From Mustelus asterias (taxonomy: Eukaryota): a DNA stretch of 64,000 nt. The position numbers and the translations under genes are program-made. The notes beneath the pieces are model-generated. The model was not told the origin of the DNA, ran no database searches, and saw only the letters and a list, made by a program, of their open reading frames with translations. Where the stretch lies: positions 82,584,001 to 82,648,000 of the forward strand of contig NC_135809.1 of the NCBI RefSeq assembly GCF_964213995.1. Direction: 5' to 3'. Shown here piece after piece: positions 1-64,000 of the stretch (the stretch's first letter is position 1; every line of letters starts with the position of its first letter).

Positions 1-15
1 TCCCCACCTCTAGGC

Positions 16-2928
16 CTATCTATAGCCCTCAATCCCATTAAATCCCATGTACTCATCCAGAAGTCTCTTAAAAGACCCCAACGAGTTTGCCTCCACCACC
101 ACCGACGTCAGCCGATTCCACTCACCCACCACCCACTGAGTGAAAAACTTACCCCTGACATCTCCTCTATACCTACCCCCCAGCACCTTAAACCTGTGTC
201 CTCTCGTAGCAACCATTTCAGCCCTTGGAAATAGCCTCTGAGAGTCTACCCTATCCAGACCTCTCAACATCTTGTAAACCTCTATCAGGTCACCTCTCAT
301 CCTTCGTCTCTCCAGGGAGAAGAGACCAAGCTCCCTCAACCTATCCTCATAAGGCATGCCCCCCAATCCAGGCAACATCCTTGTAAATCTCCTCTGCACC
401 CTTTCAATGGCTTCAACATCTTTCCTGTAATGAGGTGACCAGAACTGCGCGCAGTACTCCAAGTGGGGTCTAACCAGGGTCCTATAAAGCTGCAGCATTA
501 TCTCCCGACTCCTAAACTCAATCCCTCGATTAATGAAGGCCAGTACGCCGTACGCCTTCTTGACCGCATCCTCCACCTGCGAGGCCGATTTAAGAGTCCT
601 ATGGACCCGGACCCCAAGGTCCTTCTGATCCTCTACACTGCTAAGAATGGTACCCTTCATATTATACTGCTGCTTCATCCCATTGGATCTGCCAAAATGG
701 ATCACCACACACTTATCCGGGTTGAAGTCCATCTGCCACTTCTCCGCCCAGTCTTGCATTCTATCTATGTCTCGCTGCAACTTCTGACATCCCTCCAAAC
801 TATCCACAACACCACCTACCTTGGTGTCGTCAGCAAACTTACCAACCCATCCCTCCACTTCCTCATCCAGGTCATTTATGAAAATGACAAACAGCAAGGG
901 TCCCAGAACAGATCCCTGGGGCACTCCACTGGTCACTGACCTCCATGCAGAGAAAGACCCCTCCACAGCCACTCTCTGCCTTCTGCAGGCAAGCCAGTTC
1001 TGGATCCACAAGGCAACAGCCCCTTGGATCCCATGCCCTCTCACTTTCTCAAGAAGTCTTGCATGGGGGACCTTATCGAACGCCTTGCTGAAGTCCATAT
1101 AGACCACATCCACCGCTCTTCCTTTGTCAATGTGTTTGGTCACATTTTCAAAGAACTCAACCAGGCTCGTAAGGCACGACCTGCCCTTGACAAAGCCGTG
1201 CTGACTACTTTTGATCATACTAAACTTCTCTAGATGATCATAAATCCTGTCTCTCAGGATCCTCTCCATCAACTTACCAACCACTGAGGTTAGACTCACC
1301 GGTCGGTAATTTCCCGGGCTGTCCCTGTTCCCTTTCTTGAATATAGGGACCACATCTGCAATCCTCCAATCCTCCGGAACCTCTCCCGTCTCCATCGACG
1401 ATGCAAAGATCATCGCCAAAGGCTCCGCAATCTCCTCCCTCGCCTCCCACAGTAACCTGGGGTACATCCCATCCGGTCCCGGCGACTTACCAACCTTGAT
1501 GCCATTCAATAGTTCCAACACATCCTCTTTCTTTATGTCCACATGCTCGATCCTTTCTGTCCACCGCAAGCCAGCAGTACAACCACCCAGATCCCTTTCC
1601 ATCGTGAATACCGAGGTAAAGTATTCATTAAGCAGCTCCGCCATTTCTAACGGTTCCGCACAAACTTTTCCCCCTTCACCTTTTAAGGGTCCTATGCCTT
1701 CACATCTCATCCTTTTACTCTTGACATATTTGTAGAAAGCCTTGGGATTCTCCTTAATCTTACCCGCCAAGGCCTTCTCATGACCCCTTCTCGCTCTCCT
1801 AATTTCCTTCTTAAGCTCCTTCCTACATCCCGTATACTCCTCTAAATCCTTAACACCTCCTAGCTCTCTGAACCTTCTGTACGCCTCTCTTTTCTTATTC
1901 ACCAGGTTCATCACAACCTTCGTGCACCACGGTTCCCGTACCCTACCAACACCCCCCTGTCTCATCGGAATGTTGTCATGCAGAGCTCCAGACAAACATT
2001 CCTTGAAAATCCTCCACTTTCCTTTGGTACTTTTCCCCAAGAATGCCTCCTTCCAATTTACCCGTCTAATTTCCTCCCTGATGACACTGTATTTCCCTTT
2101 ACTCCAGAGAAACACTTTCCTAGCCTGCCTGATCCTATCTCTTTCCAATGCTATCGTGAAGGAGATAGAATTATGATCGCTATCCCCAAGATGCTCACCC
2201 ACCGAGAGATCCTCCATCTGTCCAGGTTCATTAGCCAGCACCAGATCAAGTACAGCCTCTCCTCTAGTAGGCTTATCCACATACTGTGTCAGGAAACTCT
2301 CCTGGACACACCTAACAAACTCCTCTCCATCCAAACCCCTAGCCCTAGGGATATTCCAATCTATGTTTGGGAAATTAAAATCTCCCATCACGACAACTCT
2401 GTTATTCCTACATCTCTCCAGGATCTGTTTCCCCATCTGCTCCTCAACATCTCTGTTACTATTGGGCGGCCTATAGAAAACACCCAGCAACGTTACCGAC
2501 CCCTTCCTGTTCCTAACCTCCACCCACAGAGACTCCGTAGTCAATCCCTCCACGGCGTCCACCTTCTCTACAGCCGTGACACTATCCCTGATCAACAGTG
2601 CCACTCCCCCCCCTCTCTTGCCTCCCTCCCTGTCCTTCCTGAAACATCTAAAACCCGGCACCTGAAGCACCCAGTCCTGTCCCTGAGACATCCAAGTCTC
2701 CGTAATGGCCACCACATCACAATTCGAAGCAGCAATCCACGCTCTAAGCTCATCCACTTTATTCACTACACTCCTGGCATTAAAATAGACACATCTCAGA
2801 CCTTCAGCCTGAGCACTTCCCTTCTCCATCACTCGTCTAACCTCCCTCTTACCCTGTTTACATTCCTTATCTATTTGCGAGCTAACCTCCTCGCTCTCAG
2901 TCCCCTCATTTCGATTCCCTCCCCCCAA
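16..2928 (-). CDS. CR1 ORF2: AP endonuclease + reverse transcriptase (first ATG at 2829, 937 aa)
   Basis: APE motifs YFNARS, AITETW, YRPP, MGDFNFP, SDHN; RT motifs [42 protein letters not shown]; CR1 C-terminus RPHLEYC...LGLFSLERRR...RGH. Confidence 0.97.
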   Translation of the reverse strand: MGGGNRNEGTESEEVSSQIDKECKQGKREVRRVMEKGSAQAEGLRCVYFNARSVVNKVDELRAWIAASNCDVVAITETWMSQGQDWVLQVPGFRCFRKDREGGKRGGGVALLIRDSVTAVEKVDAVEGLTTESLWVEVRNRKGSVTLLGVFYRPPNSNRDVEEQMGKQILERCRNNRVVVMGDFNFPNIDWNIPRARGLDGEEFVRCVQESFLTQYVDKPTRGEAVLDLVLANEPGQMEDLSVGEHLGDSDHNSISFTIALERDRIRQARKVFLWSKGKYSVIREEIRRVNWKEAFLGKSTKGKWRIFKECLSGALHDNIPMRQGGVGRVREPWCTKVVMNLVNKKREAYRRFRELGGVKDLEEYTGCRKELKKEIRRARRGHEKALAGKIKENPKAFYKYVKSKRMRCEGIGPLKGEGGKVCAEPLEMAELLNEYFTSVFTMERDLGGCTAGLRWTERIEHVDIKKEDVLELLNGIKVGKSPGPDGMYPRLLWEAREEIAEPLAMIFASSMETGEVPEDWRIADVVPIFKKGNRDSPGNYRPVSLTSVVGKLMERILRDRIYDHLEKFSMIKSSQHGFVKGRSCLTSLVEFFENVTKHIDKGRAVDVVYMDFSKAFDKVPHARLLEKVRGHGIQGAVALWIQNWLACRRQRVAVEGSFSAWRSVTSGVPQGSVLGPLLFVIFINDLDEEVEGWVGKFADDTKVGGVVDSLEGCQKLQRDIDRMQDWAEKWQMDFNPDKCVVIHFGRSNGMKQQYNMKGTILSSVEDQKDLGVRVHRTLKSASQVEDAVKKAYGVLAFINRGIEFRSREIMLQLYRTLVRPHLEYCAQFWSPHYRKDVEAIERVQRRFTRMLPGLGGMPYEDRLRELGLFSLERRRMRGDLIEVYKMLRGLDRVDSQRLFPRAEMVATRGHRFKVLGGRYRGDVRGKFFTQWVVGEWNRLTSVVVEANSLGSFKRLLDEYMGFNGIEGYR

Positions 2929-2933
2929 CCTTT

Positions 2934-3851
2934 CTAGTTTAAAGTCTCTCCAGTAGCCTTAGCCAACCTTCCCGCCAGGATATTGGTCCCCCTGGGATTC
3001 AAGTGCCACCCGTCTTTTTTAAACAGGTCACACCTGCCCCTAAAGAGGTCCCAATGATCCAAGTATCCAAATCCTTGTCCCTTGCTCCAGTCCCTCAGCC
3101 ACGCATTCATTCTCCACCGATTCCTGTTCTCACTCTCCCGCGGCACAGGCAGCAATCCCGAGATTACTACCTTTGCATTCCTCTTTCTCAGCTGTCTACC
3201 TAACTCCCTATATTCTCTTTTCATGACCCCTTCCCTCTTCCTACCTATGTCAGCAGTACCTATATGCATCACGACCTTCGGCTCCTCTCCCTCCCCTTTC
3301 AGGATTTCTGGGACTCGACCAGAGACATCCCGGACCCCTGCACCAGGGAGGCAAACCACCATCCGAGAGTCCCGTCTGTGTCCGCAAAAACGCCTATCTG
3401 ACCCCCTCACCGTAGAGTCCCCAATTAGCACTACCCTCCTTTCCTTACCCTTTTGCACTACTGGGCCAGGCTCAGCTCCAGAGACACTGCCACCGCTGCT
3501 TCCCCCAGGTGGGCTGTCCACCCCAGTAGTACTCAGACAGGAGTACTTATTATTAAGGGGCACATCCACCGGGGTGCTCACCATCAACCGAGCTTTCTCC
3601 TTCCTCACTGTTACCCAGTTACCCTCCTCCCGTGGTCCCGGTGTGACCACCTGCCGATAGCTCCTGTCAATGACCTCCTCACTATCCCTAACCCGGCGAA
3701 GGTCCTCGAGCTGCAATTCCAGTTCCCTAACATGGTCCCTTAGGAACCGCAGCTCAACACACCCAGCACAGATATGGTCGTCCGGGAGGCTAGGAGCCTC
3801 CAGGACCTCCCACATCCTACATTGGGAACAACATACTGGCCTCACACTCAT
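2934..3851 (-). CDS. CR1 ORF1: zinc finger + coiled coil + SGNH/GDSL esterase domain
   Basis: CSQC...HICAGC finger, heptad LRFLRDHVRELELQLEDL, PLNNKY motif, esterase blocks IGDS, PGA, HIGTAD, DGWHLN. ATG at 3851 (the ORF track starts at GTG 3869). Confidence 0.93.
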   Translation of the reverse strand: MSVRPVCCSQCRMWEVLEAPSLPDDHICAGCVELRFLRDHVRELELQLEDLRRVRDSEEVIDRSYRQVVTPGPREEGNWVTVRKEKARLMVSTPVDVPLNNKYSCLSTTGVDSPPGGSSGGSVSGAEPGPVVQKGKERRVVLIGDSTVRGSDRRFCGHRRDSRMVVCLPGAGVRDVSGRVPEILKGEGEEPKVVMHIGTADIGRKREGVMKREYRELGRQLRKRNAKVVISGLLPVPRESENRNRWRMNAWLRDWSKGQGFGYLDHWDLFRGRCDLFKKDGWHLNPRGTNILAGRLAKATGETLN

Positions 3852-4059
3852 AATTGCCCCTTTAAACACACAGGGAAAAAAAAGTGAATGAAAATTTTAA
3901 ACTTACCTTTCCTCCTCCTGTTTTCTCCAAAGCCCTGCTCTCACTGGGTCTTTTTTTTTAGGTTAGAGGGGGAGGGAGGGTGGGATACTCTACAAGTGTA
4001 GAGTATCGGGATTCCTCTCTGTTCCAATTTATTGGGGAAAAAAAAAAATCTCTCTCTCC

Positions 4060-4210
4060 CAGACCTCCCTGCGCGACCACTTCCGGGTTTAGATATTTTT
4101 AAAGAAAAAACCCGCGAAAAAGTAAGTTAAAAAATAACAGCGCTTACCCGCAGCACTCCTCTCGCGAATCTCTCCCTCTCTGCTGCACTTCCAAGACGCA
4201 ATGAATGGCC
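4060..4210 (-). promoter_or_regulatory. Putative internal Pol II promoter in the CR1 5'UTR
   Basis: Local CpG cluster, ETS-type CCGGAAGTG (4078-4086) and GGAAGTG (4186-4192), YY1-core GCCATT (4204-4209) at the inferred 5' end. Function is inferred. Confidence 0.4.
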
Positions 4211-4367
4211 TTTTTCTATGCTTTCAGAGTTTGTGATTCAAAACCTGATGTTAAGTGTTGACAGATTATTCAATTTGTGCGGTATCATAACCAACCTCAC
4301 CAAACTTCTATCAACCTACATAATCAGCGAGAGTTGGTGATTTGCAAACATTATTACAAATGCCTGT

Positions 4368-4677
4368 GGGCAGCACAGTGGCACAGTGATCAGCACTGCT
4401 GCCTCACAGTGCCAGGGACCTGGGTTCAATTCCCAGCTTGGGTCACTGTCTACGTGGAGTCTGCAGGTTCTCCCCGTGTCTGCGTGGGTTTCCTCCGGGT
4501 GCTCCAGTTTCCGTCCACAGTCCGAAAGACGTGCTGTTTAGGTGCATTGGCCATGCTAAATTCTCCCTCAGTGTATCCGAACAGATGTCGGAGTGTGGCA
4601 ACTAGGGGATTTTCACAGTAACTTCATTGCAGTGTTCATGTAAGCCTACTTGTGACAATAATAAATAAACTTAAACT
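4368..4677 (+). mobile_element. tRNA-derived V-SINE (HE1-type head, TTTTCACAGTA...GTGACAATAA tail)
   Basis: A box (tggcacagtg), B box (ggttcaattccc), V-domain TTCTCCCCGTGTCTGCGTGGGTTTCCTCCGGGTGCTCC, A-rich tail. Confidence 0.9.
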
Positions 4678-4699
4678 ATTTTTGGGCAGAGATTTAGAC

Positions 4700-5420
4700 A
4701 TCTTGCATTGTAAAGAAACACATCAAGGAAGTCTCAGACAGGGCTTTTCAGATCAAATCCACTCACTGTAAAAAGGCTTTTTTCTCATGTTGCCATTGCT
4801 TCATTTACAATCACCTTCAATTAGTTTCTTATCATCCTCGCTCCTTCTGCCAATGGGAACAGTTTCTCCCGAACTACACTGCCCACATTACTCCTGATTT
4901 TGGACACATTTCTCATAATCTCCTCTCAATATTCCCTTTTCTCAAGAGAACAACCCTGGTATTGTCAATCTGTCCTTGAAGTCTCTTGTCCATGGAATCT
5001 TTCGTAATTTTTTTCTGTACCCTCTCTTTTTATTCTTAAAATGCAGCGCCCAGAATTGAACACAATACTCCAGTTGATGCCAAACTAGTGTTTCATAAAG
5101 GCTTACCATATCTTCCTAACTTCTGTACTCTATGCCTTTATTAATAAAGCCCAGGATCCTGGATGCCTTATTAACCTGTTTCTCAACCTGTCCTGCCACT
5201 TCAATAATTTGTGCGCACATATCTTCAGGTCCCTCTGTTCCTGCGTCTCCTTTAGAACTGTCATTGATTTTATATTGCCTCTCCTCATTCTTCTTACCAA
5301 ATCTGTCACTTCACATTTCTCTGATTTAAACTTTAACTGCCGTGTGCCCTCTCATTTCATCAGTCAGTTTATGTCTCCCTGAAGTCTTTGTAATTCACAA
5401 TATTGCCAAATTCTTTGTCA
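4700..5420 (-). mobile_element. Old decayed CR1 3' fragment
   Basis: Degenerate LEYCVQFW-encoding segment (cccagaattgaacacaatactccag) and downstream CR1 C-terminal sequence. Confidence 0.75.
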
Positions 5421-5425
5421 CCTAT

Positions 5426-5592
5426 GTGCATTGGCCATGCTAAATTCTCCCTCAGTGCACCCAAACAGGTGCCAGAGTGTGGCGACTAGGGGATTTTCAC
5501 AGTAACTTCATGTGCCTTCATGTAACTTCAGTAACTTCATGTAACTAACAGTGCCAATGTAAGCCTACTTGTGACACTAATAAATAAGCTTT
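5426..5592 (+). mobile_element. 3' half of the same V-SINE, with internal GTAACTTCA slippage repeats
   Basis: Matches 4542-4670; gtaacttca is reiterated at 5501-5546. Confidence 0.8.
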
Positions 5593-5811
5593 GAAAAGAA
5601 TAAATTTAATTGACCAGGTTTTGTTTTTAGAAACTGGATATTGAAAAGTTCTCTGGTATATAAAGTTCCCCATGAAAGACTGCTATGTAAACTTACAATA
5701 ACGGGTATCCTGGGTAATACGTGAAGTTGGGTAACAAGAGTTGAAGCAATCGGTACTGTTGACAGGCCTGACAAAATGTTACTGGCCTAAAAATATTCAT
5801 TTGGTTCCTCC

Positions 5812-5900
5812 AACCATAGATGCTGCCAGCCTGACTTGAGTTTTCAACATTTTTGTACTTTTTTCCAGATTGCCAGCATTCTCAACATTTTGATTTTGCA
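5812..5900 (+). mobile_element. Decayed Penelope terminal-repeat fragment
   Basis: Similar to the reverse complement of 43836-43920 (agatgctgcc...cagattgccagcat). Confidence 0.55.
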
Positions 5901-6199
5901 ATGGGTTAGGGAAGTTGAGGAAGTCGAGGAAGATGTACTATGAAGTCACTTAAAATGCTGGAAAAGATTTAACTGTTTTTAATCTTGGGTGAGTTCACTT
6001 TTTTCCCAGGCAACCATCACTAAAATTGAAGCATTATCTTCTGCCTTGTACTCCTCCACAACCCCATCCCCAACCCCCATACCAAACTCTGCAATTGGCA
6101 ATTGGTTCCTGATCCTGATGTCAGCCTTGATTCTGGGTCAGGAATCCGGAAATGGCTATGGCGGGATGTTGGTTACAGTCTTCACGGAGACAGCCAATT

Positions 6200-7352
6200 A
6201 TGAACAAAGAAAATTACAGCACAGGAACAGCCCTTCGGCCCTCCAAGTCTGCACCGACCATGCTGCCCAACTGAACTAAAACCCCCTATCCTTCCGGGGA
6301 CCATATCCCTCTATTCCCATCCTATTTATGTATTTGTCCAGACGCCCCTTAAAACCCACTATCATATCTGCTTCCACTACCTCCTCTGGCAGCGAGTTCC
6401 AGGCACCCACCACACTCTGTATAAAAAACTTGCCTTGTTCATCTCCTTTAAACCTTACCCCTCGCACCTTAAAGCTATGCCCTCTACTAATTGACTCTTC
6501 CACTCTGGGAAAAAGCTGACTATCCACTCTGTCCATGCCCCTCATAATCTTGTAGACTTCTATCAGGTCTCCCTTCAACCTCTGTCATTCCAGTGAGAAC
6601 AAACCAAGTTTCTCCAACCTCTCCTCATAGCTAATGCCCTCCATACCAGGCAACATCCTGGTAAATCTTTTCTCTACCCTCTCCAAAGCCACCACATCTT
6701 TCTGATAGTGTGACGACCAGAATTGAACACTATATTCCAAGTGCAGCCCAACTAAGGTTCCATAAAGCTGCAACATGACTTGCCAATTTTTAAACTCAGT
6801 GCCCCGGCCAATGAAGACAAGCATGCCGTATGCCTTCTTGCCTATCTTCTCCACCTGCGTTGCCACTTTCAGTGACCTGTGTACCTGTACACCCAGATCC
6901 CTCTGCCTATCAGTACTCTTAAAGGTTCTGCCATTTACTGTATATTTCCTCTCTGTATTAGACCTTCCAAAATGCATTATCTCACATTTGTCCGGATTAA
7001 ACTCCACCTGCCCAAGTCTCCAACCGATCTATATCCTGCTGTATCCTCTGATGGTCCTCATCACTATCCGTAAATCCACCAACCTTTGTGTCGTCCGCGA
7101 ACTTACTAATCAAACCAGTTACATTTTCCTCTAAATCATTTATATATATTACAAACAGCAAAGGTCCCAGCACTGATCCCTGAGGAACGCCACTTGTCAT
7201 AGCCCTCCATTCAGAAACACCTTTCCACTGCTACCCTCTGTCTTCTATGACTGAGCCAATTCTGTATCCATCTTGTCAGCTCATCCCTGATCCCATGCGA
7301 CTTCACCTTCTGCACCAGTCTGCCATGAGGGACCTTGTCAAAGGCCTTACTG
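6200..7352 (-). mobile_element. 5'-truncated CR1 LINE (RT C-terminal half + 3' tail), frameshifted
   Basis: ORF pieces [53 protein letters not shown]; tail ctgtgctgtaattttctttgttc. Confidence 0.93.
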
Positions 7353-8529
7353 AAGTAAGAAGCTGCTTCTGGGAATCCTGTCCAATTAAAGACAACGGAA
7401 ATTCTGGAGAACCAACTCAGACCCAATCAGAGGGCTCACAGCAATGTCCAGCCAGCAACCCGACCAAGAGTGGTGACCACTGCCAATGTAGGTAGAAGAC
7501 CTAAAATTGTAAAAAAAAAAGAATGGCCACAGCTGTCAGACCATCATTGTGTGGAGGGAGCCTCTTCACAGAATGTCTACGGCTGTGACCCTGGCCCTCT
7601 GGAACCTGTGGCTCTGGGAGGCAGAGGGGGTTTATCAGAGCTGTCGATTGCTCCCGCTGCCTGCCACTAGGAAGCTGCCTCCAGGCAACTGCCAGGCTTC
7701 AACCTCGGGAAAAGACCCACCCACCATGGGAAGATCCCAGTGGCAACTCAATTTGCCACCAACTGAGCACTTAATAAATCCTAATATGCCACCCGCTAGT
7801 GCCAGGCAGGTAGCTGGTTATGGTCATCTCCCATCCCCAGCAAGATCGTTTGGAGGCAGATTGCACCATCTCACACTCAACATTTTCTAATTTTGCTTTT
7901 GGTCTCATTTCCAAATCCAAATTCAGCCCTTTGTCTCAGACTTTCAAAAACTTGACATTTTTATCCAATCTTGAGTGAGTTTTGTGATGCTATTGTGTCT
8001 TTAAGAAATGTATTTGTTTAAGCACGTTCTCTGTAGTTTGTAAGCAAGCCTTTTGTTTTTGCTATTGGCACTGAGCTGCCTGATTAGAAGTCCTTTTATT
8101 GCTGCTTAAATGGTTTAAATGTTTATTTTTAATCTGGATCTAATGCGATGCCCTGGAGTGTTACAAGTTTACAACTTGTTAGGGGGAAGAATGATTGACA
8201 GGTCAGGTGACAAGAGTTCTTTCACTTTCAATTTCTGGCTGCTGGCTGTTCTTTATTACATAATATCATCTGCTCTACAGTCGAAACCTATATCCATGCC
8301 TTTGGCACCTCCACACCAAATTATTCTAATGATCTAACACTGCTTCAGCCCATATCTCATCCTGGGTCAAGTCACCTTTATCCTTTACTTGTGTTATCAT
8401 ACACCTCAGCAACTCCACGTCCTTCAATGCCTCTAAGTTAAAGTTCCCATGCCTGCTTTAAATCATTTCATAGTGTCATGCATCCCTTTGCTTAGCCCTA
8501 CACTGCTTTCTGAAACTTCTGTTCCAATG

Positions 8530-9030
8530 GGGGCTCAGTCATAACTCAATGGGTGGCACTCTCACTTCTGAGTTCAAAGGTCATCAGTTCAAGACTCACT
8601 CCAGAGACCTAAGCACAAAATCTTGGTTGGCTCTTCTGTGCAATACTGAGGGAGCTCTGGATTGTCTTTCAGGTATGATGTTAAACTGAGGCCTGGTCTG
8701 CTGTTTTAAGGTGGAGATGAAAGATGCCATGGTACCATTTTGATAAAAAAGCTGAGATATCGTTGAATTTATTCAAGGCAGAGTTAGACAGATGTTTGAT
8801 AGATAAGGGAATCAAGTGTTAAGGGGGGGGGGGGGTGGTGAGGGTGTGTGTGGAGATAGGGAGGGGGGGGGGGGGCAGGTGCAAAGTAGGGTGGAGACCA
8901 TAACCAGATCAGCTTTGATCTTACTGAATGGTGGAGCAGGTTCAAAGAGCTGAAAGGCCTGCCCCGGATGCTAAGTCCTGTGTTCCTATTGAAAATAGAT
9001 TATCAGGTTATTATCATGTTGCAGTTTAAT
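8530..9030 (+). mobile_element. DeuSINE (SacSINE1-like) 5' part, interrupted by a CR1 3' tail at ~8750-8990; its tail resumes at ~12616-12720
   Basis: tRNA-like head, Deu-domain-like gtctttcaggtatgatgttaaactgaggcctggtctgc; L2-type tail aaaaggtgctatagaaatgcaa after the CR1 at 12.6 kb. Confidence 0.7.
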
Positions 9031-9034
9031 TAAC

Positions 9035-12000
9035 CTTGCTGTGGTATGTTGCCTGCCCGGTGCCAGGGTGAGGGACGTCTCTGACCGGCTTGAAAGGATA
9101 TTGGAGTGGGAGGGGGAGGGTCCTGTTGTTGTGGTCCACGTTGGGACAAACAACATAGGCAAGATTAGGAAAGAGGACCTGTTTGGGGATTATCAGGCAC
9201 TAGGAGTTAAATTAAAGAACAGGTCCTCAAGGATTATAATCACTCGAGTACTTTGAGTGTGAATTAGCATAGTGATGAGAAAATTAGGGAAGTAAACACA
9301 TGGCTAAAGGAGTGGTGCGGAAAAGAGGGGTTCCATTTCATGGGGCATTGGTATCAGTATGGAACAGGAGGGATCTGTAACGTTGGGACGGTCTTCACCT
9401 GAACTGATCTGGGACCAATGTTCTAGCAGAAAGGATAAATAGGGTACTCACAAGGACTTTAAATGAGCAAGTGGAGGGGGAAGGAAGAGTAAAACTACGG
9501 GGAGTATAATGGTTAATGAGAAGCAAAACAGCAGGTTAGCATGTGGGGAGGAGGTTTCAACTACATGGAAAATAATTTAAAAAGTTAAAAGGAAGGAGAA
9601 CTCAGGAAATGTAATTAATGTTAGAATTCAAAAAGAAAACATCAAAACTAGCATAAGGACACTGTATCTAAATGCTCGTAGCATTCGAAACAAGATAAAT
9701 GAGCTGACGGCACAAATCATCACGAATGAGTATGATTTAGTGGCCATTACAGAGGCATGGTTGCAGGGTGGTCATGACTGAGAGTTAAATATCCAAGGGT
9801 ATTGGAAGGACAGACAAGAAGGTAAAGGAGGCGGTGTAGCTCTGATATTTAAGGATGACATCAGGGCGGTAGTAAGAGATGATATCGGTTCTATGGAGAA
9901 AAATGTTGAATCCATTTGGGTGGAAATTAGAAATATTAAGGAGAAAAAGTCACTGATAGGCGTAGTCTATAGGCCGCCAAATAATGACATCACAGTGGGG
10001 CAAGCAATAAACAAGAAATAACTGATGCATGTAAAAATGGTTCGGCAATTATCAAGGGGGATTTTAATCTACATGTTGATTGGTCAAACCAGGTCGATCA
10101 AGGCAGCCTTGAGGAGGAGTTCAGAGAATGTATTTGCAATAGTTTCCTTGAACAATATGTAATAGAACCTATAAGGAAGCAAGCTATCCTAGATCTGGGA
10201 CTGTGTAATAAGACAGGAATAATTAATGATCCCAGTTAGGGATCCTCTCGGAAGGAGCGATCACAGTATGGTTGAATTTAAAATACAGATGGAGTGTGAG
10301 AAAGTAAAATCCAATATCAGTGTCTTGTGCTTAAACAAAGGAGACTGCAATGGGATGAGGGAGGAGTTGGTTAAGGTAGACTGGGAGCAAAAACATTATG
10401 GTGGGACAAATGAGGAACAGTGAAGGATTTTCAAAGCAATTTTTCACAGTGCTCAGCAAACGTATATATCAGTGATAAGGAAGGACTGTAGAAAAAAGGA
10501 TAATCAGCCATGAATATCTAAGGAAATAGATGGTATCAAATTGAAAGAAAATGCATACAAAGTGGCAAAGATTAGTGGGAAATAAGAGGATTGGGAAATC
10601 TTTAAAGGTCAACAGAAAGCCACGAAAAAAGCTATAAAGAAAAGTAAGATAGACTATGAGAGTAAACTAGTTCAGAATATATAAACAGATAGCAAAAGTT
10701 TCTACAAATATATAAAATGAAAGAGTGGCAACGGTAAACATTGGGCCTTTAGAGGATGAGAAGGGGGACATAATAACTGGAAATGAGGAAATGGCTGAGG
10801 AATTGAACAGGTATTTTGTGCCGGTCTTCACAATGGAAGACACAAATAACATACCAAAAATTGATGACAAGAAAGCTATGGCAGGTGAGGACCTAGAAAC
10901 TAAAGAGATAAGATGGGACTTTACGACCTCGCTCGGGCAAAACCGGAAATTACCACCCAAGGTCAACGGAGATTTCCATTGTCAGACCTTCGCCCACTCC
11001 AATTTCATGGCAGGCAAAGTGGTAGAGTTCCAGCTATAGCATTGGGCAAGCTAATGGTGCTAAAGGTAGACAAGCCTCCTGGCCCTGATGGGTACTAAAA
11101 GAGATGATGGAGGAAATAGCAAATGCACCAGTGGTATTTGCCAAAATTTGCAGGGCTCTGGGGCGGTTCAGGCAGATTGGAAAACAGCAAATGTGACGCC
11201 ATTTTTTAAAAAGAAGGTAGACAAAAGGCGGGTAACTATAGGCCGGTTAGCCTAGCTCCTGTAGGAGGGAAAATGCTTGAATCGATCATCAAGGAAGAAA
11301 TAGCGAGACATCTGGATATAAGTTGTCCCGTTGGGAAGATGCAGCATGAGTTCATGAAAGGCAGTTCATGTTTAACTAATTTACTGGAATTCTTTGAGAA
11401 CATTACAAGCGCGGTTCACAATGGGGAACCGGTGGATGTGGTGCATCCAGATTTCCAGAAGGCATTCAACAAGGTGCCGCACAAAAGGCTGCTGCATAAG
11501 ATAAAGGTGCATGGTGTTACGGGTAATGTATTAGCATGGATAGAGGATTGGTTAACTAACAGAAATCAAAGAGTGGGGGTATATGGGTGTTTTTCTGGTT
11601 GGTGATCAGTGACTAGCGATGTGCCTCAGGGATCAGTGTTGGGACCACAATTGTTTATAATTTACATAGATGATTTGGACCAAGTGTAGTGTGTCGCAGA
11701 TGACACTAAGATGAGTGGTAGAGCAAAGTGTGCAGAGGATAATGAAAGTCTGCAAAGGGATATAGATAGTTTAAGTGAGTGGGCAAGGGTCTGGCAGACG
11801 GAGTACATTGGCAAATGTGAGGTCATCCATTTTGGTCAAAATAACAGCAAAATGGACTATTATTTAAATGGTAAAAAATTGCAGCATGCTGCTGTGCAGA
11901 GAGGGCTGGGTGTCCTTGTGCATGAATTGCAAAAAGTTGGTTTGCAAGTGCAGCAGGTAATTAAGAAGGCAAATGGAATTTTGTCCTTCATTGCCAGGGG

Positions 12001-12617
12001 GATGGAGTTTAAAAACAGGAAGGTTATGTTGCAGCTGTATAAGGCGCTGGTGAGGCCACACCTAGAGTACTGTGTGCAGTTTTGGTCTGCTTACTCGAGA
12101 AAGGATACACTAGCACTGGAGGGGTGCAGTGGGGATTCACCAAGTTGATTCCAGAGTTGAGAGGGTTGGCTTATGAGGAGAGACTGAGTAGACTGGGACT
12201 ATACTCATTAGAATTCAGATGAATGAGGGGGGAATCGTATAGAAACATGTAAGATTATGAAGGGAATAGATAAGATAGAAGCAGGGAAGTTGCTTCCACT
12301 GGCGGGTGAAACCAGAACTAGGGGGCACAGCCCCAAAATAAGGGGGAGCAGATTTAGGACTAAGTTGAGGAGAAACTTCTTCACTCAAAGGGTTGTGAAT
12401 CTATGGAATTCCCTGCCCAGTGAAGCCGTTGAGGCTACCTTGTTGAATGTTTTGAAGGCAAAGATAGATAGATTTTTGAACAGTAAAGGAATTAAGGATT
12501 ATGGTGAGCGGGCGGGTAAGTGGAGCTGTGTCCACAAAAAGATCAGCCATGATCTTATTGAATGGCGGAGAAGGCTCGAGGGATCAGATGGCCTACTCCT
12601 AGTTCTTATGTTCTTAT
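9035..12617 (+). mobile_element. Near full-length decayed CR1 LINE (ORF1 esterase part + ORF2 + tail)
   Basis: CCLPGARVRD...HVGTNNI esterase; YLNARS APE start ~9664; RT and C-terminal fragments with many stops and frameshifts; tail ttcttatgttcttat. Confidence 0.95.
10914..11037. mobile_element. ~120-bp MITE (GGCCRGAATT-type TIR family) nested in the CR1
   Basis: Interrupts the CR1 coding sequence; similar to 33645-33769. Confidence 0.6.
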
Positions 12618-14049
12618 TGCAACAATGTCTACATTTCAAGTACTTCAATGAATTTGAAGCATCTTGCAGCCTTTTCGGATCTTAAAAGGTGCTATAGAAA
12701 TGCAAATTTTTCTTTCTTTTCCTCTAACACTTGTGAATTCCCTTTTCTTTGCCCAACTATTGTCTGCTATGCCTTTTGTTGCTCGGGTCTATAATACTCT
12801 TAAAGTGCCTTTTCACCTTTTCTTCTCTTACCACCTTTCTAAAAACAACCTCTTAAACCAAGCATATGGTCTCACCTCCTCTTTGGCACAGCACCCATTT
12901 TTAACTTCTGTGCTTGCGAAGTGGCTTGCCATGATTGTTTGCTCTTTATTTCCCTTATGTGATAAAGATTTTGCATTTAATAGCACTTTGAGGGTGAGGG
13001 GGGGTGGGAAGAGCAATTTAGTCTGTGTGTCACGTGGTATGATGATGATCCAAAACGACCAAGGAAACTCGGGTTCTACTCCTAACCTGTGCTGAATTAA
13101 TTGTTCTGCATGGGAGTGATGCTACAAATGCAACACCTGCCAAGGGGAATACCTGATGAGATTCCCAATCCTGAACACGGCTTCTGCCATAAATTGTCTG
13201 CAGGTGTTGGCTGAGGTCAAGAGCTGTACACGGTGTGAATCAATATAGTCAGGAGAGAAGAGAAACATAAATATATCTATATAATATGCTAAATATTGAT
13301 ACTTTGCCTTTGAAAAACAATTACCTTCAGCTTGAGTCCTGAAGGAGACTAATTTCATTTCTCACATATTCTTTTAGTATCACAGTATTTCAGCTTTATT
13401 AGCAAGACAGCCTTATGGCGTGAGGAGCTGCACTGGCAGGATTGTCCTTTGTGACGGAGTGAAAGTCATTGCTCTGCTTTTTTTGTTGGTTTGCTGATCA
13501 TTGGTGGCTGCACATGTAGGTAGATTATGGCCAATTATAATTGGTGGCTGCTAGGGATATTGTGCTTTCTGCTGTTCTAATTTGTTCATTGTTTCCTGTG
13601 GAAGGGAAAAGAGATGTGTGCTCGGAGCAGATGCAACATGTTGGACAGCTGATGCATTTTGAACATGGTTGTCAACCCTGGTTGGCCATATTGCTGGAGG
13701 TTTGATCATGTGATAGTTGATTGTGTGGCATTTGATCATGTGACATTGAATCACATGACCCTCAACCATAGCTTGCAATTGCCATTGCATTTACTTCTTA
13801 ATGAGTGAGCCTTTGGTAATCACCTCTTTGTTCCTGCATTTGTGCTCAAAGTTTTAATAACAGGGAGGCTGTCCGTGAGCACATGAAGGAAGTACACAGC
13901 CACAAACTATGTTTAAAAAGTGTGATCTCCCCTTTTAGCTGGGTTGCTGGAAACAATCCCGAGAAGATCGATCTTCTATTCCGGGAGATCTTTGGAGAAT
14001 TCCCAGAGTTTGCAACTGCAATTTTGATTCTGGAATCTCCCTTTTATGC

Positions 14050-15120
14050 TGCCCCTCGGCACTGTCATCCAAAAACTGTTTGTCAGGTTCCAGATATGTG
14101 CAGGAGACAGTTCTACCTAACCCCATAAGTTCCATAGGGAGTCTCCAATTGATCTCCCTGTGGGGCATGTACTCCTCTCCAGGGACACCTGGCTGCATAT
14201 ATAGTTGTGGTAGAGGGGCAGACAATTGGGCTGGATGACCCCGTCAATTGCCCACTGCCTGGACCATTGGTGTCAAGTTTGGCCAGGTTCAGGAGGAGGT
14301 CCTCCTTTTTTCCTCACCCCTCTTCACACCAGGTGCCCAAAGATCAGGAACGTGGGACTGAAGTGCAAACAAAACTGCAAATAACTGAAATGTGGATGCT
14401 TTTTATTACAACGCACATGGTCCATGGACTCCACAAAGCTGCAAAAAACTCAGGCATCTTTGGAGCCTGTGAACCAATGGTTGCTTGGGACTGCCGTTTA
14501 TAACATCCTTCACCCCAAGTCCATGTCAGAAAGGGAAAGTACTCCTCCAGAGGAAGACCTCCATCAGGGGAGGGTGAGGGCAAGGAAATGAAGGAGTCCA
14601 GCAGCAGCTCATGCAGAAACACCCCCCCCCCCCCCCCCCGGCACGGTGCTAAAGGGTATAAAGGGCATTTCCGTGAGGCAGCTCAGGCTGTGGGGCTCTG
14701 GCTTCCAAGGGAGCGTTTGGGACTTGGAGCCAGTGCAAAATTTTGTCTGAACAGGGGCGCATTCAGAGGGGAGTACACCTCCCACCTGCCCCACCACGAG
14801 ACTGAGTGCCTTCAGCCCAAACACGGCCGTCTTAAGGTCACAATAACATTGGCTGTGAGCGAGACGTTCACCGATGCACGATGTACCAATTGCTGGGGCA
14901 TCATCCAGTCCACTCCTCCATCCCCAGCATGTTCCTGATTCCGGTCACCCCAGCGGCCACAGCCCCGTTCTCTGCTAGCCACCCGAGGTGGTATTGGTGG
15001 AGGTGCGGATTCCTGAACAGCGTGTCTCTGATGATAGTGGGGTCTCAGAACCTCAACAGCAACCCAGTGTAGTCTTTGTCCCAGAAGAAGTCGATGAGCA
15101 TTCTCGGATTTTTGTGACAA
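14050..15120 (-). mobile_element. Decayed L1/Tx1-clade LINE 3' region
   Basis: Minus-strand remnants LFRNPHL, FCSFVESMDHV (zf-RVT-like) and DLLLNLAKL, typical of fish and shark Tx1 ORF2 C-termini. Confidence 0.65.
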
Positions 15121-15139
15121 ACTCAGGAAGAGGGGTCAT

Positions 15140-15325
15140 TGTGACCAGCTGCAGATGGGTTTTTACAACAATGGTTTCATAGTCTTCATTAGACTTAATT
15201 GCAGATTTTTAGTGAACACTAACTTCACCATCTGCCATGGTCGCATTCGATCCCGGGTCCCCAGAGCATTACCCTGGGTCACTGGATTACTAGCCCAGTG
15301 ACAATACCACTACATCACCGCCGCT
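15140..15325 (-). mobile_element. tRNA-derived SINE, 5' part (same family as 17135 and 46458)
   Basis: Reverse complement ggcggtgatgtagtggtattgtcactgggctagtaatccag...gtaaaaacccatctg. Confidence 0.8.
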
Positions 15326-15448
15326 GCATAGTTTATTTATTCTCACATCTGTTATCAGACTTCTTTTGATCTTCAAATGGATCTTGTACCTCTCCAAAGT
15401 AATCACTCTCCATCTTAAATCTTGCCACCAAGCCATCGGGAAGCTACT

Positions 15449-15734
15449 TAAAGTTAAAGTTTATTCATAAGTCCCAAGTAAGGCTTACATTAACACTGCA
15501 ATGAAGTTACTGTGAAATTCCCCTATTTGCCACACTTCGGCACCTGTTCAGGTCAATGCACCTAACCAGCATGTCTTTCAGACTGTGGGAGGAAACCGGA
15601 GCACCCAGAGGAAACCCACCAGACACGGAGAGAATGTGCAAACTCAACACAGACAGTGACCCAAGCCAGGAATCGAACTCTGGTCCCTGGTGCTGTGAGG
15701 CAGCAGTGCTAACCACTGTACCACCGTGCCACCC
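15449..15734 (-). mobile_element. V-SINE copy
   Basis: Reverse complement of the 4368-4677 family. Confidence 0.9.
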
Positions 15735-15867
15735 CTCGACTATGAGAATTCAATAATAGGGCTCTACTCTGATACCCTTATATGGCCACTGGGTTCATGG
15801 GCTCGGAACAGAAGTGGAGGACCACATTTTCTTCCTCTTCCTTAACTGAGGCACTGAGGCCAACCAT

Positions 15868-16592
15868 AGGAACATAGAAAGATAGGAATTAGGAGCAGAA
15901 GTAGACAAATTCAGCCCTTTGAGCCTGCTTCGCCATTCAATTAGATTATGGCCGAACTCTTCCTGGTCTCAAATCCATCTCCCACCTGTTCCCCATATCC
16001 CTCTTTCCCTTTTTTTTGTTAGAAATATGTCTTATCTCCCTCTTGAAACCATTCAACGATTCTGACTCCACTGTGCTGTGGGGCAGAGAGTTCCACAAAT
16101 TCACCACTCTCTGCGAGAAGTAGTTCCTCCTCATCTCAGTTTTAAATCTACCGCCTCGCAACCTATACTTGTGATCTCTTGTTCTAGATTGCCTCACAAG
16201 AGGAAACATTTGGTCTACATTTACCTTATCAAACCCGTTAAAAATTTTATATACCTCGATCAGATCCCCTCTCATCTTTCTAAACTCCAGCGAGTACAAG
16301 CCCAAACTATCGAATCTGTCTTCATACGTCAACCCCTTCATCCCTGGAATCAATCTGGGGAACCTCCTCTGAACTGCCTCTAATGCCACCATATCCTTCC
16401 TCAAATAAGGAGACCACAACTGGACACAATACTCCAGATGAGGTCTCACCAACACCCTATACAATTGCCACAACACTTCTTTACTTTTGTACTCCAGATC
16501 CTGCTGCCCAGATGCATTTTGAATCTGCTTTCCATTTAGGTAATAATTTGCCTTTCTATTTTTTCTGCCAAAATGGATAACGTCACACTTAT
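15868..16592 (-). mobile_element. 5'-truncated CR1 LINE
   Basis: ORF 15946-16476 LVRPHLEYCVQLW...YFSQRVVNLWNSLP; tail ttctatgttcctatg. Confidence 0.92.
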
Positions 16593-17134
16593 TATAGTAC
16601 CCATTTCACTGGTCCAGCCAAGTGCATCTGTCCATTGGATAAGCTTGCTCAGCCATTGGTGAGATTTAGATTAGGTATTAGTTTTTTTAATATTAAGTGC
16701 GAGAGTGAATAAACAGAAGAATGGAAGTCATATTTAAACTTTAATGTATGTTTTTGTTGTTTGGAATGGGTTGCCTTTTATTTAGCTGCCTCTCATGACA
16801 CTTTTTCATTCACAAAGTTTTGGCATCACATGAATAATTTCATTAGGTGGGAAAATAAAAAGAGGATGAATTCAGCAGTGTTTGAATATAAATGGATTAA
16901 TGTCATAATAACCTTTTGTTGCTGGAGTTTCAGTAGCAGTGGTAATTGATGTTGATCTCAAGAGCTCAGGCAATTGTTTGTCATCTAATATTGTTACATC
17001 AAAGCCATCCTTTTTGTTCCTAATTGAAGAGATATGTGATACTGCCATCACACAGCCTATACTATTTCAATACTTTTTTGAATGCCCCACCTTTCAAGGC
17101 TGTTTTTATGCTTTTTCAAATAACTACTATTGCT

Positions 17135-17495
17135 GAAGGTGGTGGTAACATCGCTGTCTAGTAATCTGGAGACCCATGTTCTGGAGACATGGGTTCAAAT
17201 CCCACCATGGCAGCCAATGAAATTTAAGTTCATTTAATAAAATCTAATCTCAGTTATGGTGACTATGAAAGTATCATTGATTGTTGTAAAAACTCATCTG
17301 GTTCACCAATGGTCTTCAGGGGAGGAAATCTGCCATCGTTACCTGGCCTGGCCAACATGTGACTCTAAACCCACAGCAGTGACTCTTAAATGCTCCCTGA
17401 AATGGGTGAGCAAGCCACTCATTTCAAGGGCAAATAGGGACGGGCAACAAATGCTGGCCTAACCAGTGATGCCCACATCCCATAAAATAATCAAC
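17135..17495 (+). mobile_element. tRNA-derived SINE with a LINE-type tail (gggcaacaaatgctggcc...cccacatccca)
   Basis: B box ggttcaaatccc; body matches 46458-46820. Confidence 0.85.
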
Positions 17496-18700
17496 GAAAA
17501 GGAAAGAGCAGAGGGGCTGTTTAGCAAACAAGTGTTTGCTGAGTTTTTTAACATGAAAACAATACCTCATTGCTGGCACCTATTCACTCTTGCGTTGTAT
17601 GTCTTTTGGTTTTTCTTTTGTTTTTGGGTGATTCCGATGCTGGCTTCAGAATAATGCTCCAATGACTTCAGGCTTTCCAGTGATTGGTGGATCTCCGATG
17701 CCTACTCGGGCCTAACTCCAATACAGACTCAATGTTTCTACTCGGACCGTAATCAACACCCAAACTCGAAGCCAAGGTGTAGCATTGCTGTCAGGGTGAC
17801 GGATAAGATGGAAGAATCTTTGCAAAGGGAATCCCATTTTACTGCTGTGCATTACAAGCTTTGGACATCTTTGGCTGCAAGATTTCCCCAGCAGGAGATG
17901 TTCTGACATTACATTCAAAAATGTGGTGGGAAGGTCTTGCAGATTTTCATGGAGAAAAGAAACCAGACCCCATTTTTGATCATCATTGTAGAACCACTGC
18001 CTTCACAAAATACTGCTTTACATGTATAAATAAACCCGGAATCCATATCATAGGTGCTTATGGTTCTTCACCAGGTATATTGAGATGGCTGGAAACAGCA
18101 ATGATGTCAGTGACCTTTTTCGGGATTTGAACCAGCAAGAGGCAGGACAGGTGACCTTGATGGAGGGGGGTTATCAAGGGAATCACCCTCCCTCCAGCTT
18201 CACCATTGGAGGAAGCCAAGGTTAATTAGTGCATGTCGGACAGCCACAGTAAAGTCACCAGACAAAGGAATACAAAAAGGTTAAGTGCTGCAAGTTGTGT
18301 GATGAGGCTGGCCCCTCACAAGGCTGGCTCAAAACACAGTGTTACTTATGCACAGGTGTTTAAAGAAGGAGCAGCAAACAGAGCTGCCTTAAAGGAGATT
18401 AATATACAACCCCCTCCCCCAATTCCATTGGCTGACATGACAACACGAAAGCGAACATAAGCGACAAAAATGGGCAAACACGTCAGTAAACTACCGACCC
18501 AGAATATCACCCCTTAGCAGCCTCTAGAGCAGATAGAATTGATGGAAGAGGAGTTCAGTAACTCAGTACTGATCTCTCCTGGCAACACATTTTTCCTTCA
18601 ATTTTTTTTTAACATAGGAATCTGAGGGAGTGATCTTGAGCTGCATCCACTACTGGTGGCAAGTAGCAAAGTGACATTAGCAAAGTCTAACTGTAGGTTG

Positions 18701-19995
18701 TGTTATGATCCCCACAAAGACTAAAAACTCTTAAAAGAAATTCATCCCCTTGTCAACAGAAAGAAAGCAGATGGACAAGATTTCAATTTTTAAAACTTCT
18801 ACTGTAACATTCAAACCAAAATCAACCGATTTCAAACATTAATTAACAAGGAAGTCAAACTTCAAATAAATAAGTACATTTCACTTTACATAAAGATACA
18901 ATAAAAGTACACAAGACCACAGGCACCCGCTTCACTCATGAAACCATGTGTAGATCCAAAGTTCTCTAACTCAGTCTCCAGTATCCAGCATCTCTTTTCC
19001 ACTCAATCAATTCAGCCCTCAAGTGATGTTCACTGCCAACCATATTCCACCTGAGTTCCCCAGATACCACAGTGACAAACACTCCTAGTTAGCATGGGGA
19101 CTGTACGACCGGGGTAATGGGTGGTGGTTGGTGCTGTACTGCTGTTCAGCTAGGGAATGGGACACTGGTAGCATGGTGCAGTCTGCATCCACAGGTGCAC
19201 ATCGCATGTGTGCAAGATCCAGAGATGTGAAATAGAGGACAAAGGCTATCTCAACAGGCTGGAATATGTGAGTTGATCCCCTTAACACATACAGTTAATA
19301 CCTAAACAGCACAGTCTCAGAGAACTTCATTAACGGCATCCTCACTGGCACAGATTCCTCCAGAGACCCCTTCATCTGACCCCTTTAAATTGTCTTCTTG
19401 GCTTTGGCAAAACGAAAGCAACAGCAGTAGACTTGTTCAGTTCACAACTCCTGCTCTCCATGTCTTCAGCTTCCTGTCCTTTTTAACTGATTTACACACA
19501 CACAGCTCCTTGTACACTTGCCTTCTTGGGTTCTTCCAGCTGCAAATGTGAAACTACACGAAGATTTCTGTCTGTGTGTTCTGCAACTAAACTAACTACA
19601 GCAGAACAGGCTTTAACCTGACACCACACCATTCAAGGTTTAATTAGCCCTTTTTTAAAAAAGGTTTTCTTCACCATAGGAATCTCAACCAAATTTGAAT
19701 TTATTTTATAAAAGCAAATTACTGTGGATGCTGGATCTGAAATAAAAACAGAAAATGCTGGAAAATCTCAGCAGGTCTGACAGCATCTGTGGAGAGAACA
19801 GAGCCAACGTTTCAAGTCTGGATGCCTCTTTGACAGACTTTCCATCAACTTCTTTGAAGTTGGTTAAGAAGTATAATTACCACCAATCATACCTGCCACA
19901 TTTCCAGAATTCTGCCCAGTTTCACTTCGGAAGCAAAGGGACACTCTGCAAGAAGAAAATGCAGACTTTTCCTTTAAAGCGCAAGGGTTATCACA
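18701..19995. mobile_element. Solo LTR (Gypsy-type) with a nested Penelope terminal repeat
   Basis: Starts TGTTATGA, ends TTATCACA; exact 4-bp TSD GTTG (18697-18700 / 19996-19999). Confidence 0.75.
19708..19840 (-). mobile_element. Penelope terminal-repeat fragment with a decayed hammerhead motif
   Basis: Highly similar to 43836-43970; minus strand CTGTCAA...GAAACGTT. Confidence 0.8.
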
Positions 19996-20524
19996 GTTGC
20001 GACTTTCTCATTTTTGCCTGGGATTCATGATGCGCAATTTGATCAATGCTCAACTAACCTTGTGTGCTTTTTAGTGGCTCTGTCAAGACCAACAGCAACA
20101 AAGAATAGTGGCATGTTACCTACCTGCCTTTTGGTTATAGTTGAAACATAGGCGAATGAGATCAATGTAGAGAGGAAGAGATAATCTGTAATGGTTTAGG
20201 GTGGTGGTGATGGGGGAGGGTGTGGTTGATGAGGCATGGCAGCAGGGTTGGCAATCAGCCAGTTCTTGGCAAGGCCAGTATTTGTTGTACTTTCTAATTG
20301 CCCATGAGAAGGTGGTAGTGAGCTGCCTTCTTGAACACTGCTGTCCATCTGGTGTAGGAACCACAGTGCTATTAGGGGAGAGTTCCAGATTTTTGATCCA
20401 GTGACAGTGAAGGAATGGCGATATAATTCCAAATGTGGAGATGCCGGCGTTGGACTGGGGTGAACACAGTAAGAGTTTTAACAACACCAGGTTAAAGTCC
20501 AACAGGTTTATTTGGTAGCAAATA

Positions 20525-20561
20525 CCATTAGCTTTCGGAGTGCTGCTCCTTCGTCAGATGG
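20525..20561 (-). ncRNA. Minimal type I hammerhead ribozyme (mirror copy)
   Basis: Reverse complement of 20580-20616 with one change at the stem II/loop boundary. Confidence 0.75.
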
Positions 20562-20579
20562 AGTGGAAATGTTTCCACT

Positions 20580-20616
20580 CCATCTGACGAAGGAGCAGCG
20601 CTCCGAAAGCTAATGG
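20580..20616 (+). ncRNA. Minimal type I hammerhead ribozyme
   Basis: CCAT-CTGACGA-A-GGAGC(AGC)GCTCC-GAAA-GC-TA-ATGG: stem I CCAT/ATGG, core CUGAnGA/GAAA/UH, palindromic AGCT stem III. Confidence 0.8.
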
Positions 20617-20934
20617 TATTTGCTACCAAATAAACCTGTTGGACTTTAACCTGGTGTTGTTAAAACTCTTACGATATAATTCCAAGCCAGGATGGTGTGT
20701 AGCTTTAAGGGGAACTTGCAGGTGGTGGTGTTTCCATGCGTCTTCAATTAAGTATAAGGTATGCTTGACTTTTATCCTCAATTGCTTTTGTTAAAAAGTA
20801 GAAACGTTCAAAAGACAAGGGACATCTTTCCCCCAGAGCACCACCCCCCAGCACCCGCACCCCCTTACCCCACCCTGTTTATACCTAATCATTGTTAATC
20901 TTTGGAACAAGTACATGACTTCTCTAATAAGATG

Positions 20935-21310
20935 AGCAAAATACTGCTGATGCTGGAATCTGAAACAAAAACAGAGAATGCTGAAAAAGCTCAGCGATGG
21001 GATTTTATGGCCTCGCTTGAGTGAGGTAGAATTCTGGCAAGCAGGTCTGGCAGCATCTGTAAGGAGGGAAAGCAGAATTAATGTTTTGAATCCTTTTGGC
21101 TCTTCTTCAGAACTGAAGAGAGGGAGAATGTGTTAGATTTTAAAGTGTAACTGTGAGAGATTACAACAAAATGTTGCAACTTTAAGAACAAAAGGCAGGT
21201 GGCCTGGTGGGGGAGAGTGAGAAGAGCTTGCATTAAGGTAATACATGGATGGGATATTTTAAAAAGAGGGTTTAAGATGGAGGAGAAAAGCCACAATCTC
21301 GAGCTACTGA
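20935..21310 (-). mobile_element. Decayed Penelope terminal repeat/3' region, with a short MITE remnant at ~20997-21040
   Basis: gcaaaatactgctgatgctggaatctgaaac matches 43838; minus strand CTGAAGA-AGAGCC...GGATTC-AAAA. Confidence 0.75.
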
Positions 21311-21327
21311 ACTGTCCATTGATGGGC

Positions 21328-21491
21328 GGGTTAGGTTCATTGGCCATTGTAAATTGCCCATAGTGTCAGGGGGATTAGCAGAGTAAATACATGGGGTTAT
21401 GAGGATTGGGCCTGGTTGGGATTGTGGTTGGTGTAGATTTAATGGGCCGAATGGCCTCCTTCTGCACTATAGGGATTCTATGATTCTATGA
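21328..21491 (+). mobile_element. HE1 SINE 3' half
   Basis: gggccgaatggcctccttctgcact...gattctatgattctatg tail; matches the reverse complement of 58857-59020. Confidence 0.85.
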
Positions 21492-22144
21492 ACTCAACTT
21501 CTCTACATATATTAATCTATGAAAACTACAGGGGTAGATCAAAGAAAAATGGACTTGACCGAATATTGACAAGGTGTCCTCGGACTGTGTATTGTCTTAG
21601 ATAATTCAGTCCCTTTTGTTTTGTGAGGTACAGGTGATGATTATTCATTGGGACTAGATTAGAACGTCAACATTTGATCCTCCATCAAAGTCACAACACT
21701 ATCACTTTACCACAGTTCAGTGATCCTTCCAGTGCAACCCAGCACTGATGGTCCAGCACGTAAACTGAGTTTGCAACCAGACACTGCGTGGATTGGCAGA
21801 GATCTTGGATCATCCCCTGAAAAACAACTTAATCCTGAGCTTGCACACTACATTGCAATTTAAGAATTATCAATTTTTTGAAAAAGTACTCGTGCATTTG
21901 ACAAATGTAGGTTGTCATTTCCAATATAATTTTCACATTGTCTAAACGAGAGTTGCAATAGCATTGCTGGCACCCAGTCTCTGATCTGGCATTTGTTTCA
22001 GTGATTTTTAAAGAGCTTTCATTGCTGCAAGTCTACAACTGATCATCAGATTGTTGGAACCCCTCAGCCTGTTCTACTGTTCAATGAGATCATGACTGAT
22101 CTATAACTGAACTCCATTTACAGTACCCGTCTTTGCTGCATATA

Positions 22145-24085
22145 AAGAGCAAAGAAAAGTACAGCACAGGAACAGGCCCTTCGGCCCTCCAAGCCTGTGC
22201 CGATCATGATGCCCGAACCTTTCTGCCCTTCCTTGGTCCATTTCCCTCTATTCCCTCCCTATTCATGTACTCATCAAGATGCCTCTTAAATGATGCTAAT
22301 GTGCCTACTTCCACCACCTCCTCTGGCAGCATGTTCCAGGCACCCACCACTCTGTGTAAAAAACTTCACCCGCACATCTCCCTTAAACTTGCCCGCTCTC
22401 ACCTTGAACCTGTGCCCCCTTTGACATTTCCACCCCTGGAAAATGCCTCTGACCATCCACCCTGTCTATGCCTTCCATAATTTTGTAGACCTTTGTCAGG
22501 TCTCCCTTCAATCTTTATCTTTCCAGTGAAAACAATCCTAGTTTATTCAACCTCCCTTCATAGCCAACACCCTCGAGACCAGGCAACATCCTGATGAACA
22601 TTCTTTGCACTCTGTCCTAAGCTTCCACGTCCTTCTGGTAATGTAGTGACCAGAACTGCACGCAATACTCCAAATGCAGCCTAACCAAGGTTTTATATAG
22701 CTGCAACATGATTTCCCAACTCTTGTACTCAATGCCTCGGCTGATGAAGGCAAGCATGTCACATGCTTTCTTAATGACCTTGGCCACCTGTGTTGCCATT
22801 TTTAGGTAATTGTGGACCTGCATGCCCAGATTCCTCTGTATGTTCATGTTCCTAAGGGTTCTGTCATTTACAGTATAATTCACACCAAAATTTAATCCTC
22901 CAAAATGCATCACCTCGCAATTGCCCAGATTAAAGTCCATTTGCCATTTCTGTGCCCAACTCTCCAATCTATCTATATCCTGTTGTATCCTCTGACAATC
23001 TCTGGCGCTATCATCAACTCCACCAATCTTTGTGTCATTCGCAAACTTACTAATCAGACCTCCCCCCCACATTTTCCTCCAGAATATTTATATCTATACA
23101 AACAACAGAGGTCCCAGCTCTGATCCCTGCAGGACACCACTAGCTACAGATCTCCGTTCTGAAAAACACCCTTCCACCTCTACTCTCTGTCTTTTATAAC
23201 CAAGCCGGTTCTATATCCATCCAGCCAGCCCACCCTGAATCTCATGTGATTTTTGCATCAGTCTGCCAAGTGGTACCTTGTCAAATGCCTTACTAAAGTC
23301 CATATAAACTACATCCACAGCCTTTCCCTTATCAATTATCTTTGTCACCTCTCCAAAAACCCAATCAAGTTGGTGAGACATGACATTCCCTATACAAATC
23401 ATGCTGCCTGTCACAAACTAGTCCATTTTCTTACAAATGTGCATATATCTTGTCCCTCAGTATCTTTCCCAAAACCTTCCCCAGCACTGACGTCAGGCTC
23501 ACCATCTTATAATTTCCTGGATTATCCCTGTTTGCTTTCTTAAACAAAGGAACAACATTGGCTTTTCTCCAGTCCTCTGCAACCTCGCCTATGGTCAAAG
23601 AGGATGTGAAAATATCTGTTAAAGCCCCAGCTATTTCTTCCCTTGCCTCCCTGAGTAACCTGGGATAGATCCCATTCGGCTCTGGGGACCTGTCTACCTT
23701 AATGCAATTTAGGATATTCAACACTTTGTCCTTCGATATATTGACATTCTCTACAGCGTTCACGCACCTATCCCTGACCTCAACATTCATCATGTCCTTC
23801 TCCTTGTTGAATACCGATACAAAGTACTCATTAAGGATCTCACCCACTTCCTGGGCTCCATGCATAACTTCCCTCCATTGTCCTTAATTGGGCCTACACT
23901 TTCTCTCGCTCCTAATATATGCATAAAAAGCCTTGGGATGCTAAAGACATTTCATGGCCCCTTTTAGCCCTCCTGATTCATCGTTTAAGTTCCTTCCTAC
24001 TTTCACTATTTTTATAAGAGCTTTGTCAGTTTTTAGATGTCTAGACCTATTTTATGCTTCCTTTTTCCTTTTGACTAAGCAAAAC
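22145..24085 (-). mobile_element. 5'-truncated decayed CR1 LINE
   Basis: ORF fragments GIYPRLLREAREEI, DFSKAFDKV, KFANDTK, LEYCVQFW; 3' tail at 22145-22210. Confidence 0.93.
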
Positions 24086-24559
24086 TCTTAATATCTTTGG
24101 TTAACGAAACTTTCAGATTTCGAATTTACAGTCTTTTACGAACAAGGGCTCAAAAATCCTTCCACCGTTTGTATGTTCCCATTAACTCTCCCAAAAGGTC
24201 TGATTCTAATTTTTAGACTGTACCCCTACTTCTGGAAATAGTTTTACTCCACTACCCATTTTGTTGAAAATAACAAATGAATCACTTCTTGACCTTCTAA
24301 CTGTCTGAAAGTGCAGTCCGAGCCTGTGGCTAACCGGCAATGATGTCACTGACTGCATCTGCATGTGTGCGGGAAGTGCTCCCACTAGTGTTGCGATTGA
24401 CAGTTTAAACAGTCTATTAAACAATCTCCTGTCTTTGCTGTGGGGTCTAAATAGAAGCTTGTTTTAATGAGAGATCATGAGATGAGAGATTTTTTTCTCT
24501 CACTGCCAAGTGTTCATGAGTGAAATCTGCATTAGGTCGGAGTTTATTTCTTCCCTCTC

Positions 24560-24900
24560 CATGTGGCATGCAAGGTCTGCCCATAGTGAGAACTCAGTGA
24601 GTGGCTACAGAGTTGGCATAGAGGATATGAGGGGTGGGTAGGGGGGTCATGAATTGGGATGGAGCATATGAGGAGCCATTGGGCTGGGTGGGGAGCATAA
24701 GTTGGCATAGAGGGCATAAGGGCCATGGTGGGTGGTGGGTGGCATTTCAGGCGGTGTGAAGGGCAAGGGCAAGAAGGCTTCAAATGAACTGGGACAATGT
24801 CCCAAAGAACCAAGGTCAGCTTTCTAACTAGCCTACCTTGGTACTTACCTGCCCCCCATGGGCTGCCTATGCTGCACCAGCTAGAATGAAAATGGCACAT
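24560..24900. repeat. Interspersed repeat with degenerate (gagttggcatagagggtatgaggg)-like units; second copy at ~54945-55330
   Basis: Shared ttggcatagag/ttggcatggag units followed by similar ccaa(t)g.aggc.ttct sequence; probably the interior of a non-autonomous DNA element. Confidence 0.5.
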
Positions 24901-25149
24901 TTCCAGTACTTTTTTACCAAGGTGAGTCTGGCGCGTCAGAAACTTTTCCAATTTGTGTAATTCGTCATAGCAGCCAAAATCCAGCCCAATGTAACAGACA
25001 CATTGCTGCTTATTAGAATTTGGACCACTATCTCCATCTGCTACTGAGTGATATTTTGATTGTTTCCCCCTCCTCTGAGCAAACTGTTGACTCCCAAAAC
25101 CTGAAAAAAACCCACGATTTATCCCATTTTCCACCCACCACTAGTCCCC

Positions 25150-25350
25150 ACAGGTGAGCTCTATCCTGCTACCTTTCTCTCTTACATGAAGAGGAGACTA
25201 GGTTTACGATCTCATTCAAAAGCTGGTACCTCAGACAATGCAGCACTCCTGACGTATTGTACTGAGTTGTCAGCCTAGATTACATGTTCAGGACTCTGGA
25301 AAGGTGCTTGCACCCACGACTTTCCCGCTCTCTCTGCTGCACTGAATTGA
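25150..25350 (-). mobile_element. DeuSINE 5' fragment
   Basis: ggtttacgatctcattcaaaagctggtacctcagacaatgcagcactcc is the reverse complement of a Deu-domain-like sequence. Confidence 0.65.
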
Positions 25351-26239
25351 CAACTGTAAAGGACCAAAGATGATTGCTTCAGTTTCACTTATGTTCGACC
25401 AGGGACTATTGTGCCTCAGGATATCAGATGGTGATGACCTGCATAATTGAAAAACTTCCATTAAATCAGCCAAACAAGCTGATGTGACATCAGGGTGCCA
25501 AATTTGGACAGTGCAGGCCTTAGTAGAGCCTGTGCTGTTCACTCCTGAAAACAGAAGTAAGCAACAGTAAGATGGCCCCAGAAGTAGCATTATTTAAGGC
25601 TGGACACGCCATAGTTCTTGGTGTCCGAAAGCAGAACAGTCAGAAGGGGAAGGTTGAGGTGAGGGAATTGAGGTGGTTTGGGAAGCAAGATTTCCATGGT
25701 GACACAATATGCAGCTTGTCCATCATGTCAGGTAGTAGAATGTGGGTGAGCTGAATTTTGAGAAGGGGCATTAGGCAAGAACACATCGTCATTCTCCATG
25801 TTCTCAGTGATGTTGGTTTCTACTGACCTTGTCACGTCTGACCCCTCAATGCAGGGCTGAAGAGATACACGCACCATTGTCCCCATCAACTCTGTTCAGC
25901 TTCCATCTGTCGTGTGCCACCTTTTGCTGCAACAGTGAATGTCACTGGTTGTGTATCAGGGTGTTTGGGTGATGTGCCTGTCATAGCCGAATAGCTGAAG
26001 ATACGAAGCGGCAGAGAGACCTGCTGAGTATTTCCAGCATTTTCTGTGTTTGTATTATATTAGAGGCAGTGAGAGGTGATTATGAGGCCGGCAACATTGG
26101 TACATGTCTGATGGTGAGGTGGTACACCTGGAGGTTTGACATGAGTCCTGAGTGCTAGTGGGTGCTGCTAGATTAATGATGGGGATGTGATGCATTGAGC
26201 AGCATGAGAAGCGAGTGTTGCAGTGCATAGAAGATGTCA

Positions 26240-26410
26240 TGTGAAGATGCATTCACTGACACTAACCATCCATACAAGGTTACGGCACTGCTGCTAGGTC
26301 CTCAGATTCAAGTCCTGAGAGTTGACCTTTCTGGACATCTGTCCCCATTCCCTGCTCAGGATGGTCCTTGGTGGCCTCCTGGACCCTCCTGTTGGACCAT
26401 GGTATTTCTG
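26240..26410 (-). pseudogene. Myb/SANT-like DNA-binding domain relic of a Harbinger-type transposon
   Basis: Translates GGSRRPPRTILSREWGQMSRKVNSQDLNLRT*QQCR, matching the W..V...VN......RTW.QCRKK pattern. Confidence 0.6.
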
Positions 26411-26689
26411 CTGTTGCCTGCATGCAATAAACAATGGTTTCAGCACCACATCAGTCAACCTGGATCCATTTATGTGTTCAGGGGTTCAGTTATTTTCCAT
26501 TGTGAAAATCCTATTAGCCCTGCTCCTGATGGCTCAACCTCACTGTCCTCTCACCGGTCACACTCGTGAACCTTTGCCACCCTCTTTGATGCCTCCGGAG
26601 CCTTCTCCCCTTCCAACTTCCCAGATGCGATGCAGCGATGGCTTATGTGAAGGCCAAGATGAGACGCAAAAAGGGTTGACAATGGTTTA

Positions 26690-27000
26690 GGAGTGGGGTA
26701 GTGAGGGGAGATGAGCAAGTTGGTGAGGGATGGGGAGCATGGAGGTGCGGGGTTGGCAGTGGACGGTGAGGGAGAGTGGGGTGGTGAGGGAGAGTGGGAG
26801 CAGGTGAGGTATTGGAAGCGGGGCAGTGAGGAGAAGAGGGATGATGAGGTGTTGGGAGCAGGGCAGTGAGGGGGAGCAGGGCAGGGAGGTGTCAGAGCGG
26901 GATGTTGAGGAGGAGAGGGACAGTGAGGGGTCAGGAGTGGAGCGGTGAGAGGTCAGGATTGGGGCAGTGATGGGTCATGACTGGGGTGGTGAGGAGGAGC
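26690..27000 (+). repeat. G/A-rich degenerate minisatellite (GGGCAGTGAGG-containing, ~19-20-bp units)
   Basis: Repeated gggcagtgag/ggtgagggag units. Confidence 0.8.
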
Positions 27001-27260
27001 TCCCTTTTTGAACCACTGCAGTCCCTGAGGTGTACTTACACCCACAGTGCTGTTAGAGAGGGAGTTCCAGGAATTTGACCCAATGACAGTGAAGGAATAG
27101 CGATATATTTCCAAGTCAGAATGTTAAGTGACTTGAGGGGAAACTTAAAGATGCAGTTGGTGTTCCCATGTAACTACTGCCCCTGTCCTTCTAAGTGGTA
27201 GCATTTGGAAGGTGCTGTCGAAGGAGCTGTGGTGAGTTTCTGCAGTGCATCTTTTGGATG
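26990..27260 (-). mobile_element. 3' fragment of the CR1/L2-group LINE (empty-site paralog of 20265-20745)
   Basis: gacagtgaaggaatagcgatatatttccaagtcagaatg is colinear with the 20.4/20.7-kb flanks. Confidence 0.75.
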
Positions 27261-28572
27261 ACACACACTGTGTGAGTGGACATTTGGAGTTTGGTGGCTG
27301 ATCAACCACCATCTCACTGAATGACAGAACAGGCTAAAGGTACTAAATATCCAACAAGAAGCAGAGAGTGTGGTGTTACAGAGGGGGATTAATTTAAATA
27401 ACCCTGATTTCTCCTCTCACTACCTGTCTGTAAGACAAAGATGGTTTGATTTCTGATTTTCTACTTAATACAGTTCCAACATTTGGATCAGGAATGGCCT
27501 ATTCTTTTTGCAAATGCAAAATTGGCCTCTGGGAACTCTCCTTTCGAGCTGTTAGAGTGGAGCTTCTCTGACCCTCTTTTGTGCTCCAACAGTACTAGCT
27601 CATGCAACCCCTCGTGTGTACAAGGAATCTTTTGGGATCTTATCCTTCAGTTCAGCACAATTTGTTTTAGCCATTCAAACTCAATGTGGATTTGGAATGG
27701 CTTCCTGCGTGCATTCCAGAATTGTTGGCAGAATGCCTCTAATACTAACTCACAGGCACTTTGAGCAGACTAAGGCTGCTGTCCTAAGACTAGGGAAACC
27801 TCAGAAGGCGGAATGGCGTAGGACCCCTTGGGCTCTCCCAGATAAATGCCCAGATCTCTGGGGGCTATTTCAGCTCTCCTATCTTTTCAAAGGTGGTAAA
27901 ATGACTCCACTGTCTTCAAATTGGGGGAAGGAAACTTGTGGACTTGAGGGCCTCAGAGATTGGTTCCTGGTTAGGGGAATAAGGGTGCGACTGGGTCGAG
28001 AGATATTTTCCCTTGCTATTTCCATTTGTCTGATCACTCTCCTCCTTTGAGCTGCTGGCTCCATTTCCATTTTTCAGAGTTGGAATTCCCTTTCTCTTTC
28101 CTATTCTGTTGCTCTCTCTCTTTCCCTCTCCTTAAATTCTAGCTGCATTTAACCTTCTTCAACTCGAAATTGGCTCAGGTAAGGGATTTGGAGTCATGAT
28201 TCAGCTGTTGCTCGGACTCCGCTACTAGTAATAGACACAGACATTTCACCAAAATCAGAATTAGTTCATTTCTTTTGATTTTGCTAAACAAAGATGTGAA
28301 CTGTATCCCCCTAGCCATAGCTTTCAATTGATTTGTGCTAAGAGTCTCCAAACTTTCTTTTTTTAAATTATCTTGCTGAACCAGCATTTGTGCATCAAAA
28401 GTTGTCATTCTTGTGTGTTAGGACAAGGAATTTGTCGTAATAAGTTACTTGCCTTAAAATTAGTCCAAGCCATTGTGTTTCCCTCTTTTGGTTTCCAGTT
28501 GACTCTTTTATTTCTAATTAGGCTCATCTCTTAACTTGGACTCTGGTTAAATTCAAATTGAGTTATCCAGGA

Positions 28573-28797
28573 TGTAATGACTTTAATGAAGCCTACAATG
28601 TGGACCTCTTAGATTACAAGCTCCCTAATTAAAGCAGTAATGACGTTTCCAATCGGGGAGCCCTTCCTGTGTATATAATGTGGAGAATCAGGATTACAGG
28701 CACTCTTAAAATGAGGAAGTACCTGTCTGAGGGTTGCTGTCTATGTAAAGAAATCTAAGTTTGGTGAAGGGACACCAGCCTCAGATGAGTTCTTTCA
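28573..28797 (+). mobile_element. Small solo LTR inserted in the Gypsy PBS
   Basis: TG...CA ends, TATATAA at ~28672, 5-bp TSD CAGGA/CTGGA. Confidence 0.65.
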
Positions 28798-29078
28798 CTG
28801 GACAAGCCCCCAATTTCTCTCATGGAAGGGAGGGGAAGTAACTGAAACAGCCGTGATTTCTCCTCTCACTACCTGCCTATAAACAGAAAGGTGGTTTTGA
28901 TTTCTAATTTCCTCCTACCTGGCAATGTAGTTTCCCAACCCTTAAATTTGGATTGATCCAATATCTACTAATAACCCCGCAGCAAATTTGAAATAAGGTA
29001 GAATAAGAGGACTGGTTTACTTTACGCGCACAAAAAACATGGGAAAGGAGTTTAACAATATTTGTCCCTTTTGCATTC

Positions 29079-30400
29079 AAAGAACAAAGAACAATACAGC
29101 ACAGGAACAGGCCCTTCGGCCCTCCAAGCCCGTGTCGCTCCCTGGTCCAAACTAGACCATTCTTTTGTATCCCTCCATTCCCACTCCGTTCATGTGGCTA
29201 TCTAGATAAGTCTTAAACGTTCCAGTGTGTCCGCCTCCACCACCTTGCCCGGCAGCGCATTCCAGGCCCCCACCACCCTCTGCGTAAAATATGTCCTTCT
29301 GATATCCGTGTTAAACCTCCCCCCCCTCACCTTGAACCTATGACCCCTCGTGAACGTCACCACCGACCTGGGAAAAAGCTTCCCACCGTTCACCCTATCT
29401 ATGCCTTTCATAATTTTATACACCTCTATTAGGTCACCCCTCATCCTCCGTCTTTCCAATGAGAACAACCCCAGTTTACCCAATCTCTCCTCATAACTAA
29501 GCCCTTCCATACCAGGCAACATCCTGGTAAACCTCCTCTGCACTCTCTCTAAAGCCTCCACGTCCTTCTGGTAGTGTGGCGACTAGAACTGGGCGCAGTA
29601 TTCCAAATGCGGCTGAACCAACGTTCTATACAACTGCAACATCAGACCCCAACTTTTATACTCTATGCCCCGTCCTATAAAGGCAAGCATGCCATATGCG
29701 TTATTCACTACCTTCTCCACCTGTGACGTCACCTTCAAGGATCTGTGGACTTGCACACCCAGGTCCCTCTGCGTATCTACACCCTTTATGGTTCTGCCAT
29801 TTATTGTATCGCTCCCCCCTACGTTAGTTCTACCAAAATGCATCACTTCGCATTTATCTGGATTGAACTCCATCTGCCATTTCTTTGCCCAAATTTCCAG
29901 CCTATCTATATCCTCTGTAGCCTCTGACAATGTTCCTCACTATCTGCAAGTCCAGCCATTTTCGTGTCGTCCACAAACTTACTGATCACCCCAGTTACAC
30001 CTTCTTCCAGATCGTTTGTATAAATCACAAACAGCAGAGGTCCCAATACAGAGCCCTGCGGAACACCACTAGTCACAGGCATCCAGCCGGAAAAAGACCT
30101 TTCAACTACCATCCTCTGTCTTCTGTGACCAAGCCAGTTCTCCACCCATCTAGCCACCTCCCCCTTTATCCCATGAGATCCAACCTTTTTCACCAACCTA
30201 CCATGAGGGACTTTGTCAAACGCTTTACTAAAGTCCATATAGACGACATCCACGGCCCTTCCCTCATCGACCATTACAGTCACTTCTTCAAAAAACTTCA
30301 TCAGGTTAGTGAGGTATGACCTCTCTCTCACAAAACCATGCTGACTATCGTGAATGAGTTTATTCCTTTCTAAATGCGCATACATCCTATCTCTAAGAAT
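29079..30400 (-). mobile_element. 5'-truncated CR1 LINE
   Basis: ORFs 29906-30385, 29583-29930 and 29202-29561 encode RT and C-terminal pieces; tail tattgttctttgttcttt. Confidence 0.95.
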
Positions 30401-30529
30401 ACACTAAAAGAGGGATAAGGGAAAGAAAAGGGTACTCGGGGGTTTTAGTTAAGTCGGGCAGCATGGTTGGTGCAGGCTTGGAGGGCCGAAGGGCCTGTTC
30501 CTGTGCTGTAATTTTCTTTGTTCTTTGTT
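30401..30529 (+). mobile_element. Short CR1 3' tail, head-to-head with the previous copy
   Basis: ggagggccgaagggcctgttcctgtgctgtaattttctttgttctttg; same subfamily as the 6200 tail. Confidence 0.85.
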
Positions 30530-30875
30530 AAGTCAAGACCACGGTAAAAATAAGAGTTATGTTTTCACGTGAGTCCAGAATCAAAAGTCCAATGGCATAT
30601 TCCTTCAAAGAGTAGCAGGCTGACTGTTGCAGGGTGCTCCATTTTTCCAGAAGTGAGGATTTCCTCGATTGGAGAAGGCATTTAGAGTTGAATTAGTCTT
30701 GAAGGCTCAAATACAGAAGTTCCAATATTCCAATGGTTTACAGTGAGGGCCAGGCAATTTAAAACCTGGACAGAGCACTTTCTGCTGCCACCTCTTAGAT
30801 GGTAAATATTAGACAACGACAGCCTGCTTGCCTGGAGTCCTGCTTCCCTTCTGAGGTCAAACAATGACTAAAGAT

Positions 30876-31690
30876 TGTTAGGGACCAGATCAGAAACTCC
30901 AAGGTACATTATGAAATTAACTTAGAGTCCAACTTTATTTGATGTTGGCATTAGTGCAAGCCGAAGGTGTTTTGTTCCAGGTGTGATTCTATTGACCCAC
31001 TAGATATTTGTTTCAGTAAAAACTTTTATTTAGGAACACAGTTAGAACACAACAAAAGGAATTAGCACACTTCAACCTGACAAATTATAATTCTTAACAG
31101 CTATCTATCTCTATAGTTCTAATTTAAGCAATATCCCCATAGACATAAATCCTACTTCAGAACCAGTTAGCACCAAAAACAGATATGCTCACGTGCATTC
31201 CAGCCTTTTAACTACTCTGGACAGATACAGAAAGATACCTGTCTTCTAACTCCCATACAGCAGTTCACAGAGAAAGATCTACCTTCAAGCAGCAGAACTT
31301 CAGAGAAAGAGAACTATTTTCTGGCAGATCCCCATCTCCAGTCACCAGGGAGAGAGAGAGAGCTATTTCCTCTCTATACAGCTCCCAGACAGCAACTGCG
31401 CTTGGTTTCTCTCTCTAAGCCTAGCCCTGCCCAATCACATGACCTTACTTGTCAGTCAACATAATCAACATAATCTGAAAATCCCAGGGGAAAACACTAA
31501 AGTAACAATCCTGCATTCGTCCAGATTAAAACAAACATTCCAGTAATTAAGATCAATTATGCTGCTGCAGCACCAACATGGGCTGCCGGTTAGAGACAAA
31601 GTGGCACTGATAATAGAACTGACTGTTAAAACAAATCCTGCACAAGAAGCATGACACAAATACATTTCTTAAAGACAGTGTATCTTCACT
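30876..31690. mobile_element. Solo LTR (Gypsy-type)
   Basis: TGTTAGGG...TTCACT ends with exact 4-bp TSD AGAT (30872-30875 / 31691-31694). Confidence 0.75.
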
Positions 31691-31740
31691 AGATAAAATT
31701 CAAAAGCTGTGTAAAAGTTGTATAGTTAAAGGAATTAAAG

Positions 31741-33195
31741 GAGGCAAATGTTGTGCCTTTGTTTAAAAAGGGCTGCAGGGAAAAGCCTGGGAACTACAGG
31801 CCAGTGAGTCTCACATCTGTGGTGGGTAAATTGTTGGAAGGTATTTTGAGGGACAGGATCCACAGGCACTTAGAGACGCAAGGACTGATTAGGGACAGTC
31901 AGCATGACTTTGTGAGTGGAAAATCATGTCTCACAAATTTGACTGAGTTTTTTGAAAGGGTAACCAAGAAAGTAGATGAGGGCAGTGCAGTTGATGTTGT
32001 CTACATGGACTTTAGCAAGGCCTTTGACAAGGTACCGCATGGTAGGTTGTTGCATAAGGTTAAATCTCAGGGGATCCAGCGTGAAGTATCTAAATGGATA
32101 CAAAATTGGCTTCTTGACAGACGCCAGAGGGTGGTTGTAAAGGATTGTTTTTTTAAATTGGAGGCCTGTGACCAGCGGTGTGCCTCAGAGATCAGTGCTA
32201 GGTTCACTGTTATTTGTCATTTATATTAATGATTTGGATGAGAATATAGGAGGCATGGTTAGTAAGTTTGCAGATGACACTAAGATTGGTGGCATCGTGG
32301 ACAGTGAAGAAAGTTATCTCCAATTGCAACGGGATCTTGATCAATTGGGCCAGTGGGCTGACGAATGGCAGATGGAGTTTAATTTAGACAAATGCAAGGT
32401 GATGCATTTTGGTAGATTGAACCAGGGCAGGACTTACTCAGTTAATGGTAGGACGTTAGGGAAAGTTACAGAACAAAGAGATCTAGGGGTACATGTTCAT
32501 AGCTCCTTGAAAGTGAAGTCACAGGTGGACAGAGTGGTGAAGAAGGCATTCGGCATGCTTGGTTACATCGGTCAGAACATTGAATACAGGAATTGGGACG
32601 ATAGGTTGAAGTTGTACAAGACATTGGTAAGGCCACACTTGGAATACTGTGTGCAATTCTGGCCACCCTATTATAGAAAGGATATTATTAAACTAGAAAG
32701 AGTGCAGAAAAGATTTACTAAGATGCTACCGGGACTTGATGGATTGAGTTATAAGGAGAGGCTGGATAGACTGGGACTTTTTTCTCTGGAGTGTAGGAGA
32801 CTGAGGGGTGATCTTATAGAGGTCTATAAAATAATGAGGGGCACAGATCAACTAGATAGTCAATATCTTTTCGCAAAGGAAGGGGAGTCTAAAACTAGAG
32901 GGCATAGATTTAAGGTGAGAGGGGAGAGATACAAAAATGTCCAGAGGGGCAATCTTTTCACACAGAGGGTGGTGAGTGCCTGGAACAAGCTGCCAGAGGC
33001 AGTAGTAGAGGCGGGTACAATTTTATCTTTTAAAAAGCATTTAGATAGTTACATGGGTAAGATGGGTATAGAGGGATATGGGCCAAATGCGGGCAATTGG
33101 GATTAGCTTAGGGGTTTTAAAAAAGAAAGGGTGGCATGGACAAGTTGGGCCGAAGGGCCTGTTTCCATGCTGTAAACCTCTATGACTCTATGACT
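31741..33195 (+). mobile_element. 5'-truncated CR1 LINE (RT + C-terminus, one frameshift)
   Basis: ORFs 31753-32229 and 32168-33106; tail ctctatgactctatgact. Confidence 0.95.
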
Positions 33196-33429
33196 GTATG
33201 AGCTCGTCTCCATCATATGAAGACTTGATTTCAGATTGAGCTTTTTGATTAATGAGGCCCCTGGATGAAACCAACTCTGTTTTAGATCAGGTAACTGTGG
33301 GACCATTAACACCACGTTGGAGATTACAAACTAAGTTGCTGGTGGTTCGGGCTCTTCATCTGACATCCCTGATGAGATGTGAGCTATTATTTAGGTTGGG
33401 GAACTCTTATCAGTATTTACACCACCCTT

Positions 33430-33885
33430 TGTTCAATGGTTTGTTTCTTGCTGAACTGCTACCACCCTCTTTGTTTTCTCTTGCATCATCACCATCACTT
33501 CTATTGTTTGATCATTCTTGCCTTTTGTCCTATCTCTGATCTTTCCTTCCTTCTCCCACCCCTTCCCTTACCTCCACTTGCTTAAAAACTGTTATACTCC
33601 TAACTTTTTCCAGTTGCAATGAAAGGCCTCTAACCTGAAATATCTGCCGTATTTTACCATCTTGCCTGCCCGAGGCTTGTAAGATCCCACCTGAGGCCAA
33701 CGAACAATGCTGTTCTGCAAGCCTTGCCCGTCTCAATTCTGGGGCGGGCGAGGCGGTAAAATTCTGGCCTTCAACTCTGTTTCTCTCTTCAAAGACATTG
33801 CCTGACCTGATTAATGTCTTGATTCTTGTATTTTCTAGTTTTACTCCCAATCTCCAGCATTCATGGCATTGTGTTTTTTTTCAGT
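33430..33885 (+). mobile_element. Decayed Penelope 3' region/terminal repeat with a nested MITE
   Basis: ccagttgcaatgaaaggcctctaacctgaaa ... aactctgtttctctc...cctgacctga...tccagcat. Confidence 0.6.
33645..33769. mobile_element. MITE with imperfect TIRs
   Basis: gccgtattttacc ... ggtaaaattctggc inverted ends. Confidence 0.7.
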
Positions 33886-34756
33886 TAAAGCATGAAGTGT
33901 GGACCAGGAATATTATATAACTTGGTTGCAGGGGTATATTTTCTCAACAGCCTGCAGCTGTTTGACACATTCACTCTAAGAATTTGCATAGATCCCTTTA
34001 CCACTTTTTCTGGAAGGAAGATGACGTTTTCGGGTTGTAGGACTACGCTGGGGATTAGTCCCCAGATTCACCAATCAACTGGTGCTGTTTTTGGAAATCT
34101 GTCTCCTAATTAAGTGTAATATACTGGAGTGGGTTTAATGTACAGTAGAGTAGATAAATTGAAAAAGGCAAAAAGATGTCACATTTAATTTGGCTATATT
34201 AAGCATTTTTGCAATGTGCCAGCCACGGGTTTATGGTGACACTTTTATAGTACACTCAGGAAAATAAACCTACTGTTGTTTGTGAATGCAATTTATGGCC
34301 TTTTTATGAGAGCTTGTTTGATACATGGTTGCTGGTTAATACTCTTTATTGTAGTCGCTGGTAGTTGCAGTTTTTGCAGACTACAAAAGTGATTTGCTAT
34401 TGGGGTTCCCATCTTTAATATAAGCTGGAAGGTGAAGGGTAAAGTCCTCAGTTGTAACCAGTGGAAGGCCGCATGTTATTCAGACTCCACCCACTGCGCC
34501 CCCACCCCCACCTCCACTTTGAAAACCTTCATTGTTCATTACATTAGGAAATCCCCATAAGCAGAGAGATTATATAATGATTCAAACTCCCATTTCTTAA
34601 TTAGTCTGTTCATATAGTGTCGGGATATAGTTTATTGGAGGTCATGTGGGATGCTTAACATACTCTCTTGTCCATCCCCAAATGTGTTAACTCACATAGT
34701 GTTGGATCAGGATGGAGGTATTAATGAGATTTATTTATGGGTTAAGTAATACAACA

Positions 34757-35072
34757 AAAGTAAAGTAAAAGTTTATGTATTAGTCACAAGTAAGGCTTAC
34801 ATTAACACTGCAATGAAGTTACTCTGAAACTCCCCTAGTTGCCACACTCCGGCGCCTGTTTGGGTACACTGCGGGAGAATTTAGCATGGCCAATTCACCT
34901 AACCAGCACATCTTTGGACTGTGGGAGGAAACCGGAACACCCGGAGGAAACCCACACAGGCACAGGGAGAACGTGCAAACTCCACACAGACAGTGATCCA
35001 AGCCGGGAATCGAACCTGGGTCTCTGGCACTGTGAAGCAGCAGTGCTAACCACTGTGCCATCGTGCCGCCCC
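34757..35072 (-). mobile_element. V-SINE copy
   Basis: Full-length reverse complement of the 4368-4677 family. Confidence 0.9.
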
Positions 35073-35339
35073 AAAGAAAGCAAATAATATAAAAATAATT
35101 AGAATCAGTCCACAAGAAAACTGAACAGCTTTGTAGAATGCCGAAGTGGGATTTTGGATGAAATGGTTGGATTTGGTATAGCTTCCAGGTGCATTATTGT
35201 AGGTGGGACAATGCAAATCTCATGGAATTCCAAACAATTTTGAACAGAGACATATGACTTCCTCTAAGTCATATGTGAAATGTTTTGAGAACTTGGACAC
35301 TTTGTTCTAGTAGGCAGTCACACATCTTAGAGCTCGGTA

Positions 35340-35552
35340 CTTTGAATTTAATCTGTGGTCAGGGACAGGAGGGTGTGACTCTGAGTGAGGCAGAAATAGG
35401 GATTCAAAAGGTAGCACTGGAGGAGCCACAGCTCTTGCATTTGTCTAACAGGTTTGAGGCTCTTTCAATTTGTATGGATGAGAGCAGAAGTTGCAGGGTG
35501 GATAAGTGAACTGGCTTTCCACCTCTACTGCTGGGAGCCATTTAAGTTGGGA
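35340..35552 (+). mobile_element. CR1 ORF1 fragment
   Basis: GQGQEGVTLSEAEIG...LHLSNRFEALS carries the ORF1 LxNRFxxL motif. Confidence 0.65.
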
Positions 35553-35556
35553 GAGC

Positions 35557-35966
35557 ATACACACACACTCACTCTCTCACTCTATCTCTCTCTAACTCAA
35601 TCACTCACAACACACACATACTCTCACACTCGCTCATTCACTCACACACATACTCTCACACTCGCTCATTCACACACACAAACTCACAAACACACTTATT
35701 CAGTCATTCCCACACGCACATATTCTCTCATTCCCTCACTTCCACACACACACACACACTCACTTCCCACTGAGTCCCGTGCAACACACATTCACTCTCT
35801 CACTCACTCCCGGACACACACATACTCACAGGCCGAAAGACATACACACACACACACACATTCACACACACCAGCTTCTGCACCCCTCCTCCCCCACTCC
35901 CCGGCAGAACACAACTTTGCCCCCTCCCTGAACTGCCCTTCACCCCCCCCCCCCCCCCCCCCCCCC
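35557..35966 (+). repeat. Degenerate (CA)n/(CT)n microsatellite followed by a poly-C tract (35943-35966)
   Basis: Directly visible. Confidence 0.95.
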
Positions 35967-36554
35967 GCAACCAGGCACAACTCCTGGCTGCCACATCGCT
36001 CTCCCCACATCCGCCACAACTTCATTCTCCCTGAGCTGGCAGCCATCAGCACACTCACCACCACTGCTTTTGACTGCACCTCCAATCAGAGACCGTTTCT
36101 GTCCGTCATTAGTGAGTCCATTATTAGCAAACATAGGAAAGCCTGTTATTGGAGGAGCATCCCCTTGCAAAACCTTCAGTTATGCTTCCCTGCAATTTGA
36201 ACATACCAGCCTGTCTTACTGACTTTTGAATAATGGCTTCGAGGGGCTTCATGGACAACAGTGCAGTCCATAGGCCCCAGTTAGACATTCCTTTAAATAC
36301 CAAAAACCACAAATGCTTGAAACCACTTAACGTCGTGGGAACAAACATTGTGAAATTGACAGCGGAGATCAGAGAGCTTGACCTGTCAATCAAACAATGC
36401 TTTTTTCTGGGGCTCAGGTAGTTTAGTATTCTAATGGTTGTCCAGGCTACTGGCTAAGCATACATAATGAAGCTTGGCTGAGAGCCCAGGTAACCATTAA
36501 GCTACATCTCAGAGAAAACATTGTTATTAATTCTCTTCTACAGAGTGCACTGGG

Positions 36555-36722
36555 TCATTAGATATATTCAAGGCTGGGTTAGATAAATGTTTGATTGACA
36601 AGGGAGTTAAGGGTTATGAGGTGCAGGCAGGATAGTGGAGTTGAGGCCACAATCAAATTAACCATGATCTTATTGAGTGGCAGAGCAGGCATGAAGGAAC
36701 AATGACTTCTGTTCCGAATTCT
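36555..36722 (+). mobile_element. CR1 3' tail
   Basis: atattcaaggctgggttagata...ccatgatcttattgagtggcagagcagg. Confidence 0.75.
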
Positions 36723-37469
36723 TCTTCATCTTGTGAGAATTTGTGAAATGTAACAAGATACACATAAATGCACGTCAGTCTGTCTTTCCCATCTGCAGAA
36801 CTAAAGACTAAGGAGACCTCAGCCCCACTTATCTAATTCCAAGGTCTTGGAAATCAGAGCTGTCAATCTTCCATGATTAAAGACATTCATAGCAATTATG
36901 GCATAGAACGTTAATAAGTAGATGCTCATACGTAGTCTTGGTTCTGAATACCTGTTAATGCCTTGTCCGTGCATAATTTAATTAGCAGCTATAACAAAGC
37001 CTGTGTATCATCCTTAATTTCAAGATCAATCAACCTGGCCTGATTCTTTAGACAGCTCATCTATCAGTCTTCATTACAAAATTGCCCAAGGGAAAACAGC
37101 TTCTATTTTAATTCTAGTTATTTCAAAACTGTGTGAAATAAATACAAAATTGTTGTCATGGTGTGAGGCTTGCTTAGCGGTGAGGATTGAACATCTCATA
37201 AAAGAGAAAAAAGTAAAATCAGGACCTGGGTTTAATTTTTTTTTGCCTCTCCTCGGAAATCATGTAGTTTGGGGTGAGGTGGGAAGCATATATAATGAGG
37301 GTGATTTTGAACCAGGTTCGCTGACGTGGGTGGAAAATTTGGAGAGAATTGGGAAATGTGGTTCTTGCGGATGCGATAGGGTTTCCCGATTTTCTGCACC
37401 CCTCACTGGTGACGTCATGAGGTTCAGGCCCACAAAGTGTGCAAACCTCATTTTCAGTATTCAGGTGGT

Positions 37470-38178
37470 TATTCAGCAAGATCTTGGTGTCCTTGTGCAT
37501 CAGTCACTGAAAGTAAGCAGGCAGTAAATAAGGCAAATGGTGTGTTGACCTTCATAACGAGAGGATGTGAGTATATGGAAAGGGATGTTTTGCTGCAATT
37601 GTATTAGGCGTTGGTGCAGCCACATCTGGAGTATTGTGTGCAGTTTGGTGTCCTTATCTGAGGAAGGATGTCCTTGCTATAGAGGGAGTACAACCAACGT
37701 TTACCAGGCTGATTCCTGGGATGGCAGGTCTGTCTCATGAAGAGAGACTAATTCGGTTAGGATTATATTCACTGGAATTTAGAAGAGTGAGAGCGGATTC
37801 CATAGAAACTTATGAAATTCTAACAGGATTAGACAGGGTAGATTCAGAAAGAATGTTCCCAATGGTGGGGGAGTCCAGATCTAGGGGTCATAGTTTGAGT
37901 AGTTTGAAGATATGGGGTAAACCTTTGAGAACTATGGTGAGGAGAAATTTCTGCACCCAGAGGGTGGTGATTGTGTGGAATTCACTACCACAGAAAATAG
38001 TTGAGGCCAAAACATTATCTGAATTCAAGAAGAAATTAGATATAGCTGTAAGGGCTTAAGGGATCAAGGGATATGAGGGGAAGGGGGGATCAGGATGTTG
38101 AATTCGATGATCAGCCATGATCAAAATGAATGATGGAGCAGGCTCGAAGGGCCAAAACCGTTTCTAGTTTCTATGTTT
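37470..38178 (+). mobile_element. 5'-truncated CR1 LINE
   Basis: DLGVLVHQSLKVS...LGLYSLEFRR...TQRVVIVWNSLP; tail tttctatgtttc. Confidence 0.92.
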
Positions 38179-38966
38179 CAATGTAATAGTTTTGCACACA
38201 TTAGCAGCCCCACCCCGCAATATGATATCCCTGCCTCCTTACTGAAAATTCAAACTTTGCTGACTTGCGTCATGCTGGTGAGGTTTACAACAAGTTTTTT
38301 AAAATGGGGAAAGAGACATGCCCTGGCACTTCCCGTTGGCACAAGGTTGGCACTACCAGTACAAACCTGTGCCAGAGCAGTTCTGGGGCAGCCACGCTAC
38401 GCAGTCCCATTTGTGTGTTGGCGAGGGCTGATGCCTGTGGAGGAGATTGCCCCTGAGACTGGAGTTGGGGGTGGCGGGGGCTTGGTCTCCCAATGTCTGC
38501 AAGGGAGAGTTGGAGGGAGAGGAGGTTGTCCTGATGATAGTGATTTGGGGTGGGTGCACCGATGCTTGTGAGTGTGGTCGCAACATGTACATGGGATTTG
38601 AAGGACTGGGGGCCATGGAGTTTCTGTACTCATCAGGGCGCCCCAACCTCTGTGGACCCAGCCTTGCTAGCTCTACCTACCTAGCCAGAGTGATGGCAAA
38701 AACCCCACCTTTTCATTTTATTTTCTCAGAGAGGCTCAAGTTCTGGAGAGCTACCCAACAGTTTTCAGTTAGAGCCTGAAACTTTGAAATGATATGGGAA
38801 AATTCCACTTTGCATATCACCTCTGACTTTGCGACAGAAAAAATGATGAGGCAATCAGTACTCACTGTTATTAAGGTGTAGATTGGACAGCAATGTACAG
38901 GTAAAAGTGAAAATGAGGAAGTTGCTGTCCAAGTTGTCCTGCACTCCATAAACCTCACTACAAAAG

Positions 38967-39078
38967 TGGCCAGAACTCTCGGAGCTTGTATTCTCCACCG
39001 CCACTACCAGCGAAAATGAAGAATTTGGTGCTCAGTGCTCGAATTCCAGTCACAGGTGAGGGTGGTGAATTCTGGCCA
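38967..39078. mobile_element. MITE, TIR TGGCCAGAA(C/T)TC
   Basis: tggccagaactc ... gaattctggcca; related in reverse to 55775-55910. Confidence 0.75.
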
Positions 39079-39384
39079 ATGTCTCTCCCAGTAACACAGA
39101 AGACACACAGAAAGGCAAGAAGTTGCTGTACTTGCTCACTAGATATCACATTTAAGTGTAAGTAAATTTTTAATAGCACGTAAGGCTTAATTAGTGCTGA
39201 GTAATCCCTCAGGTACTGAAACTTAAGTTTCACTGGTGTGGGGACTCATCCCTTCACATTTTTATTATTATTGGAGATTTTTAAAAAACGTTTTCTTTCT
39301 GGCACTGTTTTATATCTCTCTTTCCCTCCTTTTATTTCACTTCCTGTACTTAGTTTAACATTAAATTAATTATTCAAAGAGAAT

Positions 39385-39560
39385 CACCCTGGCAAGATAA
39401 CTCTGATGAGAATTTGACTGGCCAATTAATCAGCGCCCTTTACTCCTGTAGTATAAATTGTTGAGATTGTCTGAAATTTGATATTCTTGTGTTTGTCCAG
39501 ATGAGTGCAAGGTGAAGAGCTTCATCAATGTCTATCTTTTCAGCAATATTCAAATTCTAC
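39385..39560 (+). mobile_element. Probable Penelope-type terminal repeat (different family) with a decayed hammerhead
   Basis: gccaat and tataaa boxes upstream of gtc-CAGATGA-gtgcaaggt-GAAG-agcttc. Confidence 0.5.
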
Positions 39561-40151
39561 ACTACCCAGTGGCCCTCTGTCCTCGTGTAATACTTTGATC
39601 TGAGACAAAAAGTTATATTAGCGCTTCACAAAGCCTCGTGTTGGCCAATGGTAGAATACTGGATCCTTGCCGCTCCCATAAAACATTCAGGAGTCTCACT
39701 GAGTAACACCACCTTGTGACTTAGCCTTAGAAACAAATTATTCTACTGCATTGCTCCTGAAACCAGCTAATGTGGTATAAAAGCTTTTGTCAATTTGTTT
39801 CCAACCCCTTATGTAAAAAGAACACTTAAATTACAGTGTTACAAAAATGCATTTAAGAACAAGGAAAACTGAACAATTGTGAATGTTCCCCTTATTGAAG
39901 ATTTCACCAGTGCTGTTTTGCTGGTACAGTCTCTTGTGTCCTTACCACATATTTGAAGATGCTATTCACGGTAGTAAAATGGCATTTGATTCACACTCTT
40001 AATAACACTTGATCATTTTGTTGTGTTTGGTCTCCTTCCTTTAGTATGAAAGAAGATGGTAGAATGGTGAGTTACTCCGGTGTGGGGTCTTTCTAATGTG
40101 AACAAAATGGGCTCAGTCGTAAAAGATTGTAAAATCCAGATCATACAAGTC

Positions 40152-40991
40152 TGTTGCAATATGGGCCTGTTGTTTGGAAATAAGACACTTTGACCAGTTT
40201 GCACTAAAACTTGTTTGCCCAGGTGGATTTACTCATGGGGTGAACAAAGGACAAGAGTCGATTCGCGGTTTAACCCAATTTTATTAACAAATCCTTATCA
40301 TACAAACTCGATCCGAAAACAACTCTCAAATCCCACAATAACTTAATACTTTATGCTATATGTCTGAGCTGCCGGGTCTGGTTCTCTGAGTTCTGTCGTC
40401 TCTTGAACTCAGGGTCTTCTTCGCAAAGGTTGGTCTTGCACATCCTCTTCCATTGTCACTGGGCCTAGTCAGCGATGAGGGTGGTCTCTAGGTGTCTCTT
40501 CTTATCCACCTCTTTGTGTCCTTTTGGAAAGTTCTCTGGCTTCCAGCCAATGAGGTTACTGGGCAGGGGTTCACAACACCCAATGGGATTGCATATTCTA
40601 TATATGAACGATGCCAGGACCCCCAGGTATCCATCCTCAGTGGCATGGAGTGCATGTAGCCCCCCCTTTCCATATATGGTAATGGTGGGAATCTGAGGCG
40701 CCAGAGAGTCTGGTCAAAACTGGGGAATACACAAATACTGTCCTTATTTAGACAGGACTGAGCACCTCCAGGACAAGTCCAGGCTTGCCCTTGCTTGCCT
40801 CTCACCTGTGTTTGCATTTAAACTTGGCCCGTCTGAATTCCCATTAGGCCTAGCTGCAGAGGCTGTTGACTGCTGTTTTATTTAGATTGTCCAATTCTGC
40901 ATCAGGCCTAGATGCTCAGGCTGTTGGCCATTTAGCAATGAATCATATTTCATAAAAATTAAGAACAAAAGATTTATCGAGAATCATCACA
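40152..40991 (-). mobile_element. Probable solo LTR
   Basis: TG...CA ends, minus-strand AATAAA at ~40280, CCAAT motifs, AGTC at both junctions (TSD register imperfect). Confidence 0.45.
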
Positions 40992-41040
40992 GTCAAAATA
41001 GTCACAGCAGAATCTTGCCCCTTTTCCCTGGTGGAATTAC

Positions 41041-41911
41041 TGAAGCTTGCAGAGGGATTTGGACCAACTAGAAAAATGGGCTGAAAAATGGCAAATGGAA
41101 TTTAACGCAGACAAGTGTGAGATATTGCACTTTGGAAGGACAAACCAAAGAAGAACGTACAGGGTAAATGGTAGGACTCTGAAGAGTGCAGTTGAACAGA
41201 GGGATCTGGGAATACAGGTACAGAATTCCCTAAAAGTGACGTCACAGGTGGAAAGGGTCGTAAAGAGTGCCTTTGGTACATTGGCCTTTATAAATCGGAG
41301 TATCGAGTATAAAAGTTGGAGTGTTATGGTAAGGTTATATAAGGCATTGGTGAGGCCGAATTTGGAGTATTGTGTACAGTTTTGGTCACCTAGTTACAGG
41401 AAGGATGTAAATAAGATTGAAAGAGTGCAGAGAAGGTTCACAAGGATGTTGCCGGGACTTGAGAAGCTGAGTTACAGAGAGAGATTGAATAGGTTGGGAC
41501 TTTATTCCCTGGAGCGTAGAAGATTGAGGGGAGATTTGATAGAGGTGTATAAGATTTTGATGGGTATAGATAGAGTGAATGCAAGCAGGCTTTTTCCGCT
41601 GAGGCTAGGGGAGAAAAAATCCAGAGGGCATGGGTTAAGGGTGAAAGGAGAAAAGTTTAAAGGGAATATTAGGGGGGGCTTCTTCACGCAGAGAGTGGTG
41701 GGAGTGTGGAATGAGCTGCCGGATAAAGTGGTAAATGCGGGGTCACTTTTAACATTTAAGAAAAACTTGGACGGGTTCATGGATGAGAGGGGTGTGGAGG
41801 GATATGGTCCAAGTGCAGGTCAGTGGGACTAGGCATAAAATGGTTTGGCACAGACAAGAAGGGCCAAAAGGCCTGTTTCTGAGCTGTAATTTTCTATGGT
41901 TCTATGGTTCT
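41041..41911 (+). mobile_element. Young 5'-truncated CR1 LINE with an uninterrupted 261-aa C-terminal frame
   Basis: ORF 41047-41832; tail (ttctatgg)n; 6-bp TSD AATTAC (41035-41040 / 41912-41917). Confidence 0.95.
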
Positions 41912-43469
41912 AATTACAAGTGTCAGTTCACAGTGAAGGTTGAATGAACCTTTTGAGGCAACGGGCAATAAAATGCCCATTCTTGTTCATCAATTTAGCA
42001 AAATTGTGTTTTCTACTGTTTACCATTAACATTCATGTCTCTCTCATTTGATCTTCCATAAGTTTTCAACAACTGATATTTGCCCATCTTTGTCTCTGCG
42101 TTAACTAATAGCAAAACAGCTCTCGGAGAATGTTCACTGACAGTAACACATTCTGCAGCTTGTTGTAGCTAATTGATGGTGACACATTATTTCCCCAGCC
42201 ATTGCATGTTCCTCTCCCCCTCCCCTATACACTCTACCCTTGCAACTTCCAGCACCAATACATTGACTATCATCCCTCTAAACACTCCAAATGATAATTA
42301 GAATGGATTCCTCAAGGAAGGGCTCATATGCTGACACCACATCCAAGTTGTATAATCTCATGCTTTGCTGATAACTGTTTAATTTTTGGCCATTTTAAAC
42401 TTTCTTGCTCTAGATTATTTTGATCCTTGTCTTAGCTCACTTTCAAGACAGGTTCCAACTTTCTATGCTTGTGAATGTGACAGTTTTTTGCGTCGGGATC
42501 TGGGTAAGCTCTTGATAATGTGTGCAGAAAATTGAACAGTGACTCCTATTTGATATAACAGTTATATAATTACATTAGAAACTCTTTGTATCAATCCCTT
42601 CAAGTAGATAAAGCTATAAGAATCAAAATGTAATACAAAATTACAGTTTTATATAATAATAGAATATTATTACTAAAAGCCCTTTATTTACTGATAAAAA
42701 AATCCCTTTATTGAATTGTAATCGTATTTATCCAAGAGAGTTAAATGGCCTACATAATCTCTTCCTGTAAGGTTTGCAATTGGCTGCAGTATGTACCATC
42801 TCCAGAATACACTACAAAAACATGCCAAGGCATCTTGCAGAACCTTCCAAACTTATGACCTGCACCATCTAGATGGAAATGGTTAGCAGGTGCATGGGAA
42901 CACCATCACCCTCGAGTCTCAAACCACCTTAATTGAGCACGCATCCCCAGCAGAGCGGAAGAAATCGGAGCTGGAGTAAGCCTTGTCATCCCTCAAATCT
43001 GCCCCATCATTCATTAAGACTATGGCAGTCTGATTGTAGCTTTAACTCCACTTTTCTGACAGGAAAAGGGGATCTGAGTGGGTGTGGGGGGGGGAGACCA
43101 TTGGTTAGGTTAGCCTCATGCCTGCATGGTGTGGATGGCGGGAGGGAGGAGTCACCTGTTATTTGTTGGCGGGGGGGGGGGGTGGGGGTGGCGGAAGAGT
43201 GAGAGTGCCCCTCTTTAGTAAGAGGTTGATGGTGCTCTCCTGGTCAGTGTGGGGGCTACCTTTTATATTTTTGTGACCACGTAGATCGGGGCACCATTTA
43301 AAAATAGTGGCCCGGTCTTGGAACAATGGGGCTGGCCTGCGGGTTCTTCGCTATGAATGAATTAGCATCTATCAGGTGTGAGAATCCCACCTGATAGATT
43401 CTGTAAATACCAGTGGGAAACTCTTCAGATTTCCTGCTGGCGTTGCCATTTCGTCCCAATTCGCAGCCT

Positions 43470-45360
43470 TTGTTACCTTCTCATAACTTGTTTCTTCACC
43501 CACTTTTATATCATCAGCAAATGTGGCTACATTACGCTTCTTCACTTCATCTGAGTCATTAATGTAGATTGTAAATAGTTGAGTTTGCAGCACTGGCCCC
43601 TGTGACATTCCATAGTTTTTCAACCTGAAAATGACCTATTCACCCTGACTCTGTTTCCTGTTAGATAGCCAATCCCCTGTTCATGAAAATATATCTCCCC
43701 CAACACTGAGTCCTGACTTTGTGCCATAACCTTTCAGGTGACAACTTATTGATGTTTTTTTGGAAAACGAAATACGCCACAGCCACTGGTTCACTTTTAT
43801 CCACCCTGCTGTTGTATCCTCAAATAAATATAATAAAAGCAAATTACTGTGGATGCTGGAATCTGAAACCAAAAGAGAAAATGCTGGAACTTCTCAGCAG
43901 GTCTGGCAGCATCTGTAAGGAGAGAAAAGAGCTGACGTTTTGAGTCCAGATGACCCTTTGTCAAAGCTAAAAGGCATAGGAAGTGCGAGATATTTATACT
44001 GTGGGACAAGGGAATGAAAGATGAGCCATAGCCACAAAACCAACGGGAAAGGCTACTTACTAATGGCAGTCCATAGAGAGAATAGAGGATGTAAATGGCT
44101 AAACAGCAGAGAAGCTGAAATCAGAAGGTAAGCTGTGACAGATGAAGATGTGGGGGGGATGGGGGGAGATGGGTGGGAGAGAGGTAACATTGAGAAAAAG
44201 GGGGAAAGGGGAAACAAAGAAGGAGAAAAGGTAAAGAAAGGGGGATAAAATAGGGGGAAAGAGTGGGGGGGGGAAGAAAAATAAAGACAACAAAGAAATA
44301 AAGTTAAAAATTAAATGAAAACAAAGGGGTTGAGGTGGGGTCGAGCTAATCATCTGAAGTTGTTGAATTTGATGTTGAGACTGGAAAGCTGTAATGTGCC
44401 CAGCCGGAAGATGAGGTGCTGTTCTTCCAGTTTGCATTGAACTTCACTGGAACGTTGCAGCAGGCCAAGAACAGACATGTGGGCATGGGAGCAGGATTGT
44501 GTGTTAAAATGGCAAGCAACGGGAAGGTCAAGGTCTTGATTGTGCACAGACAGAATGTGCCCAGCAAAGCGATCACCCAGTCTACATTTGGTCTCTCCGA
44601 TATAGAGGAGACCACATTGGGAGCAGCGAATGCAATAGTCCAAATTGAAAGAGGTGCAAATGAAATGCTGCTTAACCTGGAATGAATGTTTTGGACCTTG
44701 GATGGTGAGCATGGAAGAGGTGAAGGGGCAGGTATTACACCTTCTGCAATTGCATGAGAAGGTGCCATGGGTCATGGGAGAGGTGTTGGGTGTAGTAAAG
44801 GAGTGGACCAGGTTGTCCCAGAGGGAATAGTCTCTGCAGAATGCTGACAGAGGGAGTGGAGGGGAGCTGTGTTTGGAGGTGGCATCATGCTGGAGTTGGC
44901 GAAAATGGCGGAGGATTATTCTTTGCATGTGGAGGCTAGTGCGGTGAAATGAGAGAACAAGGGGGCCTATCCTTCTTCTGGGAGGAAAGGGAGGGGGTGA
45001 GGGTCATGGTGCGGGAGATGGGTCCACGTTGTTGAGGGGCCTGTCAGCAACTGTAGGTGGGAATCCATGGTTGAAGAAGAAGGAGCACATATTAGAAGCA
45101 CCACTTTGGAAAGTGGCGTTATCGGAACAAATGTGACAGAGGCGAAGGAGCTGAGAGAAAGGGATGGAGTCCTTACAGGATGTAAATCTAATACAGTGTC
45201 AAGCATAATTTTCCTATGCTTGTATTATGACTTTCTAAATATCCTGCTAATGCTTCCTTAATAATGGATTCAAGCATTTCCCAATGACAGGTGTCAGGTT
45301 TATTAGCCTAGAGTTTATTGCTGTCAGTCTCCCTCCCTTCTTGAATAAAGGTGTTTCCAT
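43470..45360 (-). mobile_element. Old CR1 RT fragment split by the Penelope insertion
   Basis: LFTIYIND...FADD remnant at 43490-43610; continuation at 45183-45360. Confidence 0.75.
43836..45182 (-). mobile_element. 5'-truncated Penelope-like element (RT C-terminus, GIY-YIG endonuclease, terminal repeat)
   Basis: ORF 44350-44928 with C-C-C-C motif and YCIRCSQCGLLYIGETKCRLGDRFAGH...EQHLIFRLGTL; TSD TAAAT(A/C)TAATA (43825-43835 / 45183-45193). Confidence 0.92.
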
Positions 45361-46457
45361 TCTTTTTATGTCACTTGGTCAATATGCAATTTCCTACCTA
45401 ACAGCAAATTGGGAGGACCTTCACCACAATGAAGGGTCATCACCATTTTCACAAGGCAACTAGCGATGGACAATAAATCCCAGCGTTGCCAGTGAAAGCC
45501 ACATCCCAAGAGTGAATTCAGAAATAAGTTTTCTTATCTTCTGATAACTTGACTTAATGAGCAGATTAGCTATTTGATTACCCATTTACCAGTTGCTGTG
45601 GCTTGCTTGGATTTTTCACTGACAGTCAGATTCAAAATAATTGGCTGTCATGAGTTTTACTGAGCAGATCACAGTGACTGTTATGTTCAAAGATAGCCTA
45701 GTTTCTCCCCTGAAGTCTGCAGTTCAAAAGCCCAGTCTGACTAATCTCGCAACGTATGCATCATCATTACTCAGTAAAGAGATCTGAACTGCAGGCATTT
45801 TATTATAAAATGGCCAGATTTAAAAGGGCAGCCATAAAAGATATGTACCAGAGTTTAATGTCCTCCCTCTTGGTGAGTTTAATGGTGAGGGGCATTTAGT
45901 CAGGTAGGAGGGTTGTGGTCAGAACCTGCCACCTCCCCGTCTCCACCCTGATTCAGTTCACAGCAGGAAGCTCCAAGAATTGCCTCCACATCCCACCACC
46001 AATTGTGGCCCTTAAGTGGACAAGTAATGACCAATTAAGGATCATATCATGCTGCCACTGATATTAACCCAATGCAAGGTAGGGGATTCGCCATATAGAG
46101 TGCATGATTAGCAAATCTGTGCAAGGTTGCTAAGAGGTCTTGGGCTGTGATGTGAAAGGCACCAGGAGGAGCCTTGTTCTAAGGAACTCGATGTCTGATC
46201 AAGGGACTTGGCAATGGCAAGGGGAAGACCCATTGAGAGACAGTCCCTTCCCAACCTTGAAGCTGACCACCTGCTACCCCCCTCCTGCAATCTCACACCT
46301 CAGGTGAGACATCCAGTGATGATACTAGACTTCAGGTGGGTCGTACCAGCAGCAGCTACCACCTCCCCAGTGGTGCTGGTGTTCAACACAGCTTCCAGCC
46401 TCTAACTTCTGTCCCCAAAGTCCTCGATCATGGGGAAGGACCACTATTGTCTCGATA

Positions 46458-46820
46458 GGGGAGGCAATGGCACAGTGAAATTATCAGTGGACTCGCAATC
46501 CAGGGTAATGTTCTAGGGACCTGGATTTGAATTCCACCATGGCAGATGGTGAAATTTGAATTCAATAAAAAATCTGGAATCAAATGTCTAATGATGGCCA
46601 TGAAATCATTGTCAATTGTTGTAAAAACCCATCTGGCTCACTGATGTCCTTTGGAGAAGGAAACCTGCCACCCTTACCTAGTCTGGCCTACATGTGACTC
46701 CAGATCCACAGCAATGTGGCTGACTCTCAAATGCCCTCTGAAACACAGGGCAGTTAGGGATGGGCAATAAATGCTGCCCTAGCCAGCCATGCCCACATCC
46801 TGTAAAAATGAATTTTAAAA
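46458..46820 (+). mobile_element. tRNA-derived SINE (family of 17135)
   Basis: Full length; tail gggcaataaatgctgccc...cccacatcc. Confidence 0.88.
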
Positions 46821-47219
46821 AAGTTAAGTGGCACTTAAAACAGAGGACCTTCCATAAATGAGGTAACTTTTGCTCTCTAGTCAGTGTGTGACCCCACTGT
46901 CTCCACCATTAAATCCAACCCATTTCCAAATATGTCCAACAATGATGATGCTCCCTGCTCTGCCCTCCCACACTCATGGCACGTTACATAAATATTATTG
47001 CTTCGTGCAGCTCATTACACATCAGACAGACAGTGTAGGGAGTTAATTCCACTCAGCGTTTGCACGTTGGAATTAATCTACTTTCAATATTATGGTCATG
47101 TCAACAATATCAGTCCTTACAAACATAAAGTTCTGCTGTGTGTGAGTGGCAAGTATATTGATAGTTTTCTTTGACTGTGCTCATACAAAGCTTTGCTGCC
47201 TATATCTTAACACACACAA

Positions 47220-47922
47220 GTTCCATTCACCCTGTACTTCCTGACCTACATTAGCTTCTTTTCTGATAATGCATCAATATTAAAATCTTCACCCTTGTTC
47301 TCAAATTCCTCCATGACCTTGTCCATCCCTATACTGTAACCACAAGTCTTTTTAAAGTTTAAGTTTATTTATTCATGTCACAAGTTGGCTTACATTAACA
47401 TTGCAATGAAATTGCTGCGAAAATCTCCTAGTCGCCACAGTCCGGCGCCTGTTTGGGACACTGAGGGAGAATTTAGCATGGCTAATGCATCTAACCAGCA
47501 CGTCTTTCAGACTGGGAGGAAACCGGAGCACCTGAAGGAAACCCATGCAGACACGGGGAGAATGTGCAGACTCTGCAGACAGTGACTGAAGCCTGGAATT
47601 GAACCCAGGTCCCTGTGCTCCTCCAGTTCTGCAATCTTATGCATTCTCAGTTTTACTCAACTTCACTATGATGGCTGTGTCTTAAACTGTCTTGGCCCTA
47701 AGCTTTGGATTTCCCTCTCTCTAAATGTCTCAGCCCCTCAACATCCCTCCTCCTTTAAGATGCTGCTTAAAATCTACCTTTTTAACCAAGCTTTTGGTCA
47801 TCAATTCTGATCCTGCCTCTGCATCTTGGTGCCTGCTTTTGGTTGACTACACTCTTTCTGTAGCACTTTGGGACACTTGCTATGTTAAAGGTGCCACATA
47901 AATGCAAGTTTTTGCTGTTATT
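47220..47922 (+). mobile_element. L2 LINE 3' end, interrupted by a V-SINE
   Basis: ccctaagctttggatttccct, tcctttaagatgctgcttaaaatctacc and tail gttaaaggtgccacataaatgcaag. Confidence 0.75.
47352..47616 (-). mobile_element. V-SINE copy (5' end missing)
   Basis: Reverse complement of the 4368-4677 family. Confidence 0.88.
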
Positions 47923-48899
47923 GACTGGCAAATTTTGATCGCTGGGATAGTAATATACAATGCTTTGCTTGCTAGCTTTCACTATATTTCATATAAGCAT
48001 CAATTATAAATTATTCTTTTTTTGCTTACTGTATGCTAATGAGAGATACAAAATTGCAAGGAATACATGACATATGGAGATGTTGACAAGTTTGTGATGG
48101 GATAAACACATGACTCTCTGGTCTTAATTCCACAGACACAAACTGAACCTCCAGAAAAATAGCATAAACTGTGCTTTTCATCCATTTGGCCAATTTCTTT
48201 GCTGTTGCTGCCACTTTCCCACTGAGGTTGCGGGCAGAGAATAGGGCAAGCACTATGAAATTTCAGGGGCCTGCGATTTTATATGGGGCAAAAGTGCAGA
48301 CTACTGCCTGCTGTGTGATTGCATGTATATGCAAGACAGCCTTTGTTTTGTTCAAAGCTAATTGGTTGGGTAGCTGACACATAAGGCTTGGCTGCATTCC
48401 GATGCAGTCTTGTCAACTTATTGAAGGGTGAATCTATCATAAATGGGGTTTTACTTTCTTTCAACCCACCCCTGCCTTGGCTTAGATACAACTGTTTGTT
48501 TGTCTGCAATGGTTCCTTTGTACTGTAATATTACTTGAATCCCTCCTCATGGTATCTAACTCGGAGAGTTTAACATTATAGTGTAGCAAGTAGTTTTCTA
48601 TACTTTTGATTGTTTACATGATGTGTCAGAGGGATATTTTTTATTAATGATGTTCCTCAAAACCCTACTTCTGTATCAGAAGAAAATCAAGTCTTATAAT
48701 TTAGCATCCATCCTGGTCTTGATTTTTCCATTACCTGTATCAGAAGCTAAAGGAAATCAACACAGAGCATACTAGTAGAAACTGTGAATCCAAGAACTTG
48801 CCGAGAGGCACTGAGATTTTTGAGCTCAGTGTCTATTGTTCACTCAAATGAGGAAGGCTGTTTGGTGCATCTTAGTTCAGCCATCCAGAGAGACCTTAC

Positions 48900-49440
48900 A
48901 TTTTACACATTCAGCAACTCATTGGTTCTGAAATGATTCCAAGGCTTTATCTGGATGCCCAATCCATGTGTTGATCACTCCTGGTTCAAAGAAGAACTTC
49001 CAAACATTAGTCTTAATTAGCTTGAACCTGTGTCCACTTTCATACTCTTGCACTCCAATTAAAGTTGTCAAAATTCCCTGCTATATATCCCTAAGGTCAC
49101 CTTGCAGCCACTCCACTCCAGATTGACAAGTCCAAATTTCACCAGTATGGATGATGAGGTCTGATTGGTGCATGGTCCAGTTTGAACACAACTTTGTGTG
49201 ACTTGTATCCAAGCTTTTTGATATGTAGTTCAACCTTCAACTGACCTCACTAACTACTGCTCTGTATTGGTTGAGCATATTGAACATTCGATTTTTTAGA
49301 TTATATTTTCTTTTACTTCAAGTGCTATTTCAGTACCATCCGTGGAGCACATGTGCTGTTTGGTTTTTGCACTTTACACTTGTCTGCATCAAGTTTCACC
49401 TGCTATTGTTCTGCCCATTCACATATGTTTTAATTTGTGC
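48900..49440 (-). mobile_element. Very old CR1 3' fragment
   Basis: Weak similarity (ttgaacctgtgtcc, actttacacttgtctgcatcaagtttc). Confidence 0.55.
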
Positions 49441-49479
49441 AGTTTGGCTATTATGCCCTCAGTTTGTTTAAGAAATAAA

Positions 49480-49825
49480 TTTTGTTCTCTAGCACCTTTA
49501 ATGTTTCAGGACATTCCAAAGTATTTTGCAGCCAATTGAGAACGTTTGAAGTTTAGTCAGTGCTGTAATTTAGGATTTGCGCAGAAGAGGACCCAAAAAC
49601 AAATATAACTAACAATATGTTTTGGTGATGGTTGAGGGGTAATTATTAATCAGGGCCGCAAGAAGAGATCCCTTGCTCATTTATAAATAGTGCTATGGGT
49701 CCTTTACATCTCAACTGAGAGAGGGCACTTCCAAATAGCAATACTTCCTTGATGTTGCATTGCATTGTCATTCTCGATTAGGTGCTGAAACCCTCTCATG
49801 TGGGATCGAATGTGCTACCAGTGAA
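49480..49825 (-). mobile_element. Decayed DeuSINE
   Basis: aaatagtgctatgggtcctttacatctcaactgag and an L2-type tail on the minus strand. Confidence 0.6.
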
Positions 49826-51199
49826 ACTCTGCTGATACCTGCCTTGCTTTCTATATTAGCATGTAATTTCATGTGTAAGTAATTCAGCAGATGAATTCCA
49901 GTTACTCAAACTGCAATACAACTAAGTATTTGGATGGTGTGAGTGTGATGTGGGTCAGGAGAAATGACTGGCTTCCTGGTAGTATTGCATGCTGTACTGT
50001 AATTCTAGGTAAAATAAAAGGTCAGATTTGTGCATTATCAGTGGGAGGTTCTGCACGCTGTTAAGTACAATGTTTACGACCTGGTTACTTTTACAAAGAG
50101 CTGGCTATTACCATGCCTCAGTGACTGCTGACATTAAAAATAAAGGTTTCATTGGATCTAATGATGTGCTTGTAATTTCTTTCCCCATGGGTGGTCCAGT
50201 CACATTGCATCGTCCTCGAAAGCCCATCTCTGCCTGTCACGCCGAGCTGATATGAAAGATGACTGGATTCAGTGAGACCTCAAACCTGACCTGAAATGGC
50301 TAGGAACAGGGTAGGGATAGGGAGAGGAGCAGTCCAGCTTTCATGAGATGCTTGCAACATAACTGGCTATTTATACTGTTTGAAATAAAAAATGAAAAAG
50401 TGGGGTTGGGGGGGAGAGAGACAGAAGAGTATGAATGGAGAAAGTAATGGCCAGGCTGCCACTCTAGTCTCTGCAAAGATAATTTCCAATTGAGTTCTCT
50501 ACGATAGTGCAAGAAGAACAATTGGCGTTTTCAGTAGAGAAGTTCTATTTGCTGGTGGGCAGCAAGCCAGCAGTGCCACAATTTGACAGTATTAATTAAT
50601 CACCTGGGAACTCTGCTTGTCTTTGCCACGGATATTGTATCAAGATAGATGCTTGCTTCCTTTTTATGCCTGAAAGTAGGTTAAGGGATGGAACCTGCCT
50701 GATCGTTGCTGTCAAAAAGGGAGGGAAAAGGAAGGAAAAAATGCAACCATTTTCCTGGAAATGACACTTGCACTATCTATTGCCAAGCTAATAAAAACAC
50801 AGCAGGTCATGGGGATGGTCCAGTCATATCCAAATGCCTTCCTTCTGCAACATATTGTGGTAATACACAGGCAAAGTTTGTGGCACATACATGACGCCCT
50901 GATGTGTGATCTGTGTTGCTTTCAATTATTTTGTGTTGGCACTTTGGTTGATAGAATGAAGCCAAATGATTGGCAGTCTGCATCTGTCCCTTGTTTCTAT
51001 TATCCTTCACATCCACTCTTCAATGAACTCAATTCAAAAAAATCCCTGATGGTTTCCCCGTCCTCTGAGTCAGCATGCAGTGCAGCAGAGGAAAAGGATA
51101 ATTATTATTCATCTGCTATATATATGTAACATTCACTGGTGGGCCTGACAGCACGCTGTGAGCTGGTCCAGTGTGTCAAGATACTATTCATGATGTGCC

Positions 51200-51680
51200 G
51201 CATCAACATCAACTTGCCTTTATATATTGCTTTTAATGTAGTAAAATATTCCAAGTAGCTTCCAAGAACATTATCAGACAAAGTTGACTTCAAAACACAT
51301 AAGGTGGGAGAATTCCTGTGCGTAGATACTAGACATCTAAAAGCCAAGCTATCAAAGGTCGGGTGAAGGAAGTGGCTGACACACAGAAGGCCAGAGCTTG
51401 AAGATGGCAGAATTTTTGATGAATTGTTAGGGTTGGTGGAGATTGCATAGATAGTGAGAGGTGAGGCTATAAAAAGATTTGAATATGAGCATAAGAATTT
51501 TAAAATCAAGGCATTGGTGGTCTTGAAGCTAATTTAGGTCAGTGAGCAAAAGGGTGTTGATGAGTGAATGGGACTTGGTGTGAGTTAGGGGATGGGCAGC
51601 AGTGTTTTGGTTGATCACAGGTTTATAAAGGGTGAAAGATTGGAGGCTGATCATGAGAAAATTACAATAGTCAGGCTTTA
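51200..51680 (-). mobile_element. Decayed L2 3' fragment
   Basis: aacttgcctttatatattgcttttaatgtagtaaaa tail; similar to the reverse complement of 55440-55740. Confidence 0.6.
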
Positions 51681-53019
51681 CAGGCTTCTATAACAGATCA
51701 ATATGCTTCATCACATTTAATACTGGAGGAGGCAGCAGCTTGGGCAGAGAGGAGAAAGTGGTTCTCTGTTGCTGATAGTCCTTTGGAAGTTGGAAAATTC
51801 ACTTTCATCAGAATTAGCACGTGATCTGCACGGTGGGAGTCACCATCTCTGGCATAATACCAAGCCACAAAATCAGCATGCAGGAGGGAGATGGGAAGAC
51901 AGCACTCTGAGATAATGTCAGCAATTACAGAGGCATGGTAAGCGGCATGTAAAAAGTGCTGGGATAAACCCAGCCTGAGACTGTCCCCCACAATTGTCTT
52001 GGAGTTGGAGAAGGCTTATTTATAATTGGAAGAGATGTCATCCCAGGGGTGTTACGTCTTTATATTCTCAGCATTGTTTGCTTTAGTCAATGACATGTTG
52101 CTTTGTGTATAAATATCTAAGCTTACAATACATTTTATATGACTTTGCTTTCTTCACTTTATTTGACTCCATCACTGTTTAAAGAACATTGGTGGCCTGG
52201 AGAGTCAGGTCCGCAGGATGAACCAAGAAGATTCCTGATGGAAGTTGTTTGATGGAAGCCTGTTGTTTCACAACTTTGAATTTATACCAAACTACAATGG
52301 GGTCAGCGTACAGGAAACAGATTTACAGAAAAATAATGTACCAATTTTTCAACAAAATAACAGCAATAATAGTAAGCTTTTTCAGGTCAGTCATGTGCAC
52401 ATATCCTATTTGGCAAGATGACAACACCTCGAGGTGTTGAGGTGACACTGAAATTCACTGACTGCTCCCTCTATTGGATAAGGCACATTCCACACTGTTA
52501 GGAGACAATAGCACATTGAGAGATTGAGGAGTGGAACAAGTGGTTTATTAATGTTATCTCAGCCAGGCATGTGTTGACTTTTTGTCACAGTTGAGACTGC
52601 ATTATTCATTAATTTTGAATTTAAAAGATTTCTTGCCATTTCTTTAACAGAGATAAGGCTGAGATTTGAAAAGCGCGTCACTACAGCAAAATACCACTGA
52701 GATAGAATGTAATGCTTTTATGTGCCGTTTTTATTCATTTGTTTTATGAATTATATGGCACTGGGAATTTTAAAAATCAAATAACTTGTGCTGTTCAATG
52801 TATCTAATCAAAACAGTTCGGTCTTGCCTATTGTTTTCAATGGATACGTGTTACTTCACAAGTTCAGGGCCTTCATTTCAGAGGCTAACGTTTCTGTGAG
52901 TTTCAAGGTCTCTTTGCCCAGGTTGTCAATTTCTGTTCTGGCAGCTGGGCATCCTCCTCCCAAAACACATCACCAGCACACCTGCGATTTAGGCCTGACT
53001 GATCCAGTAAGATCAAGAG

Positions 53020-53190
53020 ATCATGCAAAAGAGAAGTATGTATAGGCCATTCATTGAACCTGCTCTGCCATTCAATAAGATCAGGGTTGATCTGATTGTG
53101 GCCTTAACTCCATCCTCCTGCTTGCCCCTTTGTCAATCAAAAATCTGCCTAACCTCAGCCTTGAATATATTGAATGATTGAGCCTCCACT
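53020..53190 (-). mobile_element. CR1 3' tail
   Basis: aggccattca...cctgctctgccattcaataagatc. Confidence 0.75.
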
Positions 53191-54316
53191 GGTAAAGTGA
53201 AATTGTATTTTTTGTTACAAAGGATTTAGGGATTTTTTTTAACCTGTTGGTTTTGGTCATTGCATTCTGTAGCTCTGCTGATCAAAATATTTTGATTAAT
53301 GTTGACTCAATAGTACAATTTTTAAACACAGGAAATTGCAAGAACTTGTTTATACAGCACTGAAAGAGACCTGATCAAAGTCATTTGAATTGCATCTTCC
53401 ATGAGTGTAATGTGCGATAAATTTATCCTTCTCAACCTGTTTGATCTTTGATATGGTTGATCACACTGTCCATCACCTTTCCTCCAGGGTCCAGCTGAGT
53501 GGAACTGCCCACACCTGCTTTCTGCCTTTCCTCTTCCATCATGGCTCAAGTTGCATGAAGAATCTCCTACAATGACTTCTGTTCCTGCCCTCGGCATCAT
53601 TACCTTGGAGTTCCACAAGAGTCAATCCTTGGTACCTTTCTATTCCTTGGCCCCCTTGGTGACATCACACAAAGACATGGGCCTGATTTTTTGCAATAAC
53701 GGAGAACATCTCTGTCATTACAAAAATGCTGGGAGAGACTAATGTATGGAAGCCCTGCTCCAAACATGGCACCTACCATTTTGTGGGGCTGGAATGGTCC
53801 CGGGTTAAGGGATTGTGCATGCGTGTTTCATGCAGGAAGCTGCCCACAGTCACAAATGATTTTTGTCAGCCAGGAATGGAACATATAACATGTGCAGATT
53901 TGACCTAGTAGAACCAGATCTAGACTTTTGGGCAGTCCTTCAAAGAGGAATATGGTCCTGGGACAACTCTTGGAGAGGTGAGCTGCTCTTTCAGAGAGAG
54001 AAGGTATCCTTTAAGATTGCTAAATGTGGACATAAGTATGTAAATTCATTGGAACTGTCAAGAGAGCTGTCAAGATAAACTGTCCAGAAGAACTATCAAA
54101 AGATACTATCAAGCTGTCTTGATATTTAAAACATCTGCCTTTTAAATCTTTGAAAAACAAATGGAGTATTACAGAATTGCTTGCAATTTCACTCTGTAGG
54201 CATGAGGGTTATCATTTTTGGATTTGTGCTGCATGACTGATTTCACTACCTTCTATTATCACGATCGGGTGCCTTCCATTTCACATTTTAATTGACAGCT
54301 TCAAATGATTATCGAC

Positions 54317-54789
54317 CAGTGGTGGTAAACCTGTGGCCTGGGGGCCACATGCAGCCCATCAGGGTTCTGAGTGCAGCCCACAAGACATTTTGTTGACCTT
54401 TGCTAATGCAGTGGATTGGCACATTCCACTGGTTTCCGTCCACATAGTTTTTTTCCTCCCAGTATAACTGAAGTGATAAGCCTGTAAGGCAAGGTCACAT
54501 AAAGTGTGGTGCCTGCTAATTGCTCACAACATCCACTGTGAAAGCTGTGTTCTCCCTCTGTGTCCAATCAAGCATAAATATTTATTTTGTTTTTACTGTT
54601 TGAAGTTGATATATGGATATTAGACATTTTCTATAACTCATTATGAAATATTTGGTGCATTTTGTATGTATTTAATCTTATTCAGAGGATCATGGTGAGT
54701 GAACATAACTGATTTCAATCTTGTAGCCCAGTGAGATGAAAGAGGGCAACTCAGGTGGCCCACTTAGCAGCCTAGGTTGCCTATTACTG
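54317..54789. mobile_element. hAT (Charlie-type) non-autonomous DNA transposon
   Basis: TIRs CAGTGGTGGTAAACCT / AGGTTGCCTATTACTG, subterminal GGCCC motifs, 8-bp TSD TTATCGAC/TTATAGAC. Confidence 0.85.
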
Positions 54790-55389
54790 TTATAGACTCT
54801 TTGAAACGGGACTATGAATTCTATTTTTTTAAATAGGGGGTAAGCATTTAAATGTTTGCTCTTATAAAGGATTATATAATTGAAAGAATGTAAATGTAGT
54901 GATGAGGTTATAGTGAATGTGCAAGGGCAAACGGTGGTGGATGGAGGCATGGGCTGGCACTAAGTTGACATTAAGTGTCACAGGGGCTATAAAGGGCCTT
55001 GGGAGCTATAGATTGACATGGAGGGTATGAGGGATTATGGGGGTTGTGTACAGGGGTACTGGTTGGCATGGAGGGTAGGGGGGTTTATGGAGATTGTGTG
55101 GGGGGTGAGGGCTGGAAGGCTGTTTTAATACATCTTCGGCAAAGTACCAGTGTGCCAATGCAGGCTTTCTGCCCAACTCATCACCGCACCCGACATCCTC
55201 CTTGTTCCAGGGCACTTCCTGGAGCACATTCTCCTTGGTTGGGTTCGTGGAGTCAAGAAATTTCCCAACTTTGTTCTCCTGACCCGACAGTGAAAATTCA
55301 GGCCATGATGTGAGTTCCAGCTGTACACTGATGCCATCCAGAGCAACCTCCATACCATGTCTCTCAAATCCTCCACAGCTTCTCTTTTG

Positions 55390-55745
55390 CCAGACGATTT
55401 AGAACCTAATTCCTGAGTTGAAGTCTGTTACAAAGACCAACTTGTTCTAATATGCCTGTCTCCACTCCTGCCTCAGCTTATCTGCTGCCTTTACCTCCAG
55501 ATTAAACTGTTCTAATGCCTTCTTGGCTGGCTTCTCATCTTCCACCCACCATAAACTTTTATCTCATCAAACACTGTTGTCCCTATCCTAATTCATGCCA
55601 AAACCTGTTCGCCCATTATTCTTGTGCCGCTAACTTACCTTGGCTCTCAGTCCACAAAGGTTCTTTTAAAATTCTTATCCACATGCTCAAATTCCTTCAT
55701 GGCCTTGCCCTTCCCGACTTCCTCAGTTTTCTCCATGCCTAATTA
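55390..55745 (+). mobile_element. L2 LINE fragment
   Basis: LPWLSVHKGSFKILIHMLKFLHGLA resembles the L2 LHWLPV...FKIL...LHGLAP motif. Confidence 0.7.
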
Positions 55746-55774
55746 AACTAAAATAAACTCCAAGTTTAAAACAT

Positions 55775-56557
55775 GGGCCGGATTCTCTGACCTCATCTGC
55801 AGTTGGGATTCTCCGGTTCTGTTGCTGTGAATGGAGATTTGATTGAGCACCAAGTTCTTCATTCTTGCTGGCAATGGCAGCGGGGCATGAACAGCTGGCG
55901 AGAATCACTGCTGGTGGAGACCAGGTGCCATGGCCATGCTGGGGGGATCGGAGGCCACTAACGTCCCCGGGTGGTTTGGGGCATGGGCGGACAATGCCCA
56001 TCAGGCAGTGCCAGCCTGGCAGTGCCCAGTGGATACCATAAGTGTGTCTGGGGCATGGACAAGGGAGTGTGGCCTGAGTGTGTGTGGGCTATGATGGGGA
56101 GGGGGGAGTAATGTAGGTGGGAGCTCTGCAAGGGGGTTGGTCGGCAGTGGGGAGGGCTGCATGGGGGGGTGGTCAGCAGGGAGGACTATGAGGGGGGCTA
56201 TGCAAGGGGGGGAGGCGATGGGGAGAGTGGTTTTGGAGGATGTCTCTCAGTCCACTGGGAGATTGGGGTGCCTTGTGCAATGGTGCATGAGCGCTCTGAA
56301 GCCAGATACCCTGGCATACATAGGGGGTGATCTTACCAGCTCGTCACAGCTCTTGCGATGTTACTGGCCGCGTTCTGCCGGTGCAATTAGCCTCGCGTGA
56401 TGCTGATTTAAATATTAATTTGCTAATTTTAATATTATTAGTGCGCTCAGGATGCAGTTGTCCAGGTTGAGTTGCCTTAGCGACCTTCCCGGTGGAGGTC
56501 CCCACTGGCGACAATCACATATGGTGACACTGTGAATTCTTTTGGGAAGATCGCCCC
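55775..56557. mobile_element. MITE (55775-55910) plus an adjoining GC-rich non-autonomous element remnant, probably Harbinger-type
   Basis: gggccggattctc...gagaatc TIR-like ends; terminal ggaagatcgcccc. Confidence 0.55.
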
Positions 56558-57309
56558 ATAAAGTTTACAAAGCTTGAGCATTAGCACCTGATGAAGTGGT
56601 TTTCACACCTAAATAAAAATGCTTCTCACATTAATTACCTAAAGTGCTTGAGCACCTGATGAGGTGAAAAAGCCTCTGAAATATCACTGAATTGCTTACT
56701 GGTCCATTTTAACACCTAGACAAAAATACTTGTGAAAAAAAGAGCTCGACATATTAATTGGCAAAAACGACTTAACATATTTGCTTTGGTGAGTCTGTAC
56801 AACACTTAATAAATCCAAAATGCAATTTGCATTGCCATTTTACTCATTTAAGAACTCATGCTATCACTAGAAAAGACATCAAAGTAATTTGTGCCAAGAA
56901 ATTTTGTTCTTGTAATTGTTTTATTCATTTAACAATTATTTATTTAAATTTGACTAATAAAGTAAGATGACACAATTATTGAAATATGGAGCATTTTAAC
57001 ATTGCAACTGTGACTATTCTTCATAAGTATATCATTGATTGTGAAGTGTCTGGGGTGTCCTGAGGTCATGGAAATGTTATATAAACACAAGTTTTTCTTC
57101 CCACAACAGGGTAGACCATATGACATTTGTGTCCTAACCCATTATGCAGCTAGTAATGCCAAACTATTCCTTCTCGTCAACTGCATCTTTTGAAGAAGAT
57201 AAGGAACAAATCAACCCTCTGTCCTGTCATTAATAAATTGCATTGCCTCGGGGTCACCCTCAAGAGGTAATAGAAAGAAAACAGAGAAAAAAATATACAG
57301 GAAACACTT

Positions 57310-60130
57310 TGGCATCCATCAGTCTTAAGAGATGGTGCAGGTCACTTCTGGATTGAACACTAACTGTTGTGGCTGCAGATGCCAGTACCTTTTGCAGCTG
57401 GCACAGATGAATAGAGTTCACCCAAGGTCAACTGATGTTTTTCAGGCACTCTGGTCAGACTTTCCATGCATCGACTTTAACCCGGTCAACTTGAGGTCTT
57501 GTTGCAAATGTATCGCAGACATTGCGACTGTTGGTTTCATGCCAACAGCAAGCTCATCAAAGAGCATATCTTTGGGATGTGACTGTAAATCCATTCAGCC
57601 GCACCTAGCCAACAGAGTTGCCTCTGAATCAAAACGGCAAGCATGCTGGGGATCTCTGCATGCTGGTGCATTTACATAGTCAACACTCGGGTAGTCCTGC
57701 CAGGAGTTGGCCAGTATTTATCTGAGGCAGTGGAGGTTGAAGTTGTTCAGCCACTTTTCTTGGCTTGCATAAGTTGTCCATGGCTTGAATTTCACACTTG
57801 CGTGTGAAGTTAGTGGGATTTGATGTCAGGACACAGCCCTGCTTTAGCCCGCTGCTGATCTTGAAAGCCTCCAGTGGTGCTCCATTGTAACTGATGAAAG
57901 TGTGCATGCTCTGGTGGAAAGAAGAAATGACACCCAGGAGTCCTGGCAGACAGACTATTTTCTGCAGTAGCTTAAAGTGTCTCTGCTAACAAGGTTGAAT
58001 GCCTTGGTGATGGCTACGAAGGCAATGTAGAGTGGTCGGCACTGTTTGTGATCCTTCTCCTATAACTCTTGAAGTGCGAAGATCATATCCACTATCCACC
58101 TGCCAGCTGTGAAACCATATTAAGATGCACAAAGCCAGGGTCTGCTATCTAGTCAGTGAAACCCAAGAAAATACTTTAGCAAGGAGATGCCTTGGTAATT
58201 GTGCAGCCAGTGCAATCCCTATGTTTTTGTACTGGGTGAGTAATTTTGCATCATGTTTGTCTTCAGGCACAAATCTTTCTTTCCAGCAGAGACAGAAAAG
58301 TTGAAGGTGATGCAGCAGCAGTGCCAATTTTCTGCATATGGTGATTCCAGTGGAATAACATTGTTTCTTGGGGCTTCACTGCTGTCAGAATGGTCAATGG
58401 TCTTGTAGGCCTTGACTGTGGTGAGCTCGCTATCCAGCTCCTCCATGACAGGAAAGTTTGGAATGGCACTGAGAGCTTCTTGAGTGACAACGTTCTCCAC
58501 TGCGTCGAGTTCAAGATAGTGCTGCGCCCACTTTTCCATCTGCTTGTCAGGTTCAGTGATGATCATCCCTGCCTTTGTTTCCAAGCAGGCTTATTTAGTT
58601 GCTGTGGGTTGTTGCTTTCTTGCTTCCTTCATACACCCCTCTAGCATCCTCAGATTCAGCAGCATATTGTATGTTGTTGCAGATTTTCAACCAATATTAA
58701 TTGGTGCAGTGTCTCACAATCTGTTGAGACTTGATTCTGGCAGCTCTGAGAGCGTCAAGATTTTGTTTGCTGGGACTTGCTTGTAATTCATCACTGAATC
58801 CCTTGGTTGCAGAATTAGCTTTATTTCAATTTAATACGGTTCAAGCCAGTCAGCATTCATAGAATCATAGAATCCCTACAGTGCTGAAGGAGGCCATTCG
58901 GCCCATCGAGTCTGCATTGATCATAATCCCACCCAGGCCCTATTCCCATAACTCCACATATTTACTCTGCTAATTCCCTGACACTAGGGTCAGTTTAGCA
59001 TTGCCAATCGACCTAACCCACACACCTTTGGACTGTGGTAGGAAACTGGAGCACCCGGAGGAAACCCACGCAGACAAGGGGAGAATGTGCAAATTCCACA
59101 CAGACAGTGACCCGAGGCCGGAATTGAACCCGGGTCCCTGGCGCTGTGAGGCAGCAGTGCTAACCACTGTGCCGCCCCACCTCTGATCTCTTTTCTGTAC
59201 ACAGTGAATGCAGTTACGCAGGTGATCCCATTTTCACACCCCCCTCTGGCCTTGGATGTTTTTGTTCAAAAGAACATGCTCAAAGCTATTGAGGACTGTC
59301 TGGGTCCTTTCTGGGTTACTGGTATGGCAAGTGTTGGTCTGAGGGCAATCTTACTTCTTGGAGTGGTTTAGTTTGTTAGTTTGATCTTGCTGCAACCAGC
59401 GAGTGGTCAGTGTCACAGTCAGCCATGTGATAGCTACAAGAGATGAGGACAGTGTTGAGGTTGGCATGTCTGGTGATGATGAGATCTCGCTGATCTCAGT
59501 GGCTTGATCTCGGGTATGGTACAACTTGGTTTGGAAGTAGCTATTTATCACAAAGAGTCCATGGTAACAATGTAGCTCCAGCAACCTCTGTCTATTTTGT
59601 TCATCTTGCTGATTCGCTGGTGACCTGTGCACATTGGCCAAGCTGTCTTGTCAGCACTCACCTTGCATTGAAGTCCCCTGGATGGTACAGTCCCTCAGTG
59701 ATGGGAAACCTGAGAAAGTGCCTCATTGAATTGATCCTTGACATCAGGATTGGAGGTGAGCATCGGGGTACAGGGTATAGATATACATGCATTTAACTGG
59801 ACCTGCATGTGTTGACAAGCAAAGTGCAAGAAGTCTCTCTGAGCCCTGTGTGGGGAGTTTAATCATTGCGAACAGAATGTTTTTTATAGTGAAACCATGC
59901 TCGTTGCCTCTTGAATTTTGTCCTGCTCTAAAAACCTGCAGTCTTTCTCTTTAAGGAATCCACTTTGAGTCAGCCTAGTTTCTTGCAGCACAGCAATGCC
60001 TTCATTGAGTCTTGTAAGTTCTTCGTTAATCACAGCCTTCTTGCATGTGTCATCAACCTGCAGTAATTGGTCATTGGTAAGACCAGGATGCGTGGACCCT
60101 ACGTTCTAGCTTGCAATGCAAAAGACTGGG
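57310..60130 (-). mobile_element. Decayed, internally deleted RTE-clade LINE
   Basis: N-terminal IAS*NV...AVLQETRL, APE NRQRLLEL...INSYFQTK, QMEKWAQHYLEL, RT SGLKQGCVL, C-terminal PKDMLFDELA. Confidence 0.88.
58857..59178 (-). mobile_element. Full-length HE1 SINE (CR1/HER1-type tail) inserted in the RTE
   Basis: tRNA head + V-domain + gggccgaatggcctccttc...gattctatgattctatg tail. Confidence 0.92.
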
Positions 60131-60156
60131 TTTTTTTTTGCTGAGTCTGTATTATC

Positions 60157-60462
60157 TGCTTTGGAAAAGCTGCCAGTATAATTAAGGACCCCACGCACCC
60201 TGGACAGACTCTCTTCCATCTTCTTCCTGTCGGGAAAATTTACAAAAGTCTGAGATCACATACAAACCGACTCAAGAACAGCTTCTTCCCTGCTGCCATC
60301 AGACTTTTGAATGGACTTACCTTATATTAAGTTGATCTTTCTCTACACCCTAGCTATGACTGTAACACTACATTCTGCACTCCTTTCCTTCTCTATGTAT
60401 GGTATGCTTTGTCTGGATAGCACTTTTCACTGTATATATTTGACAATAATTATTCAAATCAA
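60157..60462 (+). mobile_element. Rex1/Babar LINE 3' end
   Basis: CFGKAASIIKDPTHPGQTLFHLLPVGKIYKSLRSHTNRLKNSFFPAAIRLLN; tail ttttcactgta...tgacaataa. Confidence 0.88.
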
Positions 60463-60713
60463 GTACTGCTGTTGAACCCAGATAATAGGGAGAGGAAATT
60501 CAGTCTTTCCTGTTGCTGCTCATAATTTGCTAATGCCCAGTGGGAACAGCTACCTGTGATTGTTGAAGGAGATAGGGACTGGGTCCCAATGTGATGTCAC
60601 ACAAGGGGGAGCTTCCTGCTGGTACAAGCCTTTGAGATTCACACATGAGTAAGGGCCATTTGAACAATGTTATAGATGCTCATGATTGTTGGTGGGGCTC
60701 CAAGCCACAAGGA

Positions 60714-61713
60714 ATTCCAATCTCTGGGTGAAGAAATTTCTCCTCACCTCAGTTCTAAAATGTTTACTCTTATCCTCAAACTATGACCCCTAGTTCTGGA
60801 CTCCCCCACCATTAGTTTCTGAATCTATCCTGTCGAACCCTGTTAGAATTTTATAAGTTTCTATGAGATCCCCTTTCACTCTTCTGACTCCAATTAATAC
60901 AATCCTAACTGGCTTAGTCTCTCCTCATATGACAGACCTCCCATCCCAGGAATCAGCCTGGTAAACCTTCGCTGTACTCCCTCTATAGCAAGGACATCCT
61001 TCTTCAGATGAGGAGACCAAAGCTGTACACGATCCGCCAGGTGTGGCCTCACCAATGCCCTATACATCTCTATTCCTATATTCAAATCCCCTCACTATGA
61101 AAGCCAATGTACCGTTTTCTTCCTCTACTGCCTGCTGTACCTGCATGCTTACTTTCAGCGATTGATGCACAAAGACACCAAGGTTGTTGTGTGATTTCAA
61201 GAAGAAATTAGATCTATCTCTTGGGGCGAAAGGGATTAAGAGCTGAGGGATGAGCTGATAGAAGTTTATAAAATTATGAGGGGCATAGATAAGGTGAACA
61301 GTGGAAGCATTTTCTCAGGGCAGAAATGACAATTATAAGGGGGCACAAGTTCAAGGTAAGGGGAGAAAGATTCAGTAGAGATGCGGGGGGGAGGTTTTTT
61401 ACACAGAGGGTGATGGGGGCCTGGAATGCACTGCCAAGCGAGGTGATTGAGACAGACACGTTAGTGACATTTAATACTTATTTGGATAGACTCATGAACA
61501 GATGGGGAATAGAGGGATACAGGTGGTTGGTCTAGATAGGACAACGTGATCAGTGCAGGCTTGGTGGGCCGAAGGGCTTGTTCCCGTGCTGTACTGTTCT
61601 TTATATGGGAGGAAAGGGGAATCAGGATATTGAATTTGATGATCAGCCATGATCATAATGAATGGCAGAAAGGCTCAAAGGGCAGAATGGCCTACTGCTT
61701 CCAGTTTCTATAT
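60714..61713 (+). mobile_element. 5'-inverted CR1 insertion, with a second CR1 nested at 61241-61602
   Basis: 60714-61183 is antisense CR1 and 61184-61713 the sense 3' end of the same subfamily as 37470-38178; AAGGA on both flanks. Confidence 0.8.
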
Positions 61714-63535
61714 AAGGAGTCAATACAGACAGAAGAGGAGCAAAAAGGATAAAATAAGTAAATACATGTTTAGGAGGTGTCTGCTCCAGTTTATCCAGAT
61801 GAAATTCTTTGTCCTCAGACTGGGTTCAGAATCTAAAGTGTATGAATAACAATACTTCTCTGCATCAAAAGCTAGTTTCCTGTCTCCTTGGGTCTCACTG
61901 ATCACTTGCCATTTCTCTGCTGAAAGGGCAGTGAGTTGGCCTGCTCCAAGTCTATGTCCAAGGAAGTCTTACATCATTCTCTAGAAGATATGTGAAGGTA
62001 AGCTGGCCTCAGGTTTTCCCTGCTCCCTTTCTGCAAGCACCAGATGTTGAATTGTCTCACACTGTTCTTTATGGAATAGAATCCAGGGAGCCCAGTGCTG
62101 GATATGCAGGTACCACTGATCTGGAAAGTAAGGGCACTTGTGAATAAAAGCACCTGGAGTCGTTCCCAACTCCTGGCCAGATGGGTACAGAGTTGGTTGT
62201 AGGAAGCGCAGATGTCAACCCATGGGACCTAAGCCCACCATTTCAAAAGAGTAGGTTACTATGGGGACACAGCAGAAAGAAAGTGGAATCAATGGAGATA
62301 AATTACTCGTACTACTTTTAATTGCCATTTTGCCATGTTTCCACATGGTTAAAATCAGGTTCTGTATGGTTAACACTCATTTCTCAGAGCTGTTCCCACC
62401 ATGCTGGCTAGCACAGAAAGAGCAACTCCAAGCAATTTCCCGGCACGGGGCAGGGAGCCTCACCAACAATGCCAGCCATTAGGTTGGAGTCCAGAACCAC
62501 TCCCAAATCTAAGACCTAACAATGAAGAAGTCTGTTGAGTAACTGAAGGCGGACGGACTCTGTTGTTTTTCAATGAACTCTCAGTGGAATAACATTGAAG
62601 AATTCAGTTCCTGCTATGAAATCTACCTTCAGTGAAAAGTGAAATAGATTTGCTTTACTTTCCAATCATGTTAAATCACCCGAGACCCTGAGAACCTTTG
62701 TGAGCTGCCCTGGTTTATTTAGTTGAATGAAAGGTATACTGTTCATCGTGTTCACTGATAAACCAGAGTGACAAGTCAGTAGTTTTGTTACAATATATTA
62801 GAAAATGTGGTTTTCTCTCTCTCTCTCTCTCTGTCTCTGTTCTAATATATTTCAATCCTACAATTAAATGATGTCTAAAAAGGTTTGGCGCAGACAGGTC
62901 ACTACAATCGTTGGAAGTATGTGGGAATATGAAAGAAGAAAGGAGAGAAGTGGACCTGGCTCTAGTCCAGGGGTTGCTGTTTCATGTTTGCTTAGTCTGC
63001 AGGAAAAATAAAAGACCATTCAAAGGCTTTGAAACCCCTTGGGGAGCAGATGCTAGTTGGTGTGTGTGAAAACTTCAGAAAGAGCTTGCTTTACAAAATC
63101 AAACGCAGGGTCTCCCCAGCACTGTTTCTCAGCTAATTAAAAAAAACACATGGAATAAATTGAATGACTTCAAAATGGCAATGCCCATTAACAACATTTA
63201 CACCTTGAATAGTATGCAACCCACTTGGAGTACAAGGATTAAGACTTCCTGTGAAATGGCGAAAAGTGTTTCATTATTTTTTGTATTTGTATAGAGGAGC
63301 TGACCCTGACTAAAATCTGGTGTGCCAGACTGGCTTGGCTTAAAACAGTGTGATTCTGACAACAAGAGGCAGAAATAGGTTCTTATCTTGGCTATTTCTC
63401 ACCTGCGAGTGATGGGTCTGACCACGTTGTCGCATTCACTCCAGCCCAGTAAACGGAGAAGGTTTCATAGAAAAACACCAGAACAAAAGTCCATCAATCA
63501 GTGGTCCACACATAATGTCATGAGAGCCCAGTGTT

Positions 63536-63838
63536 TAAAGTTTATTTATTCATGTCACAAGTAGGTTTACATTAACACTGCAATGAAGTTACTGTGAAAA
63601 TCCCCTAGTCGCCACACTCCGGCGCTTGTTCGGGTACACTGAGGGAGAATTTAGCATGGCCAATGCACCTAACCAGAATGTCTTTCAGACAGTGGGAGGA
63701 AACCGGAGCACCCGGAGGAAACCCACACAGACACAAGAAGAACGTGCAGATTCTGCACTGACAATGACCCAAACCAGAATCGAACCCGGGTCCCTGGCGC
63801 TGTGAGGCAGCAGTGCTAACCACTGTGCCACCGTGCCG
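63536..63838 (-). mobile_element. V-SINE copy
   Basis: Full-length reverse complement of the 4368-4677 family. Confidence 0.9.
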
Positions 63839-64000
63839 CACTGTGGGGAAGGGAAATGGTAGTTTCTGTCAAATGATTCATGAGCAAACCGTCAAAATTA
63901 TTTCGCAGAATGGCTCATTGCTAGGGCTTTCAAACAAGCACCAAGATATAGCTTGGCTGGTGATGAGGAAGACTCATCCCATTGGATCTTTCCTGTTTGG

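Follow-up and report, generated by a model that had tools for sequence, protein, structure and literature searches.

A stretch of 64,000 nucleotides of the Mustelus asterias genome (NC_135809.1, positions 82,584,001 to 82,648,000; hereafter the window) contains at 20419..20685 a compact palindromic insertion with a hammerhead motif in each arm. An earlier note had interpreted this insertion as a distinct protein-free, ribozyme-bearing mini-retroelement mobilised in trans by a Penelope-like element (PLE). The locus thus raises the question of whether such a palindrome is a mobile element in its own right or the product of a single insertion event of a larger element.

The architecture described in the earlier note was recovered in full. 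The left arm (20469-20569, 101 nt) is 99% complementary to 20572-20672, with 2 nt between the arms and a single mismatch, of CpG type, at 20541/20600. On one side only, the palindrome is extended by a 36-nt PLE 'tail' on the minus strand (20433..20468). The insertion is bounded by a 14-bp target site duplication (TSD), whose left copy (20419..20432, plus strand) is repeated directly at 20672..20685 (plus strand), base 20672 being part of both the arm and the TSD. It lies within an old interspersed host repeat (20310..20740, approximate limits from paralogue alignment). When the insert is removed, the flanks give a gapless colinear alignment with a paralogue of this repeat near 27.1 kb, which, as had been noted, has the target only once, with one difference. 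At least seven further paralogues among the fetched loci are also colinear with the insertion-free flanks, and the site is thus empty in all these copies. A short interspersed repeat, present in two copies 1.2 kb apart (19713-19790 and 20935-21060), flanks the locus, and a similar sequence also follows a PLE fragment near 43.9 kb.

Each arm corresponds to the 3' end of a PLE pLTR. The tailed arm (20433..20572, minus strand) is 98.6% identical over 138 nt to another genomic copy, L064, and its 5' end falls, in mirror coordinates, 9 nt upstream of position 20578, which we used as a reference point. For the untailed arm (20572..20672, plus strand), the corresponding upstream distance of the 5' end is 6 nt. 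Comparison of the window sequence with the upstream sequence of the family indicated that base 20572 is common to both arms, as a 1-nt microhomology with the common allele. An AATAAA hexamer is present in the pLTR at 20629..20634 (plus strand, identified from sequence only). It does lie downstream of the hammerhead, as claimed previously, but the arms run 38 and 74 nt past it and carry no poly(A).

The plus-strand motif is a minimal type I hammerhead (20580..20616), with stem I at 20580-83/20613-16, the core at 20584-90, an extra A at 20591, stem II at 20592-96/20600-04 and GAAA at 20605-08. The conserved core, the extra base, the G10.1-C11.1 pair and the palindromic 15.2-16.2 positions are those of minimal PLE hammerheads, and our reading of the motif agrees with the cut already predicted after A20612. 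Stems I and II form the minimum free energy (MFE) structure predicted for the 43-nt piece (z -1.69). The minus-strand motif (20525..20561, predicted cut between 20529 and 20528) retains its core, but the loop-closing pair of stem II is mismatched (20541) and the MFE structure is not a hammerhead. The earlier claim of an intact hammerhead in each arm is thus correct as to one motif per arm with intact cores, but not as to the minus-strand stem II. In an alignment of 28 sequences (27 of 44 distinct arms plus the window copy), in which the hammerhead columns alone were scored because the first row spans the palindrome centre, 95.6% of the helix I and II cells were paired, against 92.4% after shuffling. 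Two-sided cells numbered 12 against 3.9 in shuffled alignments, while changes on both sides occurred in two pairs, a result matched by 303 of 500 shuffles. A scan against Rfam returned no hammerhead family up to E 5. The whole element is predicted to fold as a hairpin of -204.9 kcal/mol (z -29.65), in keeping with the earlier suggestion that a read-through transcript would mask the ribozyme. Since it is predicted to be masked within this 101-bp hairpin, the window copy is probably inert as a ribozyme.

The sequence of the arms was then traced to its source. The window ribozyme core has 39,371 exact matches in the 3.68-Gb assembly, and in 8,851 of them, in one allele, the match extends upstream past the centre of the window's palindrome. 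Upstream of the arm, at a distance of about 190 nt, is the end of an ORF that encodes RT and GIY-YIG domains; some copies have open frames of 880-940 codons. In two loci, L079 and L080, a pLTR stands on either side of the ORF and the tail extends as far as the ORF's start codon; the frame of L079 encodes 892 aa. Tail-to-ORF-start junctions were found 831 times in the genome, and L064, the copy matching the window's tailed arm at its end, carries ORF fragments. RVT_1 was detected in the parent ORF by Pfam at or above the cut-off. GIY-YIG scored E 4.4e-4 and 20.9 bits, under the cut-off of 22.6, at residues 342-377 of a 437-aa piece; Pfam did not report it for the 892-aa frame. A VVY...YIG motif is visible in the ORF sequence. 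The linker has the form CX4CxxC, and two Cys lie between the positions equivalent to GIY and YIG; these features, read by eye, point to a parent of the Neptune/Nematis type, clades marked by a CX2-5CxxC linker upstream of the endonuclease and by a CCHH motif. The 892-aa protein gave no match to PDB sequences at E 0.01, and a non-exhaustive search found no intact ORF carrying the window's exact allele.

The window arm is therefore the 3' end (pLTR plus tail) of an abundant ORF-bearing RT/GIY-YIG PLE. All the components of an EN+ PLE insertion were present: a parent ORF with RT and GIY-YIG, a pLTR before and after this ORF, an inverted 5'-truncated copy, a tail and a TSD. The PLE origin put forward in the earlier note was thus borne out and an ORF-bearing partner was found. 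The separate mini-retroelement that it postulated had to be given up, the arm being simply the end of that partner. As anticipated, this partner is also distinct from the PLE located near 44 kb, with which it shares 32% identity across 173 aligned residues; the latter is a decayed 3' fragment of another family (44350-45180, minus strand), the comparison covering the endonuclease region. Several sister PLE families with different hammerhead stems (for example at L046, L141 and L224) share the pLTR 3' end, a 22-nt anchor of which has 195,801 exact matches.

The earlier note had asked whether the hairpin centre was constant, as expected for a replicating unit. It proved variable. The cores were separated by 0-30 nt in 2,147 short palindromes and by 31-61 nt in a further 860. 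The window's exact centre was present in 40 of the 2,147; among 30 of these 40, 16 carried the tail to the left, 12 carried it to the right and two lacked it, and same-centre copies span both main subfamilies (at least two). Inverted partners ranged from about 100 nt to 2.3 kb, were often unequal in length, and lay within 1.5 kb for 17 of 30 unselected arms. Junctions and ends were scored in 76 palindromes, comprising the first 50 listed loci with a gap of 0-30 and 26 of the first 28 with a gap of 31-61 (the first two being left out). TSDs of at least 10 nt were identified in 51 of them and of 7-9 nt in 13, none being found in 12. Arms were joined through microhomology in 17 cases, bluntly in 10, with inserts of 1-4 nt in 18 and with inserts of at least 5 nt in 31, the longer inserts being often locally templated. 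Distal subfamily marks differed clearly between the two arms in a single case (L197), while the mark beside the junction differed in 5 of the 26 longer palindromes. Because the centre is rarely shared and occurs in both orientations and in several subfamilies, whereas a replicating unit would hold one orientation and one allele, each palindrome was likely built at its own insertion. The constant inner sequence and orientation of MITE- or SINE-like unit replication were not found among the copies. Two loci 1.47 Mb apart, L185 (G000:C1:50425540-50426160) and L187 (G000:C1:51896760-51897380), share one complex junction that no other locus of the genome has, and differ in their TSDs and flanks; the pair may reflect gene conversion or the rare event of a palindrome being re-mobilised.

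The distribution of the tail was regular. Exactly one arm was tailed in 73 of the 76 scored palindromes of the window's family, in 41 of 42 units of a sister family and in 27 of 30 units whose arms end at the predicted cut site, that is in 141 of 148 units overall; both arms were tailed in 1 of 148. Among unselected arms, 12 of 30 were tailed, so that an independent choice for each arm would give one-tailed units about half the time. Moreover, 9 of 13 unselected arms without a near partner were untailed, which indicates that the near start site can be used on its own. This pattern suggests a paired reaction in which each target receives one start of each kind.

Arm-to-arm joints in the contigs of public runs first pointed to a stop at the predicted hammerhead cut. 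In the window's family, among 1,487 palindromes centred downstream of the core, 301 share a junction at which the longer arm starts at the cut, whereas a perfect 6-nt microhomology junction located just upstream of the cut occurred 18 times. Of the 49 loci among the first 50 that could be scored, 23 had the end of the longer arm either at the cut or one base upstream of it. The 301-copy junction contains a short self-complementary stretch and has snap-back geometry; of 30 copies checked, 22 had an allele with a 3-nt microhomology, for which ends at 0 and +1 are indistinguishable, and 8 an allele with 2 nt. The pile-up was cleaner in the sister family, whose post-cut sequence is different. There, 84 arms from 42 of the first 50 loci were scored, with a pattern admitting ends from -1 upward: 19 ended at -1, 30 at 0, four at +1, seven at +2, none at +3 or +4, two at +5, 19 at +6 (a 6-nt microhomology) and three at +7. 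The 6-nt microhomology junction upstream of the cut was also common in this family (9 of 42). Blunt joins numbered 77 at 0/0, against two at -1/-1 and one at +1/+1. Of the 77, 38 lie on contigs C1-C27 by hand count, the other 39 possibly including amplified copies, and five that were checked had unrelated flanks. The simplest reading of this spike, which from the junction sequences we consider probable, is a defined RNA 5' end at the hammerhead cut, and the pile-up is likely a genomic footprint of hammerhead cleavage in vivo. Cut-site stubs make up a small fraction of all arms.

The arms of the window copy stop upstream of the ribozyme, at a broader hotspot near 20578. In the 73 one-tailed short palindromes, 75 of 146 arm ends were located 7-11 nt upstream of this reference point, and with one anchor pair, spans of 62-92 nt outnumbered those of 31-61 nt (2,711 versus 1,300). 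Overall the hotspot is modest, the interval from -6 to -11 containing the ends of only 3 of 30 unselected arms, and it abuts a hairpin that is predicted in several alleles to end at -7. The 5' pLTR boundary fell at -7 to -11 in none of 11 loci with at least 600 nt of ORF (30 examined; two duplicates). Both a transcription start and a stall of the reverse transcriptase are possible explanations of the hotspot, while a splice-acceptor origin was dropped because the junctions show no constant exon sequence. Four of the 11 ORF-bearing tandems (L232, L236, L237 and L240; two duplicates) start at +53 to +59, at or just past the AATAAA and about 75 nt before the start codon, which may represent a third RNA end.

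The TSD, the single tail, the variable centres and the identity of the arm with an ORF-bearing PLE together lead to a model of paired insertion on two strands. The feature in the window is very probably a head-to-head pair of 3' ends of the RT/GIY-YIG PLE, likely produced in one insertion event by two reverse transcription runs on opposite target strands that were subsequently joined, and is likely not self-replicating. Nicks staggered by about 10-14 nt would generate the TSD; the tail would provide both starting points, its far end for one run and its near end for the other, and both runs would stop early. The two cDNA 3' ends would then be joined by microhomology or end-joining, with small inserts that are often locally templated. 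On a template cleaved beforehand by its own hammerhead, the two runs would both halt at the cleavage point, which would explain why the sister insertions pile up at a single base; the window copy would derive from an uncut template, with stops 6-9 nt upstream of the ribozyme. We lean slightly towards the broader proposal that such stubs record the PLE cycle itself, a protein pair priming both strands, one each, at the sites flanking the tail, with some templates cut beforehand so that hundreds of germ-line insertions end precisely on the cut.

Other origins of the palindrome have to be weighed against this paired insertion. A fold-back chimera of the assembly can hardly be entertained: none of the contigs from four public runs spans the locus, but an exact 14-bp TSD, empty paralogues, an asymmetric tail and one CpG-type arm mismatch are not what such a chimera would leave, and thousands of analogues have TSDs, with arm-to-arm joints recovered from public-run contigs as well. 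It is very improbable, too, that the insertion belongs to a distinct non-autonomous palindromic mini-retroelement replicating as a unit in the manner of a retrozyme or a MITE. The best 30 genome matches, selected for likeness, are near-identical over their full length, many with the same centre, and the junction common to L185 and L187 could be taken in the same sense. However, the scarcity of the centre, its two orientations and its several subfamilies speak against such a unit, as do a continuum of sizes up to ORF-bearing copies, the lack of a head-to-tail hammerhead array at this locus and a transcript predicted to be fully paired. A single cDNA folding back on itself by self-priming (snap-back), with the second arm copied from the first and one tail removed during endonuclease resolution, is unlikely, but it has antecedents, having been proposed in PMC3846280 and PMC8557442. 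Self-complementary hexamers are frequent sites of junctions (one motif accounts for three 6-nt cases among the first 50 loci), the arms usually bear the same subfamily marks, and the geometry of the 301-copy junction is that of a snap-back. Against this, arms can be very unequal (about 490 versus 2,450 nt in L061), blunt joins with both ends at the cut are not simple fold-backs, some palindromes (L025, L197) have arms of different alleles, and untailed single arms are common (the 9 of 13 noted above).

Paired insertion leaves a second choice, namely whether the ends at the cut reflect cleavage or a stall of the reverse transcriptase at the folded ribozyme, either at the end of stem I or at a dimeric stem III. 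We regard a stall as doubtful, while recognising that truncations also cluster elsewhere, at the hotspot beside a predicted hairpin, and that metazoan minimal hammerheads are poor cleavers in vitro (PMC4209133). A stall would presumably occur at the 3' foot of a helix, which would be located 4 nt downstream of the cut in the case of stem I and one base upstream in that of a dimeric stem III. The spike is observed on the cut itself, and the position one base upstream has few ends, across families with different post-cut sequences. Cleavage of the template before reverse transcription remains our preferred reading of these ends.

Many of the features described here have counterparts in the literature on PLEs. 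EN+ PLE insertions (PMC3846280; PMC8557442) are described with the same inverted truncated copy in head-to-head orientation, a tail at one end, a TSD and a hammerhead in the pLTR, the published structure comprising a pLTR, an inverted 5'-truncated copy and a tail of 30-40 bp. The present set differs in that both copies are about 100-140 nt long, in thousands of units, and in that the tail is on one arm in 141 of 148 cases and not 'often' or 'optionally', the wording of those passages. Arkhipova et al. 2013 (PMC3846280) attribute the head-to-head junctions to self-priming. The Poseidon element PAc of Anolis (Frangieh 2024, PMC11167929) offers a close biochemical parallel: a PLE protein was found in vitro to cleave and extend both target strands, using two start sites that flank the tail, no difference in start site being seen between the strands, and the hammerhead lies upstream of the tail, as here. 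In PAc, the ribozyme contains the start of the ORF, which also includes the tail, whereas in the window's family the tail stops at the start codon. The same study reports no RNA-seq ends at the cut in Anolis, whereas insertions of the window's family do stop there.

As to the ribozyme, the minimal metazoan PLE hammerheads described by Cervera and De la Pena 2014 (PMC4209133) have the same core, with an extra base after position 9 and G10.1-C11.1, the same palindromic 15.2-16.2 positions and the same 4-bp helix I; helix II has 5 bp here versus 7-8 bp in the Schistosoma families. The same paper mentions dual motifs on opposite strands, 100-700 bp apart, and describes weak cleavage in vitro and an absence of in vivo evidence for minimal hammerheads. 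Non-LTR retrozymes (Li 2026, bioRxiv 10.64898/2026.07.22.740005) are likewise protein-free, related to pLTRs and equipped with a type I hammerhead. They are arranged in head-to-tail tandem, whereas the unit in the window has its two copies head to head, with a centre that varies from locus to locus, and forms a continuum with an ORF-bearing element; classification as a non-LTR retrozyme was rejected, since the window holds one head-to-head unit with just two matching cores.

The element in the window is thus an inverted PLE insertion truncated in both of its copies, of the kind that a known retrotransposon class ordinarily leaves behind, and no new mobile element. The palindrome architecture itself is already known for PLEs; what goes beyond the published work found is the one-tail pattern and the pile-up at the cut. 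Our search, outside which lay most subscription papers and supplements, found in print neither the one-tail rule nor PLE insertions that end at the hammerhead cut, and nothing on this PLE family. These family patterns bear on two questions of the literature, the origin of the inverted structures of PLEs and the cutting of minimal hammerheads in vivo, and with tens of thousands of young arms in the genome, both can be tested from sequence at single-base resolution. If the proposed cycle is correct, minimal PLE hammerheads would self-cleave in vivo and the cut RNA would be reverse-transcribed, and head-to-head pLTRs would be accounted for without antisense self-priming. Perfect hairpins of about 100 bp, which number in the thousands, might besides give rise to double-stranded RNA and to rearrangement.

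Several other arrangements were observed among the loci retrieved. At L063 and L064 the assembly preserves near-perfect PLE palindromes whose arms measure about 1.0-1.2 kb, and L046 contains nested insertions of two PLE families. At L077 and L085, long-ORF copies lie within simple tandem arrays, an in-frame fusion at L085 producing an open frame of 1,918 aa. The window itself also contains an apparently intact LINE (16-3896, minus strand), which we take to be of the CR1 type; its 980-aa frame resembles APE-RT by eye, and ahead of it lies a 320-aa frame containing a GDSL/esterase domain. Many of the insertions at loci L031-L060 and L087-L221 seemed, by eye, to be located in LINE RT sequences or in other repeats.
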